IMG/VR virus record: IMGVR_UViG_3300045988_137393 | DNA length: 64,000 nt | Strand: one strand, 5' to 3' | Origin: a virus | Shown: positions 1 to 64,000 of the stretch, piece by piece | Position numbering within the stretch: the first letter of the stretch is position 1 | Layout of the letters: every line of letters starts with the position of its first letter | The notes under the pieces: model-generated | The model's database searches: none | Seen by the model: the letters and a program-made list of their open reading frames with translations, nothing else | What the model was told of the DNA's origin: nothing | Program-made: the position numbers and the translations under genes

Positions 1-289
1 TCTTTTTATAGTTATGACTGATACGATATAAGAAAGCAGATATATCACGAAGATTGTCAATATTGGCAAGAGGACTTTTTATGTATGATTTAAGTTTCTC
101 TTTTGTGTATTGAGTATATGTCTTCGATGTACCTTTTGATATGTTCTGCTGTAAGATACGTTGTAATTCCTGAAAGTTAATCATCTGTGCATACTTCTGA
201 GTAGAAGTAGTCAGCTCATTTTTACGAGTTGGCGATGGTTCTGTCTGTACTGATTTCTTTGCAGAATTATTTGTTTTCTGTGTTGCCAT
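1..289 (-). CDS. 5' part of a late gene in the portal position (continues beyond window start)
   Basis: ATG at 289-287 with GGAGG RBS (revcomp of 305-309); frame stays open to position 1; lies directly downstream of terminase large subunit; no motif recognised. Confidence 0.35.
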   Translation of the reverse strand, partial: MATQKTNNSAKKSVQTEPSPTRKNELTTSTQKYAQMINFQELQRILQQNISKGTSKTYTQYTKEKLKSYIKSPLANIDNLRDISAFLYRISHNYKK

Positions 290-314
290 TTATATTTCTG
301 ATTTCCTCCTTTCC

Positions 315-2339
315 TTAGTTATAGAATCCCCATTTTTTAGGGCGTTTTGAGACACCGACCATTTTGGTGATGTCAAAGTTGTTTGTACGTTTCTTGTTTC
401 TGATATGATCCATTCGTTTTTCAGATAAATACCATCCAAGCATAGCCAAGACATACGCACGGTCGTCATGCATAGTAGCTTCTGAAGCTCCTGTATCAGC
501 GTCTTTATACGCAGGAAGTTTAAATGAATCCTTACCACCTTCACGCTTATTTCTACAGATATTAACAATTTCCTCTTTCATTGCATCAATCTGAACTAAT
601 GCAACTTCTTCATCAGGTGTTAATTTATATACTTGTGTTTTAGCAGCTTCAATCAATGAAAGTCTTTCTTCCAGCTCATTTTCATATTCATCAATGCTCA
701 AATCCAATTTGTCTAATTCTGCACGAATCTTTTCTTCCGATTCATTCATAAGTTTGATATCAACTTCCATGATATTGAGATAACCTTTGTTATCATATTT
801 TTCTGTGAAATGAATTTTGTCTGCTTCAACCATTTTTATTAAAGCCTCAAACATTTCAGATTTATATTTTGATGGTTCAATTAATTTCAGTTTTTCAACT
901 GCATTAGGGTATCTTTTAGCATACACATCACCATTGTTATATTCCTTATCCAATAAACCACGGTGAACATTACCTTTTTTATCTTTCCAATCTTCAATTA
1001 AACTGTCTCGAACCCAAGAGTTTCCCCCTCCACCAGAACCAGCATCGGCTAAGAAAATTTCAATATTGTCATAATCCAAAGCTTCACCGTTATAATCAAG
1101 AAGTATTTTCCTAATTTCTTTTATCTGGTCTTGAGTCATCATGGGTGTCTTTCTCCTAAGACCTAAATCAGAAAATGACACAACATTTACAATATCCATT
1201 GTGTATCCATCTTCTTCGTTATAAAGTAATTCACCTATACCCAGAATTGAATTGTCGGTTGAACGTGCTGGATCATATGCTAAAACAAATGTTCTTTCAT
1301 TGGTATCATTACATAACACAGGTGGACGAGTGTAAGAATTACGAACAATTAAAGCTCTTTTAATAATCTGGTTCGCATTCCCGTCTTGAGTGAATTTATT
1401 ATAATACTCACGTTGAGCTTTTTCTGGATTATTTCTTAATTCTGTCTCAACGGTTTCTCTATTCAAAAGTGGAACATAAGGTTTGCCATGAAAAGTAGCA
1501 TTAATAACAACATCACAGTTAATATCTGCTACAAAATATTTTGGATCACCTAACATCATTTTCTTGGAAAAATCACGATACTTTTGATAAAAAGCTGTGT
1601 CAATAGAAGAAGCAGAAGAAGCATATAAGAGCTGATGTGGAAATTCCTTTGGAAGAGAAGATATATCAATATTTCCACCAAGTTTGAAATTTGAATCAAG
1701 AGTTGTAAATGCACCAATAACATTAAATTCTTCTTCTGAGAGCCAGCCGCCCTCATCAAAACAGACGCACTCACACCTCTTACCTCTTTTGGCATTGATA
1801 TTACTATTCAATGTTTTTACAAAGCTACCATTATACAACCTATATGTAAATCCCATTGGATTGTGGATAAATCCATTTGAGTTTGCTTGCGATATTTCAA
1901 CTTCATTTTTAAAAACATCTGTAAGACCAGTCATTGATTCAATATTTTTTAATGCAATATCTTCGATCTTCTTAAAAGTTTCTTGGGACTGGTCTGCTGT
2001 TCCTGAACAAATGTACGTTCTGTAGTTGTTGAACAGAAGTCCCTTTATTATGGTAAATAAAGCAAGTAATGTCGTCTTTCCTGCGGCACGACTTTCCAAC
2101 CATAACACAAATGGTTTTGTCCATGAATTCATAAAAGTATATTCTTGTGCATCAAGAAGCTCAACTCCTATAAATTCTTTCATAAATTTTGTCGGGTATT
2201 TAATCCCAAATTGCTTTATTTCCGCTAATTTTTTATATCCTTCCAACTTCCTTTCAGATATTTGAAATTCAGTTGGTTTGACATAAATTTCATAATTTTT
2301 AGGTATCAATATTCCAGATTCAGTAGTCTCAAACGCCAT
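315..2339 (-). CDS. terL: terminase large subunit
   Basis: 674-aa ORF, GAGGAGG RBS; Walker A-like ESRAAGKTTL, Walker B-like CVCFDEGGW, C-terminal nuclease-size half; typical TerL size and position. Confidence 0.85.
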   Translation of the reverse strand: MAFETTESGILIPKNYEIYVKPTEFQISERKLEGYKKLAEIKQFGIKYPTKFMKEFIGVELLDAQEYTFMNSWTKPFVLWLESRAAGKTTLLALFTIIKGLLFNNYRTYICSGTADQSQETFKKIEDIALKNIESMTGLTDVFKNEVEISQANSNGFIHNPMGFTYRLYNGSFVKTLNSNINAKRGKRCECVCFDEGGWLSEEEFNVIGAFTTLDSNFKLGGNIDISSLPKEFPHQLLYASSASSIDTAFYQKYRDFSKKMMLGDPKYFVADINCDVVINATFHGKPYVPLLNRETVETELRNNPEKAQREYYNKFTQDGNANQIIKRALIVRNSYTRPPVLCNDTNERTFVLAYDPARSTDNSILGIGELLYNEEDGYTMDIVNVVSFSDLGLRRKTPMMTQDQIKEIRKILLDYNGEALDYDNIEIFLADAGSGGGGNSWVRDSLIEDWKDKKGNVHRGLLDKEYNNGDVYAKRYPNAVEKLKLIEPSKYKSEMFEALIKMVEADKIHFTEKYDNKGYLNIMEVDIKLMNESEEKIRAELDKLDLSIDEYENELEERLSLIEAAKTQVYKLTPDEEVALVQIDAMKEEIVNICRNKREGGKDSFKLPAYKDADTGASEATMHDDRAYVLAMLGWYLSEKRMDHIRNKKRTNNFDITKMVGVSKRPKKWGFYN

Positions 2340-2341
2340 AA

Positions 2342-3547
2342 CTAATCCTCCTCAATATTGATTCCGTTTTCTTTTACGAGAGCTTTTAAGTCAATGTTTT
2401 CTCTGAGTAAAATACGGGCTTTTTCTTCATACTCATCAGCAATTCTCTTATATTTTGTAATAAGTTCTCTCTGTTGAATAATCATATCTGCTGAATCATT
2501 TTCGTCTAACATAATCTGCTTTAAGATAGAAGCATTGCTGATATCTGCAACTTGCTTTAGACCAGCAGAGTATTCCGCATCATATAAATTTACTTCTGCA
2601 TCTCGTAAATTCATTTCTTTCATTTTACGGACTTTTCCAGTCCATGTGTTTTCGCCCTTAGTCGAATTAACACTATGCTTTAACGAAATTCCATTATCTG
2701 CTGCAAGTTTCAATACAGAAGCAGTAATTTTACTTTTTGTATCTTCGAGATTTTTAATGGTAGATATATTTGCTTCAATATTTGTGTAGTCATTCATAAG
2801 CCTTGCGATAATATCATTCATTTTCTCTATGTGATTAAATCCTTTTACAATTTCAATAATAGAGGAGAGTCGCATTCTATCATCATTTGCTTCTTCAGCA
2901 GCATCCAAATAACCAATAAGTGTTGCATATAAAAAAGGCTGTTCATCAGTTGATTCTTTTGAAAATGGATCATAGCCTAATAGCCTTATAGCATCTTTTT
3001 TATTCTGTTCATAAGCTGACATTATTTCTTCATCTGAACTATCTTCATTTTCTACGGAAGAATTGTCAAAACTATCTTCTGATATATTTGTTTTGACTTT
3101 ATAAAAATCAGAATCAAAATATGTCATACCATTATATTGTCCCATTGAGATCTGACGGATATATGCAACCCAAATATTAGATTTAACTCTCCCAGAAGCA
3201 AGGTTTTCCATTTCCTGCATACTTGAATCCCATATCCTGTCGAGGTAGGGTTTATTTAAATATCTCAATGCGAGCTTTACAGACTCTTTATCTGGCTCAT
3301 GTTCAACATTTTTATTGTCTACTTTTAACGCTATTCTACGAGCACAATCTTTACAAATTGGAGTAAGACCACTTTTACTCATAGGATCTGTACTCATATA
3401 AAATTTATCTCTTGCTTTATGTGTATCACACATATAGCACCAAGCACCTTCTTTAAGTGACTTGATTTTCTCTTCCTGTGTTTCAACTTTCTTCTTTAAT
3501 TGTGCAGCCGTTAATTTTGTGGGCTGTGTCTCTTTTGTCGTAGCCAA
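2342..3547 (-). CDS. hypothetical protein with N-terminal Cys4 zinc ribbon; possible small terminase by position
   Basis: ORF abuts terL start; CYMCD...CKDCARR zinc ribbon; start ambiguous (GTG 3559 lies inside the GGAGGTG RBS, so TTG 3547 preferred). Confidence 0.55.
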   Translation of the reverse strand: MATTKETQPTKLTAAQLKKKVETQEEKIKSLKEGAWCYMCDTHKARDKFYMSTDPMSKSGLTPICKDCARRIALKVDNKNVEHEPDKESVKLALRYLNKPYLDRIWDSSMQEMENLASGRVKSNIWVAYIRQISMGQYNGMTYFDSDFYKVKTNISEDSFDNSSVENEDSSDEEIMSAYEQNKKDAIRLLGYDPFSKESTDEQPFLYATLIGYLDAAEEANDDRMRLSSIIEIVKGFNHIEKMNDIIARLMNDYTNIEANISTIKNLEDTKSKITASVLKLAADNGISLKHSVNSTKGENTWTGKVRKMKEMNLRDAEVNLYDAEYSAGLKQVADISNASILKQIMLDENDSADMIIQQRELITKYKRIADEYEEKARILLRENIDLKALVKENGINIEED

Positions 3548-3661
3548 ACTAACGACCACCTCCTTTTATTTCAATATAAAAAAGAAGCCACTTAATACGA
3601 AATGACTTCTCAAACTTTCCAATATTAAATTTTCAATGAAAGCGCAATTCACTTCACTTAG

Positions 3662-3734
3662 CACACCTTCTACGATTTGAACATAGATCTGACGATTTTG
3701 GAGATCGTTGCTTTACCAATTAAGCTAAAGGTGT
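3662..3734 (-). tRNA. tRNA-Trp (CCA)
   Basis: Hand-folded canonical cloverleaf: acceptor ACACCTT/AAGGTGT, D arm GCTT/AAGC, anticodon loop CTCCAAA, T loop TTCAAAT. Confidence 0.85.
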
Positions 3735-3740
3735 ATATAA

Positions 3741-3770
3741 CAAAAGAACCGCCTCCAAAGGAAACGGCTC
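3741..3770 (-). terminator. rho-independent terminator after tail-fibre gene
   Basis: 6-bp hairpin 3746-3751/3765-3770 that is complete (G.U) only on the minus strand, followed on that strand by a T run. Confidence 0.55.
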
Positions 3771-3823
3771 TTTCTTCCAAACAAGCAGAAGAGTAGCAAT
3801 AACCACTCAACTGCTATAATTTT

Positions 3824-5800
3824 TTAAGATTCTGCAACAGGGTAACTAAATAATCCACTATATACTTGACTTGTTAATCCTACAACATGATGTTCCAATC
3901 CACCACTTAAATTAGGATGAATTAATACGCTATATGATGGATCAGCAACACAAACCAAAGGACACCAACAATAATCAGAACTTGGTTTTGGAACTGAATT
4001 AGCTCCCAATATTATTGCTTGGGTTGCTGTCTTAAACCCAATATTCAAAATACTCATATAACATATTCCATTTTTAATGCAATAGTTAATTGTCGCTCCT
4101 GCACTTGTATTTTCATCAACACTAGAAATATCAACAGAAGTCCAATTAACATCTGCAACCTTACTTTTATCAGCTTTGCCATCAATTGCAGATTTTAGAC
4201 TAATATTACTTTCGGTTGTCGGCTCATACATATGTGCAATAGCACCAATTTCAAGCATCGGTTTCAATACTACATTATCAACAGTAACGCCACTTCTAAC
4301 AACAATTCGGATACCATACTGTAACAAATTAGCATCACTAGCAGTCCAAGTCCTATTTCCATAATTTGTACTGATACCATAATTAAAATCGTTCTTTGTT
4401 GCATCAATTCTTACAAACTGGAAATAAATAGGTGCTTTGTAGCCGATACTATTAGACTGATTCACGCCATCTGACAATGTATAAGTCTGTCCAAGTTCCA
4501 GTGTTTTTCTATCAGAAGTATCATATGGACTTACCAATCTGAAATCAGATTCTTTTGTAGCTGTACCATTGACAGTTATAGTACCATCGACTTCATTCAC
4601 TGTATAGGTAACTCCATTTGATTCAAAACTTGTTCCATTATAATATGGATAGGATATTAGATTTCTTCCCTGTGAAGTTCCCACGCCACCAAGTTTAGTC
4701 TTTTCTTCACTTGTATAATCATTAGAAGATAATCCCTTGCCTTCTTCCTTTACAACAAGATTAGAAATATCTTGATGCTCAGTAAGATATCCTGCATCAT
4801 TTGTAAAGTCAGATACATTTGTTGGAACAGTCGGAATTTCTGTCTTATCTGCTTTATCAGTCTGTAATGTTGTAATAGCATTCTTATTATCCTTAATAGC
4901 ACTATTCATGGCAGATGCATCATTTTCATGACCAGAAATCCAACCACTAATTTCTTTTAGTGTATTAAAACTTTCAGGTGCATCAGAAACAACCTCTGCA
5001 ATCTTATCTGAAATTTCCTTTGTTACATTAGTCGAATTAGCTTTCTTTGCCAATTCAGTCTTAATCTCTGTATCATCATAATTCTTAATACTTTTTAATC
5101 TTTCAATCTCAGTGTCAGCAATCAGTGATTTACCTTTTATTTTGTCAACTTTACCGCTAATATCCTGATGAGAGGTCAGATAACCTTTTGCATTTAATTC
5201 TTCATCAGTCACATATTTATCAAGAGATGGAATATCAGAAGTGTTTGCTTTCTTAGCAAGTTCTGTATCAACATAATTCTTGTCAACATCTACAGTTGGC
5301 ACAGTAATATCAACTGATTTATCCTCCGCAACAGTCTGTGCGACACCATTGACCTTGATAGATTCAATGATATTTTCTTCGCCTGTAGAAGAACCTGAAC
5401 CATTCTTTCCGTCTTTACCATTTGTAACCGTGTATTCAAATGTAGAATCATCAGAAAATGTGATAACATATGTATCAACTAGACCTTCGGTTTTTGTCTT
5501 TTCAATTTTTGAAATACCGATACCATCCTGACCATTTGTTCCGTCTTGACCATTTTGACCAGGATCTCCCTTCGTACCTTTTGCACCATTCTTACCGTTT
5601 GTTCCGTTTACACCATTCATAACATCAAGAGTGGAAGTCTGTTTTGTGCCACTTGTGCCAGTCCATTCAAATGTAACTCTGTGACCACCATCAATTTCTG
5701 TAATTGATTTGATAGTAGCAGGAGCACCTTTTACTGCTCCGAGAGAATCGGCAGTTTCTCCAACATAGCCCTTAGCGGCAGCCAATGTAATAAGATCCAT
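3824..5800 (-). CDS. tail fibre protein with collagen-like repeat
   Basis: 658 aa; G-X-Y run GVNGTNGKNGAKGTKGDPGQNGQDGTNGQDG; repeated fibre-like segments (LTSHQDISGK / LTEHQDISNL); beta-rich C-terminal domain; GGAGGTG RBS. Confidence 0.8.
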   Translation of the reverse strand: MDLITLAAAKGYVGETADSLGAVKGAPATIKSITEIDGGHRVTFEWTGTSGTKQTSTLDVMNGVNGTNGKNGAKGTKGDPGQNGQDGTNGQDGIGISKIEKTKTEGLVDTYVITFSDDSTFEYTVTNGKDGKNGSGSSTGEENIIESIKVNGVAQTVAEDKSVDITVPTVDVDKNYVDTELAKKANTSDIPSLDKYVTDEELNAKGYLTSHQDISGKVDKIKGKSLIADTEIERLKSIKNYDDTEIKTELAKKANSTNVTKEISDKIAEVVSDAPESFNTLKEISGWISGHENDASAMNSAIKDNKNAITTLQTDKADKTEIPTVPTNVSDFTNDAGYLTEHQDISNLVVKEEGKGLSSNDYTSEEKTKLGGVGTSQGRNLISYPYYNGTSFESNGVTYTVNEVDGTITVNGTATKESDFRLVSPYDTSDRKTLELGQTYTLSDGVNQSNSIGYKAPIYFQFVRIDATKNDFNYGISTNYGNRTWTASDANLLQYGIRIVVRSGVTVDNVVLKPMLEIGAIAHMYEPTTESNISLKSAIDGKADKSKVADVNWTSVDISSVDENTSAGATINYCIKNGICYMSILNIGFKTATQAIILGANSVPKPSSDYCWCPLVCVADPSYSVLIHPNLSGGLEHHVVGLTSQVYSGLFSYPVAES

Positions 5801-5803
5801 ATG

Positions 5804-5995
5804 TTACACCTCCCACCACTTCTGATTTTCTTCATCGTAAATGTAAGACTTTTTACTATCCATTTCATAATAGGTTGAAGCATTCCCCACGAAAACATCT
5901 TCAAACTTACCAATAGGTTTTTCATCAGTAGAAAGTCCGTATAATTCAAGCCATACACGATTTGGCTTATCTGCATACTTGTTAATTGTGATCAT
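5804..5995 (-). CDS. small hypothetical protein upstream of tail fibre
   Basis: ORF-track ORF trimmed to the ATG with AAAGGATGG RBS 8 nt upstream; stop overlaps RBS of tail-fibre gene. Confidence 0.6.
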   Translation of the reverse strand: MITINKYADKPNRVWLELYGLSTDEKPIGKFEDVFVGNASTYYEMDSKKSYIYDEENQKWWEV

Positions 5996-6043
5996 TTTAT
6001 ATACCATCCTTTCTTTTTATTTAGTCGATTTTTTATATAACAA

Positions 6044-6065
6044 AACCGACTATAGAAAGTCGGTT
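6044..6065 (-). terminator. stem-loop/terminator downstream of tRNA-Pro
   Basis: Perfect 8-bp hairpin AACCGACT/AGTCGGTT with 6-nt loop, T run on minus strand. Confidence 0.5.
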
Positions 6066-6125
6066 AAAAAGTTTTAATATTTACCAATCAGTCGCCAAAC
6101 TGATCATAACTATATAGGGCGATAA

Positions 6126-6199
6126 TATGGATAGCAGGACTTGAACCTACAACGTCTAGTTCCCAAAACTAGTGGACTACCAAATTGTCCTATATCCAT
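6126..6199 (-). tRNA. tRNA-Pro (UGG), A1:U72
   Basis: Hand-folded cloverleaf: acceptor ATGGATA/TATCCAT, D stem GGAC/GTCC, anticodon loop TTTGGGA, T arm GTAGG-TTCAAGT-CCTGC. Confidence 0.8.
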
Positions 6200-6252
6200 G
6201 TAATAATTTTAAAATTTCTTCACATACTAATCAAAAACCCAAGGAGTAACCA

Positions 6253-6921
6253 ATGAACACATCATATAAAACAGCAATCAAATTCAAAGACTTATATATT
6301 CCTGTAAAAATGGTCAAAGTATCTCATAATAACTCAATAGAACTTAATCAGCTCTGCAAAGATTCAAAGGAAAGAGTACGTTATATCAAATTTTGCCCAT
6401 CATGCAATAAAGAAATTCACAATGAAGATATTGTGAAAGGATATAGATATGCAGAAGATAAGTATGTTATTTTGGAACAATATGATATAGAATCAATTAC
6501 ATCAAACCAAGATAGAACACTTTCAATAAAATATTTCTGTAAATCAAAGGAAATATCAGACATACTCATAGATAAATCATATTATTTAATTCCTGAAATG
6601 AATTCAGAAATCGAATATGAGCTTTTTCGCAAAGCTATGACTACGAATAGAGTAGTAGGTATTGCTGAAATTGTATTGGGTACAAAACAAGAATTAGTTG
6701 CGTTATTTGCCAATAAGAATTGTATTATTGCAACCATTTTATTTTATGAGAATGAGATTAACGAATTGCCGATTATCATGAAACACAAAATAGATAAACA
6801 ACAACTCGAAAATCTCAAACAAGATATTATAGATAATACAAAAGATTTTAATTGGAATTCACATTATGATAAATATCAACTCAAACTAAGAGAATTAATA
6901 TTTGAAAAAATTCCAAAATGA
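6253..6921 (+). CDS. ku: Ku-family DNA end-binding protein
   Basis: 222 aa; N-terminus YKTAIKFKDLYIPVKMVKV..ELNQLCKD..ERVRYIKFCPSCNKEI..EDIVKGYRY..DKYVIL follows the bacterial Ku (YkoV/Mt-Ku) core pattern; AAGGAG RBS. Confidence 0.8.
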   Translation: MNTSYKTAIKFKDLYIPVKMVKVSHNNSIELNQLCKDSKERVRYIKFCPSCNKEIHNEDIVKGYRYAEDKYVILEQYDIESITSNQDRTLSIKYFCKSKEISDILIDKSYYLIPEMNSEIEYELFRKAMTTNRVVGIAEIVLGTKQELVALFANKNCIIATILFYENEINELPIIMKHKIDKQQLENLKQDIIDNTKDFNWNSHYDKYQLKLRELIFEKIPK

Positions 6922-7111
6922 TAACGCCTTTCTCATTCCATCCTCGAATGGCGAGCTTTCATCTAAACTGCATAGGACGTATCCTATTGTTACAACAGTA
7001 CCAGTCCGAAGACCGCAAAGGGCATAGGGCGGTAGTAAGTGTTGAGCTTACACGCCTAAGTTTCGTATACATCCAAAAAATAGGTTTTTACATCAGGTTT
7101 ACCGCACGAAA
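6922..7111 (-). ncRNA. structured ~190-nt RNA leader immediately 5' of tRNA-Glu
   Basis: GC-richer than flanks; on minus strand two UNCG-closed hairpins (GGUC-UUCG-GACU; AUAGGA-UACG-UCCUAU) and a long GGCG..CGCC helix; only a spurious plus-strand ORF. Confidence 0.35.
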
Positions 7112-7182
7112 TAGGGCATAACGGACTCGAACCGATACTCATGGAATGAAAATCCATTGTCTTACCTTTTGACTAATGCCCC
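7112..7182 (-). tRNA. tRNA-Glu (UUC)
   Basis: Cloverleaf: acceptor GGGGCAT/ATGCCCT, anticodon arm ATGGA-TTTTCAT-TCCAT, T loop TTCGAGT (one U.U in T stem). Confidence 0.75.
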
Positions 7183-7216
7183 ATATTTAGGGTGGAAAAG
7201 TACCACCCATTATTTT

Positions 7217-7690
7217 TTACAGAGTATATTCTGTAGTTCCTTCAAAAGTATTATTCAATGCACGAATTTCAGCCAATTTCTCAGTAACAGCTTCCTTAAC
7301 TTTTGTAGCAAATAATACACACTGAGCCTGTGCATACAGTTCCTTCTTATCAAGAACAGTATTTAATACTGTATCAGGGTATTTTGTTACATCTCTTTCA
7401 AAATGAAATGCTAAATCTTCATTGATAAGTTTTCTCTCATTTGTTACATCCGTAATCTCCAATTCAACAATAGTAGAATCGTCTTTTGGATCTGTTGTTA
7501 CTTCTGGAACGCCATTATTAAGCTTGATGTTTCCCTTGAACTGAATTTTGCTATACTCGATATACTTATTGTAATTTGCAAGTAATTCTTTTTCCTGCTC
7601 ACTTGTCAAATCAGCAGTGCCAAGACTTGTAACCGTAATGTCTACACTTGCAATATCATTTTCTACATTAAATTTCTGATCTAATTTCAT
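7217..7690 (-). CDS. hypothetical protein
   Basis: 157-aa ORF, ATGA start/stop overlap with upstream ORF, GAGGGG RBS; no motif recognised. Confidence 0.7.
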   Translation of the reverse strand: MKLDQKFNVENDIASVDITVTSLGTADLTSEQEKELLANYNKYIEYSKIQFKGNIKLNNGVPEVTTDPKDDSTIVELEITDVTNERKLINEDLAFHFERDVTKYPDTVLNTVLDKKELYAQAQCVLFATKVKEAVTEKLAEIRALNNTFEGTTEYTL

Positions 7691-7980
7691 GAATTTGTCC
7701 CCTCGCTTTCGTTTGCAATTATTTGGTTATATGCGTCTTTGAAACTGATTACTAAATCCCTTAAAGTCTCTTTATCAATAGTACAGTCCAAATTGCTCAT
7801 ATCAATATTTGGATTTGATACCGTAAACTCCAATGTATTTCCATTTGGCGCAAATAAAACTTCCACAGATTCATTAAGCAGAAGAGTAATAGAATCAATT
7901 TTATTTCCATTATTCGATGTTACTCGTTTTACTTGCCCAACTTTTAATCTATCATTTTCAATAGATAATCTACTTGCCAT
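7687..7980 (-). CDS. hypothetical protein
   Basis: ORF-track ORF 7687..8088 trimmed to MASRL start (AAAGGAG RBS at 7990s); the longer version runs through tRNA-Met. Confidence 0.7.
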   Translation of the reverse strand: MASRLSIENDRLKVGQVKRVTSNNGNKIDSITLLLNESVEVLFAPNGNTLEFTVSNPNIDMSNLDCTIDKETLRDLVISFKDAYNQIIANESEGTNS

Positions 7981-8031
7981 TATATATACACTCCTTTCTT
8001 TTATTTTTAGTTTTCCTTTTAATCGTTGAGT

Positions 8032-8103
8032 TGCGGAAACAGGACTCGAACCTGCATTCTCTTGGTTATGAGCCAAGTGAGCTTCCATTGCTCGTCATTC
8101 CGC
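8032..8103 (-). tRNA. tRNA-Met/Ile2-type (CAU)
   Basis: Acceptor GCGGAA(T)/(T)TTCCGC, anticodon arm CTTGG-CTCATAA-CCAAG, T arm GCAGG-TTCGAGT-CCTGT; D stem is shifted by one nt relative to canonical numbering. Confidence 0.75.
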
Positions 8104-9026
8104 TATGATAATAGGAGAGGAGCGACCTCCCCATATTATATGTAGATTGGTAAGATCTACTGCCGATTGATTACCAGTCAACCGACAAAGAGAATATTGA
8201 AAATTCTCTGACATGTAATATTATCCAGTTGCAACGCCACATCGGAATTAAACCGAAATCTTCTCTGATATGAGACGCATGTTCAATCATGCTGATGACC
8301 TGGATAATATATTATTCTCCACATATTTTCAGTCTTCGGAGCAAAGACCTCTTGATAAGGTTTAATGACTCTTATCCGTCAATTAAGATTCTCATTAACG
8401 TAGAGAGGCACGAACATCTTCTCATTTCTGAAGGCTGAGATAAACCGATGATCCTAGATGTCGGTAGGAAAGAAATAGGACTTACAATACTACATGAATA
8501 ACAAATGCCAAGTTGATTTTTTCATATTTCAAATGAAACCGTGATGCTGTATCAACCCAATAACGGTTCACTATTTTGTGATTCTTATTGACTAACAGAA
8601 TCACTTTACCTACAACGATTAGAGGTGTTCCACACTTAACGGTGGTGGATTACCATATTTTTTAGTTGTCTACTAAGGCAAGATCTCTCCATAACACCGC
8701 CAATGAGCAGTAAGCAGTGGGAAGTTTTAGACCGTTCCAAAGTCAATAATTTCGCAAACCGACCTTTATATTTATGTCGCATATCGGTCAGCGACAGCTC
8801 ATTTGTAAAAGTCCGTCAACGGATTAACAGACCGCCCTCACTTCTTATGGATGTGAGCAGCTTTGTTATATTTTATTATTCTCTACATTGTCGTCACCTC
8901 TCGGCTCAAATATCACGTTGCTATGCTTTCTTGTTTAAATTAAATTGTTGATGTTGGACGAAAGCTTCATCGGTATCCTCAGTTTCTTCACGAATTATAT
9001 ACATCTGAATGGTTTCGGAAGGATTA
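8104..9026 (-). ncRNA. candidate large structured RNA (a), ~0.9 kb, 5' of tRNA-Met
   Basis: No minus-strand ORF >=60 aa; many perfect helices (8218-8228/8300-8310; 8189-8195/8203-8209; 8578-8585/8597-8604; 8537-8542/8563-8568); helix 8114-8120/8126-8132 is complete only on the minus strand (G.U). Confidence 0.45.
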
Positions 9027-9980
9027 TTAAATTTCAACACTATCTTTTAACTTTCTTACCTTAGAAGTGTCTATTTTAATGTAATATTTTTTTGTGACAT
9101 CCGTTCCAGAATGATTTAACATTGTAGACACATCTTCCAAGCTAACACCTTCATTTTTAAGCAAAGTGGCATAACTATGACGAAAATCATGAGGATGTAA
9201 TGTTGGAACGCCAATCATATTTCCGATCTTTTTACACCAGTCATTTAATGTACCACTTTGAATCGGCTTATTTTCATTGGTGTATGGAGTAATAAATATT
9301 CTTCCGTGGTCATCAATGTTATTATCTTTTCTGTATTGAATTAGTTTCTCAAGATACCCCTTAGTTTCTCTACTAAAACTTAACTCAACAATTTTCCCCT
9401 CTTTTTCAAGCACATTACTACAAATTCTTTCATCAAAATCTACTTGTTCCCATTTTAAACTGCCAATAGCAGTAACTCTTGCCATAGTAGTTAAAGAAAG
9501 AAAAGCATATGCCTGTAACTGAATATCTCCATATTCTTCAAGTTTTTCACGCATTAACTGCACTTGATCTTTTGTAAGATATGTTTGCACAGCGATAGGT
9601 TGACCATTTTTAGGTCTATCAATAAATTCAGTAGGAGATTCTACAATCAATTTTTTCTTACGAAGGAATTTGTAAAATGCAGAAACAGAAGACATAACTC
9701 TTTTTTGTCTTGCAACATTATTCCCTTGTTGTTTCCTCCAATAATAGTATTCTGTGATATCATCCTCTGTTGCTTCCAATACAGATAAATTAAACTGATT
9801 ATCATACATATAAATAAACCATTGTCTTAAATCTATATTGTACGCATTAATAGTATTAACTGATAAATCACGAATAGACATATCTACTTGATACTTTTGA
9901 AACAGTTTTAATGTTTCAGGATTTATATGTTCAAGTTTATCTTCATCATACATTACAATTCTTTTGCTTCGTTCTGCCAT
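9027..9980 (-). CDS. tyrosine recombinase/integrase (XerC/D-like)
   Basis: 317 aa; N-terminal SAM-like core-binding region, C-terminal HPHDFRHSYATLL ... LNHSGTDVTKKYY (H-x-x-R and catalytic Y); start moved to MAERS with GGAAG RBS. Confidence 0.85.
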   Translation of the reverse strand: MAERSKRIVMYDEDKLEHINPETLKLFQKYQVDMSIRDLSVNTINAYNIDLRQWFIYMYDNQFNLSVLEATEDDITEYYYWRKQQGNNVARQKRVMSSVSAFYKFLRKKKLIVESPTEFIDRPKNGQPIAVQTYLTKDQVQLMREKLEEYGDIQLQAYAFLSLTTMARVTAIGSLKWEQVDFDERICSNVLEKEGKIVELSFSRETKGYLEKLIQYRKDNNIDDHGRIFITPYTNENKPIQSGTLNDWCKKIGNMIGVPTLHPHDFRHSYATLLKNEGVSLEDVSTMLNHSGTDVTKKYYIKIDTSKVRKLKDSVEI

Positions 9981-10043
9981 TTTCTCACTTCCTTTCATAA
10001 CAAAAAGAAGCAGTAGTAGTAATAACTAAACTGCTTCATCAAA

Positions 10044-10922
10044 CTATTTTCCATTCTTCATCTGTATATTTTGTATATCTGATACTTTTCTTGGTAATTT
10101 ATATTTATCACACCATTTTCGTATTGTATTGTCTGTAACTTTATACATATCAGCAATATGAGTAAATGGTGTAGATCTTATTAATTTCTTTAAATTATCT
10201 CTTGAAATAATATTATACAATTTTTCTGTATTATATTTTTTGTAACAAATTTCACACATTGTTGATGTTGAATTCATTAAATTTGTTTTGCAATATGGAC
10301 AAAGAATTTTAATCGTTTTATTATTGCGTTTTGTTTTAGCATTCTCTCGTCTATACTTATGTAAGCAAGAAATACATAAGCCACTTTTATTATTTTTACT
10401 AATTTTTGTTCCACATTCTTTACATATCAATTTATTCTTTATTACTCTTTTATAGTTATATACACCAAAATTGTCCGTCATACTATGACAATTAGGACAT
10501 AATATTTGCAAATTTGATAATTCATTATTATCATGATCTCCGTCAATGTGGTGTAATTGCAGTTTAACAGGTTTTCCCATCCATTCAGATATATTACATA
10601 GTTCACATTTATTTTCTTTATATCCAAGTTCAATTAACTTATTTCTTAATTTATGACTTTGTACTTTAGTATTTCTATGTAATTTCGATTCAATATCATA
10701 TTCTGAACATAAAGATTTTTTCGCCATTTGTTGTTTATATACTTTTCTGTTTTCTTCAAATTTAGAAGTATTTAGTTTATATTCATTTATGATTCTTTTT
10801 AACGTATTTGTGCTACTTGATGAATTTATTCCTGCAGCTCTAAGAATTTCTGTGTATGTATTACTTGAATCGAGCAAGCTTTGTAATTGTTCAGGTGAAA
10901 AATTATATAATTTACTCGCCAT
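10044..10922 (-). CDS. HNH homing-type endonuclease with C-terminal HTH
   Basis: LQLHHIDGDHDNNELSNLQILCPNCH HNH motif, several CxxC pairs; start trimmed to MASKL (GGAGG RBS) because the longer ORF overlaps the tRNA-like gene. Confidence 0.85.
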   Translation of the reverse strand: MASKLYNFSPEQLQSLLDSSNTYTEILRAAGINSSSSTNTLKRIINEYKLNTSKFEENRKVYKQQMAKKSLCSEYDIESKLHRNTKVQSHKLRNKLIELGYKENKCELCNISEWMGKPVKLQLHHIDGDHDNNELSNLQILCPNCHSMTDNFGVYNYKRVIKNKLICKECGTKISKNNKSGLCISCLHKYRRENAKTKRNNKTIKILCPYCKTNLMNSTSTMCEICYKKYNTEKLYNIISRDNLKKLIRSTPFTHIADMYKVTDNTIRKWCDKYKLPRKVSDIQNIQMKNGK

Positions 10923-11008
10923 TATATTCCTCCAATCTATTAATTTATTGAAGGTAGAGATAAACTTTATGTTTATAATTCTCTTTATTAATCGAACAGA
11001 TTGACCTA

Positions 11009-11093
11009 GTCCTCCCACTTGGTAACGCTCCAAGCCGATCCGAAGACGACAGATTTACAGTCTGCCCCACATCTTTAGTGGTCTATGAGAGGA
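11009..11093 (-). tRNA. aberrant class-II tRNA-Tyr-like gene (GUA)
   Basis: 7-bp acceptor TCCTCTC/GGGAGGA, anticodon arm GCAGA-CTGTAAA-TCTGT, long variable arm with cUUCGg loop; but T loop AGCGTTA and D loop TAAAGAT lack TPsiC/GG elbow signatures and 3 extra nt precede the D stem. Confidence 0.4.
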
Positions 11094-11134
11094 TACAAAA
11101 AGAGTGTGCAGCATACACCACACACTCTAAATAT

Positions 11135-11809
11135 TTAAAAAATAAAATCAAGCAAATCAAATAATCTTCCAACCGAATTATATTCGTCAAAATCACTTAA
11201 ATCAATCGGCTTACTAGAATAAAATTCACGCTTTTCATATCCATTAACATCACTTTTAACAGAAGTAAATCCGTGAATTTTTCCGTTTTCATCTTTATCA
11301 AATGTAATATTTTTATGAGAATTATCACTTACGTCACTGCAACTGCAATTCTTACAATTACCATCACAATCATCGTCTACATCTTCAGCATCCTCACCAA
11401 TGTTGAATTCATGAATAATGCATCCAGAATCTTTATTGTCCTTGACAAAAGCTGAACTTACATCTCCATGAATAAATACAATGTCTGTCTCATCCATATT
11501 GATATAAGTATCACTTCCCTCATACTTGGTAGCCCGAACACATACATTCATTTCAGAATCAATACTAAGAATAAATGCATCATCATAACCGTCCAAATAA
11601 GGATCATTCAAATCGTTACAAGAAGCAAGTTTAAAATTCGTATTTTTAATAACAGAATTAAGAACATCTTTCATCACATCATACTTAGCCACAACTACAA
11701 TTTCTGAACAATCATCGTCATAATCTCTTGTACAAACATCCAGCTTGTCAAAAGTATCTGCTAAAAATTCAGCAAAATCATTTGTATCTGTAAAACCAAA
11801 TGTTTTCAA
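11135..11809 (-). CDS. hypothetical acidic, Cys-rich protein
   Basis: 224-aa ORF (TTG start, GGTGGTG RBS); DDDCDGNCKNCSCSD cluster; no family recognised. Confidence 0.65.
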   Translation of the reverse strand: MKTFGFTDTNDFAEFLADTFDKLDVCTRDYDDDCSEIVVVAKYDVMKDVLNSVIKNTNFKLASCNDLNDPYLDGYDDAFILSIDSEMNVCVRATKYEGSDTYINMDETDIVFIHGDVSSAFVKDNKDSGCIIHEFNIGEDAEDVDDDCDGNCKNCSCSDVSDNSHKNITFDKDENGKIHGFTSVKSDVNGYEKREFYSSKPIDLSDFDEYNSVGRLFDLLDFIF

Positions 11810-11830
11810 TATATTTTCACCACCTTAGAA

Positions 11831-12115
11831 TTAGAGCTGTTTTGCAGACTTTGACATCTTAAAGCAAATCTCATCATGCTGTGGAGTTACATATTCCTCA
11901 CCCTTGCGATCACCCATCATAATTTTTCCTCTACGCTCTGGAACTGTCTTAACCTTAAACTTTCCAAGTTTTCCAACTGCAACTGATTCTGCGTGATTTG
12001 CTGTTAATGTCTCTGTGATTACATCAGCAAAAGCATCAAGAATAACTGCGATGTCCTTCTGTGAAGCTCCCTCAACTTTATTTACTACTGCCTTTAATAC
12101 CTCGTTCTTTGTCAT
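11831..12115 (-). CDS. HU/IHF-family DNA-binding protein
   Basis: 94 aa from MTKNEV (AAAAGGAGAA RBS); ...DIAVILDAFADVITETL...GKLGKFKVKTVPERRGK... matches HU fold pattern incl. beta-arm R-x-G-x-N/K-P-like region. Confidence 0.8.
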   Translation of the reverse strand: MTKNEVLKAVVNKVEGASQKDIAVILDAFADVITETLTANHAESVAVGKLGKFKVKTVPERRGKIMMGDRKGEEYVTPQHDEICFKMSKSAKQL

Positions 12116-12153
12116 TTTAATTTTCTCCTTTTTTCTCAATTATTTATTTTTTT

Positions 12154-12196
12154 AATACAAAAAGAGGGTAGTGTTTCATTTGAGTACACTCCCTCC
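12154..12196 (-). terminator. rho-independent terminator
   Basis: Hairpin GAGGGTAGTGT / ACACTCCCTC (12164-12174 / 12187-12196) followed on minus strand by TTTTTG. Confidence 0.55.
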
Positions 12197-12321
12197 GATA
12201 CATACAATTGTGACAGCAACATCACAATTTCTATACAATCGGACTAATTAAAAGTAGAAAATTAGCCCAATTTTCATAGTTACTTATGCATAATATAAAA
12301 ACCAAGTCACTCGTACTTGGT

Positions 12322-13317
12322 CTACTTTGTCATGAAATTAGTAATAATTCTTGTCTTGGAATCAATAATGTCACCATTTGAATCCAATGCAAGATACATA
12401 AACCCGTTCTGATTTGGAATTATAAGTTTACCGTTGTTATAATCCAACTTATCCAAATCACACAAACAACCTTGCTCATACATTTTTATTCCACCTTGAG
12501 TAAAACTTCCTACTTTATGGGTATGAGCCATTACGATTCCAGTAAATGTGCGATCTACACGCAAGAAATAATTGACTGCCTTTTCTGTTGTTTTTAACAT
12601 ACCAGATGAATAATTTAATGTGTGACAGAAAATTACATTACCCTCTTTTATCCACCATTTTTTATCATAAACGATTTCAATATTTGAATCTTCAAACACT
12701 TCACGAATAGAAGAGTATTGTGTCTGGGTTTTATTTCTTTCATCATTAACTTTGAATCCATCGTCTACAATCATTTCTAGCGGATCTGTTGGAATGATGC
12801 CAAGTAATTCATTTGATAATCTATCAGAACAGTATCTTTGCATACGGTATTCATGATTTCCCATCACAAACATTACCTTTTTAGGTGTAGTCAGATTGAT
12901 TAAATCAATAATATACTGTCTTCCTAAAACAAGTTCTTCATCAAGATTTATTTTGAATTTTTTAGGAAATGCAGAACATGAAAAACAATCCAATAAATCA
13001 CCATTGACTATTAAAGTGTCTACAATTCCCTTATAACCTGAAAAAATATCAATAGGTAAATTAAACGGAATATGAACATCTGACACACATAAAATTCTTT
13101 CAGATGCACCCTCACAGTTGTGAATATAATTATCATACTCTTCATATCCAACAGCCTGTTTTCTAAGCTGATCTGGTGTAATGTTCAATCCAAGCATATC
13201 TCGAATTTCAATCCAATCCATATCTGTTTCCTTGCGCTTTTTCGCAAGACAACATCTCAATTTCCATTCAAAATCTGTTTCATTTTCTAATCTATGTAAG
13301 TCGATTATAATGTCCAC
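12322..13317 (-). CDS. calcineurin-like metallophosphoesterase
   Basis: 331 aa; motifs SDVHIPF, NGDLLD, GNHEY, FCHT, AHTHK in canonical order. Confidence 0.8.
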   Translation of the reverse strand: MDIIIDLHRLENETDFEWKLRCCLAKKRKETDMDWIEIRDMLGLNITPDQLRKQAVGYEEYDNYIHNCEGASERILCVSDVHIPFNLPIDIFSGYKGIVDTLIVNGDLLDCFSCSAFPKKFKINLDEELVLGRQYIIDLINLTTPKKVMFVMGNHEYRMQRYCSDRLSNELLGIIPTDPLEMIVDDGFKVNDERNKTQTQYSSIREVFEDSNIEIVYDKKWWIKEGNVIFCHTLNYSSGMLKTTEKAVNYFLRVDRTFTGIVMAHTHKVGSFTQGGIKMYEQGCLCDLDKLDYNNGKLIIPNQNGFMYLALDSNGDIIDSKTRIITNFMTK

Positions 13318-13327
13318 CTACTCTCTA

Positions 13328-13555
13328 TTACTCTTCATCAGACGGAACATCCAGCTCCTCATCTGTTTTTAATGCAACAGTAAAATCAATTACCTGATTC
13401 TTAAATGAAGTAAGCAGATCAGCTACCTTTACCTCCTGCTCCATATCATTCTCATCTGTGTATGTAATAGTAGTACAATCCTCTGAGAGTGTACCTGCCT
13501 TTACTGTTAATTTGTCTGTAGTTGTTCTTGTGAACTTTAATTTACTAGCTGCCAT
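13328..13555 (-). CDS. hypothetical protein
   Basis: 75-aa ORF with GGAGG RBS. Confidence 0.65.
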   Translation of the reverse strand: MAASKLKFTRTTTDKLTVKAGTLSEDCTTITYTDENDMEQEVKVADLLTSFKNQVIDFTVALKTDEELDVPSDEE

Positions 13556-13575
13556 TTTTCTTTTCCTCCATAAAA

Positions 13576-13887
13576 TTAAAAATTCCCACCAGAACGCTTT
13601 CTGCCAGGATTAAAATACATTTGTTTCGTTTTATTCTGTTTTACTTTGATATATTCACGAATATTTCTAATATAATTTTCATCATAACTCAAACGAATAT
13701 GTGATTCTAAATAATAACATCCACAACGAGTTGGAATTTTATTTGATAACACATTGTCTATAAGTCTATATGACGGATTAAGATTCGAGAGATGAGTATG
13801 CTTTTCTGTATCTTCTTGTCTACAGATACGATAGCCATTTTCAGTCTTGTCAATATAAAAACCTTTATATTCAATTCGATTTTTCAT
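13576..13887 (-). CDS. hypothetical protein
   Basis: ORF-track ORF, ATG at 13887 chosen over upstream TTG. Confidence 0.6.
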   Translation of the reverse strand: MKNRIEYKGFYIDKTENGYRICRQEDTEKHTHLSNLNPSYRLIDNVLSNKIPTRCGCYYLESHIRLSYDENYIRNIREYIKVKQNKTKQMYFNPGRKRSGGNF

Positions 13888-13896
13888 AGGCAAAAC

Positions 13897-14061
13897 CTAC
13901 TTAACATACTTATCTTCGATGTAACGCTTTCCACCACAAGTCTTGTAATATCCAATATGTTCGCCTCTGCGATCTACATATCCTCGTCTTGTGTTTCTAA
14001 TTATACCTTCGAATAATAATTTTTCAATTTCATTTTTTGAAATGTACTTAATAATTTTCAC
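13897..14061 (-). CDS. possible small protein (54 aa, GTG start)
   Basis: Open frame VKIIKYISKNEIEKLL...GGKRYIEDKYVK between two genes; weak RBS, below ORF-track cutoff. Confidence 0.3.
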   Translation of the reverse strand: MKIIKYISKNEIEKLLFEGIIRNTRRGYVDRRGEHIGYYKTCGGKRYIEDKYVK

Positions 14062-14099
14062 TTCTTTCTTGATTTATTTCCTACAAAGTAGGATAGTAG

Positions 14100-14174
14100 T
14101 TGGAAATGTAGGATTTGAACCCACGACCTCCTGAACCCAAATCAGGCGTTCTAACCAAACTGAACTAATTCCCA
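14100..14174 (-). tRNA. tRNA-Pro (UGG), U1:A72, second copy
   Basis: Acceptor TGGGAAT/ATTTCCA, D arm TAGTTCAGTTTGGTTAGAAC, anticodon arm CCTGA-TTTGGGT-TCAGG, T arm GTGGG-TTCAAAT-CCTAC. Confidence 0.8.
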
Positions 14175-15008
14175 AAATAAAAAATCCCATACCGAAGTAT
14201 GAGATCCTTACTTAATATGAGCTGAGATATTTGACTCAATACACTAACACTTACTGTGGTTGGACACAGTTTATCACACAAGCGATTAGCTTGTAGTTAG
14301 CAACAACACCGATTTTGACATAATCGGCAAACTCTTACCACAAAGTATTATAGATTTTCTTTCTGCACATTCTTCCTTGCGAGATTCATAGGTTGCAGCC
14401 TATTAGAGTTGCACGTACTTGTACTTTCTCATATAACACCTTGCGAGTGCTATATGTCACCATATTACAGGTGAATAAGTTGTTTTTCTCTTTGCGGTCG
14501 CACACACTTTTGCTGTTTTGTAATTTTCTTTTAAATATTATTTACCTAAAATAATTTGATTTCTTTCAAAAGTATGTACTTATTATGGACGATGAGGTGT
14601 ACATTTGATCATCCGTACCTTTTGAGTACAGCCCAATCATCACCATCCTGCTCGGATTGCGATCTCCTTACTTTTTGATTCCATCCCTGTTTTTCAACTT
14701 AAGAGATATTACCAAAATCCTACCAGCGGTTATACTTGCGGTATTCCCACCAATAGTACACAAATCATACCCACATTTCTGTGTTACTACAGTGCCTATT
14801 TCAAGACACCCACCAATCAACCATATTCGCCAACAGTTGTCCTTGAATAGAAGGTTGGGCGTAGATTTTATGTGTTTTCCGTTAAACTGTATTTCACAGT
14901 CGCAGCCTTATAATACGATAAGAACCACTTTATACATGTCGCCATGCTTATTTTTGAGATTTAACATCTCCTGATCCGAAACCAACCAGTCCTACAAAAG
15001 TAGAAAAG
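14175..15008 (-). ncRNA. candidate large structured RNA (b), ~0.83 kb between tRNA-Asn and tRNA-Pro
   Basis: No minus-strand ORF >=60 aa; local hairpins (e.g. CCGATT..AATCGG 14319-14337); CCTTGCGAG (minus: CUC-GCAA-GG, GNRA-type) at 14375 and 14439. Confidence 0.4.
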
Positions 15009-15081
15009 CTCTCCCAGTAAGACTCGAACTTACGACTTTCGCATTAACAGTGCGATGCTCTACCAGCTGAGCTATAAGAGA
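15009..15081 (-). tRNA. tRNA-Asn (GUU)
   Basis: Canonical: acceptor TCTCTTA/TGGGAGA, TAGCTCAGCTGGTAGAGC D arm, anticodon loop CTGTTAA, T loop TTCGAGT. Confidence 0.85.
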
Positions 15082-15756
15082 TTAAGAATTGTCAGTGACC
15101 ATACCACAGGAACTGTAGCACAGCCACCGATCTATAAGAAGAGGAGTACAATATGAATATGTACCAATCTTAGAAATGAACTTTAGAATTGTTCAGAACC
15201 GCCAATGAATTAGTAGCGATGGAATCTCTTAGATTTTATCAGTTCCCCAAATAAGCTGATTATCCGTAGGTTTACCAACCTAACATTAAAATTAGCATTT
15301 ATGGCTGCTTGCACCACATACATTGTCTCTATGGACTTTATTGCCTCAGTATGATACGAGATCTAAATCACTGTTCTGAATTTAATTTGTGTTATATTGT
15401 GTCCGTATAGAACGTTGTTCTAATGTCTTTCGACAATTATATATTCTCTGTTTTATCAGCCAAGAAAAGCTGATTTCATTGTGTTAGCCTTTCGGCACAG
15501 CCCTCAATCAAGAGGGCTTTTATTTTGTAGTAAAACACGTGTTGCATACTTTTATTCCGCATTTGCATATAAGCGGAGAGGATAGTTATGTTGGTATTGT
15601 ACGAAGTACACGCAAATTTACACTGTTATACATTGATAAAGCTTCATTGCCCACTTTCTCCTCATAAGTTCACTTAACTACAATCGTTGAAACCGTTGAT
15701 TTTACTAGCTTTTAGCAACACTAAAGCAATTAAGTCTGTACAAAAACTGTGCATTT
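15082..15756 (-). ncRNA. candidate large structured RNA (c), ~0.67 kb between RNAP-like gene and tRNA-Asn
   Basis: ORF-free; GCC-GAAA-GGC hairpin (minus) next to GCCCTC..GAGGGC stem (15508-15527); shares a ~50-nt module starting CCGCCAATGA (15199) with segment (a) (8697). Confidence 0.4.
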
Positions 15757-18366
15757 TTAACAGTTTTTTGAAAAACATTTTAGCAAATTTGATGAATTTA
15801 TACTGTATAATACCTTCATTAACAATGATTTATTTTTATTAAGGACAGAAGATATTGATTTTTGATTTCGAATTGAACCAGGAAGAATTTTAAAACAACG
15901 ATCAATCATCCAAGAAAACAACCCAAGATAATTCTTAGATATTTTAATTGATTTCACTTCATAAATCATGTCATCAAAATCTTTTCTAAGCAATAAATAA
16001 TCATCATTCTCTGCATCATCGTTTATTTCATATAATTTTAATGAATATTTTGCTATAATTTCCTCAACCTTTCTACAAGTACGAATATTACTTTTCATTT
16101 CATATTTAACAAAAAAATGACTCATTGGCAGAGTTGTATCTGTATTATGAAACTTCATTAAATCCAAATCGTATAAGTAATTCATAGGACATTTTAAACT
16201 TTCGTTTATGTATTTTTCATTAAAACCTCTTTTGATTATTTTCCAAAACGAAGGATAAAGATTTGTTTTAATATCCATATCATCTTTTATTCTTTTGATT
16301 TCACCAGTTAAGTCGATGTCGAATCTTCTCTTTGCGTTATCAATAGCGACTTGAGCCAAAACACTTAATATACATACATAGTCAACATACTTTTGGTCAT
16401 CAAAATTACATGCATATGTTTGAGCTATTTGAGCTAAGTTGCTTGATTCGCCAATATCCAACTGAGATTTTGCTAAATTATTGTCAATTCCAGCATAATC
16501 GTCCATTGATTTACCATATATATTTTTCTCTTTTGGAATGTTATTTTTGATGGTAGGATAATTTTGATAGCATTTTCTCGCATGTTCTACAATATCACAT
16601 TGATTTGTTGTATACCCACTATCGGAATCTTGATCACTTCCATTGTTTCTATCCTGAAAATCTGTACCATTCATATTTACTGCAACGCACTGTTTTCCAA
16701 GGTTAAAATATTTTTCAAGATTTTTATGGTATATATTGTGAAGATATGTAAGATTGTTTTTACTATTAAAAGGACTTCTAAAGAAAGCTAGATATTCACC
16801 ACTATTAAATCTTTCAGTGTAACATTGAATTGTATTGCTTTCAGCAAAAAATGTGTCATCATTATCAACGTCAGACTCATTTCCTGTGGCAGCATATAAA
16901 AGCATTGCATATGGAGATCCAACTATTACTAAATTTTCAGCATTTTGAATAATACGTCCACTTTTCATATTTAACACATATCCTTTAATAATAGCTTTTT
17001 TTCTGTCACGAAAATATGAACTCCTTACAAAATCTGGATTTTGATTACACAAAGCAATTAAAACTTCGTAATCATTTGAAAAGTTTTTATTCTTCTCAAG
17101 ATATTTCAAAAACTCAGAATTGTCTTGTTTGAGTTTATTGATATACTCAACACTTTCCTTTACAACATTTGGCATTATTTTTTCATCAAGAGAGTTTACC
17201 ATTTGGTAGCTCATTCTCTGAACTTCTCCAAGTTTACTTTCATGTGCAGTTTTCACAATACCAAACATACAGCCGTTTTCATAAACTCGATCACACCAAT
17301 ATTCATACGACTTATCAAATTTCAACCATTTCATAGCATTGTCAGTTGTGATCAATTCAATATCCTTAACAAAATGTTCTACTCCAAACATATCTTTTAC
17401 AGTAGCAGAATAGTAATTCTCTCCAAAATAGTCTTTGAAAAATTGCTGGATATTTGTGCTAAAAGCTGCCATTTTACAAAAATGATGTCGTAATAATATA
17501 TATCCATTTCCCCAACTTGGGAAGATACTAGAATCAATTAACGCCTGTCCGTCAAACATCGTGTTCTTCAACTCGTAATTATCAATGTGTTTTGCATAGC
17601 AATGTTTGTTTTCATCTGTCTCAATACTAACTACTTTAGTAAAAAATGATCTATCCACATCTTTTAATATTAAAATATTCTTGGGATTAATTTTGACTTT
17701 ACCAACGACGGCACTGGATATGAGAGGAGCATAAGCACTAATTTCGACTGTAGGAGAATTCCTTTTAGGAAGTCGAATGCCCATATACAAAAATTTAATT
17801 GCTTTTTTATAAAGGCGATCACATATAAACATACACGAGCCTTTTTTTGCTTTTCCTGTACTTCTGTAAAGCATTTTGTAATGAATAGTTTCTCGTTTTA
17901 TGATATCACCGTTTTTCTTTCTGGTAATATATTCAACATTTACACCTTCATTATAAAACAATGTTCTTATTTCTTCTTTTGTGTGTTTGTGATATTTGTC
18001 TTTGTTCTTATTTGCTTCCTGAAATAATTGTGAAAGTTTTTTACGTTTGTTCCTTTTCTTTTGAATCTGACTATTATAGCCATATGATTTTGCAAGCTTA
18101 TATTCAGTTCTCGCATCTCTTGCGACTTTTTGTAAATGTGAAATCTCTTCATCGTAAGAACGAGAACCAAAATTAAATTCCAAACAAATTAAATCTCGTG
18201 TAGATTCTTCTTTCCATACCTTTAATCCATTTTCATTTAAAAAGTCACTAAAAAGGCTATTGGTAAACATCGCATCTTTATACTCATAATGATCTCTGAC
18301 ACCATTATTATACTCATAAAGGGTGCTTGCTTCAATATTCTTTATTTTAATTCCATATTCACTCAT
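15757..18366 (-). CDS. YonO/RdRP-like single-subunit two-barrel RNA polymerase (candidate)
   Basis: 869 aa; LYRSTGKAKKGSCMF and FFRSPFNSKNN...(30 aa)...NGSDQDSDSG resemble the basic-loop and R-x-P...DxDxD metal-site signatures of YonO/cellular RdRP family; size and nearby HU gene recall SPbeta yonN-yonO. Confidence 0.55.
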   Translation of the reverse strand: MSEYGIKIKNIEASTLYEYNNGVRDHYEYKDAMFTNSLFSDFLNENGLKVWKEESTRDLICLEFNFGSRSYDEEISHLQKVARDARTEYKLAKSYGYNSQIQKKRNKRKKLSQLFQEANKNKDKYHKHTKEEIRTLFYNEGVNVEYITRKKNGDIIKRETIHYKMLYRSTGKAKKGSCMFICDRLYKKAIKFLYMGIRLPKRNSPTVEISAYAPLISSAVVGKVKINPKNILILKDVDRSFFTKVVSIETDENKHCYAKHIDNYELKNTMFDGQALIDSSIFPSWGNGYILLRHHFCKMAAFSTNIQQFFKDYFGENYYSATVKDMFGVEHFVKDIELITTDNAMKWLKFDKSYEYWCDRVYENGCMFGIVKTAHESKLGEVQRMSYQMVNSLDEKIMPNVVKESVEYINKLKQDNSEFLKYLEKNKNFSNDYEVLIALCNQNPDFVRSSYFRDRKKAIIKGYVLNMKSGRIIQNAENLVIVGSPYAMLLYAATGNESDVDNDDTFFAESNTIQCYTERFNSGEYLAFFRSPFNSKNNLTYLHNIYHKNLEKYFNLGKQCVAVNMNGTDFQDRNNGSDQDSDSGYTTNQCDIVEHARKCYQNYPTIKNNIPKEKNIYGKSMDDYAGIDNNLAKSQLDIGESSNLAQIAQTYACNFDDQKYVDYVCILSVLAQVAIDNAKRRFDIDLTGEIKRIKDDMDIKTNLYPSFWKIIKRGFNEKYINESLKCPMNYLYDLDLMKFHNTDTTLPMSHFFVKYEMKSNIRTCRKVEEIIAKYSLKLYEINDDAENDDYLLLRKDFDDMIYEVKSIKISKNYLGLFSWMIDRCFKILPGSIRNQKSISSVLNKNKSLLMKVLYSINSSNLLKCFSKNC

Positions 18367-18389
18367 TTATTATAACATCACCACCTTAA

Positions 18390-18590
18390 TCAAATTTGTT
18401 CCCAAAATTCATCTTCATTCCATTCACTATTGCAACGTGAATTTACTTCCATGAAACATTCCTCAATATTTCCACAATTAACACAGTCATAATCGTTACC
18501 AATTAAATCGTTCTTACATTTTCTTTTAGAAATGTAATCTGTAATTAAGTCAGCCATTGACTCCAATTCTTCTTTACTATATTTATTCAT
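18390..18590 (-). CDS. hypothetical Cys-rich protein
   Basis: 66-aa ORF with GGAGG RBS. Confidence 0.65.
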   Translation of the reverse strand: MNKYSKEELESMADLITDYISKRKCKNDLIGNDYDCVNCGNIEECFMEVNSRCNSEWNEDEFWEQI

Positions 18591-18634
18591 ATAAATTTAC
18601 CTCCACTTATATATTCTCCAAATGAAATTTCTAT

Positions 18635-18916
18635 TTACTCACTTTTAGATTTTCCTTCGTTGAAAGCTACAATTCCAAATGTATCAACAGAAATTATCAA
18701 TCCTATTGTTCTAATACATAAATTGTCAACCATGATTGCGAAAACAAAAATGAAAGCAATTGATATAAATGTTAGGAATTTATATATTAACTTTTTATGA
18801 AATCTCTTTTTATCAATATAATGCTGTTTATCCTTAAATTTCACATACCAGAAATCTTGTGTGTTGCAAAACTGAGGTAATTTATCTTTTAGTTTATTTA
18901 CAATTTTATTCATCAT
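18635..18916 (-). CDS. hypothetical membrane protein
   Basis: Start trimmed to MMNKI (GGAGG RBS); two hydrophobic segments (FLTFISIAFIFVFAIMV, IGLIISVDTFGIVAF). Confidence 0.6.
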   Translation of the reverse strand: MMNKIVNKLKDKLPQFCNTQDFWYVKFKDKQHYIDKKRFHKKLIYKFLTFISIAFIFVFAIMVDNLCIRTIGLIISVDTFGIVAFNEGKSKSE

Positions 18917-19145
18917 GATCCTCCATTTCTTTATAATTGAATCCAAGCCAATTAATTATCTGACCTGTCCCTAAACATCCAGTACAGTCCTCATGCATAT
19001 ATTCTCCGTTTTCATTATCAAGATAGCGTTCACCTTGATAAATACCTTCGCCACAATAACAGCATAGATACTTTGGACGAGGTGGAGAGTAATAAGGACA
19101 ACGATAATCATGCAGACCGTCATATCTTCCACATATACTACACAT
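18906..19145 (-). CDS. hypothetical zinc-ribbon protein
   Basis: 79 aa, CSICG...CPYY...CCYCG...C..C pattern. Confidence 0.6.
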   Translation of the reverse strand: MCSICGRYDGLHDYRCPYYSPPRPKYLCCYCGEGIYQGERYLDNENGEYMHEDCTGCLGTGQIINWLGFNYKEMEDHDE

Positions 19146-19281
19146 ATAGTTGTTTCATTCTCCTTTAATACAGTTGCTTAAATTTTTAAGTTACAATTTT
19201 TAGATGGGTATTTGTTCACCGAATGGCGTAGAATTTTCTGTACAATGGTGTACATTAGAAATTCTGGCTAGAAAGGGTATC

Positions 19282-19584
19282 TCAGTTAGATTTACTAGCT
19301 TGATATTTTCTCATACGTTCAGCCGCCTGTTTCTTCTGTTCATCTGTAAGTTCACGTTTCTTTGCTCTAAAACTGATTAATGTTTTATCCTTTAATAAAT
19401 ATTTCTTACCTCTACCAGTATCTTGGATGAGAGAGTACATATCAGGACTTTCCTTGCACAATCTATCCAATTTAGTAATATATGTAGAATCTGAAGCATA
19501 AATTGTTGCGAATTTCTCATCACGCATTGCATTAATACAAATTTCCTGTTCTTCAATTGAAACTGTCATATTTTTATCTGCCAT
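19282..19584 (-). CDS. hypothetical protein
   Basis: 100-aa ORF, 1-nt overlap with upstream stop. Confidence 0.65.
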   Translation of the reverse strand: MADKNMTVSIEEQEICINAMRDEKFATIYASDSTYITKLDRLCKESPDMYSLIQDTGRGKKYLLKDKTLISFRAKKRELTDEQKKQAAERMRKYQASKSN

Positions 19585-19784
19585 TATTCATGTCCCTCCT
19601 TGTAAGCATCTAATACAACTCTGTTTCTTGCACATGCCTTATCAAATCGCCAATCAGACGCAATACGTTCAGCAATATTTCGACTGCCTTCATAACCGGT
19701 GCAAAAATCTGATATACAAATATTTCCCCCATATGTATTCTGGTATTTATGGTTCTTTGATGTAATTGTTATGGTTCTGTTCAT
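19584..19784 (-). CDS. hypothetical protein
   Basis: 66-aa ORF, AAAGGAGAA RBS. Confidence 0.6.
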   Translation of the reverse strand: MNRTITITSKNHKYQNTYGGNICISDFCTGYEGSRNIAERIASDWRFDKACARNRVVLDAYKEGHE

Positions 19785-19881
19785 TAATTAGTTCTCCTTT
19801 TCTGTTTAAGAATTTATTCATTGCAATCAACTCCTTTGAGTGCTGCGTTAATTTGTTACATATGTTTATTCTCTGTTTTAT

Positions 19882-20688
19882 TTACGACTTATTGCCGTTT
19901 TTGATTTCTCCAAATGAGTCTACATTATAGATTTCCAACATCTTAGCAATAGCCCATTCAATTTCTTGCTCATATCCTTCTTTATTAAGTACATATACAT
20001 TTGGTACATTTTGTGGTGGTTTCTTTGGATTAGGTTGAACACTACCAACTTCTTTTTTGATTAGAAGTGGTTCTTTGTCGCCAATAGAAGATGTGAGATA
20101 TTGAATACATTGATTAATGGTATCTTTTGACATAGAGAGTTCTTTTGACATAGATTCTATACTTCGCCAAAAAGCTTCTGGTTTAGTTTCAGGGTTATAC
20201 ATAGTTTCTTCATTATCTTTATTTTTGGGACGAATGAAAATATACGAATTAATATAAAGAAAAGCCATTAATATATTCTCTTTATTAATACTAGATTCAT
20301 TCATCATAATAAAATCAAGCTGAGAAGATGTGATTTTTGAGAACTTATCAACAGCATCAAAATTTTCAGGAATGATCTTAATTTCAATTCCAGTATCATA
20401 TCCAAGCGTGTCAAGATCCTGTTGAACTTCAATCATTTTGTTGTTAATCATATATTCCAGTACATCAAGAATTTCTTGAACAGCTTTCGGTCTGCGTTTG
20501 TGTGTCTTGTATCCGTAGAAATTTAGAACTTTTCTAAGAGTAATCCAACTATAGTCTTCGTAAGACCTATATTTATCAATAAGGATGTAAGTAATATAGA
20601 ATTTACGACTAACTCCATATTTAGTTTTAATGTTTCCTTGAATATAGTTATTTGGAAAACGAGTAAAGTATTCTGTTCTCTGTTGCAA
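19882..20688 (-). CDS. hypothetical protein, first gene of leftward arm
   Basis: 268 aa, TTG start 9 nt after GGAGG; no motif recognised. Confidence 0.65.
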   Translation of the reverse strand: MQQRTEYFTRFPNNYIQGNIKTKYGVSRKFYITYILIDKYRSYEDYSWITLRKVLNFYGYKTHKRRPKAVQEILDVLEYMINNKMIEVQQDLDTLGYDTGIEIKIIPENFDAVDKFSKITSSQLDFIMMNESSINKENILMAFLYINSYIFIRPKNKDNEETMYNPETKPEAFWRSIESMSKELSMSKDTINQCIQYLTSSIGDKEPLLIKKEVGSVQPNPKKPPQNVPNVYVLNKEGYEQEIEWAIAKMLEIYNVDSFGEIKNGNKS

Positions 20689-20719
20689 TAAAAATTCCTC
20701 CTTTATAGGTGATATTTAT

Positions 20720-20739
20720 TTATTCTCCATCTGAAATTA
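20720..20739. repeat. 20-nt direct repeat copy 1 (TTATTCTCCATCTGAAATTA)
   Basis: Exact match to 21011-21030. Confidence 0.9.
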
Positions 20740-21002
20740 AGTGGAAGAGAACCTTGCGAGCGTTCAGTAAAGTAGGTCTGAACCCCCACCTGTTTGTTTT
20801 ATTTTTGAAATTGGTAGGGGGTGAAACCCACTTTGCCGAACTGAAAGAAGATATATAACATTATTAATAAGATAGACTATTACGCTTGTATTTCGCTTAC
20901 GCTTCATACAAGCTCTTTAATTTTTTGTTTGATTGTTATTGGTTGATTTGGGTACATGGTGTTTTGGATTAATGGTTTCATTTGAGTACATGTGAGATCT
21001 AC

Positions 21003-21413
21003 CTATAGTGTTATTCTCCATCTGAAATTATAATTCTGTTTCAAATTAACGTACTTCTCTGTGAAGATATTATCTACAAAAAATACTGGTAGCTTATCAT
21101 GATACATTTTATAAATTTCTTCACCTGATAAACTTATCCAAAAATTACTACCTATTTGTCTTTGTTTCTGCAATGTTTCGATTTCTTCCTGATATTTACT
21201 ATTTTTAATTATTCCTCCAATTTTTCCACAGATAGTACAGTAACTGCATAATGATGTATGAATACGTTCTTTTTATACGTTACTTTTAAAATTCCATTTA
21301 TATTGAATCAGACATTCTTCATAATGATGTTTGTGCTTTGATTTGCGGTTGCTCTTTGAGATATTACTTTCTGTTGACTTGAGATATTTTGGTATTTCGT
21401 TTTCATGTATCAT
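21003..21413 (-). pseudogene. 137-codon reading frame interrupted by one in-frame TAA (21275-21273)
   Basis: ATG 21413 with AAAGGAGG RBS; 46 codons, TAA, then 89 more codons in the same frame with no internal start until late (..HKHHYEEC..*..CSYCTICGK..). Confidence 0.5.
21011..21030. repeat. 20-nt direct repeat copy 2
   Basis: Exact match to 20720-20739; lies inside the 3' end of the interrupted ORF. Confidence 0.9.
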
Positions 21414-21524
21414 ATTTAATTCCTCCTTTGATGTATTATTCTCTCTTTGTGAAAATGTGATTATTGCACTATTGTTCTTTTGGTAGTAAAATAAATATAT
21501 ATAATTTTAAAGGAGGAATTGTTT

Positions 21525-22421
21525 ATGAAAAAATTGAAGAGATTAAAGAGGATATTTAGTTTTGTGTTATGCATTGTAATGGTTATTACCGTTATTCAAT
21601 TAGTACCACAAAATGTTTATGCTGCCAATAAAGTTAAATTGAACTATACAAAGCTTACTTTGTATGTTGGCGAAGTAAAGAATTTGAAAATACATGAAGG
21701 AAAAACGGAAATATATTCTGCTAGATGGTCTTCTTCTAATAAAAATGTTGTGAAAGTTACTAATTATGGACATATAGAAGCATTAAAACATGGTTCTGTT
21801 AAAATAATCGCCAAATATAATAATAAAAATTATGTTTGTAAGGTTACTGTCAAGGATGCTTTAAAAGATCATGTAAGTTATGAGTTGATTGATATTCCTG
21901 AAAATGCATATTCGGGACAGTATAATAAAATGATTAAAATTGTAAACAATAATGATGTTACTGTTAATGTTAATATTTCTATTAAACAATACGATAAGGA
22001 TGGATTTTATATTAGACAAAACACAAATGATTATATAGTAAATAAAAATACTTATATTATTGCATTAATGGAATATAATAATGGACGTGTAATAGATTTT
22101 AATAATCCAATACAATATGACGAACAGTTAAAGATATCTTTGAGAAGTGTAAATAGGGCAAATTCTATTGATATAAAATATAATATTTCTGATCAATATA
22201 TTGATAATGGTTGGATATATAGAGATATTGTTTTTACTTCACCTATTACTAAATCTGCAAAATATTCTGCGTTATGTTATAATAGTAGTGGAGAATTAAC
22301 GAGAATAGTTACCGATTATGTTTATGTTCCTGCTAATGAAAAAGTAAAAAAGAAAGATGGATATAATTTGAATTTTAAAGATAAATATGATATTCAAAAA
22401 ATAAATATATATTTTTATTGA
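21525..22421 (+). CDS. secreted protein with bacterial Ig-like (Big_2) domain
   Basis: AGGAGG RBS; signal peptide KKLKRLKRIFSFVLCIVMVITVIQLVPQNVYA; Big_2-like KLTLYVGEVKNLK...WSSSNKNVVKVTNYGHIEALKHGSVKIIA. Confidence 0.75.
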   Translation: MKKLKRLKRIFSFVLCIVMVITVIQLVPQNVYAANKVKLNYTKLTLYVGEVKNLKIHEGKTEIYSARWSSSNKNVVKVTNYGHIEALKHGSVKIIAKYNNKNYVCKVTVKDALKDHVSYELIDIPENAYSGQYNKMIKIVNNNDVTVNVNISIKQYDKDGFYIRQNTNDYIVNKNTYIIALMEYNNGRVIDFNNPIQYDEQLKISLRSVNRANSIDIKYNISDQYIDNGWIYRDIVFTSPITKSAKYSALCYNSSGELTRIVTDYVYVPANEKVKKKDGYNLNFKDKYDIQKINIYFY

Positions 22422-22438
22422 TCAAGTATTTGTTTATT

Positions 22439-22468
22439 GGACTATGGCTTTGGCTGTAGTCCTTTTTT
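22439..22468 (+). terminator. rho-independent terminator
   Basis: 10-bp hairpin GGACTATGGC/GCTGTAGTCC followed by TTTTTT. Confidence 0.8.
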
Positions 22469-22596
22469 ATTGCTGTTTTATATATAGATATCTCTATTTA
22501 AAAGGTGATTTGTGATATGGTTTTAATATACCCCCCCTATAGGTTGAGATTCTTGAGTGTGGCTTTTGATGGAAAAATCGTTATCGGTGAAAACGC

Positions 22597-22816
22597 TTAT
22601 ATATAAGGAAGAAAATAGGATTGTTGGTGTGATTTTTGGTAAGATAGAAGTTTGAAATTTAGGGGTTGAAGTGAGTGAAATGGTTGAAAAATAATGGTTT
22701 TGACGATATGGGGTACGATAAGTGGTTTGAGATGGTAAAATTGGGATTTTGCTTGATTTTGTTGGAAATTTTGATGATTGGGGAAGGATGGATTTTTGAG
22801 TTGGTGTATGGAATAA
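22597..22816. other. C-depleted (G/T/A-only) block on plus strand
   Basis: Only 3 C in ~220 nt by direct count (C at 22703, 22716, 22752). Confidence 0.85.
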
Positions 22817-23118
22817 CCAGCTATAGGGTTTACTGCATTTCCAGTCCATCTAATTAGTTTTAACTACCCCGGCTAGGCAAAAACAATGGATAATAGATAT
22901 ATATTATACATTGTTTTTCTGATCCGATTTTCACAACAAATAGTATTAAAAACTATGTGTAGTAGTAGTTATTGGTTCTATGACATATAGTTTAATATTG
23001 TTATAATCCAATATAATCTTAATATCGTTTCCATTCACCACTTTTATATCAAAATCAATAATTTTTAGGTTCACATTCTCCACTTTATACCATAAAACCT
23101 GTCTAAAAATGGGACAGT

Positions 23119-23226
23119 CCACCACCACACAAAACCAACCTATAATTCTATTGTTAAAATTTCACAATAACACACACCATAACCACACTAAAACTACACA
23201 TATTTCACAAAACTATAAAATCTTAT
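23119..23226. other. G-depleted (C/A/T) block on plus strand
   Basis: Single G (23153) in ~107 nt; CCACCACCACACAAAACCAACC... Confidence 0.85.
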
Positions 23227-23229
23227 GAA

Positions 23230-23906
23230 AAAGACTTGAATATCTCACAAAAAAGGACTATTATACAGTTGTCCGAAGGGATAGGACATAAAACAAGTCC
23301 CATTGTTAGCACATCTGTAAAGAGGACACCGAACCTCACTTGACATCATTAGTTAAGATAGAACCTATCCAAGAATGATGTAAAACCTCACGGCTACTTG
23401 TACAGCCATTCCAAAGCGGATTAAAAAAGCTATCATATATAGCAACGTACAGGGCACTTGATAGCAGTTATTAAGAGGTTGAATTGATACCTTAATGAAA
23501 CAATTCAGTAAAGCCACACTATAGCAGGCACGTGAATAGTAGGAACGATAGAAACCTCATTAGTAGTCAAGTGGCTACTAATTACCATTCCGGCGATGTG
23601 TAACCGGCAAGACAGCAACTCATAAACGTATTAAATAATCTTTACAAGTGTATCACTTGTTTTGTGGTAAAAACATTAAATTACATAACAGGTTTATTAT
23701 ACCACATTCAAAGAGGTTGTTTCAACCTAACAAGATTAAATAGTACAATACCGCTTTATATGTCAAGCGTTAAAAGTATGGCAATATGACATAAGTATAG
23801 CAGGGTACGCAAGCTATACAGTGTAATTGTAAATTATTACAATAAGCACATTCCGCACATTACAATAATAAGCCACCAAGTAAACATGAAAAATGTTGAA
23901 TTATCC
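23230..23906 (+). ncRNA. candidate large structured RNA (d), ~0.68 kb
   Basis: No ORF >=60 aa in any frame 23129-24030; many hairpins (23344-23350/23374-23380; 23644-23650/23654-23660; 23713-23718/23722-23727); repeated module AACCTCA-hairpin-CCATTCC (23384/23406 and 23553/23585). Confidence 0.4.
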
Positions 23907-23994
23907 AGTCGCATTGAGCAGGCTCAGTCTACGCTTTTTTAAGCGGTTGTGAATTAAGCACATTTGAGAAGTGGTTCGATTCCACTTGCGACTT
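23907..23994 (+). ncRNA. tRNA-like element 1 (acceptor + canonical T arm, no 7-nt anticodon loop)
   Basis: Acceptor AGTCGCA/TGCGACT, T arm AGTGG-TTCGATT-CCACT, long extra arm TGTG..CACA; the anticodon-position hairpin CGCTT-TTTT-AAGCG has a 4-nt loop; D arm truncated. Confidence 0.5.
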
Positions 23995-24048
23995 TACCAA
24001 AAAAATAATTATATTGCACTCATGCGTTAAATGAGAGAAGGAGACATT

Positions 24049-24846
24049 ATGTTAAAATCTGAAAAATTCTACTCAAAAACTAATTCTTTAAAGGACACAA
24101 CTTTCGACTTTGCAGGACACGTTAGAACTTTAGTTCGTAACACTGAATTATCACGGATGCAGGATAAAAAATCATTCAAGGATGGTAAAAAAGCATTAGA
24201 GGATGCACACGCTGATATTGACGTTATGACTTGTGACGCTAGTATTATCAATCAGACTTTAGGTAACGATGCAGGTCAATTCATCAAAGACCGTGAAGAG
24301 ATTATTGCTTTAAAAGATGAAATTGCTACACTTTTACCGATTGACAACGTGACCGCACTTTGTCCAACTGACCGTGTACATATTACTTTGATGGCTCATG
24401 CTATCTATAAAAATGTACAGCTGGATGCTGATATTTTCGACACTGAAAAAGGCGGTGTTGATATTTCTAAGGCAGTACAGGTTTACTATAACAAAGGTTC
24501 TATGAAAGACTTAAAAGATGCTTTACGTTCTGTATTTAATAAATTAATCGGTTCTGAAGGTGATCACTTCTACGGCATTAAAATAAAAAAGTCCGATTTT
24601 ACAGATAAGGATCTGCGTAACTTCCTTGCAACTTTTGGCGGTTCTGCCAAACGTGAACAATCTAAGTCTAAGAAGGATGGAGTAGAAATTGTAAAATTTT
24701 CCGACTTTAACTATACAGACAAGTCAGGCAATAAAAAAGTACAGATTGCAGCTTTTACAACTCTTTGTGCAGTTGTTCTTGATAATGCGTCAAAACATGA
24801 GGTTATTAAGCCGGAAACTACAGAAGAGAAAACCGAAACAAAATAG
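24049..24846 (+). CDS. hypothetical protein (265 aa), first rightward gene
   Basis: Strong RBS GAAGGAGA 7 nt before ATG 24049; bracketed by two tRNA-like elements; no motif recognised. Confidence 0.75.
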   Translation: MLKSEKFYSKTNSLKDTTFDFAGHVRTLVRNTELSRMQDKKSFKDGKKALEDAHADIDVMTCDASIINQTLGNDAGQFIKDREEIIALKDEIATLLPIDNVTALCPTDRVHITLMAHAIYKNVQLDADIFDTEKGGVDISKAVQVYYNKGSMKDLKDALRSVFNKLIGSEGDHFYGIKIKKSDFTDKDLRNFLATFGGSAKREQSKSKKDGVEIVKFSDFNYTDKSGNKKVQIAAFTTLCAVVLDNASKHEVIKPETTEEKTETK

Positions 24847-24898
24847 GATGATACTGCATAAGTAGTAGGTGTGCAGGGTTCGACTCCCTGCTCATCCT
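24846..24898 (+). ncRNA. tRNA-like minihelix element 2 starting at the last base of the stop codon
   Basis: Acceptor GGATGA/TCATCC stacked on T arm GCAGGG-TTCGACT-CCCTGC, single internal hairpin TACT-GCATA-AGTA; no D or anticodon arm. Confidence 0.5.
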
Positions 24899-24957
24899 TT
24901 AACTTTTAAAGTGAAAAATTCAGGCTATAAGTATGCCCATTTTTAAGGAGGTTAATC

Positions 24958-25185
24958 ATGTTAAAGTTTAAAAAATCAGAAATTCATAAACTTGCAAATC
25001 AGCTCACTTGTAACTCTGAACTTTTCGGGGATGAGGTTGCGTCTGTTATTGCACAACTTACATCACTGTCAAACTCTGCAAATGAGTTTGGTTGTACAAT
25101 GGAAGGTAAAATCTTTGATTGTTGGGGTTCTTCCGTTTCGGTAATTGCTTTACCTGATAAGGCAAAACATAGTTGGGAATTTTAG
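24958..25185 (+). CDS. hypothetical protein
   Basis: 75-aa ORF, AAGGAGG RBS. Confidence 0.7.
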   Translation: MLKFKKSEIHKLANQLTCNSELFGDEVASVIAQLTSLSNSANEFGCTMEGKIFDCWGSSVSVIALPDKAKHSWEF

Positions 25186-25195
25186 GAGGTGTACT

Positions 25196-25675
25196 ATGCC
25201 AAAAATCAAACACGAACCAAAATTTTACATTCGACTTTGTAAGGGAACTATCATGCAATTTCCAGATAATTTCACAATCTATCCAGGCTCAATCTATGGA
25301 CGTTTTACGGATAAGCAAGGTAAACGTATATTTTGGGTATGCAATGACTACAGGCTCACAAATGGCAAACTACCTGTAAATATTTTCAATGGAACACGTT
25401 GGACTTTGTGGCTAGTAAATGCAGATCATCCATGCTATAAGTGGGTAAAATCTGTCTGCGAAAAGTTGGGTTATATTCCTAAAATCCAAAGGGAAAATTT
25501 ATCCTTTGACGATTGCCAAAGTATGATGAAAAGCTATGCTTTACATAAAAAAGGAACAGGTTCACGGATCAACACGTATCAGATCAATAATCCTTTGCGT
25601 TGGAATGAAGTAACAGAAACTGCACACTGGTATGGTCACGGAAACGCAAGTGTTGTTGCATCAAATATTAGATAA
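25196..25675 (+). CDS. hypothetical protein
   Basis: Start trimmed to MPKIKHE (TAGGAGGTG RBS). Confidence 0.7.
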   Translation: MPKIKHEPKFYIRLCKGTIMQFPDNFTIYPGSIYGRFTDKQGKRIFWVCNDYRLTNGKLPVNIFNGTRWTLWLVNADHPCYKWVKSVCEKLGYIPKIQRENLSFDDCQSMMKSYALHKKGTGSRINTYQINNPLRWNEVTETAHWYGHGNASVVASNIR

Positions 25676-25692
25676 TAGTATGCAGTACCGAA

Positions 25693-25721
25693 AGGCAGAA
25701 CGCACTAAAAGTCTGCCTTTT
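25693..25721 (+). terminator. rho-independent terminator
   Basis: AGGCAGA/TCTGCCT hairpin followed by TTTT. Confidence 0.7.
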
Positions 25722-25795
25722 CATAGTGCATATTAGCACTAGAATGGAGGTTCGATAGTATGGTAAAATTATAAAGGCAAAATAGGAGGATTGCC

Positions 25796-26059
25796 ATGCT
25801 AAAAATTAATGAATGGTCTGTAAACCGTAGAATAGAGTCTTTGCGTCAGATGGATAAAATGCTGTCCGAAATGAACGTAGGCTCACGCTATACTATATGG
25901 CAGGAATATGGCGGAGGACTAAAGGCAAACGCAGATGATACTCATGCAAATTGGAAACGTATTGCAGAAGATGACGAACTGTACCAAAATGCTATTTTCT
26001 GTTATATGTGTTGCACGTTGGAAAAGTATACTTTACAAAATTTCAATGTAAGGGAGTAG
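25796..26059 (+). CDS. hypothetical protein
   Basis: 87-aa ORF, TAGGAGGA RBS. Confidence 0.7.
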   Translation: MLKINEWSVNRRIESLRQMDKMLSEMNVGSRYTIWQEYGGGLKANADDTHANWKRIAEDDELYQNAIFCYMCCTLEKYTLQNFNVRE

Positions 26060-26065
26060 TCTGCC

Positions 26066-26092
26066 AAGGGCAAGGGGTAACTTTGCCCTTTT
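26066..26092 (+). terminator. rho-independent terminator
   Basis: AAGGGCAA/TTGCCCTT hairpin running into T run. Confidence 0.6.
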
Positions 26093-26130
26093 ACAAAAGC
26101 AAAATTATATGCTAAAATGAAAGGAGATGA

Positions 26131-26391
26131 ATGACATTGGAGGCATATAAGAAAATGAGAATAGAATACAACAGGCTTTTCGATAAGCTGAAGGAAAATA
26201 AAATTACGCAAAAAGATTTTAGGGATAATGCTGGAATTAGTGGAGCAACTATGCAAAAACTACTTCATAACGGAAATATAACAACGGAAATTATTTGCCG
26301 CATCTGCGATTATTTTCAATGTATGCCTGATGAAATAATGGAATTTATCCCTGATAATGACTATATAGAATGCAAACAGTCAATGCCTTAA
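26131..26391 (+). CDS. XRE-type helix-turn-helix protein
   Basis: KITQKDFRDNAGISGATMQKLLHNGNITTEIICRICDYFQCMPDEIMEF is a Cro/C1-type HTH pattern. Confidence 0.7.
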   Translation: MTLEAYKKMRIEYNRLFDKLKENKITQKDFRDNAGISGATMQKLLHNGNITTEIICRICDYFQCMPDEIMEFIPDNDYIECKQSMP

Positions 26392-26789
26392 CTCCAAAGC
26401 AGATCAGTATCACAAATGCAATTCCAATCTGTGACATTGCTGGTTATTTCTATGACAAATATGGATATCTCTGCTTTGAGCTTGGCGATACAACAAAGCA
26501 GTTCAATAAGGCAGATGGATATTCGTATTCAAAAATCTGTGAGAAACTTCCGCATCTTAAAGATTTAGATGAAAACAAAACATATCCTTTGACAGCGAAA
26601 GTAACAAAGGTAAACAAAAAGAAAAACTTTGTCACTGTACAGGATTATAGCGGAAACAAATGGAAATTTCGTGGCTGTGAAGACTATAAAGATGGAGATG
26701 TAGTATCTATACTCATGGATAGTAATGGAACAGAAAAGGTAACTGATGATATTATCTTACAGGTCAGATACAGCGGTGCAGAGTGGTAA
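26370..26789 (+). CDS. hypothetical protein
   Basis: 139-aa ORF overlapping previous stop by 22 nt; no clear RBS, start uncertain. Confidence 0.55.
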   Translation: MQTVNALTPKQISITNAIPICDIAGYFYDKYGYLCFELGDTTKQFNKADGYSYSKICEKLPHLKDLDENKTYPLTAKVTKVNKKKNFVTVQDYSGNKWKFRGCEDYKDGDVVSILMDSNGTEKVTDDIILQVRYSGAEW

Positions 26790-26813
26790 ATAATAAGAAA
26801 GGAAGTAAAAACA

Positions 26814-26987
26814 ATGTCAGAGAAAGCAAAACAAATTCACGCAACCTATTGTGATTATGAAGTAGCAAAAGCAAGCAAACCATCACGGATTTACAGTGTC
26901 CGGACAGAAGTAAAACGAAACCATGGAATCAAAACCCATAATATGAGCAAAGCGATGTTAGCACAGACGTTAGCATCGCTTTTTTAG
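26814..26987 (+). CDS. small hypothetical protein (57 aa)
   Basis: Hand-translated ORF MSEKAKQIHATY..., GAAAGGAAG RBS; fills otherwise empty gap. Confidence 0.5.
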   Translation: MSEKAKQIHATYCDYEVAKASKPSRIYSVRTEVKRNHGIKTHNMSKAMLAQTLASLF

Positions 26988-27005
26988 TACAGATACAAGG
27001 AGGAA

Positions 27006-27188
27006 ATGCAAATGATAATTATCATTAAGGATGGTTATGATGTTATTGATAATCGTCCAGAAGCAGAAATCGCACAGGCAGAACGTGATTATTACGAAGA
27101 TCGATATAACCGTGATTTAAAACGCAAACTCGAAGCAAATAAACATCCATTTGCAAAGAAGTTATTATCTGCATGTGGATTACTTTAA
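27006..27188 (+). CDS. hypothetical protein
   Basis: 60-aa ORF, AAGGAGGA RBS. Confidence 0.6.
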   Translation: MQMIIIIKDGYDVIDNRPEAEIAQAERDYYEDRYNRDLKRKLEANKHPFAKKLLSACGLL

Positions 27189-27204
27189 AAAGGAGAATAA
27201 TACT

Positions 27205-27321
27205 ATGAACGAAACATTGAAAAATAACTACTATGCCTTATTAATAGCAATTACAAAAGGCAAAACAGCAAAAGAATCACTTTTAGCTATGGGAATTTGC
27301 CAGATAGCGAAAATAATTTAG
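27205..27321 (+). CDS. small hypothetical protein (38 aa)
   Basis: AAAGGAGAA RBS, hand-translated. Confidence 0.4.
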   Translation: MNETLKNNYYALLIAITKGKTAKESLLAMGICQIAKII

Positions 27322-27353
27322 CAAGAAGAGCAGAAAGAGAGGCGAAAAAATAG

Positions 27354-27467
27354 ATGAAAGGATATGAAGTACCGGATGGTTATATGGGTTGGATCAATGG
27401 AAAATACCAGCTTTTTGAAAGCGAAAACGAATATTACGAAACACTTTTAGAAAGGGAAGAGATCTAA
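27354..27467 (+). CDS. small hypothetical protein (37 aa)
   Basis: Hand-translated; stop abuts next ATG. Confidence 0.35.
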   Translation: MKGYEVPDGYMGWINGKYQLFESENEYYETLLEREEI

Positions 27468-27605
27468 ATGGAAAGAGAAATTAAAGGCGAATTATTCAAT
27501 GCATTGTGTAAAAGATGCGGAGAACGTAGAACTTGTCATGGGATCTGCGTTGACATGAACAATGCAATGGTAAAGGCAAATGAAATTAAAGCGACTGCAA
27601 AATAA
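27468..27605 (+). CDS. small hypothetical Cys-containing protein (45 aa)
   Basis: Hand-translated; C..C....C...C pattern. Confidence 0.4.
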   Translation: MEREIKGELFNALCKRCGERRTCHGICVDMNNAMVKANEIKATAK

Positions 27606-27650
27606 TTGTGGTCGCTATTTTAATACAAAAAATTAAAACAAGAAAGGTAA

Positions 27651-28598
27651 ATGGTGAAAATTATGTGCAAAATGTTTGAAGTTGTAACAGGAAAGAAATC
27701 AAAGGGAAGTGTAGACAAATTAGAAGGTCTTACAAAGATGTATACGGACATCAACGAAGAAATTGCGATTATTAAAATTCCTGTTGAATTAATGGAAGTT
27801 GATTCACGGTATCAGACAGATGAGAGAACGGAAAGAGATCTTCAGTATCTTGTACGGAATTGGGATGAACGGAAACTTATGCCACTTATGGGCGTTCCGC
27901 ATTGGGAAGAAGGCAAAGTATACATTGTAGATGGTTATGGTCGTTGGATTGCAAGTCAGATTGTAAACAAAAAGAAATACAAAGATTTGAAAGTACAGAT
28001 GATCTTAAATGCACCAACCAACCCAGAAGAACGCCTTGAGTTTGAAGCAGAAATGTATGCATTCCAGAATAGAGATGTAAAGGATTTAACACCTATTCAG
28101 AAACATGGAGCAATGATGGTTTTACACGATCCATCAACAGAAACATTGGAGAATATGAGAAAAAAATATGGCTTTGAATATGTTGCAAGTAAGGGAAACA
28201 GAGAAGCTTCTGTTCTTGGTTCGTATACAGAGACATTGCGGTTATGCAAGTTAGACAACGGAAAAGCTGCTGAATATGTATTTGATATTTGTGCAGGAGC
28301 TGGGTTTGATCGGAAACCAAACGGATACTCTACATATATTATGCGATCATTAAGAGATATTTATAAGCTCTATGCGAATGACCGTGAAGCAACAAAAGAA
28401 TTTTTAATTGAAGAACTTAGACAGATTACACCTGTTGGATTAAAGGCAAAGGCAACTGTAAAATATCCAATGCTTGATATGAAAACTGCTGTATCTCTTT
28501 ACACAGAAGATATGGTTGTTAAAAATCTTGGACTTGAACAATCAAGGGAAGTTTCTGGAACTAGAGTCGTTCCAATTAAAAGGACAAAGACGGTATAA
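27651..28598 (+). CDS. ParB/sulfiredoxin-like nuclease-domain protein
   Basis: IKIPVELMEVDSRYQ...RNWDERKLMPLMGV...VYIVDGYGRWIASQIV matches ParB N-terminal domain (DG..R box). Confidence 0.7.
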   Translation: MVKIMCKMFEVVTGKKSKGSVDKLEGLTKMYTDINEEIAIIKIPVELMEVDSRYQTDERTERDLQYLVRNWDERKLMPLMGVPHWEEGKVYIVDGYGRWIASQIVNKKKYKDLKVQMILNAPTNPEERLEFEAEMYAFQNRDVKDLTPIQKHGAMMVLHDPSTETLENMRKKYGFEYVASKGNREASVLGSYTETLRLCKLDNGKAAEYVFDICAGAGFDRKPNGYSTYIMRSLRDIYKLYANDREATKEFLIEELRQITPVGLKAKATVKYPMLDMKTAVSLYTEDMVVKNLGLEQSREVSGTRVVPIKRTKTV

Positions 28599-28720
28599 AA
28601 CAGAGAACAACATATTAGAAATTGAGGTTATGAAAATGAAACATCAGTAAAAGCGAAACTAAGATGCGCTATCAGACTATACGGGCAAACACATTATAAT
28701 AAGGAAAGGATAGATGAATT

Positions 28721-28918
28721 ATGACATATAGAAAGACAAAACAGTTGAGAGAATTTGAACCCATTTTGTATAGAAATGGATACAGATTTGCACGGTGCAA
28801 GGGAAGTCATTTTATTTACATGAATCGAACTTCTCATAAAATTATCACCGTGAATAAGGACTTAAACAGAATGGTTCGTGAAAGACTTATAAAAGAGAAT
28901 AAGTTGCAGGAGGTATAA
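28721..28918 (+). CDS. hicA: HicA-family mRNA interferase toxin
   Basis: 65 aa; LYRNGYRFARCKGSHFIYMNRTSHKIITVNKD matches HicA/YcfA (GSH..Y) pattern. Confidence 0.75.
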   Translation: MTYRKTKQLREFEPILYRNGYRFARCKGSHFIYMNRTSHKIITVNKDLNRMVRERLIKENKLQEV

Positions 28919-28921
28919 ATT

Positions 28922-29092
28922 ATGCAGACAAGAAATATTAAAGTGGGAACAAAATTTAAGCATATGAAAGAAGAATGGATCTGTACATCAAATGATGGAT
29001 TCATATTTGAGGCAGATTGTTTAAACAAAAATTGTCCAATGAAAGATTTAATGCTTATTGGATCAAGCGAAGAAGTAGAAGTGATTGAATAG
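28922..29092 (+). CDS. small hypothetical protein (56 aa) in the HicB position
   Basis: AGGAGG RBS, starts 3 nt after hicA stop; too short and not HicB-like by eye. Confidence 0.5.
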   Translation: MQTRNIKVGTKFKHMKEEWICTSNDGFIFEADCLNKNCPMKDLMLIGSSEEVEVIE

Positions 29093-29105
29093 GAGGTGTA
29101 AGAAC

Positions 29106-29513
29106 ATGAAATGGACAGAGTTATTACGGAAAGACAATTATGCTTTACTGCAAAGCGAAAGTGATACACAGTATGCGGTTGTAAGTGGCTACGATCCAAC
29201 GCAGCCTGAAGATCAGCAGTGGTCACACGGAACATATTTTGAATATTGGAATGATACAAAGCGAAAAGCAGATTGCTTACAGAATGCATTGGATTGTTTT
29301 AGAGGAAAAACGGAAGAACACTATGTAACTAAAGGACAGAAATACTTTGAAATCTACAGAGAAGATTATACAGAAGGCACATTCAACGAAATTGTTACAT
29401 CGCTTGGAGTTGATAATGAAAGAGTTGGAGATGCACTTGGTTGTTACTGCATTGTAGATGAAGAGAGCTTGAAAGAGGCAGAAGAAAGCGAAGGGTATAA
29501 TTTATGCGATTAG
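29106..29513 (+). CDS. hypothetical protein
   Basis: TAGGAGGTG RBS; start trimmed to MKWTELL. Confidence 0.7.
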   Translation: MKWTELLRKDNYALLQSESDTQYAVVSGYDPTQPEDQQWSHGTYFEYWNDTKRKADCLQNALDCFRGKTEEHYVTKGQKYFEIYREDYTEGTFNEIVTSLGVDNERVGDALGCYCIVDEESLKEAEESEGYNLCD

Positions 29514-29710
29514 ATGATTTATTATCATATATAAGCGAAAATGAAAATGTCTATGTATGGTTGGATGGAAAAATTGTAGCTGAATACAATGGAAGAGATA
29601 GTATTTTTCTTAAATATAATGATTTTGAGGTTGAAAAGGGAAGTCTTAGAAAGTATGAAAACGGAATCGAAGTTACATTAACAGGAAATTTAATTGTCCC
29701 TAAAAGATAA
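29504..29710 (+). CDS. hypothetical protein
   Basis: 68-aa ORF overlapping previous stop. Confidence 0.6.
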   Translation: MRLDDLLSYISENENVYVWLDGKIVAEYNGRDSIFLKYNDFEVEKGSLRKYENGIEVTLTGNLIVPKR

Positions 29711-29798
29711 TGAGCAAGAAGATAAGGATTTTATTATCTCGATGAATGTAATAGCAGAGTAAACAGATATTTCATAATGAAAGGTAAAGGGTAATAGC

Positions 29799-29951
29799 AT
29801 GAAAAAAGTAAAAGTAACAATGACCGTTGTTTTAAATGATAATGCAGATGTAAAAGAAATTAAAAAGTGGGAGCATCATATTGATTATGCGATTGATATG
29901 GATAGTTATCCAGAGATTGAACATATTGAGAATGTTAAGGTTGAAGAATAG
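29799..29951 (+). CDS. small hypothetical protein (50 aa)
   Basis: Hand-translated MKKVKVTMTVVLND... Confidence 0.45.
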   Translation: MKKVKVTMTVVLNDNADVKEIKKWEHHIDYAIDMDSYPEIEHIENVKVEE

Positions 29952-29985
29952 AAAATGGATATTTCACAAGAAGGAGGATAGAATC

Positions 29986-30162
29986 ATGAAGTACAGATTA
30001 GGTTGTTATAACACAGATGGAAGTTTAGAGTGTCTTCGTGCTGTAGATAATAAAGAGAGTGCAAAACTTGCGTACAAACATCTGAAAGAAGAATATCAGT
30101 GTACGATTTGGGTTCAGAAGATAGAGTTTGTTGATCCAAAAGAGGAGTTTAAAGAAGCATAA
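29986..30162 (+). CDS. hypothetical protein
   Basis: GAAGGAGGA RBS; trimmed to MKYRLGC. Confidence 0.65.
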   Translation: MKYRLGCYNTDGSLECLRAVDNKESAKLAYKHLKEEYQCTIWVQKIEFVDPKEEFKEA

Positions 30163-30205
30163 CAAATGCGTGTTTCATTGGATTTAATAAGAAGGAGTGA
30201 TAAGT

Positions 30206-30457
30206 ATGGAATTTTTAGTACAGTATACTATTGAAGGAAGTGAAAAAATTATAAACAAGATTGTAAATTCTTGTTGGATTATTGAAGCAACAAATGAAAG
30301 CGATTTTAATGGAATTGAAGAAATGCATGTGTTTGATATAACAGATCTTGGAAAAATCAAACCGTTGCATTACAGAGGATGGCAGCCAGGATGCTTAATT
30401 GAATATGTAGACGATAAAAACAATGTAGTTATTCATGGATATGGAACAGACCATTAA
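30206..30457 (+). CDS. hypothetical protein
   Basis: AAGGAG RBS; trimmed to MEFLVQY. Confidence 0.65.
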   Translation: MEFLVQYTIEGSEKIINKIVNSCWIIEATNESDFNGIEEMHVFDITDLGKIKPLHYRGWQPGCLIEYVDDKNNVVIHGYGTDH

Positions 30458-30713
30458 ATTCGCATTTATTAGGGAATGGAAAAGAGTTTACATATAACTC
30501 ACCAATACATGAGAACGATACATTATTCAGTGGTTTCTCATATAGAGAAATTATGGATGTTGTAATTGCAAATTATGGTCACGACATTACAGAAGAACAG
30601 TTTGACAAGGCACTCAAAGAGTTTATGGATATGCGAATTGAGGATATGAAAGAGAACTTAATGATGTGTAAAACGAATATGTTAAAGGAAATTAGAAAGG
30701 CAGGTTGATTAGT

Positions 30714-31748
30714 ATGAGAGAAATTAAAGTTCAGTTATATAGAGGCGAAGATGATAATTATGTTGAGCTTTGGAAAACAGTTGAAGAAATCGAAGGAAAG
30801 CACAGATATTATGGAAGATACAAATTTGGAAATAAGGGAACTTGGTATTCAGTATGTGATCCACTTGGTTATTGTGAATTAAATGCACCGATGGCAGATG
30901 ATGTAATGTTTATTTGCTGTGATGAAAATGGAAATGAAGTAATCAGATATTCAAATGCTGATGGAAATAAACTTCCGAAATTTGAAACAGTAATCAAAAG
31001 AGAATGGAATAAGGTAAAAGAAAAGCTTCAGCATAACACAGAAGATTTGACTAAAAACTTTTGGGCTGAGTGCTGGAACGGAGACACTACAATGAAAATA
31101 AATCAGTGGTTGTTATCTTATAAAGATCCAGACTTATATCCTGAAAAGGCAAAAGATTATGATGAAAACTGGACAAATTGTTGGGCAGAAAAAGAAATTG
31201 GATATGAACCTATTCCAGATACAGAATTTGAGTATTTAGGTCATAAATATCAGTTCACAAAGGTAAAACATAAACATGAATACTGTGGTGTTGAGTGGTA
31301 CGAATTTGTATGTACCGATTCTCCTTATGTAATGCAGGATACACCTTGGGTAAAAGATAGGGCATGGATTCAGTCTTATATGTATCTTGGAAATTGGTTC
31401 AATGATAAGACTTATGGAACAATGTATGATCAAAGAACAGCAAGAGAAAGGGTAGTTGCAGCACTTATTAAAAAGTTCCCTATGAAAGAGAAATGGGACA
31501 AGTTACTTTATGTAAAGAAGAGAACTGGAAATGAATTTTATAATTGTGATTGCTGTTATGAAAAGTCATATTCCGATATGGCAGATGTACTTATTAACAG
31601 AAATTATCACAGAAAAGATGTTGACCATCTTTGTAAGTTCATTAACAAGGAAACAGAAGGAATTGTATTTGCAAGCAATAGAGGTAATAAGTACACAATC
31701 AGACAGATTTATCCAGATATTTATGACTATGATAATTGTTTGATATAA
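30714..31748 (+). CDS. hypothetical protein (344 aa)
   Basis: Long ORF in gene train; W/C-rich; no family recognised. Confidence 0.7.
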   Translation: MREIKVQLYRGEDDNYVELWKTVEEIEGKHRYYGRYKFGNKGTWYSVCDPLGYCELNAPMADDVMFICCDENGNEVIRYSNADGNKLPKFETVIKREWNKVKEKLQHNTEDLTKNFWAECWNGDTTMKINQWLLSYKDPDLYPEKAKDYDENWTNCWAEKEIGYEPIPDTEFEYLGHKYQFTKVKHKHEYCGVEWYEFVCTDSPYVMQDTPWVKDRAWIQSYMYLGNWFNDKTYGTMYDQRTARERVVAALIKKFPMKEKWDKLLYVKKRTGNEFYNCDCCYEKSYSDMADVLINRNYHRKDVDHLCKFINKETEGIVFASNRGNKYTIRQIYPDIYDYDNCLI

Positions 31749-31765
31749 GAAATGAGGTGACTGAT

Positions 31766-32131
31766 ATGCAGGTCATAGATAAAGTTGTTACACCAGACGG
31801 AATAGAAATTGAGCTTAGAGATCTAAGTGGTGAACACAAACTACCAGATTATAACGGAATGGAAATTGTCTTCCGTACAATTGCAAAGAAAACATTTCCA
31901 CCAAACAAAGGATGGTATGCACAGAAAGGAAAAGAATTTCATTCATGTATTTGTTACTATAAAAATTATACATCAGATATGTTGAAAGCAGATTATGAGG
32001 AGTTAAAAAATGGTACAAAAACTCTTGCAGATTTGAAATCATATTTCTGGAATGGTAAGAGAGACAGTTATGTACTTGGATTAGAAGGAAGTGAGAATTA
32101 TGCAGAAAACATTAATGGAAATGCTGATTGA
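31766..32131 (+). CDS. hypothetical protein
   Basis: GAGGTG RBS; trimmed to MQVIDKV. Confidence 0.65.
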   Translation: MQVIDKVVTPDGIEIELRDLSGEHKLPDYNGMEIVFRTIAKKTFPPNKGWYAQKGKEFHSCICYYKNYTSDMLKADYEELKNGTKTLADLKSYFWNGKRDSYVLGLEGSENYAENINGNAD

Positions 32132-32333
32132 AGCAGGTTATCCGAAAGAAGAAATGTATCATCCTTCGTATGGATCTGATTTATATGTATATGTAATACC
32201 ACTCACAACAAAAGTAATTGAGGAATGGTGCAAAATACATAATTATAGAATGGCTTGGCATTGTCCTACATTCAAAGATCAGATAACAGGCAAAATGATG
32301 TATGATTGTGCATTTCAGTGGTATGAAAATTAA
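32100..32333 (+). CDS. hypothetical protein
   Basis: GAAGGAAGTGAG RBS; trimmed to MQKTLME. Confidence 0.6.
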   Translation: MQKTLMEMLIEAGYPKEEMYHPSYGSDLYVYVIPLTTKVIEEWCKIHNYRMAWHCPTFKDQITGKMMYDCAFQWYEN

Positions 32334-32352
32334 CAGATAGGAGCGTGATTAT

Positions 32353-32559
32353 ATGGCGAAACATATTATTGATAAAGATAATACATTAAAAGCGTTGGGA
32401 AGCATTAACACATTATTATCTCAATCGTTACAGATAATTAAAAAGGTAAACGAAGATGAACAATGGGATTTTTGTACAGATGATGTTTTGGCAAGACGAG
32501 TCAATGCTGCTGAAAGATTAATAAAAGAAATATCTGACATTGTATTTCAGAATAATTAA
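32353..32559 (+). CDS. hypothetical protein
   Basis: 68-aa ORF, TAGGAG RBS. Confidence 0.65.
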   Translation: MAKHIIDKDNTLKALGSINTLLSQSLQIIKKVNEDEQWDFCTDDVLARRVNAAERLIKEISDIVFQNN

Positions 32560-32659
32560 GCACAGGAAATTGTAATTTCTTGGTAGAATAATTACAAGAT
32601 ATAGTAGTATATAAAACAAGAAACCACAATATATAGTATAAGAAAAGGAGATTAAAACT

Positions 32660-33136
32660 ATGAAACGTAATGAACAGAAAATAACAAAAGAAGTAACAGA
32701 AACTATTGTAACATTTATTGCAAGTGATGGAAAAGAATTTAAAAACGAGGAAGATTGTGCGAAATACGAGAAGTCTTATGTATGCACTATTAAGACTTGC
32801 TTTAAGAAAATTCCACACTTAGAGAAAGCAGCTTCGTCTTTATATATGCAGTATGGAAACGAGGAAGATGAAGCATATATGTTAATTCCAAGAAATATTG
32901 AAGATGTGTGTGCTGTAAACAGAATCCTTGATTATTGCGATGGAATTTATGGAGCAATCGGTCAGACACCAGGAAGACTTACGCATGATGATATTGGCAA
33001 GACAATTCTTATTAACTTTGGATATGAAGGAATGGAAAGTGGATGGTATACAATGTTAAGAAAGGATGAATATCTCAAGAGAATTTCAGATGAGCTTAAT
33101 AAATATGAAACTGAAATTGCTAATCAGGAACAGTAA
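32660..33136 (+). CDS. hypothetical protein
   Basis: 158-aa ORF, AAAGGAGA RBS. Confidence 0.7.
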   Translation: MKRNEQKITKEVTETIVTFIASDGKEFKNEEDCAKYEKSYVCTIKTCFKKIPHLEKAASSLYMQYGNEEDEAYMLIPRNIEDVCAVNRILDYCDGIYGAIGQTPGRLTHDDIGKTILINFGYEGMESGWYTMLRKDEYLKRISDELNKYETEIANQEQ

Positions 33137-33150
33137 TACAGAGAATAATA

Positions 33151-33188
33151 AGGCAGACGCAAACAAATGTGTCTGTCTTATTTATTGG
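33151..33188 (+). terminator. rho-independent terminator
   Basis: AGGCAGAC/GTCTGTCT hairpin followed by TATTTATT. Confidence 0.6.
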
Positions 33189-33200
33189 AAGGAGAACGAA

Positions 33201-33494
33201 ATGCAGTTGATGAAATTTGTAACAAAAGACACCAAAGACAAAAATAAAATTCTTGTATGGTGTACAACAAACAGACTAATTACATTCAGAGATTTCATGC
33301 AGTATGTATTGGACAATGTGAAAAATCCAAAAGATTTTATGATTATTGATACGGAAAAGGATCTTGTTTATGACATGTATAAAGTTGCAACAGAAATGTA
33401 TGGAATGAGAAAGAGAACCTTTGAAGAAAGAATGAATGGTGTGGCGACTGGTAAATGGAATAAATATTCTAACAGTGAAGTAAAAGGAATGTAA
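33201..33494 (+). CDS. hypothetical protein
   Basis: GGAAGGAGAA RBS; trimmed to MQLMKFV. Confidence 0.65.
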   Translation: MQLMKFVTKDTKDKNKILVWCTTNRLITFRDFMQYVLDNVKNPKDFMIIDTEKDLVYDMYKVATEMYGMRKRTFEERMNGVATGKWNKYSNSEVKGM

Positions 33495-33507
33495 AGGAGA
33501 ATGTGAA

Positions 33508-33966
33508 ATGAATAAAAGTAATTTACGGATTAATTATCATATTGAGATTATCAATGATGCAAAAACATGGGATAAATTTGTAAAGGCAACGGAAAGTCTT
33601 AATGTTCCACATAGCGATGCACCCTGGGAGCTATACACAAATAGAGATTTTGACAGCTTTGAAAAAGCATTAGAATATTACATGGTTTGGTATGTAAGCG
33701 ATGAATGCTTTGATATTAAAATGTGGGAACAGATTTTTATAGACAATGAAATGGTTTATGAAGAATATTGTGAACCGCATTGTTGTACTAAAAGCGAAAT
33801 GAGAAGAATCATAGACAGAGATACTTATGACAGATTGCGCAATTATGATATGCAAACAAAAGAACTTGAAGAATCCAATGAGTTGATGAGTGGATTTATC
33901 AAGCGAATGGGAAAGCAGTTTGAAGAAATGTTTAACAAATATGTAAAGGAGATTGCAAATGAGTAA
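33508..33966 (+). CDS. hypothetical protein
   Basis: 152-aa ORF, AAAGGAGAA RBS. Confidence 0.7.
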   Translation: MNKSNLRINYHIEIINDAKTWDKFVKATESLNVPHSDAPWELYTNRDFDSFEKALEYYMVWYVSDECFDIKMWEQIFIDNEMVYEEYCEPHCCTKSEMRRIIDRDTYDRLRNYDMQTKELEESNELMSGFIKRMGKQFEEMFNKYVKEIANE

Positions 33967-34186
33967 TACAGAATATGTAAGACATAGTGCAGATAAATAT
34001 GGGTGGAAAAAATATTATTCCACATTGCGTCCTGTAAGTATGGGGACGCAGCCTAAAGATGGATTTATGGATTTTATAAATTATGATGACAGAACGGAAG
34101 TTGACGGAAAAATGGTGTGGGCTGAGTTGTATTACAACAGGGAACTTACTGAAAAAGAAATGAGAGATTACGACTTAGTTAAATAG
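33959..34186 (+). CDS. hypothetical protein
   Basis: AAGGAG RBS; trimmed to MSNTEYV. Confidence 0.65.
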   Translation: MSNTEYVRHSADKYGWKKYYSTLRPVSMGTQPKDGFMDFINYDDRTEVDGKMVWAELYYNRELTEKEMRDYDLVK

Positions 34187-34204
34187 AAAGTGAGGTTGAT
34201 TGAT

Positions 34205-34828
34205 ATGGTAGAAATCAAAATAGATAACACAGGCGATGGAACATGGTGGCTGTACAATAGTAATCATGGATGGAAAGATTATTGTGGTTGTGGAAACTTC
34301 GATGAACAGGTTGTTCTTACAGGTAATAGAGATTTTACAGGATGTACTGAGGCAGAATGGTATCAGAATGCAAAAAAGATTTTGGATGATATTGATTGTT
34401 ATGACGAATATCCAACGGATGTATCTGATGAAGTGAATTCAAAATTAAAAGAAATGTATGATAAATGCAGATGTACAGAAGATATTCTGGTTGATGTAAT
34501 TAGGCTTCTTTATCCAGAAGACACCTTTAAAACCGGAACAATCAGAGGGTATAGCCAAGGAGATTGGCAAGATTACATTGTCATGGGAGATGTGGATACA
34601 GATTTGCTTGAAGCAATGTATTTTGGAAAGATTTCTGATATTACTGTAACAACGGACGAAGAAGAATTTGGAGATGTAATCACTCATGATGAACTATGGA
34701 GAGCAGAAAGAGAAGAGGGGTTAAAAGAATTTTTCAGAAATCATTATGAACTTGATAAGAATGAAGAAATTCATATATTACAGGCAGACGGATATAAGCA
34801 GGTAGTTGATTGGAAAGAGGTGTCTTAA
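34205..34828 (+). CDS. hypothetical protein
   Basis: GTGAGG RBS; trimmed to MVEIKID. Confidence 0.65.
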   Translation: MVEIKIDNTGDGTWWLYNSNHGWKDYCGCGNFDEQVVLTGNRDFTGCTEAEWYQNAKKILDDIDCYDEYPTDVSDEVNSKLKEMYDKCRCTEDILVDVIRLLYPEDTFKTGTIRGYSQGDWQDYIVMGDVDTDLLEAMYFGKISDITVTTDEEEFGDVITHDELWRAEREEGLKEFFRNHYELDKNEEIHILQADGYKQVVDWKEVS

Positions 34829-35062
34829 ATGAAAAGTGTAGTGATGTTATTCGATGCAAGAAAAGGTGAGTTTGTTAAAGAAGAAATCTACACATTATCA
34901 CCTATGAAAGCAATGATAAGTGCAGTTATGCAATATAAAGGAGATTTTAATACACAAAATTATCCTAGTAAGTTAGATGGAATATATAAGTCAAATGTTA
35001 TTAAAGACAGGCTTTTATATAATTTATCTGATGATTTTATTATGTATAGTCAAAAGGCATAA
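34829..35062 (+). CDS. hypothetical protein
   Basis: 77-aa ORF abutting previous stop. Confidence 0.65.
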   Translation: MKSVVMLFDARKGEFVKEEIYTLSPMKAMISAVMQYKGDFNTQNYPSKLDGIYKSNVIKDRLLYNLSDDFIMYSQKA

Positions 35063-35086
35063 AACCAAAGGAAAGAACTGTTTATT

Positions 35087-35117
35087 GAGACTAGATTTTT
35101 CTAGTCTCTTTTATTTT
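35087..35117 (+). terminator. rho-independent terminator
   Basis: Perfect 8-bp hairpin GAGACTAG/CTAGTCTC followed by TTTTATTTT. Confidence 0.8.
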
Positions 35118-35133
35118 GAAAAGGAGTATATAT

Positions 35134-35487
35134 ATGAGAGCATACAAGCTACTTAGAAAATTGTCTAATGGAAAATTGTACCCACTATTTATTCATAAAA
35201 CATATTCGACTCCATTTAATGAATGGCTATATGCAGAATGCTATCCTACAAAGGGATTTGCAGTACGAAAGGGATATCATTGCTGCTTTAAACCTTTTGC
35301 TCCGCATCTTTCAATGCAACTTGCAAACGGAGAACAGAGAGTATGGGTTGAGTGTGAAGTTGAAGATTGGGATAGCTATAATAGGCCAGAAAGTCAGGGT
35401 GGTAGTTGGATTTTGGCACAGCAAATGAAAATTGTAAGGGAACTTACAGAAAATGAAGTTGAGCAGATATTGAAAGGAGCAGCTTAA
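35134..35487 (+). CDS. hypothetical protein
   Basis: AAAGGAG RBS; trimmed to MRAYKLL. Confidence 0.7.
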   Translation: MRAYKLLRKLSNGKLYPLFIHKTYSTPFNEWLYAECYPTKGFAVRKGYHCCFKPFAPHLSMQLANGEQRVWVECEVEDWDSYNRPESQGGSWILAQQMKIVRELTENEVEQILKGAA

Positions 35488-35488
35488 A

Positions 35489-35680
35489 ATGGAAAAAGAT
35501 ATTAGAATTTGTCCAGTATGCAATAAAGAAGTAGAAAGAAATGATATGAATTTCACAAAAGACTGTCATGGAATTACATTCAGATTAGTGTGTAATGATT
35601 GTTGGGAGAAATTAATGGAAAAGGGATATGATGGTGAGTATTACAGCGAAGCCGATGAATGTATTGATGAGGATTATTAG
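35489..35680 (+). CDS. hypothetical zinc-ribbon protein
   Basis: 63 aa; CPVCNKE...CNDCWE. Confidence 0.65.
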   Translation: MEKDIRICPVCNKEVERNDMNFTKDCHGITFRLVCNDCWEKLMEKGYDGEYYSEADECIDEDY

Positions 35681-35693
35681 GAGGTAGCGTAAT

Positions 35694-36107
35694 ATGACAT
35701 ACTACGAAACAAAAATAGGAAAGATTATTGAAGAAGAGTTCGATTCACGAATGGGAAATGCAGTTATTTCTTACATTATGGATAAAGGTATGAGCAACGT
35801 AAAGGAGATTACTGACGAGCAAATTGAAAAACTTGAAGGTAATGGATTAATGACTCATGATTTCGTTCAGTCATTAGTAAGGTGTGCAAGACGGATATGC
35901 AATGAGTGTGAGTGGATTGAGTTGATTGAGTTCATTCGATTACATTTATGGTGTACTCCAACAGTACATGACGTGTATTTATATAAGGAAAATTTCAACG
36001 ATGAGTCATTTGCAGAGCTGCTTGATAATCTGGATCTTGATGAAAGCGAAGTCGGTGAAGAGATTAAGTTATTTGCAGTAGTTGATAAGGATTGTTTAAA
36101 GGAGTGA
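35694..36107 (+). CDS. hypothetical protein
   Basis: 137-aa ORF, TAGGAGG RBS. Confidence 0.7.
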   Translation: MTYYETKIGKIIEEEFDSRMGNAVISYIMDKGMSNVKEITDEQIEKLEGNGLMTHDFVQSLVRCARRICNECEWIELIEFIRLHLWCTPTVHDVYLYKENFNDESFAELLDNLDLDESEVGEEIKLFAVVDKDCLKE

Positions 36108-36112
36108 TTGAT

Positions 36113-36286
36113 ATGATGACAGAAGAGAGATTTAAAGAGACAAATTATAAAATGAGTTACGAGGAATATAAGAAATGTTGTTGTCACAGATGCATGAAGG
36201 AAGATTGCATTCACAGAGATACATATAGAAGATTACCTGAGATTGATGGTGGTCTTGGCTTGTGTCCTAATTTGAAGGGAGAGTGA
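36113..36286 (+). CDS. hypothetical Cys-rich protein
   Basis: AAAGGAG RBS; trimmed to MMTEERF. Confidence 0.6.
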   Translation: MMTEERFKETNYKMSYEEYKKCCCHRCMKEDCIHRDTYRRLPEIDGGLGLCPNLKGE

Positions 36287-36291
36287 TTAAG

Positions 36292-36642
36292 ATGTATCAG
36301 CATATAGAATTTATTGATGGCAGTAATTCTTATATCAGCAAAACGGAAAAGGATTTCAAATGGATGTGTGAACATTATGTTCTCATTCCAATTGCAGAAA
36401 ATTTCTGGAAGGCAACTGACAGAATTTATTATAAGGTGGTTGGCTTTGCGGATAAAAATAAGATGGCTACTTTTAATAGAAATTACAAATCAAAAGCAGG
36501 TGCAATGAGAGTAATTCGCAAGGCAATTAAAGAGAATAAATTTGAGTGTATTGTACTTAGAAAAGAGGTTGAAGATTTACGGAATGATGAACACTTTGAT
36601 ATTTCAGTGAGTACACCTATTAAAACATGGAATTTAGCATAG
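36292..36642 (+). CDS. hypothetical protein
   Basis: GGGAGAG RBS; trimmed to MYQHIEF. Confidence 0.65.
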   Translation: MYQHIEFIDGSNSYISKTEKDFKWMCEHYVLIPIAENFWKATDRIYYKVVGFADKNKMATFNRNYKSKAGAMRVIRKAIKENKFECIVLRKEVEDLRNDEHFDISVSTPIKTWNLA

Positions 36643-36657
36643 ATTGGAGTGATGAAA

Positions 36658-36894
36658 ATGACAAAATTAGAAAGTATTAAATGTGAAAAGTTACTGAATG
36701 AAGCTATTGAATATGCGATTGATGCAAAAGACAAATTGGATGTAGCTGCAAGACATCCTAATGCAACGGAAAGATATGTTCTGGAAAATACCGCACATAA
36801 TCACAGAGGATATGCAGAAGGAATTAATCAGGCTCTTGCAGTTATAGGTTTTAAGCATGAACAAATGGCAGAGTTAGGGAGACTGATAAGTTAA
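36658..36894 (+). CDS. hypothetical protein
   Basis: TGGAG RBS 8 nt before ATG 36658; earlier GTG/ATG starts possible. Confidence 0.6.
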   Translation: MTKLESIKCEKLLNEAIEYAIDAKDKLDVAARHPNATERYVLENTAHNHRGYAEGINQALAVIGFKHEQMAELGRLIS

Positions 36895-36932
36895 GAAATA
36901 GCAATTTCATTTTAAGATTGGAGGACAAGACT

Positions 36933-37151
36933 ATGGATAATATCACAGTAATTACATTAAATGCAAACGATGAACAAATAGAAACAGTCTTGACGGTGGA
37001 TGAATTAATCTATGCTTGGCAGCACGATATAGATATTCCAACCAATGATGATACTGTTGTTAGTTGTGTATTAGGCAAAACACAGTTGTATTTTGAAACA
37101 TTTGGAGAGCTGATGCAAGCATTGACTGGAAGCGATAGGAAGGATGGTTGA
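36933..37151 (+). CDS. hypothetical protein
   Basis: TGGAGGA RBS. Confidence 0.65.
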   Translation: MDNITVITLNANDEQIETVLTVDELIYAWQHDIDIPTNDDTVVSCVLGKTQLYFETFGELMQALTGSDRKDG

Positions 37152-37155
37152 TTAT

Positions 37156-37629
37156 ATGGCAAGATATAAAATGATAATTAATACAGATACATATAAATGC
37201 GGAAGATGTAGTAAAAAGAATTGGGAACCTGGTACACGGAATGATTACATGATTGCAATAAACGGAATAACGAGAACTCTTTATAATATGAGAGAAGTAA
37301 TGTGGCAGCTTGAATTATTCCACGGAAATTCATTTGTTACGTCAGAATACAGTGATGATAACCCAGAAGAAAATTATGGATTATCTGATAGATATATTAA
37401 ATTTCTAAAGAAAAATACAATCAAATATCATGACAGACTGTGTAATTTGGATAGACAACAGTATTTATCTGGCTATGGTTGGATGCAGGGCTATTTTTCT
37501 ATTGGAGAAGTAATGGAAAAATTGAAAAAAGAGGGAACTGTTAAAGTTCCGTTTAGTTGGCTCTATGATATCAGACAGTATGATAAAGCTATGAATGGTT
37601 GCTATATGGAAATAACGAAGATTGGATAA
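37156..37629 (+). CDS. hypothetical protein
   Basis: GGAAGGA RBS; trimmed to MARYKMI. Confidence 0.65.
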   Translation: MARYKMIINTDTYKCGRCSKKNWEPGTRNDYMIAINGITRTLYNMREVMWQLELFHGNSFVTSEYSDDNPEENYGLSDRYIKFLKKNTIKYHDRLCNLDRQQYLSGYGWMQGYFSIGEVMEKLKKEGTVKVPFSWLYDIRQYDKAMNGCYMEITKIG

Positions 37630-37642
37630 GGAGTGATTGATT

Positions 37643-37879
37643 ATGACAGTAAGAGAATTAAATAGAGATCAGTTACACGAACTGAAACAGGCATATTATT
37701 TAGAACTTGTAAATGAAGGTACTTTTGCAGAAGTGATTGGAGTTAATATCAATGAGCCATCATATGAAATGATTGCAAGTATTGATGAATATGTAAGTGA
37801 TGAATTTATTTATGAACACTATGATGGATATAGTTTTACAGAAGATGATTTTTTCTGTAGTGCGGAAAGGAGTGCTTAA
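37643..37879 (+). CDS. hypothetical protein
   Basis: AAGGAG RBS. Confidence 0.65.
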   Translation: MTVRELNRDQLHELKQAYYLELVNEGTFAEVIGVNINEPSYEMIASIDEYVSDEFIYEHYDGYSFTEDDFFCSAERSA

Positions 37880-37880
37880 A

Positions 37881-38201
37881 ATGTTAGATTATACAAAAAT
37901 TACATTTAATGAGTTAGATGACACAGGCAAGCCATTACAGGCATTTTACAATTATGATTTAAAAGAAAGCGAAATTGATAGCTTTTTGGAAGAGTACGCA
38001 ACAGTCGAAGAAGTTCCAGAAGGTGTATCTATTCAGAAAGTAGAATTATGCTTAACAATTTACGCACAGCATGATTTCAAATTAGAAGCTTGTTGTACAG
38101 ATACAAATAACGAACAGTATTTGGTTGAAATCAATAAACAGTTTACAAACGCAGATGAATTTATTCAGATGACTCCCGATTATGGGAAGATAAAATTATA
38201 A
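37881..38201 (+). CDS. hypothetical protein
   Basis: AAAGGAG RBS; trimmed to MLDYTKI. Confidence 0.65.
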   Translation: MLDYTKITFNELDDTGKPLQAFYNYDLKESEIDSFLEEYATVEEVPEGVSIQKVELCLTIYAQHDFKLEACCTDTNNEQYLVEINKQFTNADEFIQMTPDYGKIKL

Positions 38202-38214
38202 AGAGGTGATGATT

Positions 38215-38442
38215 ATGCTAGATATTACAAACTTATATGCTTACAGGATTGAAGAATTGGCTGTTGGAATTGTAAAGGCAGAGTCATATGAAGATGCAAG
38301 AGAAAAGGTGAAAGCAGCTTATTTGAAACACAACGATTGTTTTGATTCTGAAAGAGATGTTATTGAGTTAAATGAAATTGCAGAAGATGATTCGTGGTTT
38401 AGTGATAATCCTGATGTAGTTGAAGTCGATGAGTTAATATAG
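38215..38442 (+). CDS. hypothetical protein
   Basis: AGAGGTG RBS. Confidence 0.65.
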   Translation: MLDITNLYAYRIEELAVGIVKAESYEDAREKVKAAYLKHNDCFDSERDVIELNEIAEDDSWFSDNPDVVEVDELI

Positions 38443-38460
38443 AAATGGGATGATAACATA

Positions 38461-38796
38461 ATGAATGATGCTTATTTTAGAAATAGAATTGAAAGAAGTC
38501 CATTAGGAAATATGGGACTACATTTATTAGAAGCTCAAGAGAAATTAGTTTCTCAGGAATATGAAGTTGAGAATCTTAGAATTAAAGCAGCTATGTATAA
38601 AGCATATTTCTTTCGTAATTTCATATTAGCAGAAAAATTAGAAAAACAAAGTAAAGAAAACAGAGATGCACTTATCGGAGAGTTTGATGGTTTTTCATAT
38701 GCAAGTTGGAGAGCTAATGCTATATATAGAACGCTTGAAGATATGTGCGATGAAGGACTATTAACTGAAAAAGAATATAGAGAATGCAAAGTATGA
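38461..38796 (+). CDS. hypothetical protein
   Basis: 111-aa ORF, weak RBS. Confidence 0.6.
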   Translation: MNDAYFRNRIERSPLGNMGLHLLEAQEKLVSQEYEVENLRIKAAMYKAYFFRNFILAEKLEKQSKENRDALIGEFDGFSYASWRANAIYRTLEDMCDEGLLTEKEYRECKV

Positions 38797-38829
38797 AACA
38801 AGAGTTTCTTTAGAAGAATGGAGGCAGAC

Positions 38830-39060
38830 ATGGAAAAAATTGATAATAATATTCAATTAGCTTTCTTAGGTGGTATGAAAGCTGGATTAGAAGCATTAAT
38901 TCATGGACTTGAAGTAGTAGCAGAGAATAATAACGGGCAAGTATCATTTGAGTTTGTTAAAATGGTTTCTGCTAGTACGATAGCTGATGTAGAATTAAAA
39001 TTATCTAGTATAGAGAACGGGAAAGGTCTTATAGATGCTTTAAATAATAAAAGCAAATGA
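38830..39060 (+). CDS. hypothetical protein
   Basis: ATGGAGG RBS. Confidence 0.65.
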   Translation: MEKIDNNIQLAFLGGMKAGLEALIHGLEVVAENNNGQVSFEFVKMVSASTIADVELKLSSIENGKGLIDALNNKSK

Positions 39061-39107
39061 AAGATAATTTACAATGCTCAGGATTTGTTATAAAGGAGAG
39101 ATGTATT

Positions 39108-39299
39108 ATGGTAAGAATTAAAGATGGAAATTATATAGCAATATTCCACGATAGAATGATTGAAGTAAAAGCAGATTCAAAAAAAGATGCTTATAATAAA
39201 GCAAAAAGATATTTTGAATCAAGAGAACATAGAGAATTATTTGATGGCGAACTAAAAGTGTGTCAGATACCATCTATGATAGGTGTTCTGGATGAGTGA
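39108..39299 (+). CDS. hypothetical protein
   Basis: AAAGGAGAG RBS; trimmed to MVRIKDG. Confidence 0.6.
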   Translation: MVRIKDGNYIAIFHDRMIEVKADSKKDAYNKAKRYFESREHRELFDGELKVCQIPSMIGVLDE

Positions 39300-39339
39300 A
39301 ATAAATAGAAAAATATTTATTGGAAAGTAAGGTGGCTAC

Positions 39340-39510
39340 ATGAATATTGTATTAGAAATGGAAATTTGGATTGTTAATGATGAGTATTTTATCACACAAG
39401 GACTAAACGGATATGAAGTGTATGATTGTGGCGATGATACAAAAGAAGCAAAAGACTTATATACGGGTACATTTGAAGAATGTTTGACTTGGATATGGAA
39501 TAGTATCTAA
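39340..39510 (+). CDS. small hypothetical protein (56 aa)
   Basis: Hand-translated, AAGGTGG RBS. Confidence 0.5.
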   Translation: MNIVLEMEIWIVNDEYFITQGLNGYEVYDCGDDTKEAKDLYTGTFEECLTWIWNSI

Positions 39511-39557
39511 GTCGAATGAAAGGATGATTTCTTGTTTTAGAAATGGAGGAAATAATT

Positions 39558-39818
39558 ATGAGCCAAACAGTATTTGATGAGAATGATTTTATAAAACGAG
39601 TACCAAAAAAGATTTTGGAACGTACAAGAGAAAATATGGAAGTGTATCATATGGATTTAGCAGATTCATTTCAGGAAGCAACAAGGGAATTAGCAAAGAA
39701 AGGTACAACTTTGTGGAAAGCATGGTATTATGATGATTTTAGAGAATATGTACCATGTATTTACTGCCCAGAATATTTGGATTTATCAAAATATCCATTA
39801 AAATACAAAGGGAAATAA
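39558..39818 (+). CDS. hypothetical protein
   Basis: ATGGAGGAA RBS. Confidence 0.65.
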   Translation: MSQTVFDENDFIKRVPKKILERTRENMEVYHMDLADSFQEATRELAKKGTTLWKAWYYDDFREYVPCIYCPEYLDLSKYPLKYKGK

Positions 39819-39820
39819 TT

Positions 39821-39862
39821 CAATGAATCGGAAATTTACTTGGAGAATATGTAAGAGGTTGG
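39821..39862 (+). promoter_or_regulatory. conserved intergenic leader motif copy
   Basis: CAATGAATCGGAAATTTACTTGGAGAATATGTAAGAGGTTGG; related to copies at 42767 and 43357. Confidence 0.4.
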
Positions 39863-39905
39863 AATATTCAATCTCTTATTTTTTTGGAAAGGAATGGTGA
39901 AAATT

Positions 39906-40130
39906 ATGTTTGATTACAAAGAATTTAAAAAGGAAATGTCTAAAAGAGGACATGAAGTACATAAGAATGGAAAGTATCTTATAATTATTCCTAATAATAA
40001 TTACGAAGGATACAATAAAGGATTTTTGTTTGCAACGGATATCATTAAAGGTTTTGAGGATGTATTGAAGTTACTAAATATGGATCATTTTAATACTTGG
40101 ATATATAGTGCAAAATTTAAAGTCATGTGA
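39906..40130 (+). CDS. hypothetical protein
   Basis: ORF in gene train; start ATG 39906 or upstream GTG. Confidence 0.6.
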   Translation: MFDYKEFKKEMSKRGHEVHKNGKYLIIIPNNNYEGYNKGFLFATDIIKGFEDVLKLLNMDHFNTWIYSAKFKVM

Positions 40131-40180
40131 TAAAATTATAGTAATGATATTCAACAGTTGGAAAAACGGAGGTAATTATT

Positions 40181-40333
40181 ATGTCACAGTTAATCGGATT
40201 TTTAATTGCAGGATACTTATGTATATATCTTCCATGGAGAGCGAACAAAAAGGAAGAATCTCGTAAGAGACAAGATATGTATAATAATCTCAACAAGAAG
40301 TCGGTAGATGAAATGGATAAATGGCGAAAATAA
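40181..40333 (+). CDS. small membrane protein (50 aa)
   Basis: CGGAGG RBS; N-terminal hydrophobic helix LIGFLIAGYLCIYL. Confidence 0.5.
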   Translation: MSQLIGFLIAGYLCIYLPWRANKKEESRKRQDMYNNLNKKSVDEMDKWRK

Positions 40334-40351
40334 TATAGAAGAGAAAAGAGG

Positions 40352-40981
40352 TTGACGAATATATTCGGTGGACTATTGGCATTCTTAGGAATTTATGCAG
40401 GAAGTGCTGCAAAGGCAGCTAAAGATAACTATGATATGAAGAAAACTACTCGCACTGTTGATAAAGATGGAAATATACATTACATGGACAGATTGTGCAA
40501 TGATTACATCAATAGTGAGCGAGTAAAGAGGGTTGAAACTACTGATAGAAACGGAGTTAAGTTATATTCAACTGTTGGTGTGAATAGCAGTAAGGTGTAC
40601 GACACTTCTTATGGAAGGGGTACACAGCAATTATTCGAAATGAGTGAACATGATAAACAGGAAAATCTAAAATATGGAAAAAATGTATATAGTCAATACA
40701 ATCCATATTTCGGAAAAACTGTTACAACAGAAATTAGTTCGGGCAGAACAATTACCTGTTTGTTTAGCGGTAAAAATAGTAAGACTGGTAAAGAGTTCTA
40801 TAGAGTATGGTATTTCCGTCCAGAATGTCAAGGAAAGCTTGATTACAATACTACTGTTGATGGCGATATGGGAATTGAAATTACAAAAGAAGAATTTAAT
40901 AAGTTGAATTTTGGAGCCTTGACATGTACATGTATGCCAAGTGATTATGATGTAGTCCATGCATTATGGGGTGATAGGTAA
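40352..40981 (+). CDS. hypothetical membrane-anchored protein
   Basis: TTG start after AGAGG; N-terminal TM IFGGLLAFLGIYAGSAA. Confidence 0.6.
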   Translation: MTNIFGGLLAFLGIYAGSAAKAAKDNYDMKKTTRTVDKDGNIHYMDRLCNDYINSERVKRVETTDRNGVKLYSTVGVNSSKVYDTSYGRGTQQLFEMSEHDKQENLKYGKNVYSQYNPYFGKTVTTEISSGRTITCLFSGKNSKTGKEFYRVWYFRPECQGKLDYNTTVDGDMGIEITKEEFNKLNFGALTCTCMPSDYDVVHALWGDR

Positions 40982-41229
40982 TGAATAATCAGAGAAGAGA
41001 AAAGATAAGGCAACTCAAAACTCAAATTGATTTGATTAAAACCGATTTGAAGAAAGTTTCAGGTGAGCTATCTTCTATATTAAACGAAGAACAGAATGCA
41101 TTTGATAATATGCCAGCAGGATTACAGAGCAGCTATAGAGGAATGTGTTCTGAAGATGCAATTGATGATATGGAAGAAGCGAGTGAGAAACTTGACGAAG
41201 TAATTGAGTTGTTAAATGATATTGTGTAG
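40981..41229 (+). CDS. hypothetical coiled-coil protein
   Basis: 82-aa ORF, start overlaps previous stop. Confidence 0.65.
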   Translation: MNNQRREKIRQLKTQIDLIKTDLKKVSGELSSILNEEQNAFDNMPAGLQSSYRGMCSEDAIDDMEEASEKLDEVIELLNDIV

Positions 41230-41252
41230 AATGTAGAAAGGAGAATAGTATT

Positions 41253-41441
41253 ATGAATGATACGCCAATATATGAATGGGAAGATGCAATAAATTTTATT
41301 GCAGAAAGATGTAATATTGACAAAGATACCATTGAGACAGTGCTTACGTTAGAAGAGGACTATATGAAAAGTATTGGAATTATCATGGAAGAACAATCTA
41401 ATTTTGAGATTGATGGTCAACAAAGAGAACAAAGTAAATAA
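41253..41441 (+). CDS. hypothetical protein
   Basis: AAAGGAGAA RBS. Confidence 0.6.
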   Translation: MNDTPIYEWEDAINFIAERCNIDKDTIETVLTLEEDYMKSIGIIMEEQSNFEIDGQQREQSK

Positions 41442-41470
41442 TAGATTCATTGGAAAATTGGAGGTTAATT

Positions 41471-41728
41471 ATGAGTAAAGATGAAGTGAAATATTATATA
41501 GATCATATGGACGCAAATGGTTTATTAAATTTGTGCAATGATATAAATGAATGGAAATATAAATACGGGAAACTTAAACCAGATTGTACATTAAATCATC
41601 TAGCAGAAAATTTACAGTATTGGGAATTAAGAGATTTGGAAAAACTTATTCTTAATGCAGCTCATGAAAAATTTGGGAATTTAGTTAGTTTATTAATAAA
41701 GAGTGAACCAAGTATCTATATAAAATAA
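41471..41728 (+). CDS. hypothetical protein
   Basis: TTGGAGG RBS; trimmed to MSKDEVK. Confidence 0.65.
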   Translation: MSKDEVKYYIDHMDANGLLNLCNDINEWKYKYGKLKPDCTLNHLAENLQYWELRDLEKLILNAAHEKFGNLVSLLIKSEPSIYIK

Positions 41729-41764
41729 GCCAATGAATCCAAGTTTTCGTTAGGAGATATGAAT

Positions 41765-41917
41765 ATGATTACATTTAAGTGTTTATATAAGTTAACAAAA
41801 GAAGAAGTAGCTGGAATTGTATTTGATATCAAAAATGGTAAATCTTATACTGTTCTAGGCTGGGAGAATTATTATGCTACAGATGCAGATATTATTAAGT
41901 ATTATAATTCACTTTAA
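41765..41917 (+). CDS. small hypothetical protein (50 aa)
   Basis: TAGGAG RBS 8 nt upstream; hand-translated. Confidence 0.5.
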   Translation: MITFKCLYKLTKEEVAGIVFDIKNGKSYTVLGWENYYATDADIIKYYNSL

Positions 41918-41965
41918 ATAAAAATTACAGACTAAGAAATCTAAGTTTCAGGAGGTAATATTAAA

Positions 41966-42202
41966 ATGATTAAATGGATTAGTGCAGAAACACCACCAAC
42001 CGAATATAGTATGACAAAAGAATACTTTGTCACTTGTGAATATAAGGGAGAAGGAAATGTGAATGGAAGATTAACTTTTGTTATGACTTATGAAGAGAAG
42101 GGAAGAAAGAAAGTTCCTACATGGTGCTGGAATGGAAGAATAGCAATTTGGAAAGTATTATTTTGGGCTGAGTTTCCAACACCATGTCAGGATGAAATTT
42201 AA
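41966..42202 (+). CDS. DUF551-like protein
   Basis: MIKWISAETPP....WCWNGR...VLFWAEFPTP resembles DUF551 (W-I-S-V..P ... W-M-P-L-P). Confidence 0.6.
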   Translation: MIKWISAETPPTEYSMTKEYFVTCEYKGEGNVNGRLTFVMTYEEKGRKKVPTWCWNGRIAIWKVLFWAEFPTPCQDEI

Positions 42203-42279
42203 CTTTCAAAGGGGATGATTTTATAAAAAAGACTGAAAAATTAGAAATTATTAAGTGGTATATAAAACACAATATTAAT

Positions 42280-42537
42280 ATGACTAAATCAATAAATATA
42301 GATTCTATAAGTGATTTGAAAAAACTTGAAGAAATAATTAGAACAAATAAAAATGTTTTTGAAAAAGTATCAAGATGTTACCAATGTACCTCTGACGGAA
42401 AGAGTTTTTGTAATAGATGTGCAAATTGTGTAGAATGGCATTGGGATTTTGATATTCCTGATGAGGAACGTGTGGATAATTATAGATTTAGATATCAATA
42501 CTGGAAGACATTTTATGATATTGAGAACAGGAAATAA
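42280..42537 (+). CDS. hypothetical Cys-rich protein
   Basis: 85-aa ORF; no RBS at ATG; frame is open 84 nt further upstream without a canonical start. Confidence 0.5.
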   Translation: MTKSINIDSISDLKKLEEIIRTNKNVFEKVSRCYQCTSDGKSFCNRCANCVEWHWDFDIPDEERVDNYRFRYQYWKTFYDIENRK

Positions 42538-42570
42538 ATAGAAATTCGACTTTCCTTTGGAGGTGATATT

Positions 42571-42750
42571 TTGAAAAAAGTTAGATATGCGATTGAAAAA
42601 GTAATAGAAGTTCCTGAAACAGAAGGAGAAAAATCTATTAATAATATAATCAATAAAAAGTGTAAAGAAGAAAATGGATTAAGTTATATTTATGTAAGAG
42701 AAGATGATATGAAGGAAAATGGATGGAATAGCCTTTTTGATGAAATGTAA
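42571..42750 (+). CDS. small hypothetical protein (59 aa, TTG start)
   Basis: TGGAGGTG RBS 6 nt before TTG; hand-translated. Confidence 0.5.
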   Translation: MKKVRYAIEKVIEVPETEGEKSINNIINKKCKEENGLSYIYVREDDMKENGWNSLFDEM

Positions 42751-42766
42751 TCAAAAAATATTAAAG

Positions 42767-42812
42767 CCAATGAATGAATGATTTACTCGGAAGATTGAAA
42801 GAGGTGATATAA
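42767..42812 (+). promoter_or_regulatory. conserved intergenic leader motif copy
   Basis: CCAATGAATGAATGATTTACTCGGAAGATTGAAAGAGGTGATATAA directly before ATG 42813. Confidence 0.45.
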
Positions 42813-42995
42813 ATGAAACAGTATGAAAAATTACAAACAGATATGCAACAGAATTTATCAATAGATGAAATATCTGGGTATTTATTTGCATTAAAAGATG
42901 AATACGTTGCATATTGCAATCAAAATGATAAAAGAGTTGATGATATATATTCATTGGCTTCATTTTTAGACACTGAGTACAAAGAGGTACAATAA
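42813..42995 (+). CDS. hypothetical protein
   Basis: 60-aa ORF after leader motif. Confidence 0.6.
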   Translation: MKQYEKLQTDMQQNLSIDEISGYLFALKDEYVAYCNQNDKRVDDIYSLASFLDTEYKEVQ

Positions 42996-42998
42996 ATA

Positions 42999-43175
42999 AT
43001 GGAACAATGGGATATTACATGCTGTAAATGTGGGAAATTCATTCTAACAGAACAAAAGCAAGATGTGACAGGCAATATAAAATGTGTCAGAGGTAGTTAT
43101 GACAATGGATTCTATAATGGAATTGAGGATCAATTCTATTGTAAAAAATGTGCTGATAAATTAGGATTGAGGTGA
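42999..43175 (+). CDS. small zinc-ribbon protein (58 aa)
   Basis: Hand-translated; CCKCGK...CKKCADK. Confidence 0.5.
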   Translation: MEQWDITCCKCGKFILTEQKQDVTGNIKCVRGSYDNGFYNGIEDQFYCKKCADKLGLR

Positions 43176-43179
43176 TGTA

Positions 43180-43356
43180 ATGTACGAATTTTCAAAAGAG
43201 ATTATCGAAAAAATCAATACAGCAAAATGTCTTACTGTAAAAGAATTAAGGATAACCGAAGTTGCATTAAGAATGTATGAATTAAATGAAGATATTTTAG
43301 ATGAATCTACTGGATTATCGAATAACGATAAATACGAATTAAAATATAAGTGTTAA
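43180..43356 (+). CDS. small hypothetical protein (58 aa)
   Basis: TGAGGTG RBS; hand-translated. Confidence 0.5.
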   Translation: MYEFSKEIIEKINTAKCLTVKELRITEVALRMYELNEDILDESTGLSNNDKYELKYKC

Positions 43357-43396
43357 AATAAATGATTTACTTGGAAGATTAGAAGAGGTGGTATTG
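43357..43396 (+). promoter_or_regulatory. conserved intergenic leader motif copy
   Basis: AAATAAATGATTTACTTGGAAGATTAGAAGAGGTGGTATTG directly before ATG 43397. Confidence 0.45.
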
Positions 43397-43552
43397 ATGG
43401 ATAGAAAACGAAATAATTCTACATGGTGTTGTGATCAAATTGAAGAGAAAATTAAAGATTATAAAATATCTCTTACAGAAATTAAAGAAGAAGAGGTAAA
43501 GAGGCAGCTGAAAATTGTGATTGATGATTTAGAATCAATTCTATACAAGTAG
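43397..43552 (+). CDS. small hypothetical protein (51 aa)
   Basis: Hand-translated ORF after leader motif. Confidence 0.5.
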   Translation: MDRKRNNSTWCCDQIEEKIKDYKISLTEIKEEEVKRQLKIVIDDLESILYK

Positions 43553-43572
43553 ATTAGAGGAGGTGATATAAA

Positions 43573-43809
43573 ATGACCAATGGCATTAAAGAGAAAGACA
43601 TTCGTGATATGCAAAAATGCTTTGATAAAATGGAATATATTCTAAAAAGGATTCAGGTGTATAATCCTGAAGCACGAATTATTTGTATTGAAAGTGATAC
43701 AATAGCTCTAGTTAATTTCAATGGTGAGTTTATTGATTCAGCTCCACAAATAAAAGATGAACATATTGTTGCAAGTCAAGACATACCAGCAATGGATAAC
43801 TATTGTTAA
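43573..43809 (+). CDS. hypothetical protein
   Basis: GAGGAGGTG RBS. Confidence 0.65.
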   Translation: MTNGIKEKDIRDMQKCFDKMEYILKRIQVYNPEARIICIESDTIALVNFNGEFIDSAPQIKDEHIVASQDIPAMDNYC

Positions 43810-43837
43810 AAGAAATGACGATTTCTTGGTAAATAGA

Positions 43838-44386
43838 ATGGAGATGATAAAAGTGAAAATAACCAAATTTAAAGATATTCCACAATTGACAAGAGCTGGA
43901 TCATACAACACGAATATTCCATTAACTCACATGTTAAAAACGATTTCAGAATGGGAACAAGATGAATATTATCAGTTACAATTGAATCCTAATTTTCAGC
44001 GTGGACATGTATGGACGGAAAAACAACAAATAGCATTTGTTGAATTTTTACTTCGAGGAGGAAAATCAGCGAGGGTAATTTATTTTAATAAACCAAGTTG
44101 GCAAATGACGAAAACCGTAAATGATTATGATGATTTTGTATGTGTTGATGGTTTACAGAGAATTACAGCGGTAACTAAATTCTTAAAAAATGAAATTAAA
44201 GTTTTTGGTAGTTATTACAAAGATTTTGAAGATAAAATACCACTAAGTATAGATTTAATTTTCAATGTAAATGATTTAAAAACTGAAAAAGAGGTTCTTC
44301 AGTGGTATGTGGATATGAATGCAGGAGGTACTCCTCATACAAGTGAAGAAATTAACAGGATTAAGAAGATGATTGAGGAATTATAA
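43838..44386 (+). CDS. stand-alone DUF262 (ParB-like NTPase/nuclease) domain protein
   Basis: NPNFQRGHVWTEKQQIAFVEFLL ... FVCVDGLQRITAV = DUF262 QR..W and DGQQR boxes; start ambiguous (ATG 43838/43844 or GTG 43853). Confidence 0.7.
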   Translation: MEMIKVKITKFKDIPQLTRAGSYNTNIPLTHMLKTISEWEQDEYYQLQLNPNFQRGHVWTEKQQIAFVEFLLRGGKSARVIYFNKPSWQMTKTVNDYDDFVCVDGLQRITAVTKFLKNEIKVFGSYYKDFEDKIPLSIDLIFNVNDLKTEKEVLQWYVDMNAGGTPHTSEEINRIKKMIEEL

Positions 44387-44428
44387 AGCAAATGAAAAAT
44401 TGCATTTATATAAGGGAGGTGAATAATA

Positions 44429-44587
44429 ATGAATGAACGTGTCTTATATAATGCGCAAAAATCTGTTATTGAGGAAGTAAAACAAGAGTTGCTTAAAAAA
44501 GCAGAAACAGAAAGACAGAGAAATGTTATCAAAGAAGTATGCAGAGCCGTGGCTAGAAAACATAAATTTGATGATTTGAAAACCTGA
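44429..44587 (+). CDS. small hypothetical protein (52 aa)
   Basis: GGGAGGTG RBS; hand-translated. Confidence 0.5.
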   Translation: MNERVLYNAQKSVIEEVKQELLKKAETERQRNVIKEVCRAVARKHKFDDLKT

Positions 44588-44613
44588 TGAAACAGACATT
44601 TGGAGGGGAAATT

Positions 44614-44880
44614 ATGATAAATTTGGACTTGTTAAAAAATAAACTATCTACAATTGAGGTTGTTTGGGATAAAATCCGAATGTACGGAGAGGAGGAACAT
44701 CAATTCGACTATTGGATAATGGCAGACATCTCTACGGATAACAAGATAGATTGGTATGTAAAAAATACGGCTATTGACGAAGTTATTTTCGAAGGAAAGA
44801 CATATGATTCATGTGTTGATTTTCTTGAAAAACTTATAAATAAGTTGGTTGAAACTGGAAAATATAAATACTTGGAGTAA
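44614..44880 (+). CDS. hypothetical protein
   Basis: TGGAGGGG RBS. Confidence 0.65.
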   Translation: MINLDLLKNKLSTIEVVWDKIRMYGEEEHQFDYWIMADISTDNKIDWYVKNTAIDEVIFEGKTYDSCVDFLEKLINKLVETGKYKYLE

Positions 44881-44888
44881 ATAAAAGT

Positions 44889-44920
44889 AGAAGCAGAAAA
44901 TAAACTGCTTCTTTTATTTT
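44889..44920 (+). terminator. rho-independent terminator
   Basis: AGAAGCAG/CTGCTTCT hairpin followed by TTTTATTTT. Confidence 0.8.
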
Positions 44921-45010
44921 ACTTATAAATATGGTAAAATAGATACAATTATAAACCATAACATGAGATGTGCCGTTTTGCGGAAATAATTATAACAGGA
45001 GGTTCAAAAT

Positions 45011-45397
45011 ATGAATTACGATGAAAAGAAAGATCTACTTAAAAGAGTAAAAGAAGGTGCAGAAAAGAAAGAACTCCGTGTAAACAACATCGAAGAATGG
45101 GGATTTATTTGTGGCGCATGGGTGGAATATGTTTTAAAGAACAGTAAATTACCAGATAGAATTTACAAAGGTAGAGAAACATGGATGGTGAAAGAACTTA
45201 ATGGGAATAATATAGAGCCTTTTAAACAAAAATTGATGGAAACTTTCACAAAACAGTATATGGAAAATGTTGGAGAAACTGAATTTTTAAATGGAGTTTT
45301 TCTTGCAGTTATTAGCTATGATCTTGAAGATGGCGAGAAATGGTCTGATGCGGCTGAGATGTTTTCTGTTGGATTGGTTTCGGAAGTAAATTGGTAA
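45011..45397 (+). CDS. hypothetical protein
   Basis: 128-aa ORF, CAGGAGG RBS. Confidence 0.7.
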   Translation: MNYDEKKDLLKRVKEGAEKKELRVNNIEEWGFICGAWVEYVLKNSKLPDRIYKGRETWMVKELNGNNIEPFKQKLMETFTKQYMENVGETEFLNGVFLAVISYDLEDGEKWSDAAEMFSVGLVSEVNW

Positions 45398-45483
45398 TTG
45401 AAATATAAATTTAATATTATAGTAAACAAATCAACTAGATTAATGTCTGGTTGCTTTTTTGTTGCAGAAAAGGAGTGATAGTA

Positions 45484-45750
45484 ATGAATATGGGAAATCC
45501 AAAACGTAGTAGTCAATTTCTCTGTCTCCATTGCATGAAGATTAATCAGTTAGGATCTGGTATACAGAGAAATGGAAATCAACGTAAGAAGAAACATATC
45601 AAAAACTTAACATGTTTTAATGAAGGTTGCAACGGAGAAATTACGAAAAACGTAGAAATTCGTTGGTGTGATGATTATTTGGAAATGTTGGATTATGCTC
45701 AACGAATTAGATCACGTTATTATACGGATAAAGTAGAGAATAATATGTAG
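45484..45750 (+). CDS. hypothetical zinc-ribbon protein
   Basis: AAAGGAG RBS; CLHC ... CFNEGC. Confidence 0.65.
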   Translation: MNMGNPKRSSQFLCLHCMKINQLGSGIQRNGNQRKKKHIKNLTCFNEGCNGEITKNVEIRWCDDYLEMLDYAQRIRSRYYTDKVENNM

Positions 45751-45766
45751 GAAGGTGGAACATAGC

Positions 45767-46036
45767 ATGGAAAATTATAAAATTAGTTATAATGGTGATA
45801 CTCAAATAAAAAATATTCACCATATAGGTATTGATTATAATGGAAATTATTATAGTGTGATTTTCGGAGAATATGTAAATGGAGGATTCTTTAGTATTCC
45901 GAATTGGAATTGCGGTGGTGAGTTAGCTGGACTTAGCGATGTGTTTTGGAATACTGAATCTATTCAGAGATCATTAAAAAGTAAAAGAGCTTCTAAAGCT
46001 ATTGCAAAAGCGATAGCAGATTATGTAAAGGAGTGA
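45767..46036 (+). CDS. hypothetical protein
   Basis: GAAGGTGG RBS. Confidence 0.65.
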   Translation: MENYKISYNGDTQIKNIHHIGIDYNGNYYSVIFGEYVNGGFFSIPNWNCGGELAGLSDVFWNTESIQRSLKSKRASKAIAKAIADYVKE

Positions 46037-46041
46037 TTGGT

Positions 46042-47061
46042 ATGTGTTATAAGATAGAAGTGCAAAATAGAAATGCAGAGAAACTTAATAGAAAGTTAGA
46101 TGAGTTAAACGCACCACAGTTTTTAAGAGGTTATTTGAATGAGTTGGAAAGTAAAAGCGGAGCGTTAAATTATTTAGTGGCAATTAAAGATTTTTTACAG
46201 TGGTTGATTGAAAGCAATATTATCAAAAAGAAATCAATTTCTGAAATAGAAGTTTCTGATTTTAGTGACCTGCGACCACAAAATGTTAGTTCATATCTTA
46301 GATATAAGGAAATGAATGGGATGTCACCGACTACAACGGAGACAAGAAAGAATATTATAAAAAGTTTTATAAAAAATGTATATTCGTATAGAGAATGTTT
46401 ATTGAGAGAACTCTATAACAGTATGGAAGATTTTAGTAAACAAATAAAATATAAAGGAATATCCTCTAAAAACAACTTAACACAAAAACTTCCAACAGAA
46501 AAACAACTTAATGATATGGAAGAGAAAATAATGTGGAAAAAGGATGAATGTGTAAGAAATAGGAATATTGCAATCTTTCAAGTGTTAAGGGGAACTGGAA
46601 TAAGAGAATCTGAACTTGCTGGCTTGGATTTATCAGATTTACATTTAGATGAAAATAGTGAATGTATTGATCTTAATGATATGTCACATATTATGGTTTT
46701 ACCAAAAGGATATCAAAGAGAAACTGAAAAAAGATCTGTATATCTTACTGGATCTGCTCTGAAAGCATTAAGAGAATGGCTAGAATACAGAAATACATTA
46801 GATAACATTGTAGATACGGAAGCTGTATTTATTAATAAAAACGGAACTCGTACAACGGAAAGAAATATCAAACAGATATTTGAGAATTATGGAAATGGTA
46901 TTACTCCACATATGATGCGACATTATTATGCTAGTATAATGAACAGAAATGGAAATCTTGCATTTGTTCAGCAGCAGTTGGGGCATAGTAGTGTAAATAC
47001 AACAGTTAATAATTATGCAAACGGAGCTGTTGGTATGAGAGAAAAATTGATGGAGATGTGA
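46042..47061 (+). CDS. tyrosine recombinase (XerC/D-like), second copy
   Basis: LRGTGIRESELAGL (R box), HMMRHYYAS (H-x-x-R), LGHSSVNTTVNNY (catalytic Y). Confidence 0.85.
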   Translation: MCYKIEVQNRNAEKLNRKLDELNAPQFLRGYLNELESKSGALNYLVAIKDFLQWLIESNIIKKKSISEIEVSDFSDLRPQNVSSYLRYKEMNGMSPTTTETRKNIIKSFIKNVYSYRECLLRELYNSMEDFSKQIKYKGISSKNNLTQKLPTEKQLNDMEEKIMWKKDECVRNRNIAIFQVLRGTGIRESELAGLDLSDLHLDENSECIDLNDMSHIMVLPKGYQRETEKRSVYLTGSALKALREWLEYRNTLDNIVDTEAVFINKNGTRTTERNIKQIFENYGNGITPHMMRHYYASIMNRNGNLAFVQQQLGHSSVNTTVNNYANGAVGMREKLMEM

Positions 47062-47063
47062 TT

Positions 47064-47258
47064 ATGGTTGAATATATTGGAAAGAAAATCAGAACCGAAA
47101 AGAGAATAACGCTAAGAGGGTTAGCGAAAATGGCTGATATTGCACCAAGTACAATTAGCAAATGGGAAAATGGAAGTGCTGTTCCTGATTTAGCTGTACT
47201 TGATTTGGTTGCTAAGGCAATGGAAGTGAATCCGTTCGATCTTGTTAAATTTGTGTAA
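47064..47258 (+). CDS. XRE-family HTH protein
   Basis: ITLRGLAKMADIAPSTISKWENGSAVPDLAVLDLVAKAMEVNPFDL. Confidence 0.8.
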   Translation: MVEYIGKKIRTEKRITLRGLAKMADIAPSTISKWENGSAVPDLAVLDLVAKAMEVNPFDLVKFV

Positions 47259-47271
47259 TATGTATACGACA

Positions 47272-47475
47272 CTATTTCTTAGTGTCGCAGATAAAAATAT
47301 CATTTGGTGTGCAATTTAACGCCTGACATATTTTCTCTATGGTATCAAAACGAATGCTTTTTGTTTTTCCATTACAAATGTCACCAATATTATTACTAGA
47401 AATTCCAGTAGTTTTAGATAACCAATATTGAGTTTTTTCTTGATTGTCAAGAATTTGTTTAAGGTTTATTTTCAT
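47272..47475 (-). CDS. XRE-family HTH protein (leftward, divergent from mazF)
   Basis: TQYWLSKTTGISSNNIGDICNGKTKSIRFDTIEKICQALNCTPNDIF; AAGGAGGAAA RBS. Confidence 0.8.
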   Translation of the reverse strand: MKINLKQILDNQEKTQYWLSKTTGISSNNIGDICNGKTKSIRFDTIEKICQALNCTPNDIFICDTKK

Positions 47476-47546
47476 ATTTATTTTCCTCCTTATAAACTAC
47501 CTATTGGTATAATAGCAAAAAATATTATATTTTTCAATGATATATC

Positions 47547-47575
47547 TTGACATATGATATGTATAAGTATATAAT
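47547..47575 (+). promoter_or_regulatory. consensus sigma-A/sigma-70 promoter
   Basis: TTGACA (47547-52), exact 17-nt spacer, TATAAT (47570-75), ~70 nt upstream of mazF-like ATG. Confidence 0.8.
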
Positions 47576-47644
47576 GCAAAGCATAAGAAGTAGACAAAAG
47601 ATAAAAACGTAGGACATTACATAAGAAGAAAGGAGGTAAAAGGA

Positions 47645-48010
47645 ATGACTGTAAACTTTGGGGATGTTATGATGATTGACTTTGGAGAAGACAAAATTAA
47701 TTCGGTTCAAGTAGGAGTAAGACCAGGTGTGATCATTCAGAACGACATCGGGAACAAATATTCTCCAACCTCAATAGCTGTTCCTTTGACCAGTGAAATC
47801 AAGAAATTAAATATGCCATGTCATAAAGTCCTACATATGAATGAACAAAATGGCTTGACGGAAGATTCAATGGTGCTTGGAGAGCAAGTAAGGGTAATTG
47901 ACAAAAATTCGATATTATACAAAATGGGCACTTTAAACGATGGTGAATGTGATCTTGTCGTTAAAGCATATTTTGCAAATGTACCTAGAAGGAGGGTTAG
48001 TTGTGGCTGA
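47645..48010 (+). CDS. mazF: MazF/PemK-family endoribonuclease toxin
   Basis: GDVMMIDFGE...GVRPGVIIQND...IAVPLTSEIKK...GLTEDSMVLGEQVRVIDK matches PemK/MazF core. Confidence 0.8.
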   Translation: MTVNFGDVMMIDFGEDKINSVQVGVRPGVIIQNDIGNKYSPTSIAVPLTSEIKKLNMPCHKVLHMNEQNGLTEDSMVLGEQVRVIDKNSILYKMGTLNDGECDLVVKAYFANVPRRRVSCG

Positions 48011-48305
48011 ATATAAGACTATCACAAAGAAAGAATTGACAGAATTGTTAGATAAATATCCAGAAGATAAAGAGTTTAGTATTATCCAAACTCAACTTGG
48101 AATGACAATTATTCCATTAGGAGAGAGGATAGCAAATAAAGTAGATATTTTGGAAATTGCGAATGCAGCAAAAACAATGATTTATTCAGAGAATAAATTT
48201 ATGTCACAGGTTGATATGCACAGTGTAAGACAGGATATATTTAATATAGAAAGAAATGGAATAATGGATACGTTGTTGCTACCGAGATTTTCTAATAAGG
48301 AATAA
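48003..48305 (+). CDS. hypothetical protein overlapping mazF stop; candidate cognate antitoxin
   Basis: GTG 48003 7 nt after AGGAGGG, 8-nt overlap with mazF; no antitoxin fold recognisable. Confidence 0.5.
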   Translation: MAEYKTITKKELTELLDKYPEDKEFSIIQTQLGMTIIPLGERIANKVDILEIANAAKTMIYSENKFMSQVDMHSVRQDIFNIERNGIMDTLLLPRFSNKE

Positions 48306-48345
48306 CTTTAGTGTCCTGATTATAGGACACAATACATATTAAAAT

Positions 48346-48359
48346 GCAAACATGAACAA
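48346..48359. repeat. 14-nt direct repeat flanking IS (left)
   Basis: GCAAACATGAACAA, identical at 50098-50111. Confidence 0.85.
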
Positions 48360-50097
48360 CCTAAAATGAAAAATTAAACCTGTACTTTGACAACTGAAAA
48401 TGGCTATAAAAGGTCTAGTTTACTTTTTCTACAGCCCTTTCCAAGGCATGATATATTGGTTATATCGATTACTATCTGCTGGGAAAGGAGCAGATATGAA
48501 TTATTACAATGCTAGCGGACAAATGGATCTGTCAGATCGAATAGCAATAGAAACTGGGATATGCATCGGGGAGTCATTCAAAAAAATAGCAAAAAGACTT
48601 CGCAGACATCCATCTACTATTGCACATGAAGTTAAAGAAAACAGAACCTTCATTAAAGGTAATTACCCGAATGGAAAAGATTGCCGCATGGCAAGACAAT
48701 TCACAGTAAGGAATTTGTGCGGCTGTGATGAAGAAGCCTGTAATACAAAGTGTAGACTTTGCAGAGGAGTGGATTGTACCAAGGTATGCGATAGATATGT
48801 ATCAGTTGCTTGCCATAAGTTTGATTCGCCTCCGTATGTTTGTAATAACTGTAAGGATAAAAAGCTTTGCAACAAAGATAAGTATATTTACAGTGCGAAA
48901 TTCGCTGATGCAGCTGTAACTCGTCGTAGATCGGAGAGTCGACAAGGAGTTAGACTTTCTGATGAAAAGAAGGAAGAATTGGATGAACTTGTGACTCGAC
49001 TTGTTAAGAAAGGCCAGCCTTTAACACACATATATGCAGAACATGAAAATGAAATGCCAGTGTGTTTGAGAACACTTTATAACTATATCGATGAAGGTGC
49101 CTTATCTATTAAAAACATAGATTTAAGAAGAAAGACAGGCTACAAACCACGAAAGAAAAAGTACAACGATATCAATGGATTTCACTCAATGGAGTATAGA
49201 CAGTGTAGGACATATGAGGATTTTGAGTATGCGATGAAATTCAAATATTCAGAAGATGAAGTAACAGAAATGGATACTGTAAAAGGCGTTAGAGAATCTG
49301 GAAAGCGTTTGCTTACAATGATCTTTAGAAAGAACAACGTAATGCTACTATTCCTGATGCCAGATGGAAAAGCAGAATCCGTAAAAAGGGTTCTGGACTA
49401 TCTCGAGACAGGATTGGGAATAGATGTTTTTAGACGGTTGTTTCCGGTTATATTAACTGACAACGGCAGCGAATTCAAGAAGGTAGATGAGTTAGAACTT
49501 ACGCTGGATGAGGATGGCTTCCTAGTTTATAGAACAAGCCTTTATTACTGTGATCCAATGGCTTCATGGCAAAAAGGGTGTATCGAGAAGAATCATGAAT
49601 TTATTCGTTATGCCGTGCCAAAAGGAAAAAGCTTAAACCCATACACGCAAGAAGATATGACTTTATTAATGAATCATATCAATAGTGTAAAACGTCCTGG
49701 ACTTGGAAATAAAAGTCCATACGAGCTCGTAGAAGAGGATGATGAAGATTTCAAAGCATTAATGTCATTATTAAAAATGCACCTCATCCCGCCAGATGAA
49801 GTGCATTTAATGCCAGATTTATTCGTTAAAAAGTAATTAGACCGAAGCTGCAGATAGTAATCGATTTGTCAATAGGTATTAAATAGACGGGTCGCATTTA
49901 CTTTTGCATAACAAGTAGCCAGCCGTCTGTTAATCATGCAAACAAATATATACCTGCTATCTGGAATGCCTTAATTATAGCATGATATTTGAATTTGAAC
50001 ATCCATTATTAGGGCTTTATTTGACCTTTATTTGACCTCAGAACAGAATTTTGATTATTAGACGTATTTTCAGTTGGGTTTTAGTTTTTCATTCAAG
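48360..50097 (+). mobile_element. IS30-family insertion sequence (~1.74 kb)
   Basis: Imperfect terminal inverted repeats CCTAAAATGAAAAATTAAACC (48360-) vs revcomp of right end CTTGAATGAAAAACTAAAACC (-50097); single transposase ORF; flanked by 14-nt direct repeat. Confidence 0.75.
48496..49836 (+). CDS. IS30-family DDE transposase
   Basis: N-terminal HTH (ESFKKIAKRLRRHPSTIAHEV), DDE core with LTDNGSEF and YYCDPMASWQKGCIEKNHEFIRY (IS30-type SWQ+G..EN box); GGAAAGGAG RBS at ATG 48496. Confidence 0.8.
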   Translation: MNYYNASGQMDLSDRIAIETGICIGESFKKIAKRLRRHPSTIAHEVKENRTFIKGNYPNGKDCRMARQFTVRNLCGCDEEACNTKCRLCRGVDCTKVCDRYVSVACHKFDSPPYVCNNCKDKKLCNKDKYIYSAKFADAAVTRRRSESRQGVRLSDEKKEELDELVTRLVKKGQPLTHIYAEHENEMPVCLRTLYNYIDEGALSIKNIDLRRKTGYKPRKKKYNDINGFHSMEYRQCRTYEDFEYAMKFKYSEDEVTEMDTVKGVRESGKRLLTMIFRKNNVMLLFLMPDGKAESVKRVLDYLETGLGIDVFRRLFPVILTDNGSEFKKVDELELTLDEDGFLVYRTSLYYCDPMASWQKGCIEKNHEFIRYAVPKGKSLNPYTQEDMTLLMNHINSVKRPGLGNKSPYELVEEDDEDFKALMSLLKMHLIPPDEVHLMPDLFVKK

Positions 50098-50111
50098 GCA
50101 AACATGAACAA
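50098..50111. repeat. 14-nt direct repeat flanking IS (right)
   Basis: GCAAACATGAACAA. Confidence 0.85.
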
Positions 50112-50138
50112 GAAATCGAACAAACGTTTGCTTTACAC

Positions 50139-50167
50139 TTGACACAAACACATGTTTGGACTATGAT
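50139..50167 (+). promoter_or_regulatory. sigma-A-type promoter overlapped by CAAAC-type palindromes
   Basis: TTGACA (50139-44), 17-nt spacer, TATGAT (50162-67); palindromes CAAACGTTTG (50121-30) and CAAACAcaTGTTTG (50145-58). Confidence 0.6.
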
Positions 50168-50364
50168 TATTGTTGTAAGAGAAATAATGGAAATAAAAAA
50201 CAGTCCGAATGACGTGGCTGCAACCACATATGTCACTCAGACTGTAACTCAACCAACCAAGATTAAGTCATTACATATTTTGGCATAATTTTCCAGTTAT
50301 GTCAAGTTCAGTATGGCTAAAATCATAGCCTATTTCCAATATTTTATCAAAATTTAATATTTAT

Positions 50365-50437
50365 AGGGCATTCGCCAAGCGGAGAAGGCATTGCACTTTG
50401 ATTGCAAAATTCATCAGTTCGAATCTGATATGCCCTG
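50365..50437 (+). tRNA. tRNA-Gln (UUG)
   Basis: Acceptor AGGGCAT/ATGCCCT, D arm TCGCCAAGCGGAGAAGGC, anticodon arm TTGCA-CTTTGAT-TGCAA, T arm ATCAG-TTCGAAT-CTGAT. Confidence 0.85.
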
Positions 50438-50596
50438 CTTTGTGACATTCCACCCGGTATGTTACAGAACGCAAGAGATTTCCTTGTAAGAGCAAAATGT
50501 GTAGTTGCTAAAGTTCTACCATAGTTTAATCCACTAACGGATTACAAGCTGATACTATAGAACTTCCTGATAAACTTGCGATAGTGTCAGCTACTT
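50438..50596 (+). ncRNA. structured spacer between tRNA-Gln and tRNA-Met
   Basis: 7-bp closing helix GTAGTTG/CAGCTAC, inner helices GTTCTA..TAGAAC and TAATCC-ACTAAC-GGATTA; no T-loop signature. Confidence 0.3.
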
Positions 50597-50670
50597 GGAT
50601 CATTAGCACAATTGGTTAGTGCATTCGGCTCATAACCGAAAGGCTCAGAGTTCAAGTCTCTGATGATCCA
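50597..50670 (+). tRNA. tRNA-Met/Ile2-type (CAU), second copy
   Basis: Fully canonical fold: GGATCAT/ATGATCC, TAGCACAATTGGTTAGTGC, TTCGG-CTCATAA-CCGAA, CAGAG-TTCAAGT-CTCTG. Confidence 0.85.
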
Positions 50671-50695
50671 TTGCTAAATCAAACAAAGAGAGGAG

Positions 50696-51313
50696 ATGAT
50701 TACGTTGGCACAATATGTAATTACAGACGGTTCTCGTTGGATTATGAGAAATCGTAATGGTAAATATGTTCCAACATCTTGCGAGGCATTGGCTGATACA
50801 TTTTCAAATAAAGCAGCCAATAATCTATATAATAACTCGCTACCTAAAGCCTTGAAATCAGTATTTCATATCCAGAAAATTGATACCCCACCCGATAATG
50901 TAAAGCAGATTACACAATCAGAAGTGGAAAATAATACCGAAAAAGTTATGGTTGCTGAAAATATCCAGAAATGGATTGACAAAATAACTGATCTTAATGG
51001 ATTAGCAACAGATGCATTACATAGAAAAGAAGAGTTGTGTGAAGAACTTAGCTTTGTAGACAGGGAATTATCCGATATCAATCATTATATAGAATTTTGT
51101 AATCTTAATGCAGCACAAGGATGGAAAGCATATAAGATGATAAAGGAACGGAGAATAAAAAGAAGAAGTATTAAAAATGAGATACAAATTCTTAACATTA
51201 TTCTTGATAAAAAGATTTCTGACACAGTTACAAATGAGATTTTGGAATCCATGTCGAAAATGGATAAGCGTACATATGAACCACGAGTAATGAACGAGCT
51301 GTTTGATTTGTAA
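50696..51313 (+). CDS. hypothetical coiled-coil protein
   Basis: 205-aa ORF, AGAGGAG RBS. Confidence 0.7.
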   Translation: MITLAQYVITDGSRWIMRNRNGKYVPTSCEALADTFSNKAANNLYNNSLPKALKSVFHIQKIDTPPDNVKQITQSEVENNTEKVMVAENIQKWIDKITDLNGLATDALHRKEELCEELSFVDRELSDINHYIEFCNLNAAQGWKAYKMIKERRIKRRSIKNEIQILNIILDKKISDTVTNEILESMSKMDKRTYEPRVMNELFDL

Positions 51314-51326
51314 AGGAAGGATATAT

Positions 51327-51509
51327 ATGGTGATTTGTAAAAATTGTTATATTCCGATGATTGGAGTTATGTCGTTCTCAAAGGACAAGCATGAGAAATT
51401 CTGTCGTTGTTCGAAATGTTGTTCAGAGACACGACATATAAAAATCAATGATAATGAGTTGAGTTTTGGAGAATATTTGTATAGAGAGTTAGACAGAAAA
51501 AGGAAATGA
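51327..51509 (+). CDS. hypothetical zinc-ribbon protein
   Basis: AAAGGAAGGA RBS; CKNC...CRCSKCC. Confidence 0.6.
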   Translation: MVICKNCYIPMIGVMSFSKDKHEKFCRCSKCCSETRHIKINDNELSFGEYLYRELDRKRK

Positions 51510-51519
51510 AGTAAGGCAG

Positions 51520-53727
51520 GTGCATGAAGTGAAAGACGAAATATTGCGTGAAAAATTAAATAATCTTTCATCACAACAGTTGGAATGGATTAATGAATAC
51601 TGTGTAAATGATATGTCAAAATTGAAGAAAATTAGTTACAATGCATTTTTCAGGTATGGGATTCCAGCACATGAACATGACGAATTGTACGATGATGCAA
51701 TGAATGTTCTGATGGAAAGTGTTATCAACTTTGATTCATCTCAAGGTGCGAGTTTTAAAACTTACCTTATTAATAATATTAAAAAATCTGTTATTGACTG
51801 GTATAGAGACAACTATCAGAGATGTAAAAGAAAAAATCTATTAACTGATAAAAATGGAAAGATAGTAAAGGTTGATAAAAATGGAAATGTAACAGATGAC
51901 GATAAAGGAAAACCAGTTATTATTCCAGATACTTCATTTGATGCACCTACTGAAGAAGATAATGATTTAGTAGAAAAAATTGCATCTGACTTTAACGTAG
52001 AAGACAAGAGTGAGTTCGATTTTAGTGCCGATGAAAAAGTTGATAATTTTATTGATTCTTTGCCGAGGATACAAAAAAATATTTTGCTGATGCGGATGGA
52101 GAATGTTCCTGCTGATAATATAAAACAAAAATTGAATATATCAGACAGAGAATATAGTAGTGCTATGAAGTCAATTAAGATAAATAAAGGACTTTCAGTA
52201 TTTTCAAAGAATAAAAATGATGGGAATTATGATGTGGAGGTAAATAATATGGAAGACAGAATTATTGAAATTAGCGAATCTGAAAATTACAGGACGGACA
52301 AGTATAGCATGTATTCGTTGTTACAGGATAAGAAAAATGGAGACGTGAACTGCAACTACATCTTGCAACGTGAACCTTTTCAGTGGACTACAGAAGAAGC
52401 GAATAGATATTTTTGTCGTATTCTTAGTAATCTTCCTATTCCAGAAATTATTCTTTGTGAACAGAAGAAAAAGGGATTGACAATCTCTCATTTAATTGAC
52501 GGATTGCAGAGACTTTCATATGCTGAGGCATTCAAGGAAAATCGTATTAAGATTGGTTCAGCAGGAGCAGAGAGACATTTAATTCAGTATAGAGATTATG
52601 TCTTAGATGATAATGGAAATCGTGTACTTGATGAAGATGGCTTACCAGAATATGAGATGAAAATATTTGATGTTATAGGGAAATATTATAAAGATCTTCC
52701 TGATGAGTTAAAGAAACGATTCAATAATTTCAATATAAACGTAACAAAATTCTTTGATTGTACAGATGAGCAGATTGCAGATCATATTCGTGATTATAAC
52801 AATCATGCGAGTATGAATAAGGAACAGGGTGGTTTTCTTAATGTATCTGCACAGACAGCGGGATATATTAAAAATATTTCACAGAAAAACACATTCTTTA
52901 AAAATTGTGGGAAGTTTACAGATAATAATGTTATTAAGGGAAAGTTGGAACGTGTTGTTGCAGAATCAATAATGTTAATGTTCTTCCGTGATTCATGGAA
53001 AGCAAAACTTGATACAATTTACAAATATGTTGATGAAAATGCAACAGAACAGCAGTTCTTAAAACTTAATTCACATTTTAATAGATTGGAATTAGCATTA
53101 GGCGATGACAATAAAGACTTGAAGTCATTACTTACTCCAACTACAATGCCAATGTGGATTGCAGTATTTGATAAATTTACTACATATAATATTGAAGATT
53201 CAAGATTCATTGATTTCTTAAGAGCATATAATACAGAACTTAAAGATAAAGAAGTTGATGGTGTATCTATGGCAGATTTTAAAGACCAACAGACAAAGAA
53301 AAAGGCAACTATTACAGGTAAAATTGATTTACTTATAAAACTGATGAATGAATTTTTACATATTGGTACAAGAGAAGTAAATAACACAGAATTGGAGAAT
53401 AACAATACGAAAGAAAGTGCTGAAGAAAATACGGAAGAAAGTGTTCTTTCCTTTGTTCAAGAAAATGCAAATCCAAATGTGACAGACGAAGATATAAACC
53501 TTTACACAGACATGGTAGAAGATTGTGTTAAGATTGACGATCCAGTTTATAAAGAGTGTGGAATGGCATTAGTAGCACTCATGGCATATGCTTGTCAAAA
53601 TGATAAGGATCAGGATTTTGAAAAATGGATTGAGAATTACAGAAATAAATCTGATTTTAGTTCATCACAGAAAGTTAATTATACATATATGAAACGCAGC
53701 TTTGATAATTTTATAGCAAATGCGTAA
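51520..53727 (+). CDS. fusion protein: sigma-70-like regions 2 and 4 + DUF262 (ParB-like) domain + C-terminal extension
   Basis: N-term FDSSQGASFKTYLINNIKKSVIDWYRD (region 2-like) and LPRIQKNILLMRMENVPADNIKQKLNISDREYSSAMKSI (region 4 HTH-like); middle YILQREPFQWT...LIDGLQRLSYAE (DUF262 boxes); GTG start uncertain. Confidence 0.6.
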   Translation: MHEVKDEILREKLNNLSSQQLEWINEYCVNDMSKLKKISYNAFFRYGIPAHEHDELYDDAMNVLMESVINFDSSQGASFKTYLINNIKKSVIDWYRDNYQRCKRKNLLTDKNGKIVKVDKNGNVTDDDKGKPVIIPDTSFDAPTEEDNDLVEKIASDFNVEDKSEFDFSADEKVDNFIDSLPRIQKNILLMRMENVPADNIKQKLNISDREYSSAMKSIKINKGLSVFSKNKNDGNYDVEVNNMEDRIIEISESENYRTDKYSMYSLLQDKKNGDVNCNYILQREPFQWTTEEANRYFCRILSNLPIPEIILCEQKKKGLTISHLIDGLQRLSYAEAFKENRIKIGSAGAERHLIQYRDYVLDDNGNRVLDEDGLPEYEMKIFDVIGKYYKDLPDELKKRFNNFNINVTKFFDCTDEQIADHIRDYNNHASMNKEQGGFLNVSAQTAGYIKNISQKNTFFKNCGKFTDNNVIKGKLERVVAESIMLMFFRDSWKAKLDTIYKYVDENATEQQFLKLNSHFNRLELALGDDNKDLKSLLTPTTMPMWIAVFDKFTTYNIEDSRFIDFLRAYNTELKDKEVDGVSMADFKDQQTKKKATITGKIDLLIKLMNEFLHIGTREVNNTELENNNTKESAEENTEESVLSFVQENANPNVTDEDINLYTDMVEDCVKIDDPVYKECGMALVALMAYACQNDKDQDFEKWIENYRNKSDFSSSQKVNYTYMKRSFDNFIANA

Positions 53728-53993
53728 TCAATTTGGTAATAAGCAATAGCTTTTACATAAAAGATGGGCAACGATATGTCGTGAAGTTGCTGTTGCCCAT
53801 CTCGCATATCAACTAGGAATAATCCAGAAGTCGATATACATATATAGTATCTCATTTCTATGGCTGAATCAATATCCAAATGACATTCTTCTCGTTCTGA
53901 GTTGGATTATTCCATTATTAAAAATGGTAAATGAACAGAAATTAAAATAGAAATATCAAAATAAAGTTCGTTTCTTTAGAAGAGAGGTGAAAG

Positions 53994-54404
53994 ATGAAAA
54001 TTATGGGAACAATTCGTAGATTTGACGACTTAGGTAGAATAGTAATTCCAAAGGAAATTAGAAGACTGGTGTTTGGAAAAGCAGACGCAATTGGTGAGCC
54101 AATGGAAATATTTATTGACGGAGGAAATGTTGTACTCCGAAGATACGAGGAAATACAAACTTGTAAATGGATAAAATACGATTATAGAACGATTTGCCCG
54201 AAAGAACATGACGATGCTGATGATCCATATTGGAGGATACCTGAAAATATGGCAAATTTAAAATATTGTCCTTATTGTGGCAAAGAGATAGTTGTTGTAA
54301 ATAAAATCACAGTAAAACTTCGTTTCATTGTAAAAAATTTCTGGGCAATTCAGCTCAATAAAATTCCCAAATTAAAAAGAGAATATAGATATGTAACCAA
54401 TTAA
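53994..54404 (+). CDS. AbrB/SpoVT-family DNA-binding protein with C-terminal zinc ribbon
   Basis: GTIRRFDDLGRIVIPKEIRRLVF...MEIFIDGGNVVLRRYE = swapped-hairpin AbrB motif; C-term CKW...CPKE...CPYCGKE. Confidence 0.75.
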   Translation: MKIMGTIRRFDDLGRIVIPKEIRRLVFGKADAIGEPMEIFIDGGNVVLRRYEEIQTCKWIKYDYRTICPKEHDDADDPYWRIPENMANLKYCPYCGKEIVVVNKITVKLRFIVKNFWAIQLNKIPKLKREYRYVTN

Positions 54405-54444
54405 CATTCATATATAAAAATTATAGAAAAGGATAGTAAAACAG

Positions 54445-57045
54445 ATGAATGGATTGAGTAGTAAAGAAGTTCTCAAAAGTAGAGAGCTTCATGGAAGTAA
54501 TAAGCTTCCTGAACCAAAGTTGGACAAGTGGTATGACTTCGCAAAGGAGGCATTAAGTGAGAAAATCACAATGATTCTTATTGCAATTGCAGTATTACAG
54601 TTATTCCTTGGAGTCATGGGATTAATGGATTTATCAGATCCAATTATGATTCTTGTTGTATTAGCAATTGTAACATGTATTGCTGTTAAGACTGGACTTG
54701 GTGTTCAAAAATCAGCAGCAGAGTTGAGAGCCAAAACATCAGTCAGGTATTGTGACGTAATTCGTGATGGCAAAGTTCAAACAATTAATAAGGATGAATT
54801 GGTAGTTGGTGATATTGTTTGTGTAGGAATGGGACAAGAGATTTTTGCAGATGGATATCTCATTGAAGGTAAGATTTCTGTAAACAATGCAGCTATTAAT
54901 GGAGAAACAAAAGAGTGTAAGAAAACACCAATTGAAGGATACGTTCATAAGAAAACTACTTCAACAGATGCTTATACGAATAAGAATTGCTTATTTGCTG
55001 GCACAACAGTAATGTCAGGCGAAGGAAAAATGATTGTTACTGATGTAGGTGTGAATACAGTAAATGGTGATACACTTGTTAAAATGCAAACACTTGAAGC
55101 ACCAAAGACAGCACTTGATATTGCACTTGATAATCTGAGTGACTTCATTTCTAAGTGGGGAACAATCGCAGCCGTTATTACATTTGCGGTACTTACAATT
55201 TCAGGAATTGTGCAGGTTGGATTTGGAGAATATTTTAGCGGTGGCGTTCTGAATATTATTCAGAAAATTGCACAGAACTTCTCAGTAGCATTAACAATTA
55301 TTGTAGCTGCTGTTCCCGAAGGATTGCCTCTTATTGTAAAACTTGTAACAAAACAGAATGTAAAGACAATGGAGAAATTCAATATTCTTGCTAAGAATCC
55401 TGGTAAAATTCCAGAGTTAGCATATGTTGATATTATCTGTACTGATAAGACAGGTACTCTTACGACAGGTGTTATGACTCCAAAGAAGATTATTGATGGC
55501 TTTGGTAACGATGTAAATAAGGATTCAGTTCTTTGGAATAATATCAAGGCAAACATTTCTTTAAATAATAGTGCAACATTTGATTCAGAAAACAATATTA
55601 CAGGTGGTAATTCAATTGATAGAGCAGTTCTTAGCCTTGTAAATCCTGAAACATATGCTGACATTCAGAAAAAATATCCAGTTAAGTTAAAGCAGGTATT
55701 TAATAGTAGTAATAAGTATTCAGCTTTTACGACAAAGGATGGAATTACATACTATAAGGGTGCACCTGAGAAACTGATTGAGCATTGCACAAAAGTAATG
55801 GACTCAAGTGATAAAATTGTAGACAATAACGACAATGACACATTAAGTAATGCAATTACAGCAATGACAAGTAATGCAATGAGATGTATTGCAGTTACAA
55901 TGGCAGATGGTGATTTAGTAGAGAATGAAATACCGAATGATATGACATTCCTTGGAATTATTGGTGTTGTAGATCCTGTAAGAGATGAAGTACCGAGTGC
56001 AGTAAAAACAGCACATAAGGCTGGTATTCAAGTTATTGAAATTACAGGCGATTGTATTGAGACAGCAGTTGCAGTTGCTACAGAGTGTGGAATTTACAAA
56101 GATGGAGATTTAGCACTTACAAATGATGAATTTGAAGCGATGTCAGATGATGAAGTAAAGAGTATAATTCCTCGATTGAGAGTTATTTCAAGGTGTTCAC
56201 CAAACACAAAACTCAGACTTGTCACATTAGCACAGGAGATTGGAAAATCAGTTGCAATGACAGGTGATGGAGTAAATGATAGTCCTGCTTTAAAGAGAGC
56301 CGATGTTGGTTTTGGTATGCAAGGTGGTTCAGATGTTGCAAAAGAAGCATCAGATATTGTATTAACAGATGATAACTTTGCAAGCGTTGTAAAGGCAGTA
56401 GAACTTGGAAGAACATTTATGCACAATATTATGATGTTCCTTGAATTCCAGTTACCTATCAATATTTCACTTCTGATTCTCAGTGTTATCTATCCAATGA
56501 TTGTAACAGGTGCATTGCTCGCTTCAGTTCAGATTCTGATTGTAAATATCATTATGGATTCCCTTAATTCACTATCATTCGGTGGCGAACCACCAAAAGA
56601 TGAGTATATGACAGAGAAACCTATCAAGAAGGGTTCTGGCTTATTCATTAGAGGAGCAAAGAAACGTATTGCAATTAGTACAGTAGCATTTATTGTACTC
56701 TATGGAATTATTACATTTAGTCCAATTTCAGATATGTTTGCAACTGAAACAGAGGCTATAACAGCGAGATTTGCATTATTATGTTTCATGGCTGTATTTA
56801 ATGGATTTAACATTCGTACAGAGCATATTAATTTATTCAATGGTATTGGAAAGAACAAGTTATTTTCAGCCATTGCAATCGGAATTTTTGTAATGACGAT
56901 TGCTCTTTGTAGCTTTGCGGAAAATCTTATTAAGGTCACAGCTTTAGATTTCAAACATTGGGTAGTAGTTGTAATTTTAGCCTTTATGGTTATTCCAATT
57001 GATCTTATCAGAAAGATTATTGAGAAGAAAAGAGAGAATAAGTAA
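54445..57045 (+). CDS. P-type Ca2+-transporting ATPase (P2-type, YloB/LMCA1-like)
   Basis: 866 aa; GLSSKEVLKSRELHGSNKL N-terminus, TGE-region, VPEGLPLIV, ICTDKTGTLT phosphorylation site, ITGDCIETAVAVA, MTGDGVNDSPALKRADVGFGM; ~10 TM segments. Confidence 0.85.
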   Translation: MNGLSSKEVLKSRELHGSNKLPEPKLDKWYDFAKEALSEKITMILIAIAVLQLFLGVMGLMDLSDPIMILVVLAIVTCIAVKTGLGVQKSAAELRAKTSVRYCDVIRDGKVQTINKDELVVGDIVCVGMGQEIFADGYLIEGKISVNNAAINGETKECKKTPIEGYVHKKTTSTDAYTNKNCLFAGTTVMSGEGKMIVTDVGVNTVNGDTLVKMQTLEAPKTALDIALDNLSDFISKWGTIAAVITFAVLTISGIVQVGFGEYFSGGVLNIIQKIAQNFSVALTIIVAAVPEGLPLIVKLVTKQNVKTMEKFNILAKNPGKIPELAYVDIICTDKTGTLTTGVMTPKKIIDGFGNDVNKDSVLWNNIKANISLNNSATFDSENNITGGNSIDRAVLSLVNPETYADIQKKYPVKLKQVFNSSNKYSAFTTKDGITYYKGAPEKLIEHCTKVMDSSDKIVDNNDNDTLSNAITAMTSNAMRCIAVTMADGDLVENEIPNDMTFLGIIGVVDPVRDEVPSAVKTAHKAGIQVIEITGDCIETAVAVATECGIYKDGDLALTNDEFEAMSDDEVKSIIPRLRVISRCSPNTKLRLVTLAQEIGKSVAMTGDGVNDSPALKRADVGFGMQGGSDVAKEASDIVLTDDNFASVVKAVELGRTFMHNIMMFLEFQLPINISLLILSVIYPMIVTGALLASVQILIVNIIMDSLNSLSFGGEPPKDEYMTEKPIKKGSGLFIRGAKKRIAISTVAFIVLYGIITFSPISDMFATETEAITARFALLCFMAVFNGFNIRTEHINLFNGIGKNKLFSAIAIGIFVMTIALCSFAENLIKVTALDFKHWVVVVILAFMVIPIDLIRKIIEKKRENK

Positions 57046-57061
57046 TTGAGGAGATGAGAGC

Positions 57062-57265
57062 ATGGTAAGGAGAGATAAAAGTTATAAAAAAGTAGAGATT
57101 ATTACTATTATATGCTTTTCAATTAGTGTTATTACAGTATGTATTACACGCTTTATTCCATTTATTTTTCTGACGTTACTCACATTCCCAATTTCTTTTA
57201 AATTATTAAAAGGGAAGGTTGACAGCCTTCCCAAGAATAAGGAGGACAAACAATATGTCAATTAG
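57062..57265 (+). CDS. small membrane protein
   Basis: 67 aa with two hydrophobic helices; GAGGAG RBS. Confidence 0.55.
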   Translation: MVRRDKSYKKVEIITIICFSISVITVCITRFIPFIFLTLLTFPISFKLLKGKVDSLPKNKEDKQYVN

Positions 57266-57833
57266 TTTAGTTAAAGGTCAGAAGATTGACCTTACAAAAG
57301 GTAATGCAGGTTTAAACAAAGTCGTATTTGGTCTTGGATGGGATACAAATAGATACGATGGTAATGCAGATTTCGATTTGGATGTATCAGCATTTTTTAC
57401 TGATGATTCAGGAAAGGTAACAGGCGAACAGGATTTTGTATTTTATGGTCAGCCACAGCATCCAAGCGGAGCATTGATTTATTCTGGCGATAATAGAACA
57501 GGTGTAGGTGATGGCGATGACGAGACAATGATTGTTGAGTTAAATAAGATTCCATCTAATATTACAAAGATTAGCTTCTCAGCGACAATTTATGATGCAG
57601 AAAATCGTTTACAGAATTTCGGAATGGTTGATAATTCGTACATTAGAGCATACAACGCTGATACAAATGAGGAACTTTTCAAATATGAACTTAATGAGGA
57701 TTTCTCATTAGAGACAGGTGTTATTGCAGGTGAGTTGTATCGTAAGAACGGTGAATGGAAGTTTAATGCAGTTGGTTCAGGTTACAATGGTGGTTTAGCT
57801 GCTATTGGTAGAAATTTTGGTCTTGATTTATAA
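57255..57833 (+). CDS. terD: TerD-family protein 1
   Basis: MSISLVKGQKIDLTK...GLGWD...DFDLDVSAF...SGDNRTGVGDGDDETM (Ca2+-site motif); AAGGAGGA RBS. Confidence 0.9.
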   Translation: MSISLVKGQKIDLTKGNAGLNKVVFGLGWDTNRYDGNADFDLDVSAFFTDDSGKVTGEQDFVFYGQPQHPSGALIYSGDNRTGVGDGDDETMIVELNKIPSNITKISFSATIYDAENRLQNFGMVDNSYIRAYNADTNEELFKYELNEDFSLETGVIAGELYRKNGEWKFNAVGSGYNGGLAAIGRNFGLDL

Positions 57834-57851
57834 AATGGAAGGAGAATATAT

Positions 57852-58427
57852 ATGTCAGTAAATTTAGTAAAAGGACAGAAAATTAATTTATCTAAGGAAG
57901 TAGCAGGTGGTCTTACAAAGATTATGGTAGGACTTGGATGGGATGCTGCTAAGAAAGGATTATTTGGTTCTAAGCCAAACATTGATTGCGATGCTTCAGC
58001 AATTATTTTAGGAAAAGATGATAAGTATCGCACATGTGTTTATTATGGTGACAGATCAGCGGAAGACAGATGTGTGTATCATCATGGCGACAACCTCACA
58101 GGAGATGGAGACGGTGATGATGAGCAGATTACAGTTGATCTTGCGAATATTACAAATAAGGTTGAGAAGATTGTATTTGTAGTAAATATCTATGATTGTA
58201 TTTCAAGAAAGCAGGATTTTGGACTTATCAAGAATGCGTACATTAGACTTGTTGATGAGTCAACTGGTAAGGAAATTTGTAAATACAATCTTTCAGATGA
58301 TTATGCTGGCAAGACAGCAATGATATTTGCAGAGGTTTATAAGAAAGACGGAGAGTGGAAATTTAACGCTATCGGTCAGGGAACAAATGATTCAAGTGTT
58401 AGCGAATTAACAAGAAGATACAAATAG
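57852..58427 (+). CDS. terD: TerD-family protein 2
   Basis: MSVNLVKGQKINLSK...GLGWD...HGDNLTGDGDGDDEQI. Confidence 0.9.
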   Translation: MSVNLVKGQKINLSKEVAGGLTKIMVGLGWDAAKKGLFGSKPNIDCDASAIILGKDDKYRTCVYYGDRSAEDRCVYHHGDNLTGDGDGDDEQITVDLANITNKVEKIVFVVNIYDCISRKQDFGLIKNAYIRLVDESTGKEICKYNLSDDYAGKTAMIFAEVYKKDGEWKFNAIGQGTNDSSVSELTRRYK

Positions 58428-58439
58428 GAGGATTTAATT

Positions 58440-59021
58440 ATGTCAGTTTCGTTAAGTAAAGGACAGAGAGTAGATTTAACAAAGGGTAGACCGTCATTAA
58501 AAAACATTCTTGTTGGACTTGGATGGGATATTAATCATTATGATGGAGAAGCAGATTTTGACCTCGATGCATCCGTGTTTATGACAAAAGAGAATGGTAA
58601 GGTTGGCAAGGATGAGGATTTCATTTTCTATGGTAATCTTGAACATAGTTCAAAGAGTGTAAAGCATATGGGAGATAACCGTACAGGTGAGGGAGATGGA
58701 GATGATGAGGTTATTAAGATTAAACTTGATAAAATCCCATCAGACTACGAGACTCTTGCTGTGACGGTCACAATTTATGATGCTGAGAGTAGACTTCAGA
58801 ACTTCGGTATGGTTGGAAATGCATATGTGCGTGTAGTAGACGAAGAGACAGGCGAGGAACTTATTCGTTTTGATTTAAGTGAAGACTTCTCTACCGAGAC
58901 TGCGTTAGTCGTAGCTGAAATTTATAAACATAATGGTGAATGGAAGTTTAAGGCTGTAGGAAGTGGCTATAACGGTGGATTAAAAGCATTATGTAATCAG
59001 TATAGAATTGATGCAGAGTAG
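58440..59021 (+). CDS. terD: TerD-family protein 3
   Basis: MSVSLSKGQRVDLTK...GLGWD...MGDNRTGEGDGDDEVI. Confidence 0.9.
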   Translation: MSVSLSKGQRVDLTKGRPSLKNILVGLGWDINHYDGEADFDLDASVFMTKENGKVGKDEDFIFYGNLEHSSKSVKHMGDNRTGEGDGDDEVIKIKLDKIPSDYETLAVTVTIYDAESRLQNFGMVGNAYVRVVDEETGEELIRFDLSEDFSTETALVVAEIYKHNGEWKFKAVGSGYNGGLKALCNQYRIDAE

Positions 59022-59030
59022 GAGGATTGT

Positions 59031-59780
59031 ATGACAAATTTTATGTTTATTATAATTGTGGCGATTGTATTAATTGCACTGATCCTTTTCTTTACTCCTT
59101 TTGGTAAACAGCTTCGAGTAAAATTTAAAGGAAGAACGGATGAAGTGATGCGTCAGGATGCACAGACACCAGAAGGTGCTAGAGATTATTACAATGCAGC
59201 CATTAGAGAAAAGGAAGACTTTTATAACAAGGCATCTGCTACATATGCTGAAATTTCAGGAAAGCGTGATACAGCAGAAAAAGACTTATATCAGGCGAAT
59301 AAAGATATTATGCGTGTTACACAGCAGATTAATGCTTGTCTTGATGAAAATAAAGAAAATGAAGCAATGCAGTATGCAATGAAGAAGTCTACTTTGGAGA
59401 ATAAGATTAATGTACTAAAAGATACAATTGAAGAGATGAAAGAAGCACAGGTTCACCAAAAAGACATTCGTGATCAGGTAGCCGAAGAATTGCAGAAACT
59501 TAAAGAGGAAAAGGAACAGGTTCTTTTTCAGATGGAAGCTGATAGTCAGATTATCGAACTTCATCAGAGTATGGATAGTCTTAATACGAATAATGAGAGC
59601 GATAGAATGCTTGAAAGAGTTCGTGAAGGAGCAAGAAAGACAAGAGAACGTGCAGAAGGAAGTAGAATTGCATATGATTCTAGCGCACAGGCTAATGAGA
59701 GAAGACTTGCTAATTCTGAAAGAGAGCGCAATGCTCGTCAGATCCTTGATGATATGAAGAGACAGAGGGGTAATAAGTAA
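59031..59780 (+). CDS. membrane-anchored coiled-coil protein, PspA/IM30-like
   Basis: N-terminal TM FMFIIIVAIVLIALILFF followed by ~200 aa heptad-rich, charged sequence with PspA-like layout; assignment by pattern only. Confidence 0.4.
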   Translation: MTNFMFIIIVAIVLIALILFFTPFGKQLRVKFKGRTDEVMRQDAQTPEGARDYYNAAIREKEDFYNKASATYAEISGKRDTAEKDLYQANKDIMRVTQQINACLDENKENEAMQYAMKKSTLENKINVLKDTIEEMKEAQVHQKDIRDQVAEELQKLKEEKEQVLFQMEADSQIIELHQSMDSLNTNNESDRMLERVREGARKTRERAEGSRIAYDSSAQANERRLANSERERNARQILDDMKRQRGNK

Positions 59781-59872
59781 TGATTGTATTAAACATTGGA
59801 GTTTTCGTAATCTGTCTTGGAGTATGCTTTGGAGCAGGTTTTATTGTAGGAAAACGTAAAAAGAATAAATAA
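59780..59872 (+). CDS. small hydrophobic peptide (30 aa)
   Basis: ATG overlaps previous stop (TAATG); MIVLNIGVFVICLGVCFGAGFIVGKRKKNK. Confidence 0.4.
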   Translation: MIVLNIGVFVICLGVCFGAGFIVGKRKKNK

Positions 59873-59877
59873 TTCAA

Positions 59878-59907
59878 GAGTTAGTAGGTGTCATAGCCTA
59901 CTGACTC
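59878..59907 (+). terminator. 11-bp stem-loop, possible terminator
   Basis: GAGTTAGTAGG/CCTACTGACTC; not followed by a T run. Confidence 0.35.
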
Positions 59908-60019
59908 TATCAATACACCATATGTAGTGATTGGAGAATGTAATATATACTTTATATGGTGTATAAATTGCATTAGAAAGAAACGCACATTTCTTGCGGA
60001 TTTTTGGAGGTGAAATCTT

Positions 60020-60268
60020 TTGAAAGTTGTTGGAAACAAAGAAGATGTTAATCGAATAGAATTGTCACATAAAGGTTTGAATGTCAGTTTTAATTGTTCT
60101 ATGAAGCCATTGCCTTATGATTATAATATTGATATATCTAAACCTAAAACAATTGAGATAATATTCAAAGATTCTTACGAAATAGAAGCTTTGATAGATG
60201 TATTAGAAAAATTTAAAAAAGAGTGTTTTGGGCTTATTGGAGAATGGAGACAATATTATGACGAATAA
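60020..60268 (+). CDS. hypothetical protein
   Basis: TTG start 8 nt after GGAGGTG. Confidence 0.6.
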   Translation: MKVVGNKEDVNRIELSHKGLNVSFNCSMKPLPYDYNIDISKPKTIEIIFKDSYEIEALIDVLEKFKKECFGLIGEWRQYYDE

Positions 60269-60800
60269 AGAGCAAAATAATTTAAGCAAATACATAGCAT
60301 TAATTCTTAGACATAGACCTGATGTTGTTGGCATCACATTAGACGAACATGGCTGGGCTAATGTATCAGATTTATTAAAGGGAATCAATAAAACTCAGAC
60401 AATTACAATGAAAATGCTTGAAAAAATTGTAGAAGAAGATTCTAAACAGAGATATTCATTTAATCGAGAGAAGACGCTTATCAGAGCAAATCAAGGTCAT
60501 TCTGTAAAAGTCGATGTAGAATTGAAAGAGTGTATGCCACCAGATATTTTATATCATGGAACAGGTGTTAAATATTGCTCTTCAATCAATAAACAAGGGT
60601 TAATATCCAAGAGTCGTTTATATGTCCATCTATCAAAAGATATTGAAACAGCAACAAATGTTGGCAGTAGACATGGAGAACCGTTTATTTATAAGGTTAG
60701 AGCAAAAGATATGTATAATGACGGATATAAATTCTTTTTATCTCAAAATGATGTATGGCTTACAAAAGAAGTACCAATCTGTTATTTAGAAGGAGAATAA
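60258..60800 (+). CDS. kptA: RNA 2'-phosphotransferase Tpt1/KptA
   Basis: LSKYIALILRHRPDVVGITLDEHGWANVSDLL...KQRYSF...IRANQGHS...LYHGT...GLISKSRLYVHLS...NDVWLTKEVP follows the Tpt1 R-H-R-R catalytic pattern. Confidence 0.85.
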   Translation: MTNKEQNNLSKYIALILRHRPDVVGITLDEHGWANVSDLLKGINKTQTITMKMLEKIVEEDSKQRYSFNREKTLIRANQGHSVKVDVELKECMPPDILYHGTGVKYCSSINKQGLISKSRLYVHLSKDIETATNVGSRHGEPFIYKVRAKDMYNDGYKFFLSQNDVWLTKEVPICYLEGE

Positions 60801-60804
60801 TACA

Positions 60805-61353
60805 ATGTCAAATTTATATGTATATTTAATTCGTTCTCGTAACAAGGATAATAAGGATATTCCAAATTTTAAGCAACGAGATAAGACAATTCTTGAATAT
60901 AAAGAGAATGAAGACGAAATAATTGAAGAATTTAAAAGTTTTGCAACTAAAGGAGTTCCTGGTGAACAGACAAGATTATATAGATCAGTTAATTCTAGGA
61001 ACGAAGAGAAAATCAGGGAAGAATTTATTATTCGTCTGCTGAGAGACAAGCCAAGTATGACACAGCTTAATCGTACATTAGCTTCAGTTGCACAGCAAGT
61101 ACAAAATCGTGACGAGAGTAAATGGTTGTTTGACTTTGATGTGGACAATGAAGAAAAAGTAGAAGATTTTATTGACGATATTTATTTTTATTCAGAATTG
61201 GATAATCACGAATTGCATAAGACTCCACATGGCTATGCAATCATTGTTCCGCATAGATTTGATACAAGAGAGTTGATGGAAAAGTGGAAAGATTATGATA
61301 TCACATTGAAGAAAGATGAGTTGTTGTTTTTGGATATGATAACGAATAAGTGA
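60805..61353 (+). CDS. hypothetical protein between kptA and cca
   Basis: 182-aa ORF, AGGAGAA RBS; no motif recognised. Confidence 0.7.
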   Translation: MSNLYVYLIRSRNKDNKDIPNFKQRDKTILEYKENEDEIIEEFKSFATKGVPGEQTRLYRSVNSRNEEKIREEFIIRLLRDKPSMTQLNRTLASVAQQVQNRDESKWLFDFDVDNEEKVEDFIDDIYFYSELDNHELHKTPHGYAIIVPHRFDTRELMEKWKDYDITLKKDELLFLDMITNK

Positions 61354-61390
61354 TATTTTATTGATATACCAAAAATTGAGGTGAATTTGG

Positions 61391-62800
61391 ATGAAAAGAT
61401 TGAAAATTGAAATTCCATCTGGTGCAAATGAAATTATCCATAGTCTACAAAACAATGGATATGAAGCTTTCTTAGTTGGAGGGTGCGTAAGAGATAGTAT
61501 TCTTGGCAGAATAATTCACGATTATGACATTACAACTTCTGCCACACCAGATGAAATGATGGAAGTATTTAAGGATAAAAGAATTATTGAAACTGGATTA
61601 CAACATGGAACTATTACCATTATAATTGACGGTGAAGGATATGAATGTACCACTTACAGAATTGACGGTAATTACTCAGATAGTCGTAGACCTGATAGCA
61701 TAACATTTACACGAAATCTTAAAGAAGATTTAAAGCGTAGAGATTTTACAATCAATGCGATGGCATACAATGATGAAGTTGGACTTGTAGATCCGTTTAA
61801 TGGCATGGAAGATATTGAGCATTATAAAATCAGATGTGTTGGTAGAGCAGAGGATAGATTTTCAGAAGATGCTTTAAGGATTTTACGTGCTATTCGGTTT
61901 GCTTCACAACTGGGATTTGTCCTTGAACCTGATACAGATTGGAATATCTCTAAAATGTATAAGAATTTGGAGAATATATCTATTGAAAGGATCAATAGTG
62001 AGTTCTGTAAAATTGCTGCATCGAGTGATTTCTGTGTACAAATGGTCTTATATCACGAAGTATTCTCATTGTTCATTCCTGAAATTAAAGATATGTTTGG
62101 CTTTCAACAGAATAATCCATATCACATGTATGATGTATGGAATCATACCGTACATGCAGTACAAGCATATTCTTGTGATTGTGAAGAAGACTTAAATCCA
62201 ATAGATTTAATTACGTCATTAGCGGTGTTCTTTCATGACATAGGAAAGCCACACTGTTATCAAGACGGTGAGGATGGCATTAGACATTTTAAAGGGCATG
62301 GAAAAGTCAGTGCTGATATGACTGATACAATTATGAAAAGACTTCGTTTTGATAATGATACAAGAGAAAAAGTAGTGCAGCTTGTTTATTATCATGATGC
62401 AACTTTTGAAGTGGGTGAAAAGTATATCAAGAGATGGCTCAATAAGATTGGAGAAGAACAATTTAGAAGATTACTGAATGTTCGTAGAGCTGATATTAAA
62501 GCGCAGGCTTATACAGAGCAAGAGAGTAGGCTTCAGAAAATTGACAATATCGAATATATCTTAGAGGAAGTTTTACAGAAAGACGAATGTTTCTCACTGA
62601 AAGATTTGGCTGTTAATGGCAATGATTTGATTGAGATTGGATATAAGCCAGGAAAAGAAATAGGGAATACACTGAATTGTCTTTTACAGTTAGTAATTGA
62701 AGGTGTATATCTAAACGAGAAAAGTGAGTTACTTAAATATGTTGAGACAACAAAAGAATGGATGAAGTTAGGAGAGAATTATAATGGTAAGATTATTTAG
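61391..62800 (+). CDS. cca: CCA-adding tRNA nucleotidyltransferase with HD domain
   Basis: LVGGCVRDSILGRIIHDYDITT (class II NTase G[SG]..RD..L...D.D), RDFTINAMA, ALRILRAIRFASQLGF, HD motif FFHDIGKP. Confidence 0.85.
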   Translation: MKRLKIEIPSGANEIIHSLQNNGYEAFLVGGCVRDSILGRIIHDYDITTSATPDEMMEVFKDKRIIETGLQHGTITIIIDGEGYECTTYRIDGNYSDSRRPDSITFTRNLKEDLKRRDFTINAMAYNDEVGLVDPFNGMEDIEHYKIRCVGRAEDRFSEDALRILRAIRFASQLGFVLEPDTDWNISKMYKNLENISIERINSEFCKIAASSDFCVQMVLYHEVFSLFIPEIKDMFGFQQNNPYHMYDVWNHTVHAVQAYSCDCEEDLNPIDLITSLAVFFHDIGKPHCYQDGEDGIRHFKGHGKVSADMTDTIMKRLRFDNDTREKVVQLVYYHDATFEVGEKYIKRWLNKIGEEQFRRLLNVRRADIKAQAYTEQESRLQKIDNIEYILEEVLQKDECFSLKDLAVNGNDLIEIGYKPGKEIGNTLNCLLQLVIEGVYLNEKSELLKYVETTKEWMKLGENYNGKII

Positions 62801-63707
62801 CCACAGTGATTTAGACGGAATCGGTTGTGCAGTTTTGGCAAAACTTGCATTTGGTAAAGATGTAGATATTTCATACTGTGATTACGACAATATTGATTCA
62901 ACTGTAAAGGAATATTTGGAAACAGAACAGGACGACACAATCCCAATTTATATTACCGATATTCGTGTCAATGAAGAAACTGCTGAGTTGCTAAATAAAA
63001 GAGGCAATGTTCAGTTATTAGATCATCATCCAACAGCTCTTGGATTAAATAAGTATGATTGGTGTGATGTAGTTATCGAAGATTCCAAAGGAATTAAAAC
63101 ATCGGGAACTATGTTGTTTTATCATTGGTTAGGTATGAATGGTAGCCTGAGTGAAGAGTTAGAGAATAATAATGCGTTAGAGAGATTTGCTGAATTAGTG
63201 AGAGATTATGACACTTGGAGATGGTCAGAACTTGGTGAAGATGGAGTTATTTGTAAGCAGGTGAACGATTTACTTTATCTGTATGGTCGAGATGATTTTA
63301 TTCATTGGTGTATTTCGGAGATACGTGGTGAAATATTCCCATTGTTATCTGCTAAAGATGAGGTTGTTCTGAAGATTAAGCAGGATGAAATTGATAGATA
63401 TATCAAGGAGAAGAATGAAACCATGTTTACCAGTCCTATGTGTGGTAAGGTTTGTGGTTTTGTATTTGCAGATAGGTTTGTTAGTGAATTAGGTAATAGA
63501 CTTTGTAAAATGCATCCTGAAATTGATTTTGTGGCAATGATTGATATTGATGGTTGTACGGTATCTTATAGAACCGTTAAAGAAGATATTGATCTTGGTA
63601 AAGATGTAGCAAGTTTATTTGGTGGCGGTGGTCATCCAAAAGCTGCTGGTTCAGAATTTGGTCAGAGTATTAAGTTGAAAATTATTGGGGAAATCTTTGG
63701 ACAGTGA
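62784..63707 (+). CDS. DHH/DHHA1 phosphoesterase (NrnA-like)
   Basis: FSHSDLDGIGCAVL (motif I), YITDI, LLDHHPT (DHH), C-terminal FGGGGHPKAAG (DHHA1 GGGH). Confidence 0.8.
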   Translation: MVRLFSHSDLDGIGCAVLAKLAFGKDVDISYCDYDNIDSTVKEYLETEQDDTIPIYITDIRVNEETAELLNKRGNVQLLDHHPTALGLNKYDWCDVVIEDSKGIKTSGTMLFYHWLGMNGSLSEELENNNALERFAELVRDYDTWRWSELGEDGVICKQVNDLLYLYGRDDFIHWCISEIRGEIFPLLSAKDEVVLKIKQDEIDRYIKEKNETMFTSPMCGKVCGFVFADRFVSELGNRLCKMHPEIDFVAMIDIDGCTVSYRTVKEDIDLGKDVASLFGGGGHPKAAGSEFGQSIKLKIIGEIFGQ

Positions 63708-63720
63708 GGTGAGAGAATAA

Positions 63721-63927
63721 TTGGAATGGATTAAATGTGTCGAAGGACAAATGCCCGAAGATGATAAAAGATACGAAGGTAAGAAAGTAATTAATGTACT
63801 TGTTACTACGAATAGAGGCATGGTAACAAAAGTACAAAGACAACGCTATGATGGGACATGGTTTTGGGGAAGAATTAATGGTGGCATGAAAGCTTGGATG
63901 CCGTTGCCTGAACCATACAGAGAATAA
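63721..63927 (+). CDS. DUF551-like protein
   Basis: TTG start after GAGGTGA; MEWIKCVEGQMPED...VLVTT...WMPLPEPY. Confidence 0.6.
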   Translation: MEWIKCVEGQMPEDDKRYEGKKVINVLVTTNRGMVTKVQRQRYDGTWFWGRINGGMKAWMPLPEPYRE

Positions 63928-63939
63928 GCGAGGTAAAAT

Positions 63940-64000
63940 ATGAGAAAAAGTAAATTTACATATCCAAAATGTCCATATTGCAAGAAAGAATATCAAGATG
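63940..64000 (+). CDS. 5' end of a further ORF (truncated by window end)
   Basis: ATG 63940 after GAGGTAA; MRKSKFTYPKCPYCKKEYQD... Confidence 0.4.
   Translation, partial: MRKSKFTYPKCPYCKKEYQD

Follow-up and report, generated by a model that had tools for sequence, protein, structure and literature searches.

The window analysed here is a 64,000-nt stretch of viral DNA (IMG/VR record IMGVR_UViG_3300045988_137393). It contains a gene-free segment between a recombinase gene and the first tRNA gene of a tRNA array. The flanks are those already recognized in an earlier, sequence-only reading of the same DNA:

8105-9026, minus-strand unit: gene-free segment between the recombinase gene and tRNA-Met
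8030-8104, minus strand: tRNA-Met (CAU), first tRNA of the array (ARAGORN; Rfam tRNA 49.1 bits)
9027-9998, minus strand: XerC/D-type tyrosine recombinase, 323 aa (Pfam Phage_integrase 4e-23, Phage_int_SAM_1 8e-9)

The recombinase shares 56% identity with its XerC/D counterpart in Clostridium phage c-st and 39% with the recombinases of phiCD211-like phages. Phage c-st, which has the closest recombinase, does not contain the region studied here. In relatives of the window phage, the slot of the recombinase can also be filled by an unrelated integrase (~27% identity). Several neighbour genes carry Pfam families named after SPbeta proteins (YonG, YonJ, YonD, YonB, YomW and YomU), and the segment is located ahead of the YonG and terminase genes. 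An 869-aa protein encoded at 15757-18366 is of a type annotated as RdRP-like or YonO-like polymerase. It is named RNA-dependent RNA polymerase by NCBI and shows faint matches to Pfam RdRP families, as expected of a YonO-like enzyme. The best reading of this context is a large, SPbeta/c-st-like phage of Firmicutes type, belonging to a gut lineage.

The segment is non-coding. As had been claimed before, no ORF of 60 aa or more is found on the minus strand between the recombinase stop and tRNA-Met; the longest ORF of the segment has 48 aa there and 82 aa on the opposite strand. Several TAA stops are present in each of the six frames, so that a reassigned TAG or TGA would be unable to restore a gene, and stop-codon recoding was ruled out as the cause of the ORF gap. 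The 82-aa ORF of the plus strand is missing from two relatives (loci L003 and L060), though both are 97% identical, and homologues of the segment are separated by 1-nt indels. No open frame, recoded frames included, is conserved among the homologues; a conserved ORF was the result that the sequence-only reading had named as speaking against a structured RNA. The coding density elsewhere in the phage, which had been put near 95%, has to be corrected: ORFs of at least 60 aa cover 83% of the window, and there are seven more stretches of 460-900 nt free of such ORFs, several of which flank tRNAs. Internal repeats or MITE-like copies of the segment were not found elsewhere in the window. A group I intron or a split tRNA was also considered and rejected, as the Rfam search was empty, the intron mode of ARAGORN was negative and the flanks are not exons.

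For identification of known RNA families, we applied a copy of Rfam 15 with all 4227 families, both at the gathering score and at E<=10. At E<=10, the region 7900-9300 gave tRNA-Met and chance snoRNA matches and nothing else. None of the families listed in the sequence-only reading (GOLLD, ROOL, HEARO, OLE, raiA, introns, RNase P and tmRNA) was found there, and the same holds for drum, FuFi-1 and the DUF3800 motifs. The GOLLD model (RF02032) did not match the segment in the gathering scan of the whole window either. In its location the segment resembles GOLLD, since it lies in a phage and adjoins a tRNA-Met on the same strand. For ROOL, there was no match at E<=10 and covariation backs only local hairpins. 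The earlier suggestion that the locus leads to GOLLD or ROOL thus fails for the segment itself, but it was borne out ~5 kb away:

14219-14648, minus strand: GOLLD-like RNA (RF02032 full-length model, 104.5 bits, E = 9e-28, below the gathering score of 150)

This element is flanked by tRNA-Asn and tRNA-Pro. In a close relative (L002:1221-1695), GOLLD is detected above the threshold with 166.7 bits, again adjoining a tRNA. Because the same library finds the GOLLD-like RNA at 14219-14648, the negative result for the segment is informative, and the modules described below count as new motifs, since none of them matches any Rfam family.

Relatives of the segment were absent from GenBank phages, where blastn and megablast returned tRNA matches only; in IMG/VR, the proposed search for homologues was successful. 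Among 69 IMG/VR loci with a homologue of the recombinase (60-100% amino acid identity), non-coding DNA was common to only 13, and this only piecewise. On the 56 other recombinase loci, nhmmer profiles revealed no diverged copies except for a weak match at L030. The 18-mer TCTCTNCNTTAATGAGAA, however, taken from the 3' block of module B, matched at least 116 further viral contigs of 80-210 kb. Pieces, tRNAs and recombinases were mapped across the matched loci, and the counts given below hold among the matches listed. The segment appears as a chain A1-A2-U-B-C-D-E followed by a tRNA, and order and strand are constant among the matches listed:

8947-9026, minus strand: A1, conserved junction directly downstream of the recombinase stop
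8667-8906, minus strand: A2, module mapped from relatives
8870-8898, minus strand: promoter-like site GTGACG-16-TAAAAT (9/12 against the sigma-70 consensus), inside the 20-mer GGTGACGACAATGTAGAGAA
8806-8861, minus strand: A2 5' unit, hairpin 8834-8861, then a 10-bp terminator-like hairpin 8810-8833 and the U run 8806-8809
8667-8805, minus strand: A2 3' part, several hairpins, e.g., GUCGC...GCGAC
8522-8666, minus strand: U, lineage-specific insertion holding the hairpins 8537-8568 and 8578-8604 (z = -1.3)
8381-8522, minus strand: B, 5' ~35-mer CTTGGCATTTGYTATTCATGTAGYATTGTAAG, swappable middle and 3' block TCTCTNCNTTAATGAGAA
8311-8381, minus strand: C, small hairpin and possible pseudoknot element
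8212-8311, minus strand: D, degenerate tRNA-like cloverleaf 8233-8301 clamped by the helix 8218-8228/8300-8310
8105-8212, minus strand: E, four hairpins in a row that stop 10 nt short of tRNA-Met, 8189-8209 and 8114-8132 among them

The modules are gained and lost independently. Among the matches listed, 85 loci with B have both flanks; A2 is present in 48, A1 in 44, C in 56, D in 17, E in 12 and U in 4 of them, and a recombinase lies within 3 kb in 27. The link to tRNA genes is much closer. Downstream of B, a tRNA on the same strand follows in 98 of the 99 listed loci with enough flank and one on the opposite strand in none of the 99. The distance from B to this tRNA has a median of 363 nt and is at most 700 nt in 95 loci (among the matches listed), and the tRNA that comes first varies (Glu, Met, Asp, Asn, Gln and others). 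In one locus (L048), a ribosome binding site and an ATG follow directly after A2. Two other loci (L139 and L121) carry the Rfam family drum as a same-strand insertion that separates B from C, and in L139, FuFi-1 is additionally located beside A2. The domains do not co-occur as would be expected of a single large RNA, and no long-range pairing between them covaries. The independent but collinear and tRNA-linked modules, together with the insertion of drum, argue against one folded RNA of 0.9 kb and for an island of separable elements. The motif RGAGAATAWATAAK recurs at the module junctions and is also located upstream of the minus-strand units at 15436 and 18606.

All homologues belong to one phage lineage, mostly with at least 80% identity, and their genomes are mosaic, so that high identity may partly reflect recent exchange. 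A search of genome contigs with a 16-base core of B returned 120 stretches; since none is truly similar to any module, they are regarded as chance matches. Judged by these comparisons, there are at least four unnamed conserved modules with a narrow range, namely one phage lineage, and limited divergence.

The position beside a recombinase gene raises the question of an attP site. Recombinase and gap are internal in a 259-kb contig with phage genes on both sides, which makes attP beside the recombinase unlikely; in addition, the recombinase is often absent and c-st lacks the region. No dif- or lox-like inverted repeat was seen in the segment, and a recombinase target site of the attP, res or dif type is supported neither by obligate adjacency nor by inverted core repeats. 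Integron-like tRNA cassettes were rejected as well, as the tRNAs of the arrays are spaced by only 1-5 nt, into which attC-like sites would not fit, and many loci have no recombinase.

Folding of the whole segment gives z = -2.2 on either strand. By module, only E (z = -5.65) and D (z = -2.5) clearly beat their shuffles, while A2, U and C range between -0.95 and -1.9 and B reaches +1.3. The description of the segment as helix-dense therefore holds in part, chiefly for E and D. The individual helices that had been pointed out do exist, but not all of them are perfect. The pairing 8218-8228/8300-8310 is a perfect helix of 11 bp, whereas 8189-8198/8200-8209 pairs at 9 of 10 positions, 8537-8547/8558-8568 at 8 of 11 and 8578-8588/8594-8604 at 9 of 11. 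The latter two are located in the insertion U, which is restricted to four related loci (L001, L003, L060 and L157, among the matches listed). In 8114-8120/8126-8132, six of seven pairs are Watson-Crick and the seventh is a G.U pair on the minus strand only, as had been observed.

A1 is 85-95% identical in the 44 of 85 loci that carry it (among the matches listed). It also follows the unrelated integrase type; it could mark a breakpoint of recombination or be what is left of a coding sequence. The 20-mer GGTGACGACAATGTAGAGAA, which occurs once in the window, is conserved in relatives upstream of A2 or B. The site at 8870-8898 within it is a putative promoter by its resemblance to the consensus; in the promoter scan, such sites were no more numerous than in shuffles.

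Conserved pairing is most evident in A2. In an alignment of 21 sequences, 97.8% of the cells are paired and 5 pairs changed on both sides, a number reached by 0 of 500 shuffles and compared with 0-2 in slid controls; here as in the other modules, covariation rests on few independent events, and relatedness alone can exceed the shuffle control of the counting tool. The helix of columns 36-59, which is the 10-bp hairpin of the 5' unit, is 99.5% paired in the 21 sequences, with alternation between G.U, G-C and A-U and one double change, and double changes are also present in the 5' hairpin. In the 3' part, the helix occurs as GUCGC/GCGAC or GUCAC/GUGAC (11 vs. 9 sequences), and the pair at columns 77/90 is A-U in 11 and G-C in 9 sequences. 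The only enclosing helix predicted in A2, of 4 bp, never covaries. Directly 3' of this conserved, covarying 10-bp stem follows UUUU in the window and UUUUU in most relatives, which gives the hairpin the appearance of an intrinsic terminator; a scan with a terminator consensus that requires 5 T in 8 passed over the hairpin at 8806-8833.

B is the most widespread and most conserved block of the chain. Its 5' and 3' blocks are invariant, and the middle between them exists in three alternative forms among 64 unique sequences. Identity in B and C amounts to 92-94% in comparisons that give 77% for the recombinase gene. Neither RNAalifold nor an exhaustive helix search detected convincing covariation in B. 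Both revealed one-sided (wobble) variation only and many competing helices, and B folds worse than its own shuffles. A sigma-70-like site (TTGGCA-16-TATTGT) is located inside B at 8511-8484. B may thus act through its sequence, as DNA or as unstructured RNA, and since it is without support for an RNA structure, part of the segment may act as DNA.

In C, 6 of 30 sequences carry UGUC/GACA in place of the 4-bp helix UGAC/GUCA. Pairing of the candidate pseudoknot helix amounts to 97%, and its changes are of the G.U type only. Overall, C has 3 double-change pairs, which 69 of 500 shuffles reach as well, and the support is weak. E is better supported: none of 200 shuffles folds equally well, and in 11 sequences 97.7% of the cells are paired with 4 double-change pairs, which 7 of 500 shuffles match. 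The tRNA that follows E can also be tRNA-Gln or tRNA-Arg in relatives. Compensatory changes were seen locally in A2, in E and in one helix of C; no convincing covariation was seen in B, and none for long-range pairing.

D is called by ARAGORN only at the relaxed setting -ps85 and with an anticodon loop of 6 nt. The copy in the window has lost the consensus of both the T-loop, which reads UUUAAUU, and the D-loop. It aligns with a tRNA-like element of the relatives, which retain the T-loop UUCGA and the GG of the D-loop. One variant with a 7-nt loop is called tRNA-Tyr(AUA) by ARAGORN and stays below the Rfam tRNA threshold; an ARAGORN call with a subthreshold Rfam score is also what the better-kept relative (L051:8748-8820) gives. 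Taken by the marks of a genuine tRNA (at least 29 bits in Rfam, a 7-nt anticodon loop, and the T- and D-loop consensus), D no longer qualifies, and the alignment with its better-kept relatives indicates that it is of tRNA ancestry. In the other modules, relaxed ARAGORN and Rfam at E<=10 gave no resemblance to a tRNA.

The polarity assumed in the sequence-only reading, the same as that of the tRNA, agrees with the alignments. The share of G.U among paired cells is 7-18%. If the opposite strand is read, pairing drops in A2 (98% to 80%) and in E (98% to 88%), a comparison made with structures derived on the minus strand. Compensatory and G.U-compatible changes in A2, C and E point to the minus strand being read as RNA, and in the alignments the conserved pairing of these three modules is specific to this strand.

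These findings are best explained by a segment that serves as the non-coding 5' leader of a unit of tRNA and late genes, and that forms an island of separately evolving small RNA modules. We consider this explanation probable, although our confidence in it is limited. The sequence-only reading had instead proposed one giant structured RNA of ~0.9 kb. A single new ornate RNA of ~0.7-0.9 kb, similar to GOLLD or ROOL in function, would treat the modules as domains and their variable presence as swapping of peripheral domains. It would agree with the constant order and strand of the modules beside tRNAs in a phage family that carries GOLLD, with the conserved pairing in several domains, and with conserved blocks separated by variable insertions, which are typical of large RNAs. 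Nevertheless, we regard it as very improbable. Every supported helix is local and no long-range pairing covaries; modules stand alone, as B occurs without A2 or C and A2 is found directly before a protein gene; a terminator-like hairpin and the decayed tRNA-like D lie inside; drum, an independent family, interrupts the chain between B and C in relatives; the core block B is not stably folded; and the segment has no match in Rfam. A functionless spacer, made of decaying tRNA remains and of fragments inserted or exchanged in a recombination-prone tRNA island and similar through recent exchange, is improbable to a somewhat smaller degree. The decay of D, whose copy in the window has lost its loop consensus, would fit such a spacer, as would the private insertion U, the free loss of modules and the mosaic genomes, in which patches of >90% identity occur elsewhere, too. 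It does not account for B and C being 92-94% identical beside a recombinase gene with 77%, for blocks of B that are near-invariant over 64 unique sequences despite the swapped middle, or for compensatory changes that maintain helices, and apart from D no module is tRNA-like.

Alternatively, the conserved blocks could be mainly DNA sites, i.e., a promoter or operator for host sigma-A or a YonO-like polymerase, a resolution or attachment site of the recombinase, or an origin, with the hairpins being terminators or incidental. For the segment as a whole this is unlikely, since strand-specific G.U and compensatory changes in A2, C and E would be unexpected, a recombinase is within 3 kb in just 27 of the 85 loci with B (among the matches listed), c-st has no such region, and an attP site is disfavoured by the 259-kb contig and the lack of a dif- or lox-like inverted repeat. 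It is plausible for B only. B is extremely conserved, unstructured and without covariation, contains the TTGGCA-16-TATTGT site, and occurs as a single copy always 200-700 nt upstream of the tRNA array (among the matches listed). The recombinase gene adjoins the segment, the start site of YonO in SPbeta is located inside an analogous non-coding gap (PMC5467207), and RGAGAATAWATAAK is found both at module junctions and upstream of the units at 15436 and 18606. Such a role of B as DNA is compatible with the modular leader and does not exclude it.

Based on consensus-level matches for promoters, terminator function and processing sites, expression of the modular leader could proceed as follows. 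Minus-strand transcription would result from read-through of the recombinase gene or start at the promoter-like site 8898-8870. The first ~55 nt of A2 (8806-8861), with a hairpin followed by the terminator-like hairpin, would then give a short sRNA or act as an attenuator. Transcripts reading through would pass B, C and the tRNA-like D, then the four hairpins of E, and enter tRNA-Met; transcription may also start downstream of the terminator-like hairpin, and the conserved, unstructured 5' block of B is a possible place for this. RNase P would cut at the 5' end of tRNA-Met and perhaps also at D, by which structured pieces of the leader would be freed. These might be akin to the orphan RNAs (drum, FuFi-1, GOLLD) that relatives carry at this position, and they might have a role in trans. 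A more specific proposal, which we find doubtful, is that A2-B-C-(D)-E constitutes a polycistronic precursor of several small, structured and so far undescribed RNAs, including a non-decoding, clamped tRNA-like RNA with a 6-nt anticodon loop, and that B is the promoter or loading site which dedicates the precursor and the tRNA array to the YonO-like polymerase of the phage. If true, SPbeta/c-st-like gut phages would possess a "tRNA-island leader" as a new system operating alongside GOLLD.

The modules are new, but orphan structured RNAs that cluster with the tRNA genes of phages are already known as a kind. GOLLD, ROOL, drum and FuFi-1 reside beside tRNA genes in large phages of gut Firmicutes, and the role of these RNAs is a long-standing question. 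Here, one abundant phage lineage of the human gut (at least 116 IMG/VR contigs) has a defined, collinear RNA island before its tRNA array, in which known motifs and at least four unnamed modules are swapped at fixed junctions. Variants that differ in the presence or absence of modules in otherwise near-identical phages offer a natural comparative system, and B, the clamped D and the four-hairpin E are concrete elements bearing on the transcription and processing of phage tRNA arrays. In phage T4, the stable RNAs of the tRNA cluster (species 1 and 2) were detected experimentally and are co-located and co-processed with tRNAs. Abundant lncRNAs adjoining tRNAs were described in phage K (PMC9241854). 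In contrast to these experimentally detected RNAs of T4 and phage K, the segment is known here from its sequence alone.

Like GOLLD, the segment is phage-borne, free of ORFs, several hundred nt long and located 5' of a tRNA on the same strand. It differs from GOLLD in showing no similarity to the model at E<=10, no supported multi-stem junctions or long-range pairs, and separable modules. ROOL is likewise a large non-coding region near tRNAs in phages and prophages of Firmicutes (PMC5737381), but the segment has no Rfam match to it at E<=10. According to Weinberg et al., both GOLLD and ROOL may be co-transcribed with tRNAs (PMC5737381). The drum, FuFi-1 and DUF3800-type motifs described by Weinberg et al. 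(2017; PMC5737381) are small, conserved and structured orphan RNAs of phage context, each with a terminator of its own at the 3' end. The A2 5' unit resembles them in its layout, a hairpin followed by a terminator-like hairpin; unlike these families, the modules are unnamed and have a narrow known distribution.

A further parallel is the late operon of SPbeta, which is transcribed by YonO and has a non-coding RNA that lacks annotation at its start (Forrest et al., 2017; PMC5467207). Both phages have a long ORF-poor gap between early and structural or late genes, on the strand of the late genes; SPbeta differs in having no tRNA array at the gap and another gene order. A comparison of the segment with the SPbeta gap by nhmmer gave nothing significant (E = 0.05 for a 19-nt stretch only). 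Homology of C to an element of the SPbeta late leader was considered in view of a 15-nt match and a similar helix, and rejected, as the covariance model of C has no match at the SPbeta element. The relation between the segment and the SPbeta late leader is thus one of positional analogy only. In the SPBc2 record, the gap comprises 1,681 nt of unannotated, ORF-poor sequence (yonN-yonK), within which a published primer pair brackets the start site of YonO. The Rfam motif DUF3800-VIII is located in this gap, as is a helix with covariation among Bacillus phages.

The window contains a GOLLD-like RNA, flanked by tRNA-Asn (15008-15081) and tRNA-Pro (14100-14174), which scores 104.5 bits (E = 9e-28) against the Rfam model RF02032. 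This falls under the gathering score of the model (150), and the RNA was therefore missed by the default Rfam scan. The ORF-free gap around it (14175-15007) measures ~830 nt, which is as long as a complete GOLLD RNA. A GOLLD RNA was also identified in the related IMG/VR locus L002, whose recombinase is 100% identical to that of the window; there it lies 5' of tRNA-Ile(UAU) (1742-1816).

Window 14219-14648, minus strand: GOLLD-like RNA, full-length match to the model
L002 1221-1695, plus strand: GOLLD RNA, 166.7 bits, above threshold

The sequence at this spot differs between the window (15082..14228) and L002 (746..1686). Therefore, the GOLLD versions that the two phages carry at this locus have diverged.

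The motif RGAGAATAWATAAK is found repeatedly in relatives at module junctions of the non-coding segment (in the window between the recombinase gene and tRNA-Met), namely before modules A2 and B and after module C. Two matches were observed in the window, compared to 0.21 expected, and the motif is possibly a phage promoter motif.

Window 15436-15449, minus strand: RGAGAATAWATAAK, upstream of the tRNA-Asn/GOLLD cluster
Window 18606-18619, minus strand: RGAGAATAWATAAK, upstream of the YonO-like polymerase gene

Known orphan RNAs were also found among the modules of this segment in relatives.

L139 3180-3287, minus strand: drum RNA (RF02958), inserted between modules B and C
L121 995-1101, minus strand: drum RNA (RF02958), inserted between modules B and C
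L139 4403-4572, plus strand: FuFi-1 RNA (RF02986), adjoining module A2

Since drum occupies the same position in two different relatives and FuFi-1 lies beside A2, known orphan motifs and unnamed modules share insertion points.

The following two genes, together with SPbeta-type Yon/Yom families in the genes around them, place this lineage of uncultured gut phages close to the group of SPbeta, c-st and phiCD211.

Window 15757-18366, minus strand: YonO-like protein, named RNA-dependent RNA polymerase by NCBI, with faint Pfam RdRP matches
Window 6253-6921, plus strand: Ku homologue

Bacillus phage SPBc2 (L318) has an ORF-poor gap between yonN and yonK, within which the published primer pair for P(YonO) is located. 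The helix GAUAAUAG/CUAUUAUC in this gap is replaced by GCUAAUAU/AUAUUAGC in phage SPbetaL4.

L318 9154-10834, minus strand: unannotated yonN-yonK gap, 1,681 nt
L318 9410-9475, inside this gap: DUF3800-VIII Rfam motif, 47.5 bits

Across relatives (loci L074-L184), one slot holds either of two unrelated tyrosine recombinases (~27% identity). Module A1, the ~80 nt directly downstream of the recombinase gene (window 8947-9026), keeps 85-95% identity across both types, and the recombinase gene was therefore swapped as a cassette. Directly upstream of the recombinase gene lies an HNH endonuclease gene (10044-11033, minus strand) of very low G+C content (about 25% versus 32-40% in the surroundings). 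It looks like a mobile insertion because relatives carry other genes at this position.

In another ORF-free stretch (23129-24030), ARAGORN called a 'tRNA-???' at 23907-23994 (plus strand), which spans 88 nt and has an anticodon of only 2 nt. Rfam did not call it a tRNA; possibly, it represents a second element of tRNA-like or degenerate type. In four further stretches of 580-860 nt each, no ORF reaches 60 aa; some of these stretches flank tRNAs (tRNA-Asn; tRNA-Gln and tRNA-Met at 50365-50671).

Window 14975-15756
Window 20689-21518
Window 42996-43572
Window 49837-50695

An 85-nt tRNA with the anticodon UUA ('tRNA-Stop') was called by ARAGORN in the tRNA arrays of the related loci L066 (9131-9215), L103, L111 and L170; it is possibly an ochre suppressor.

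What the first reader, a model, noticed from the sequence alone, without database searches (positions are those of the whole stretch)
14175..15008. ~0.83-kb non-coding segment (b) exactly filling the gap between tRNA-Asn and tRNA-Pro
Two well-formed tRNAs (15009-15081 and 14100-14174) are separated by 834 nt. The transcribed strand has no ORF of 60 aa or more, and the only plus-strand ORF (14657-14974) lacks an RBS. The segment contains hairpins (14319-14337). It also carries two copies of CCTTGCGAG (14375, 14439), with a third at 20752. On the minus strand these read CUC-GCAA-GG, a GNRA-type tetraloop unit typical of large folded RNAs. Phage tRNA arrays normally have spacers of tens of nt, so a spacer this long is unexplained.
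Basis: seen in the sequence. Interest (0 to 1): 0.7.

Follow-up and report, generated by a model that had tools for sequence, protein, structure and literature searches.

The report
GOLLD giant RNA in phage tRNA array
The 834-base "empty" gap between two phage tRNA genes encodes a GOLLD RNA, a known class of giant phage RNA that self-assembles into hollow cages. This copy belongs to a divergent gut-phage branch that standard annotation misses.

Summary
tRNA-Asn (15009-15081) and tRNA-Pro (14100-14174), both on the minus strand, are 834 nt apart. No credible ORF lies between them, and CCTTGCGAG occurs 3 times against 0.07 expected.

The gap is one RNA gene of the GOLLD class (Rfam RF02032). Its 3' half (14648-14219) matches the whole 416-position model at 104.5 bits, E=7e-28. 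That is below Rfam's cut-off of 150 bits, so both whole-window scans missed it. When Rfam's GOLLD pairs are projected onto 39 relatives from IMG/VR, 92% of cells pair and 47 of 92 pairs show compensatory changes. The 5' half (15007-14649) is also conserved and structured: 79 pairs, 98% paired, 58 compensatory. It is specific to this branch.

In relatives the element abuts a tRNA on both sides, whatever that tRNA's identity. I infer excision by RNase Z and RNase P, followed by self-assembly into a nanocage as in the solved GOLLD structures. What the cage does is unknown.

Verdict: a real feature and a new member of a known kind, from an abundant branch found in phages of gut Lachnospiraceae. 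Two features are branch-specific: a terminator-like 3' hairpin, and a conserved linker island complementary to the GOLLD core strand.

The parts
15436..15463 (-). Sigma-70-like promoter candidate (TTGGCT, 16 nt, TATAAT) about 350 nt upstream of tRNA-Asn. It is the likely start of the leader-tRNA-GOLLD-tRNA transcript.
   Evidence: Consensus scan gives 10 of 12 matches. The sequence block is identical in nearly all relatives aligned (A2). Function is inferred, not shown.
15082..15435 (-). Conserved non-coding leader. Its last ~130 nt are almost invariant and include a perfect 18-bp hairpin at 15130-15092.
   Evidence: nhmmer conservation in relatives and alignment A2. The hairpin is 99.1% paired in 13 sequences, with mostly one-sided G.U changes. 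No Rfam match.
15008..15081 (-). tRNA-Asn (GUU) with no encoded CCA. Its 3' end defines the 5' end of the GOLLD RNA.
   Evidence: ARAGORN; Rfam tRNA at 68.7 bits; the trailer reads CUUUUC.
14990..15005 (-). Small 5'-terminal hairpin (UCUAC-UUUU-GUAGGA), 3-4 nt after the tRNA.
   Evidence: Sequence. The stem covaries in relatives, for example CCCAU/AUGGG and CCUAU/AUAGG. The same kind of hairpin follows the downstream tRNA.
14649..15007 (-). GOLLD 5' domain, in a branch-specific version. It has about 15 helices, including a long-range stem (14873-14864 with 14766-14758), a CGCAA-loop hairpin (14755-14721), a three-tier arm capped by a GAAA loop (14717-14673) and a GCAA-containing hairpin (14667-14654).
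   Evidence: RNAalifold on A1. 79 pairs, 98.3% of cells paired, 58 pairs with double changes against 39.6+-2.1 in shuffles and 11-17 in slid controls. A covariance model of its 3' third finds no copy in 65 canonical GOLLD loci.
14219..14648 (-). GOLLD 3' domain, the part modelled by Rfam RF02032.
   Evidence: cmscan gives 104.5 bits, E=6.8e-28, model positions 1-416 of 416. 87 of 92 mapped pairs are canonical in the window. On 39 relatives 92.0% of cells pair and 47 pairs show double changes.
14587..14648 (-). First long hairpin of the 3' domain, with the conserved A-rich loop CUCAAAAGG.
   Evidence: Helices 1-2 (99.4% and 91.6% paired); the loop bases are invariant in A1.
14515..14586 (-). 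Variable A/U-rich linker: 72-73 nt here (85% A+U) and 56-119 nt in relatives. It contains the branch-specific conserved island ACAUACUUUUG at about 14577-14567.
   Evidence: Linker lengths and composition, measured over alignment columns 522-664. The island is complementary to the core strand. It corresponds to the disordered interior linker of solved GOLLD (PMC12286853).
14500..14514 (-). Conserved single-stranded GOLLD core strand AGCAAAAGUGUGUGC.
   Evidence: Aligned to the Rfam consensus AAAGCAAAAGUCU; invariant in A1; pattern match at 14475-14514.
14430..14456 (-). Hairpin carrying the first CUCGCAAGG unit (14447-14439), with a CGCAA loop.
   Evidence: Helix 5 (94.9% paired, 4 pairs with double changes); repeat position.
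14374..14384 (-). Hairpin carrying the second CUCGCAAGG unit (14383-14375), with a CGCAA loop.
   Evidence: RNAalifold pairs 797-799 with 805-807, showing compensatory UA/CG changes; repeat position.
14175..14209 (-). Branch-specific 3' extension: a hairpin (stem 14204-14185, UUCG loop) followed by UUUUUUAUUU. It looks like an intrinsic terminator and ends exactly at the first base of tRNA-Pro.
   Evidence: Terminator scan. The stem covaries in relatives, columns 994-1014. Canonical GOLLD locus L003 has only 8 nt between the model's end and the tRNA.
14099..14174 (-). tRNA-Pro (UGG). Its 5' end, the RNase P site, defines the latest possible 3' end of the GOLLD RNA.
   Evidence: ARAGORN; Rfam tRNA at 65.6 bits.
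14080..14094 (-). Post-tRNA hairpin UCCUAC-UUU-GUAGGA, followed by the RBS and GTG start of the 54-aa ORF 13897-14061.
   Evidence: covarying in relatives; ORF.

Best explanation
[quoted passage not shown] The RNA is about 833 nt and runs from 15007 to 14175 on the minus strand of a phage that probably infects gut Lachnospiraceae.

**Shown here**
- The 3' 430 nt fit the whole GOLLD covariance model.
- Those GOLLD base pairs are kept by compensatory changes in relatives.
- The 5' 360 nt form a second conserved, covarying domain.
- In relatives the element fills the interval between two tRNA genes to within a few nucleotides, whichever tRNAs they are.

**Inferred**
- The RNA is transcribed with the tRNAs from a conserved promoter about 350 nt upstream.
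- RNase Z cuts after the CCA-less tRNA-Asn and creates the 5' end.
- The 3' end comes from termination at the hairpin/U-tract, from RNase P cleavage at tRNA-Pro one to a few nucleotides further on, or from both.
- The two terminal hairpins protect the ends.

**Inferred by homology to the solved structures** (env-38 14-mer, S. agalactiae 12-mer)
- The 3' domains of many copies form rings through kissing loops and A-minor contacts.
- The 5' domains cap the rings, giving a hollow RNA-only cage with the A/U-rich linker inside.

The biological role of the cage during infection is not known for any GOLLD. A link to tRNA or translation is the leading published guess.
For: - **Model match.** Full-length match to RF02032, E=6.8e-28. 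Five relatives tested score the same way at 87-101 bits, while canonical GOLLDs retrieved by the same motif score 203-305 bits.
- **3' domain pairs.** Rfam's pairs hold on 39 relatives: 92.0% of cells paired and 47 of 92 pairs with double changes. Shuffles give 26.3+-2.4 (0 of 500 reach the observed value). Slid controls give 5-11 pairs and 32-46% paired.
- **5' domain pairs.** 79 pairs, 98.3% paired, 58 with double changes.
- **De novo fold.** RNAalifold finds 184 pairs, 120 of them with compensatory changes. The single-sequence fold has z = -4.7.
- **Anatomy.** Total length is 833 nt against 833 nt for env-38. The two-domain layout, variable A/U-rich linker, and phage and tRNA-array context all match published GOLLD descriptions.
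- **tRNA junctions.** An upstream tRNA lies within 5 nt in 33 of 46 relatives, and a downstream tRNA in 41 of 45. Two upstream and seven downstream tRNA identities occur, counting one class that ARAGORN could not assign.
- **Non-coding.** No ORF is conserved: the longest ORF per relative ranges from 48 to 139 aa. No Pfam match.
- **Phage context.** PHROG matches in neighbouring genes and similarity to Enterocloster and gut phage scaffolds.
Against: - The Rfam score (104.5 bits) is below the family's curated cut-off of 150 bits, so by Rfam's own rule it would not be annotated.
- Two helices of the model fit poorly in this branch: helix 6 at 57.9% paired and helix 9 at 64.6%.
- A profile HMM of this branch does not reach canonical GOLLDs. 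The link therefore rests on the covariance model, the shared motifs and the shared anatomy.
- Nothing here shows transcription, the RNA's ends, or multimer formation.
- A terminator-like hairpin directly in front of tRNA-Pro sits uneasily with simple co-transcription of that tRNA.
Confidence: 0.88

Rival explanations
1. It is a different, so far undescribed large structured RNA that shares only some motifs (CGCAA hairpins, an A-rich strand) with GOLLD. The sub-threshold Rfam hit would then be convergence or a distant common module rather than family membership.
For: The score is below Rfam's gathering cut-off. The branch's sequence profile does not reach canonical GOLLDs. The 5' domain has no detectable counterpart in 65 canonical loci. 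Helices 6 and 9 fit poorly.
Against: The match covers all 416 model positions in order, at E=7e-28. 87 of 92 mapped pairs are canonical in the window, and 12 of 14 model helices are over 80% paired with compensatory changes in relatives. Size, two-domain layout, interior variable linker, phage location and tRNA adjacency all match the family. A variable 5' domain is itself a described GOLLD trait. Loci L017, L041, L069 and L070 carry a related 3' domain with a different 5' part.
Confidence: 0.06
2. It is a passive processing spacer or leader. On this view the sequence matters only in cis, to set transcription termination and RNase P/Z processing of the flanking tRNAs, and has no function as a free RNA.
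For: Exact butt-joints to tRNAs on both sides. A terminator-like hairpin directly before tRNA-Pro. Small hairpins after each tRNA.
Against: Processing signals would need tens of nucleotides. Here about 170 base pairs are kept by compensatory change over 830 nt, including long-range helices. Other tRNAs of the same window have no such element. Related GOLLDs are stable, expressed RNAs.
Confidence: 0.03
3. It is decayed coding sequence or degenerate tRNA pseudogenes. These are the reader's own refutation cases.
For: A 105-aa plus-strand ORF exists at 14657-14974.
Against: The ORF has no RBS and no Pfam match. No ORF is conserved across relatives. Substitutions follow base-pairing, not codon, patterns. 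ARAGORN and the Rfam tRNA model find nothing inside the gap.
Confidence: 0.01

Closest known systems
GOLLD RNA (Rfam RF02032; first described by Weinberg et al. 2009 according to my own knowledge; structures env-38 14-mer PDB 9MEE, S. agalactiae 12-mer PDB 9L0R)
   Same: Length is about 830 nt. The 3' domain matches the family model end to end, with covariation. It has the conserved AGCAAAAGU strand, CGCAA-loop hairpins, an A-rich first hairpin loop and the UCUCAG 3' loop. It has a variable A/U-rich linker and a separate 5' domain. It is located in a phage, inside a tRNA array.
   Different: It scores 87-105 bits, against 203-305 bits for canonical members and a cut-off of 150. The 5' domain is not detectably related to those of other GOLLD loci. 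It has an extra terminator-like hairpin between the last model position and the tRNA. The linker holds a conserved island complementary to the core strand; CUUUUG is present in 86% of 49 branch loci and 0% of 68 other loci. No tRNA is embedded in the linker.
ROOL RNA (the other phage-encoded cage-forming RNA found near tRNA islands)
   Same: It is a large ornate phage RNA, found near tRNAs, that forms an RNA-only cage with an interior disordered linker.
   Different: There is no ROOL match in the permissive Rfam search of this region. ROOL's 5' and 3' parts are intertwined rather than forming two separate domains.
tRNA-punctuated transcripts (RNase P / RNase Z excision of RNAs lying between tRNAs, as in mitochondrial and bacterial rRNA-tRNA operons; own knowledge)
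   Same: The RNA is bounded to the nucleotide by a tRNA 3' end and a tRNA 5' end, across many different tRNA identities.
   Different: The excised product here is a giant self-assembling non-coding RNA, not an mRNA or rRNA. Processing itself is not shown.

Membership tests
GOLLD RNA (RF02032) | Score at or above Rfam's curated gathering cut-off (150 bits) against the family covariance model | tested here: not met
   104.5 bits. Five relatives tested score 87-101 bits. The hit is nevertheless full-length (positions 1-416 of 416) at E=6.8e-28. The cut-off reflects the seed's composition, not a structural criterion.
GOLLD RNA (RF02032) | Conserved 3'-domain secondary structure, supported by covariation | tested here: met
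   92 model pairs mapped; 92.0% of cells paired in 39 sequences; 47 pairs with double changes; 0 of 500 shuffles reach this; slid controls give 5-11 pairs. Helices 6 and 9 are weak (58% and 65% paired).
GOLLD RNA (RF02032) | Conserved primary-sequence motifs of the 3' domain (AAAGCAAAAGU strand, CUCGCAAGG hairpin, UCAAAAG loop, UCUCAG 3' loop) | tested here: met
   All are aligned to the model consensus and are invariant across the branch in A1. The motif pair AGCAAAAGT...CTCGCAAGG retrieves both canonical and branch GOLLDs.
GOLLD RNA (RF02032) | Two-domain organisation: a less conserved 5' domain of about 300-420 nt and a conserved 3' domain, about 700-830+ nt in total | tested here: met
   360-nt structured 5' domain plus 473-nt 3' part gives 833 nt. 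The 5' domain diverges faster than the 3' domain in most of the 48 distinct relatives compared.
GOLLD RNA (RF02032) | Variable, unstructured linker after the first hairpin of the 3' domain | tested here: met
   73 nt and 85% A+U in the window, 56-119 nt in relatives, with many indels. This is matched to the unpaired stretch of the model.
GOLLD RNA (RF02032) | Genomic setting in phages or prophages, within or next to tRNA arrays | tested here: met
   Nine tRNAs in the window. PHROG hits in neighbouring genes. At least 118 IMG/VR viral contigs carry the branch motif. tRNAs abut both ends.
GOLLD RNA (RF02032) | Self-assembly into a dihedral RNA-only cage (12-mer or 14-mer) through defined kissing-loop and A-minor bridges | not testable with these tools
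   Needs in vitro transcription plus mass photometry or cryo-EM. The sequences of the solved chains (9MEE, 9L0R) were not available, so contact nucleotides could not be mapped.
GOLLD RNA (RF02032) | Expression as a discrete stable RNA that rises during phage lytic growth | not testable with these tools
   No transcriptome data. There is only a conserved promoter-like site and a terminator-like site.
ROOL RNA | Match to the Rfam ROOL covariance model | tested here: not met
   No ROOL hit up to E=10 in 13800-15800, nor in the whole window.
tRNA or tRNA pseudogene | Cloverleaf detectable by ARAGORN or the Rfam tRNA model inside the gap | tested here: not met
   None between 14175 and 15008.

The most novel reading that the evidence does not exclude
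This gut-phage branch may be a distinct architectural subtype of GOLLD. It has its own 5' cap domain. Inside the normally disordered linker it carries a conserved island (ACAUACUUUUG) that can form an 11-13-bp helix with the universal core strand CAAAAGUGUGU. In the solved env-38 cage, that strand makes an intermolecular kissing loop. The island could therefore act as an assembly switch (masking the bridge until processing or folding is complete), or as a new bridge inside the cage. Either would give a different subunit number or a regulated open and closed cage. Together with the exact tRNA-GOLLD-tRNA junctions and a leaky terminator in front of the downstream tRNA, this would tie cage assembly to tRNA processing.
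Probability: 0.2. Interest if true: 0.65.

Novelty: new member of a known kind. Interest (0 to 1): 0.4.

Why it matters
GOLLD is one of very few natural RNAs known to build a protein-free cage, and its function is still unknown.

**Annotation.** Rfam-threshold annotation systematically misses a large, abundant GOLLD branch in human-gut phages. At least 118 viral contigs carry it, and it also occurs in Lachnospiraceae genomes, including the isolate Eubacterium segne BX4. Long "spacers" in phage tRNA arrays should be checked with relaxed covariance-model searches.

**Biology.** The branch supplies a well-sampled natural sequence series for asking which contacts of the cage are conserved. It also shows a clean tRNA-bounded processing architecture.

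**Experiments.** It points to possible culturable host systems for a first functional test.

Tried and rejected
- **Whole-window Rfam scans** at the gathering threshold and in E-value mode returned only tRNAs. The GOLLD hit appears only when a 2-kb stretch is searched, so the speed filters drop it.
- **GenBank phage searches** found only the tRNAs (blastn on the segment) or nothing (megablast on 15 kb). There is no close deposited phage.
- **The gut scaffold MT837385** carries the closest homologue of the neighbouring 869-aa gene. It has its tRNAs at the contig end and no room for a GOLLD.
- **Other long gaps** next to tRNAs (5900-9100) and the region holding the third CCTTGCGAG copy (20300-21800) have no Rfam family match. 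The branch profiles hit the window only once.
- **An off-by-one error** in my first branch-specific pattern wasted one genome scan and one viral scan. The corrected pattern was used.
- **A covariance model** of the 3' third of the 5' domain (R1) found nothing in 65 canonical GOLLD loci. It gave only one clear and one weak hit, in loci L015 and L031, which lie outside the set of full-length relatives. I could not show homology of the 5' domain to canonical ones. The model has a low effective sequence number and default filters were used.
- **The linker-core helix** is conserved, but both strands are nearly invariant, so covariation support is weak.
- **The 18-bp leader hairpin** shows only one-sided changes.
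- **Papers not held.** Weinberg 2009 and Morgado 2020 are not in the library. Their content is cited only through papers that are held, or marked as my own knowledge.
- **The 869-aa neighbour** is annotated "RNA-dependent RNA polymerase" in a 25%-identical Enterocloster phage protein. Pfam finds nothing and PHROGs gives "unknown function". I do not build on a phage-polymerase idea.

Full report
**Observation**

ARAGORN and the Rfam tRNA model agree on the two flanking genes. tRNA-Asn(GUU) lies at 15008/9-15081 and tRNA-Pro(UGG) at 14099/100-14174, both on the minus strand. This leaves 14175-15008, which is 834 nt. On the transcribed strand the longest ORFs are 38-50 aa. The only long plus-strand ORF (14657-14974, TTG start, 105 aa) has no Shine-Dalgarno sequence in front of it (read) and no Pfam match. 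CCTTGCGAG occurs at 14375, 14439 and 20752, that is 3 copies against 0.07 expected. The small corrections are a hairpin that really spans 14328-14308, a loop that is CGCAA rather than a C-G-closed GNRA tetraloop, and a third repeat copy that is unrelated.

**What it is**

A permissive Rfam search restricted to 13800-15800 gives a full-length match of 14648-14219 (minus strand) to GOLLD, RF02032. The match covers model positions 1-416 of 416 at 104.5 bits and E=6.8e-28. Both CUCGCAAGG units fall in GOLLD hairpins. The strand AGCAAAAGUGU aligns to the family's conserved AAAGCAAAAGUCU. The A/U-rich stretch aligns to the model's unpaired linker. The score is below Rfam's curated cut-off of 150 bits, and both whole-window scans missed the hit entirely. 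That explains why the segment looked unexplained.

**Relatives**

GenBank phages hold no nucleotide relative. A motif scan of IMG/VR (AGCAAAAGT, 45-75 nt, CTCGCAAGG) returned at least 120 loci. With nhmmer, 49 of them match both the 5' 360 nt and the 3' 474 nt of the window segment, in most cases over essentially the full length. Identity to the window ranges from 99.5% down to about 59%. Rfam scoring of a sample shows two populations: canonical GOLLDs at 203-305 bits, and members of this branch at 87-101 bits, all full-length. A corrected branch-specific pattern finds at least 118 IMG/VR contigs, mostly 80-180 kb. In species-representative genomes it finds Eubacterium segne BX4 and MAGs labelled Ruminococcus sp. 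and Lachnospira sp. A variant with a one-base insertion occurs in a Kineothrix MAG. The neighbouring genes have PHROG matches and resemble Enterocloster and gut phage scaffolds. The window is therefore a large gut phage whose host is probably a member of the Lachnospiraceae.

**Structure tests**

I transferred Rfam's 92 GOLLD pairs through the window sequence onto a 39-sequence alignment (A1) and counted them.
- 92.0% of cells are paired, and 47 pairs carry changes on both sides.
- Shuffles give 26.3+-2.4 such pairs, and 0 of 500 reach the observed value.
- Controls with the partner slid by 1-3 columns give 5-11 pairs and 32-46% pairing.
- Two of the 14 helices fit poorly (58% and 65% paired).

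RNAalifold run de novo on A1 finds 184 pairs, 120 of them with compensatory changes, and recovers the same 3' helices.

The 5' half (15007-14649) is at least as well supported. It has 79 pairs in 15 helices, 98.3% paired, with 58 pairs changed on both sides against 39.6+-2.1 in shuffles and 11-17 in slid controls. This structure was derived from the same alignment, which inflates the contrast with the slid controls. The compensatory counts are still far beyond the shuffles.

The single sequence folds with z = -4.7. No ORF is conserved among relatives.

**How far it departs from canonical GOLLD**

A profile HMM of the branch reaches only about 56 of the 120 loci and none of the canonical ones. 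A few loci (L017, L041, L069, L070) share the 3' domain but not the 5' domain. A covariance model of the last 109 nt of the 5' domain finds nothing in 65 canonical loci. It gives only one clear and one weak hit, in L015 and L031. This fits the published description of GOLLD as a universally conserved 3' region plus a variable 5' region that form separate domains in 3D.

Two features seem specific to the branch.
- **A 3' extension.** It has a 44-nt extension (14218-14175). Its last 35 nt (14209-14175) form a covarying hairpin followed by a U-tract. It scores as an intrinsic terminator and ends exactly at tRNA-Pro.
- **A conserved island in the linker.** Within the otherwise hypervariable linker, ACAUACUUUUG is complementary over 11-13 bp to the core strand CAAAAGUGUGU(GC). 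CUUUUG is found within 130 nt upstream of that strand in 86% of 49 branch loci and 0% of 68 other loci. Duplex energy has z = -4.2 against -1.6. Covariation support is weak because both sides are nearly invariant.

**Junctions and processing**

Among relatives with enough flank, 33 of 46 have a tRNA (Asn or Met) within 5 nt of the 5' end. 41 of 45 have a tRNA (Pro, Lys, Thr, Asn, Ile, Phe or an unassigned one) within 5 nt of the 3' end. The junction is constant while the tRNA identity changes.

tRNA-Asn encodes no CCA. In Firmicutes this makes it an RNase Z substrate (my own knowledge). A small covarying hairpin sits 3-5 nt after both flanking tRNAs. A conserved promoter-like site lies about 350 nt upstream (TTGGCT, 16 nt, TATAAT; 15463-15436). 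It is followed by a conserved leader that contains a perfect 18-bp hairpin 10 nt before tRNA-Asn.

My inference is as follows. One transcript carries leader, tRNA-Asn, GOLLD, tRNA-Pro and the downstream small ORFs. RNase Z and RNase P release the GOLLD RNA. The terminator-like hairpin either ends most transcripts there or protects the 3' end after RNase P cleavage. None of this is shown experimentally.

**Mechanism by homology**

Solved GOLLDs assemble without protein into dihedral cages. Env-38 (833 nt) forms a 14-mer of about 380 Å. S. agalactiae GOLLD (700 nt) forms a 12-mer, and its 3' domain alone forms mainly 10-mers. The 3' domains form rings, the 5' domains form caps, and the variable linker is disordered inside. 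Published ideas on function involve encapsulation, tRNAs or ribosomes. None is established. I expect this RNA to form a cage too. Its different 5' domain makes the subunit number uncertain.

**Rivals**

- An unrelated large RNA sharing only motifs with GOLLD is unlikely. The match is full-length and ordered, 12 of 14 helices are confirmed by covariation, and the anatomy is the same.
- A purely cis-acting processing spacer cannot explain about 170 covarying pairs over 830 nt.
- Decayed genes or tRNAs are excluded.

**Verdict**

The feature is real and is explained. It is a new member, from a divergent and abundant gut-phage branch, of the known GOLLD class. It is of moderate interest for three reasons: it exposes an annotation blind spot, it shows a clean tRNA-bounded architecture, and it carries branch-specific elements that might alter cage assembly.

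Noticed in passing
window 15082-15756 (minus strand), especially 15083-15485: The 675-nt ORF-free stretch upstream of tRNA-Asn is conserved in many relatives. It has a promoter-like block overlapping a hairpin (15463-15436). Its last ~130 nt are nearly invariant and include a perfect 18-bp hairpin (15130-15092), which could be an RNase III site. There is no Rfam match. It may be a second functional RNA element, or the operon leader.
   Followed up: partly
window 14990-15005 and 14080-14094 (minus strand); relatives: A 5-6-bp hairpin sits 3-5 nt after each tRNA that flanks the GOLLD, and it covaries in relatives. After the downstream tRNA it directly precedes the RBS and GTG start of a 54-aa ORF. 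It may be a 5'-end stabiliser for whatever RNA RNase Z releases. The other six tRNAs of the window lack it.
   Followed up: partly
window about 14567-14577 paired with about 14500-14512 (minus strand): A conserved island in the variable linker is complementary to the GOLLD core strand. CUUUUG is present in 86% of 49 branch loci and in none of 68 other GOLLD loci. It can alternatively pair with the UCAAAAG hairpin loop (about 14620-14626).
   Followed up: partly
window 20689-21518: An 830-nt intergenic gap between divergent genes holds the third CCTTGCGAG copy (20752) and a long palindrome at about 20762-20841. The palindrome draws weak microRNA-model noise on both strands. There is no GOLLD or other Rfam family here.
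   Followed up: partly
window 6200-7110 and 8105-9026: These are two further ~0.9-kb stretches next to minus-strand tRNAs (Pro, Glu, Met). Neither has a convincing minus-strand ORF, and a permissive scan gives no Rfam match. A 222-aa plus-strand ORF (6253-6921) lies in the first.
   Followed up: partly
window 23907-23994 (plus strand): ARAGORN reports an 88-nt tRNA-like gene with an undetermined two-base anticodon (tt). It could be an odd tRNA, an intron-containing tRNA, or a false positive.
   Followed up: no
window 15757-18366 (minus strand): The 869-aa ORF next to the locus belongs to phrog_8308 (unknown function) and has no Pfam domain. It is 25% identical to an Enterocloster phage PMBT24 protein annotated as RNA-dependent RNA polymerase, so it might be a phage-encoded polymerase.
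   Followed up: partly
locus L014 1923-2362, tRNA at 2206-2276: A canonical GOLLD (203 bits) in an IMG/VR contig carries a tRNA inside its linker and sits in an array of more than 10 tRNAs. This is an example of the published embedded-tRNA variant, which the window's copy lacks.
   Followed up: no

Follow-up and report, generated by a model that had tools for sequence, protein, structure and literature searches.

A pseudoknotted phage RNA family frequently located beside viral tRNA genes

The DNA under investigation, referred to as the window, is a stretch of 64,000 nucleotides from a gut phage. It contains two related structured RNA domains on its minus strand, hereafter designated the a and c units. 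Both are members of a phage RNA family that is new to Rfam 15, that is distributed in a cassette-like manner, and that is positioned beside tRNAs. The family fold contains a pseudoknot, and the c domain is a diverged paralogue of the a domain. Relevant features are provided in Table 1. The tRNA islands of phages hold a number of enigmatic RNAs, including GOLLD, ROOL, drum, and skipping-rope, the functions of which constitute a long-standing question. To these the new family adds a compact and easily made member of 110-190 nt whose pseudoknot is supported by covariation, and thus its function is directly testable. The family may shed light on the expression or protection of the tRNA arsenals of phages.

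Table 1. Features of the a and c units and their surroundings in the window
Feature	Position	Strand	Details
a unit	8686-8812	-	~110-nt domain in segment a; core 8695-8804
a-unit promoter-like motif, GAGAATAATAAA	8872-8883	-	GTGACG-16-TAAAAT, 9/12 match
GOLLD RNA match	14219-14648	-	segment b, between tRNA-Asn and tRNA-Pro, same array
tRNA-Asn (GUU)	15008-15081	-	ARAGORN and Rfam; first tRNA downstream of the c unit
Leader with two hairpins (15145-15165 and 15093-15129)	15093-15165	-	MFE; between the c unit and tRNA-Asn
c unit	15188-15381	-	~190-nt pseudoknotted RNA domain; module 15199-15248 is its 3′ part
P0 5′ strand, UUCAGAAC	15373-15380	-	pairs with GUUCUGAA, 15192-15199; R2 alignment
P1 5′ strand, CAGUGAUUUAG	15363-15373	-	pairs with CUAAUUCAUUG, 15203-15213, in the loop of the terminal hairpin; hand model, reproduced by R2
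P2 hairpin, UCUC-loop-GAGG	15344-15361	-	assigned by hand; homologous to family P2
Pend	15198-15220	-	AUCGC 15216-15220, loop UACUAAUUCAUUG, GCGGU 15198-15202; bears the CGCUACU...GCGG signature
Promoter-like motif, GAGAATATATAA (the TTATTCTCT motif of the initial annotation)	15437-15448	-	sigma-70-like
3′ flank of the 869-aa gene	15418-15756	-	kept in relatives; hairpins 15499-15518, 15487-15496, 15455-15474, and CCGC-loop-GCGG 15557-15576

Segment c (15082-15756) had been described in an initial annotation as free of open reading frames, and this proved correct. Between the 869-aa ORF at 15757-18366 and tRNA-Asn, both on the minus strand, there is no ORF of 60 aa or longer, and the only ones overlapping the segment are chance ORFs of 25-51 aa. 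The segment is a composite of four parts which are, along the minus strand, the 3′ flank of the RNAP-like gene, the GAGAATAWWWAW motif, the ~190-nt RNA domain, and a two-hairpin leader followed by tRNA-Asn. By blastn, positions 1-339 of the 3′ flank are matched in relatives at ~95% protein identity and positions 176-339 in those at 66-68%. The two minus-strand hairpins previously noted exist, with the GAGGGC/GCCCTC stem at 15499-15518 and the GCC-GAAA-GGC hairpin at 15487-15496 rather than at 15508-15527. The hairpins at 15499-15518 and 15455-15474 are terminator-like on the plus strand only. A weak third covariance-model match, at 15546-15625 (E=0.42; orthologues E ~0.02) was not counted as a family member, given that distant relatives keep the terminal hairpin only. 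Genes for an integrase and an HNH endonuclease lie next to segment a, in which an 82-aa plus-strand ORF (8703-8951) that starts inside the module was ruled out by 1-nt indels between close relatives. The plus-strand ACCGCCA was rejected as the 3′ end of a tRNA because there is no T-arm upstream.

The similarity between segments a and c had been noticed by eye as a shared module of ~50 nt. The module sequences lie where they had been placed, at 15199-15248 in c and 8697-8738 in a, and the module is real. It is not, however, a unit of its own, but rather makes up the last third, on the 3′ side, of a pseudoknotted domain that measures 110 nt in a and 190 nt in c. When the two segments are aligned pairwise, the result is no better than for shuffled sequences, an outcome that the initial annotation had foreseen as speaking against its proposal. 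Smith-Waterman alignments of a and c with five scoring schemes and in both orientations never exceeded the dinucleotide shuffles, and the module never formed the best path. An exact 11-mer, TCATTGGCGGT on the minus strand, occurs at 8696-8706 and 15198-15208 only in the 64 kb; a shared word of at least 11 nt between a and c is found in 22% of the shuffles (P=0.22). A repeat search over positions 1-26000 did not report the module. The relationship between a and c is significant only once relatives and structure are included. As can be seen from this example, a by-eye similarity that fails pairwise statistics can still flag a genuine RNA family.

Further copies, the absence of which from relatives had also been named as counting against the proposal, were found in many phages. 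A search of IMG/VR with the module pattern returned 79 stretches, ~73 of them genuine, which fall into two orthologue groups, the a-type and the c-type. The a unit is represented in IMG/VR by 60 copies (32 unique) and the c unit, in phages, by 21 nearly invariant copies (12 unique); on several contigs the two types occur together, separated by 7-9 kb. Types e-i were recovered in relatives with nhmmer, and a second pattern yielded 83 additional stretches, which comprise the GC-richer types j-p on phage contigs of 25-200 kb. One architecture is common to no fewer than seven sequence types from the related phage loci collected first, and several types found later have it as well. Throughout the family ~25 nucleotides are near-invariant, in ACAG(U/A)GAG, CGCUACU, and GCGG. 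Each genome carries several diverged paralogues, and units are gained and lost as cassettes between near-identical phages.

The membership of both units was confirmed with covariance models. With E-values that are rough owing to a short calibration, model R1, which contained no a- or c-type sequence, returned the a unit as the top match in the window (25.4 bits, E=5e-4) and the c unit as the second-ranked match in the 128 kb searched (20.8 bits, E=0.0065), and model R2, which contained no c-type sequence, returned the c unit at 34.3 bits (E=2.3e-7; filters off, both strands of the window). Model R2 also reproduced the P0 and P1 helices that had been predicted by hand for the c unit.

The overall architecture of the domain consists, in order, of helix P0, which clamps both ends, an ACA junction, helix P1, the P2 hairpin, a variable A-rich middle, and the terminal hairpin Pend (CGCUACU...GCGG). 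The loop of Pend provides the 3′ strand of the long-range helix P1, and a pseudoknot results. The 3′ signature is formed by the Pend 5′ strand, (Y/R)(U/C)(G/C)GC, followed by UACU, the P1 3′ strand, and GCGG(Y). Both a and c display this signature, and in both the (A)G(U/A)GAG... near the 5′ end pairs with the loop of the terminal hairpin. The strands of P0 are separated from P1 by 2-3 nt on the 5′ side and from Pend by 0-1 nt on the 3′ side. This helix is found in c as well as types f, k, m, n, o, and p; the a unit of the window has a weak P0 or none, and in some types it is short or absent. In the a unit, P1 is formed by AAUGAGC/GCUCAUU and Pend by CACUGC-UUACUGCUCAUUG-GCGGUG. In the c unit, P0 contains seven contiguous pairs (p=0.002 versus shuffles) and 10 of the 11 positions of P1 are paired; a permutation test of P1 gave a Fisher p=4e-6.

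Support for this fold is provided by two alignments. In the first of these, A1 (types e-i), 88.9% of the positions are paired as compared to 29-48% in slid controls. In the second, A2, which contains 31 distinct rows and had been fitted to the model for P1 and P2, 93.8% of the cells are paired versus 29-57% in slid controls, and the covariation score is 0.344 versus 0.10 or less. There are many compensatory changes among the 31 sequences. P2 is 100% paired and each of its four pairs is doubly changed, P1 is 89.9% paired with compensatory changes, and Pend is 95.5% paired even though it lies outside of the covariance model, its outer pair being GC in 20 cases and AU in 8. P0 is formed by several pair types and covaries between sequence types. 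The strand is fixed by the G-U pairs observed in P1 and Pend. Two inner pseudoknots, PK1 and PK2, are suggestive by eye and not significant (p=0.13 and 0.08, respectively). The nested-only folding energies of the cores are unremarkable, with z values of -0.3 to -2.

These data bear on whether the resemblance of a and c is due to chance or to an element acting at the level of DNA, such as a recombination or att site or the end of a mobile element, rather than to an RNA. Such an explanation would be in keeping with the pairwise alignment that is not significant, with the integrase and HNH endonuclease genes that adjoin segment a, and with the module lying at the edge of a mosaic block in both segments. 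The edges of the blocks, however, fall where the folded domain ends (the P0 3′ strand), as is predicted for the exchange of an RNA as a whole cassette. Both units were found by covariance models built without the sequences tested, and the family alignments show compensatory changes and strand-specific G-U pairs. In 596 Gb of bacterial and archaeal genomes the module pattern gave 49 matches, all of which are due to chance and none of which contains the GCU(U)ACU core of the family. A chance or DNA-level origin is thus considered highly improbable. The same scan of 596 Gb of cellular genomes afforded no host or prophage assignment.

The family matches nothing that has been catalogued in the collections searched. 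No family of Rfam 15 matches any of the units, either within positions 7900-16000 of the window at an E limit of 10 or in the related loci at a limit of 1, and a scan of the whole window at gathering thresholds returned tRNAs only. In the E-limited scan of the window the one match of note was to GOLLD, in segment b. When the segments and eight family types were searched by blastn against 50,697 GenBank phage records, the only matches were to tRNAs and genes, or there were none. With respect to the literature on tRNA-leader RNAs in phages, only the work on theta ribozymes was found.

Motifs of the TTATTCTCT type are present in both segments as annotated, at 15441-15449 in c and 8876-8884 in a. 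They correspond to a promoter-like element, GAGAATAWWWAW, which from its sequence may serve as a promoter. In segment c, TTGGCT (15458-15463) lies 16 nt upstream of TATAAT, a 10/12 match to sigma-70. The GAGAATAWWWAW element occurs six times in the window versus an expectation of 1.06, an approximately sixfold excess that was reached in none of 100 shuffles. All six sites are co-oriented with genes, and two are located just upstream of a ribosome-binding site and start codon (18607 and 20716). The motif also precedes units of the a, i, and e types in relatives. The total number of sigma-70-like sites, defined by -35/-10 hexamers with a spacing of 16-18 nt, equals that expected from shuffles; the conserved part is GAGAATAWWWAW, and no conserved -35 was seen across the units. 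The initial annotation had regarded a and c as paralogous transcription units with a shared architecture. Each segment does contain a paralogous minus-strand RNA element with a promoter-like motif before it and a tRNA after it. The segments as wholes are not paralogous, each being a mosaic whose cassettes are missing from close relatives or replaced there by others, and the transcription units are putative.

In relatives, the leader found here between the c unit and tRNA-Asn is conserved as a block ahead of various tRNAs (Asn, Met, Lys), and in two loci, L042 and L025, it directly follows the promoter-like motif with no c unit. Further along the same array, the GOLLD match (Rfam RF02032) scores 104.5 bits (E=2.7e-27), which is below the gathering score of 150, and segment b is conserved in relatives over its full 833 nt. 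No match to the GOLLD model was found in 15082-15756 or 8105-9026 at E values up to 10. The c unit is missing from relatives that keep GOLLD (L025, for example) and is therefore not part of it.

In the phage group of the window the units head their tRNA arrays, and in two other loci (L328 and L319) they lie inside arrays, between tRNAs. A tRNA begins exactly 12-13 nt after the GCGG of the domain in 11 unique contexts that involve four tRNA isotypes. The corresponding distances in the window are 110 nt for c and ~590 nt for a, not 12-13 nt. The link to tRNAs is frequent but not obligatory, since some members are found between head genes or beside a drum-like RNA. Examples with no nearby tRNA are provided by type j, located between minor-head and scaffold genes (L276), and type l, which follows a drum-like RNA (L288).

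A possible mode of action can be sketched from this arrangement. The domain would be co-transcribed with the tRNA/GOLLD array of the phage from the upstream promoter-like motif, and its 3′ end would be set by the RNase P cut at the 5′ end of the next tRNA, which in many phages is positioned 12-13 nt downstream across a predicted 6-nt AU-rich single-stranded linker. The freed RNA, knotted and presumably nuclease-resistant, would then work independently on some protein or RNA partner, and the domain would not be a riboswitch of the downstream gene. Across the types examined no consistent downstream expression platform was seen. That the family is a stable RNA co-transcribed with tRNAs, released by RNase P, and acting in its own right is a proposal for which we judge the chances to be evenly balanced; the promoter, the co-transcription, and the RNase P release are all inferred. 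The heavy conservation and knotted fold of the domain would be compatible with a ribozyme or an aptamer as well.

The fixed spacing of 12-13 nt to the tRNA 5′ end could also be that of a new self-cleaving or processing ribozyme which cuts the adjacent polycistronic tRNA or mRNA and is thus a 5′-side counterpart of the HDV-like theta ribozymes. The domain is compact and pseudoknotted with ~25 near-invariant nucleotides, it resides at intergenic sites in phages in the same orientation as the genes, and ribozymes coupled to phage tRNAs have been described before (PMC10879173). Against this, no ribozyme family in Rfam was matched, the topology is not HDV-like, the 5′ ends of tRNAs are already made by RNase P, and the units of the window lie 110-590 nt from a tRNA. 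In addition, the similar orphan phage motifs FuFi-1, skipping-rope, and DUF3800-I have been tested without self-cleavage being observed (PMC5737381). A ribozyme is accordingly regarded as unlikely. Resemblances to the hammerhead, twister, and SRP-like RNAs that were seen by eye are unsupported by Rfam.

The location of the units also suggests a cis-regulatory leader, either a riboswitch or attenuator, or an RNA for processive antitermination of the put/EAR kind that would allow RNA polymerase to proceed through the hairpin-rich, untranslated tRNA/GOLLD array. In the phage group of the window the units are promoter-proximal and head the arrays, with no same-strand tRNA upstream within the loci examined, and the putative transcription units of a and c have a single unit each. 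Moreover, a terminator-like hairpin with a U-run is found inside the array just before tRNA-Pro (14209-14180), and a hairpin with a pyrimidine-rich tail follows the c unit (15145-15165). What lies downstream, however, is wholly different from type to type (a tRNA at 12-13 nt, another family member, a ribosome-binding site, or a scaffold gene), without a conserved expression platform, and P0 closes the domain upon itself. The promoter-like motif and leader persist without the unit in L042 and L025, and the units of L328 and L319 lie within arrays rather than at their heads. No riboswitch or T-box of Rfam was matched by the units in positions 7900-16000 of the window or in the related loci. We consider a cis-regulatory role improbable.

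By our own comparison, P0 stacked on the 5-bp Pend might mimic the acceptor/T-arm minihelix of a tRNA. The domain would then be a decoy for enzymes that act on tRNAs, or a substrate of theirs, with RNase P, the CCA-adding enzyme, and anticodon nucleases as examples. The 3′ strands of Pend, with the five base pairs of a T-stem, and of P0 are contiguous, as are those of a T-stem and an acceptor stem, and a short ACA junction follows the P0 5′ strand. The domain resides in tRNA arrays, and its cassette-like distribution is reminiscent of an arms race. Neither ARAGORN nor the Rfam models for tRNA (RF00005) and tmRNA detect it, however. Its loop is 12-13 nt in length and base-paired to P1, as opposed to the 7-nt T-loop, there is neither a discriminator nor a CCA, and P0 is short or absent in some types. 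This tRNA-like interpretation is viewed as very doubtful.

In broader terms, the pseudoknot-locked fold, the ~25 near-invariant nucleotides, and the exact distance of 12-13 nt at which a tRNA begins in many gut phages hint at a dedicated biochemical role. The family may thus be a previously undescribed, widespread class of phage RNA that helps viral tRNAs to mature, protects them, or takes part in their use, for example as a new class of ribozyme at tRNA 5′ leaders or as a knotted decoy against tRNA-targeting host defences. This suggestion is a tentative one, somewhat less probable than not.

Of the known RNAs, the theta ribozymes are HDV-like RNAs of gut phages whose cleavage site is located no more than ~5 nt from a tRNA 3′ end (Kienbeck et al. 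2024, PMC10879173). Like the new family, they are small, pseudoknotted, and located a fixed short distance from viral tRNAs, and the ...AUGGCG... of the family resembles by eye the J4/2 region of HDV. The theta ribozymes are found 3′ of the tRNA, though, whereas the family members are 5′ of it, and an HDV/theta assignment of ...AUGGCG... was rejected on the basis of topology and position relative to the tRNA. The helix order of the family, as derived from covariation, cannot be mapped onto the HDV-like nested double pseudoknot (P1, P2, P3, L3, P3′, P1′, P1.1, P4, J4/2 with the catalytic C, and P2′). Indeed, no local P4 precedes UGGCGG, and the strand before it pairs with the 5′ end of the domain. 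No HDV-like family in Rfam was matched by the units.

Both tmRNA and the tobamovirus domain upstream of the tRNA-like structure are rich in pseudoknots and have paired 5′ and 3′ ends. The likeness to the new family, which serves as a lead only, lies in the clamped ends, the pseudoknots with A-rich linkers, and the location beside tRNAs or tRNA-like elements. Unlike these RNAs, the family has no tag ORF, T-loop, or CCA, and no tmRNA was called by ARAGORN. Phages and prophages also encode GOLLD and ROOL, in many cases close to tRNA islands (PMC12286853, PMC5737381). They are RNAs of 580-800 nt that form multimeric cages, whereas the members of the new family are 110-190 nt in length and similar to neither model.

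Parallels are also offered by the drum, skipping-rope, FuFi-1, and DUF3800-associated motifs, which are orphan structured RNAs of phages and prophages (Weinberg et al. 2017, PMC5737381). The ORFs of the window that were scanned include no DUF3800 protein, and there is no match in sequence or structure between these RNAs and the family by cmscan (E limit of 10 for positions 7900-16000 of the window and 1 for the related loci). They are, like the new family, small (~65-175 nt), highly conserved, intricate, without an assigned function, and rarely located in clear 5′ UTRs. They also share its ncRNA/tRNA islands: FuFi-1 is found in L154, drum-like RNAs in L288 and L336 (directly adjacent), skipping-rope in L283, and DUF3800-VIII in L336. 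The orphan RNAs usually end in a Rho-independent terminator, whereas the members of the new family end in a closing helix, often with a tRNA 12-13 nt beyond it.

Segment c, the non-coding stretch at 15082-15756, belongs to an untranslated array whose minus-strand order is the gene for the 869-aa RNAP-like protein (15757-18366), segment c, tRNA-Asn, segment b, and tRNA-Pro. It contains no open reading frame of at least 60 aa; those of 25-51 aa are scattered over both strands. The ~50-nt module that the initial annotation had aligned by eye between segments a and c, and the TTATTCTCT motif in each, are located at the positions assigned to them. The exact minus-strand word TCATTGGCGGT occurs in the window at the two modules and nowhere else. 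The hairpins described for segment c are likewise present, albeit at other positions, with the GC stem at 15499-15518 and GCC-GAAA-GGC at 15487-15496. Under none of five scoring schemes did local alignment of segment a against segment c exceed dinucleotide shuffles or pick out the module, and a shared word of at least 11 nt arises in 22% of shuffles. The pairwise similarity is statistically indistinguishable from chance, and by that comparison alone the proposed kinship would be dismissed.

Further copies of the module are found in relatives. A search of IMG/VR with the module-derived pattern TCTAA-N3-5-TTCC-N11-14-TCATTGRCGG returned 79 stretches. Of these, ~73 are genuine and form two clearly separate orthologue groups, one for each of the RNA domains of the two segments: 60 copies (32 unique) belong with the a unit and 21 (12 unique) with the c unit. 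Several contigs carry both types. In 596 Gb of cellular genomes the pattern gave 49 matches, none genuine. A profile of the 3' module led to five more sequence types (e-i) in related loci, and a second pattern, TCGCUACURCUC-N4-GCGG, added 83 stretches; among these are types j-p, richer in GC, from phage contigs 25-50 kb or 80-200 kb long. All types have a common layout, namely closing helix P0, an ACA junction (CCA in some types), the 5' strand of P1, (A)G(U/A)GAG..., a P2 hairpin, a variable A-rich middle, UAAAAC, and a terminal 5-bp hairpin, Pend (CGCUACU...GCGG). The 3' strand of P1 sits in the Pend loop, and that of P0 directly continues the 3' strand of Pend. The module corresponds to the UAAAAC-to-GCGG part. 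Two loci, L336 and L154, hold two members each in direct tandem. Segments a and c each contain one diverged copy of this new candidate RNA family.

Covariance model R1, built from types e-i alone, was run against both strands of the window with filters off. The a unit scored best (25.4 bits, E=5e-4, at 8686-8812), followed by the c unit (20.8 bits, E=0.0065, at 15188-15333). Model R2, built from an alignment (A2) with no c-type sequence, matched the c unit over 15188-15381 with 34.3 bits and E=2.3e-7, the next non-family match having E=0.11; the E-values of both models are rough. R2 also reproduced the hand-drawn P0 (UUCAGAAC/GUUCUGAA) and P1 (CAGUGAUUUAG/CUAAUUCAUUG) of the c unit. With these models the paralogy of RNA domains a and c is taken as established, but it does not extend to the whole segments, both of which are mosaic. 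The original observation is partly confirmed, and its interpretation as paralogous transcription units is partly supported.

The next match of R1 in the window, at 15546-15625 (minus strand), is weak (E=0.42; orthologues such as L006:6724-6822, ~0.02). Its CCGC-UUAUAUGCAAAU-GCGG hairpin is similar to Pend, and its AUUUGC/GCAAAU pairing to P1. Distant relatives keep the hairpin alone, followed by the palindrome AACACGTGTT or AACGATCGTT. The site could be a minimal or degenerate family member or an operator-like site.

The fold was assessed in two alignments. In A1 (MAFFT; nine sequences, types e-i only), 88.9% of cells are paired versus 29-48% in slid controls, with a covariation score of 0.33 versus 0.13 at most. 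In A2 (31 distinct sequences fitted to R1), the corresponding values are 93.8% versus 29-57% and 0.344 versus 0.10 at most, where the fit was to the model for P1 and P2 and many rows are related. In A2 every P2 cell is paired (100%), and each of the four pairs shows double changes. Pend, which lies outside the structure of the model and thus provides an independent check, is 95.5% paired, its outer pair being G-C in 20 sequences and A-U in eight. P0 varies in length, and each of its positions has several pair types (Fisher p=3.6e-6). For P1, permutation with one representative per type gave p=4e-6; the inner pseudoknots drawn by eye, PK1 and PK2, were not significant in permutation. Nested-only folding energies do not stand out, as is to be expected when an RNA is pseudoknotted. 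G-U pairs, common in both P1 and Pend, assign the RNA to the strand of the tRNAs, in the window the minus strand.

Segment a is as modular as segment c. Of segment c, phages with a ~95%-identical 869-aa protein showed only nucleotides 1-339 (counted along the minus strand), and blastn matched the module-bearing stretch in none of the 74 loci surrounding the gene for this protein. The tRNA leader comes immediately after the promoter-like motif in L042 and L025, and in L001, L058, and L022 the c-unit site is taken by a different, "d-type" cassette of ~190 nt, which shares with c only short words (GCAAGC.AGCC, CCUACGG) and was not picked up by R1. Outside its RNA domain, segment c consists of conserved sequence flanking the RNAP-like gene on its 3' side, the promoter-like motif, and the leader of the tRNA. 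Within that flank, the hairpins at 15499-15518 and 15455-15474 look like intrinsic terminators on the plus strand only, with a T-run after the stem; read on the minus strand, which is the transcribed one, they come after an A-run. The neighbourhood holds no gene on the plus strand.

From the a unit to tRNA-Met (8105-8690, minus strand) there are further mosaic non-coding blocks. Positions 512-716 of segment a (minus-strand numbering) are 92-94% identical in L125, L126, L140, and L141, and the stretch terminates with the hairpin GGGGAGGUCGCUCCUCUCC (8114-8132) directly before the tRNA. Since these blocks have no Rfam match, they may be more RNA cassettes of an undescribed kind.

Features of the window and of related IMG/VR loci (L numbers)
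Feature	Location	Strand	Remarks
Segment a	8105-9026	-	between integrase gene (9027-9998) and tRNA-Met
tRNA-Pro	14099-14174	-	after segment b
GOLLD match (RF02032)	14219-14648	-	Rfam, 104.5 bits, E=2.7e-27, under gathering score 150; in segment b
tRNA-Asn	15008-15081	-	between segments c and b
Ku-like / HU-like / HNH genes	6253-6921, 11831-12139, 10044-11033	+, -, -	
d-type structured cassette	L001:6951-7199, L058:6906-7077, L022		c-unit site; ends ...GGCGUUUUCAAACAGA
FuFi-1	L154:1746-1915	-	64.5 bits
Drum-like	L288:3881-3978, L336	+, -	38-39.5 bits, just under gathering score
DUF3800-VIII	L336	-	54.3 bits
Drum-like and DUF3800-VIII, L336	1709-1805 and 1838-1904	-, -	
Skipping-rope	L283:5509-5588	-	78.8 bits

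The window is part of a large, low-GC phage genome (~33% GC); related IMG/VR contigs measure ~80-210 kb, many of them from human-associated samples. The minus strand carries most of the genes at 1-20.7 kb. Among deposited sequences, the 869-aa protein has its nearest relatives in Enterocloster and Clostridium phages; a distant homologue, in Enterocloster phage PMBT24, bears the annotation RNA-dependent RNA polymerase. Pfam gave no match to the 869-aa protein, and its PHROG match, 8308, is annotated as of unknown function. In some relatives the gene carries insertions, the match spanning ~3.8 kb in L034, L035, and L054. The phage also encodes a Ku-like protein (Pfam Ku, E=3.5e-37), an HU-like DNA-binding protein, and an HNH endonuclease adjoining the integrase. 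All 833 nt of segment b (14175-15007), flanked by tRNA-Asn and tRNA-Pro, are 73-86% conserved in many relatives, and a terminator-like hairpin with a U-run occupies 14209-14180, directly before tRNA-Pro. At 23907-23994 (plus strand) ARAGORN calls a tRNA-like gene of 88 nt whose anticodon, "tt", is abnormal in having two bases; Rfam makes no tRNA call there at its gathering threshold.

Upstream of both RNA units lies GAGAATAWWWAW, which occurs six times in the window versus 1.06 expected, always co-oriented with genes. Two of the six sites (18607-18618 and 20716-20727, minus strand) directly precede the ribosome-binding site and start codon of protein genes, one such gene being the small ORF before the RNAP-like gene; others are at 57842 and 63162 (plus strand). 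TTATTCTCT is the complement of GAGAATA. In relatives the motif is likewise found upstream of units of types a, e, and i, and in the i type the P1 strand begins 12-17 nt after the G of GAGAATA. It is promoter-like, and its user could be the host polymerase or the RNAP-like protein of the phage. From its sequence a sigma-70-like reading is possible; no conserved -35 element was seen at the motif, and sigma-70-like matches are no commoner than in shuffles. GAGAATAWWWAW may be a promoter element specific to the phage.

In this phage group the units head tRNA arrays, with no same-strand tRNA upstream within the loci examined. In 11 unique contexts, covering several sequence types and four isotypes (Gln, Thr, Gly, and Asn), the tRNA 5' end follows GCGG by exactly 12-13 nt (L272, L280, L281, L283, L285, L304, L312, L319, and others), a gap formed by the P0 3' strand and an AU-rich linker of ~6 nt. 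Members in L328, L283, and L280 lie within long tRNA arrays. That in L276 is positioned between the minor-head and scaffold genes, as is that in L285, where tRNA-Gln is still attached.

Through P0 the domain forms a closed unit, the sequence downstream is not conserved between types, and close relatives lack the domain; these three points favour a self-contained RNA over a riboswitch. Most likely, such an RNA would be co-transcribed with the tRNAs, released by an RNase P cut at the following tRNA, and persist as a knotted, nuclease-resistant small RNA acting with some partner. Alternatively, the domain could be a new ribozyme, a leader for antitermination or attenuation, or a tRNA-like decoy. 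The gain, loss, and swapping of units between near-identical phages resemble those of accessory or counter-defence cargo.

Searches with cmscan against 4227 Rfam 15 families (E limit of 10 on 7900-16000 of the window and 1 on 14 related loci) gave no match to the family units, nor did blastn of eight family types against 50,697 deposited phage genomes. No description of the family was found in the searchable literature, although one elsewhere is possible. An HDV-like theta ribozyme was ruled out, the helix order being different; theta ribozymes, moreover, lie at the opposite end of the tRNA from the family (PMC10879173). The Rfam RNAs in family neighbourhoods are skipping-rope, drum-like, DUF3800-VIII, FuFi-1, and GOLLD, and the first four lie within a few hundred nt of members, which suggests shared ncRNA islands. 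The L288 member, for example, adjoins a drum-like RNA; the non-coding island that holds them is 850 nt long and is preceded by a strong TTGACA-17-TATAAT promoter. The family is a member of none of the GOLLD, ROOL, drum, skipping-rope, FuFi-1, or DUF3800 motifs, but it works like, and co-resides with, these orphan RNAs of phage tRNA islands (PMC5737381, PMC12286853).
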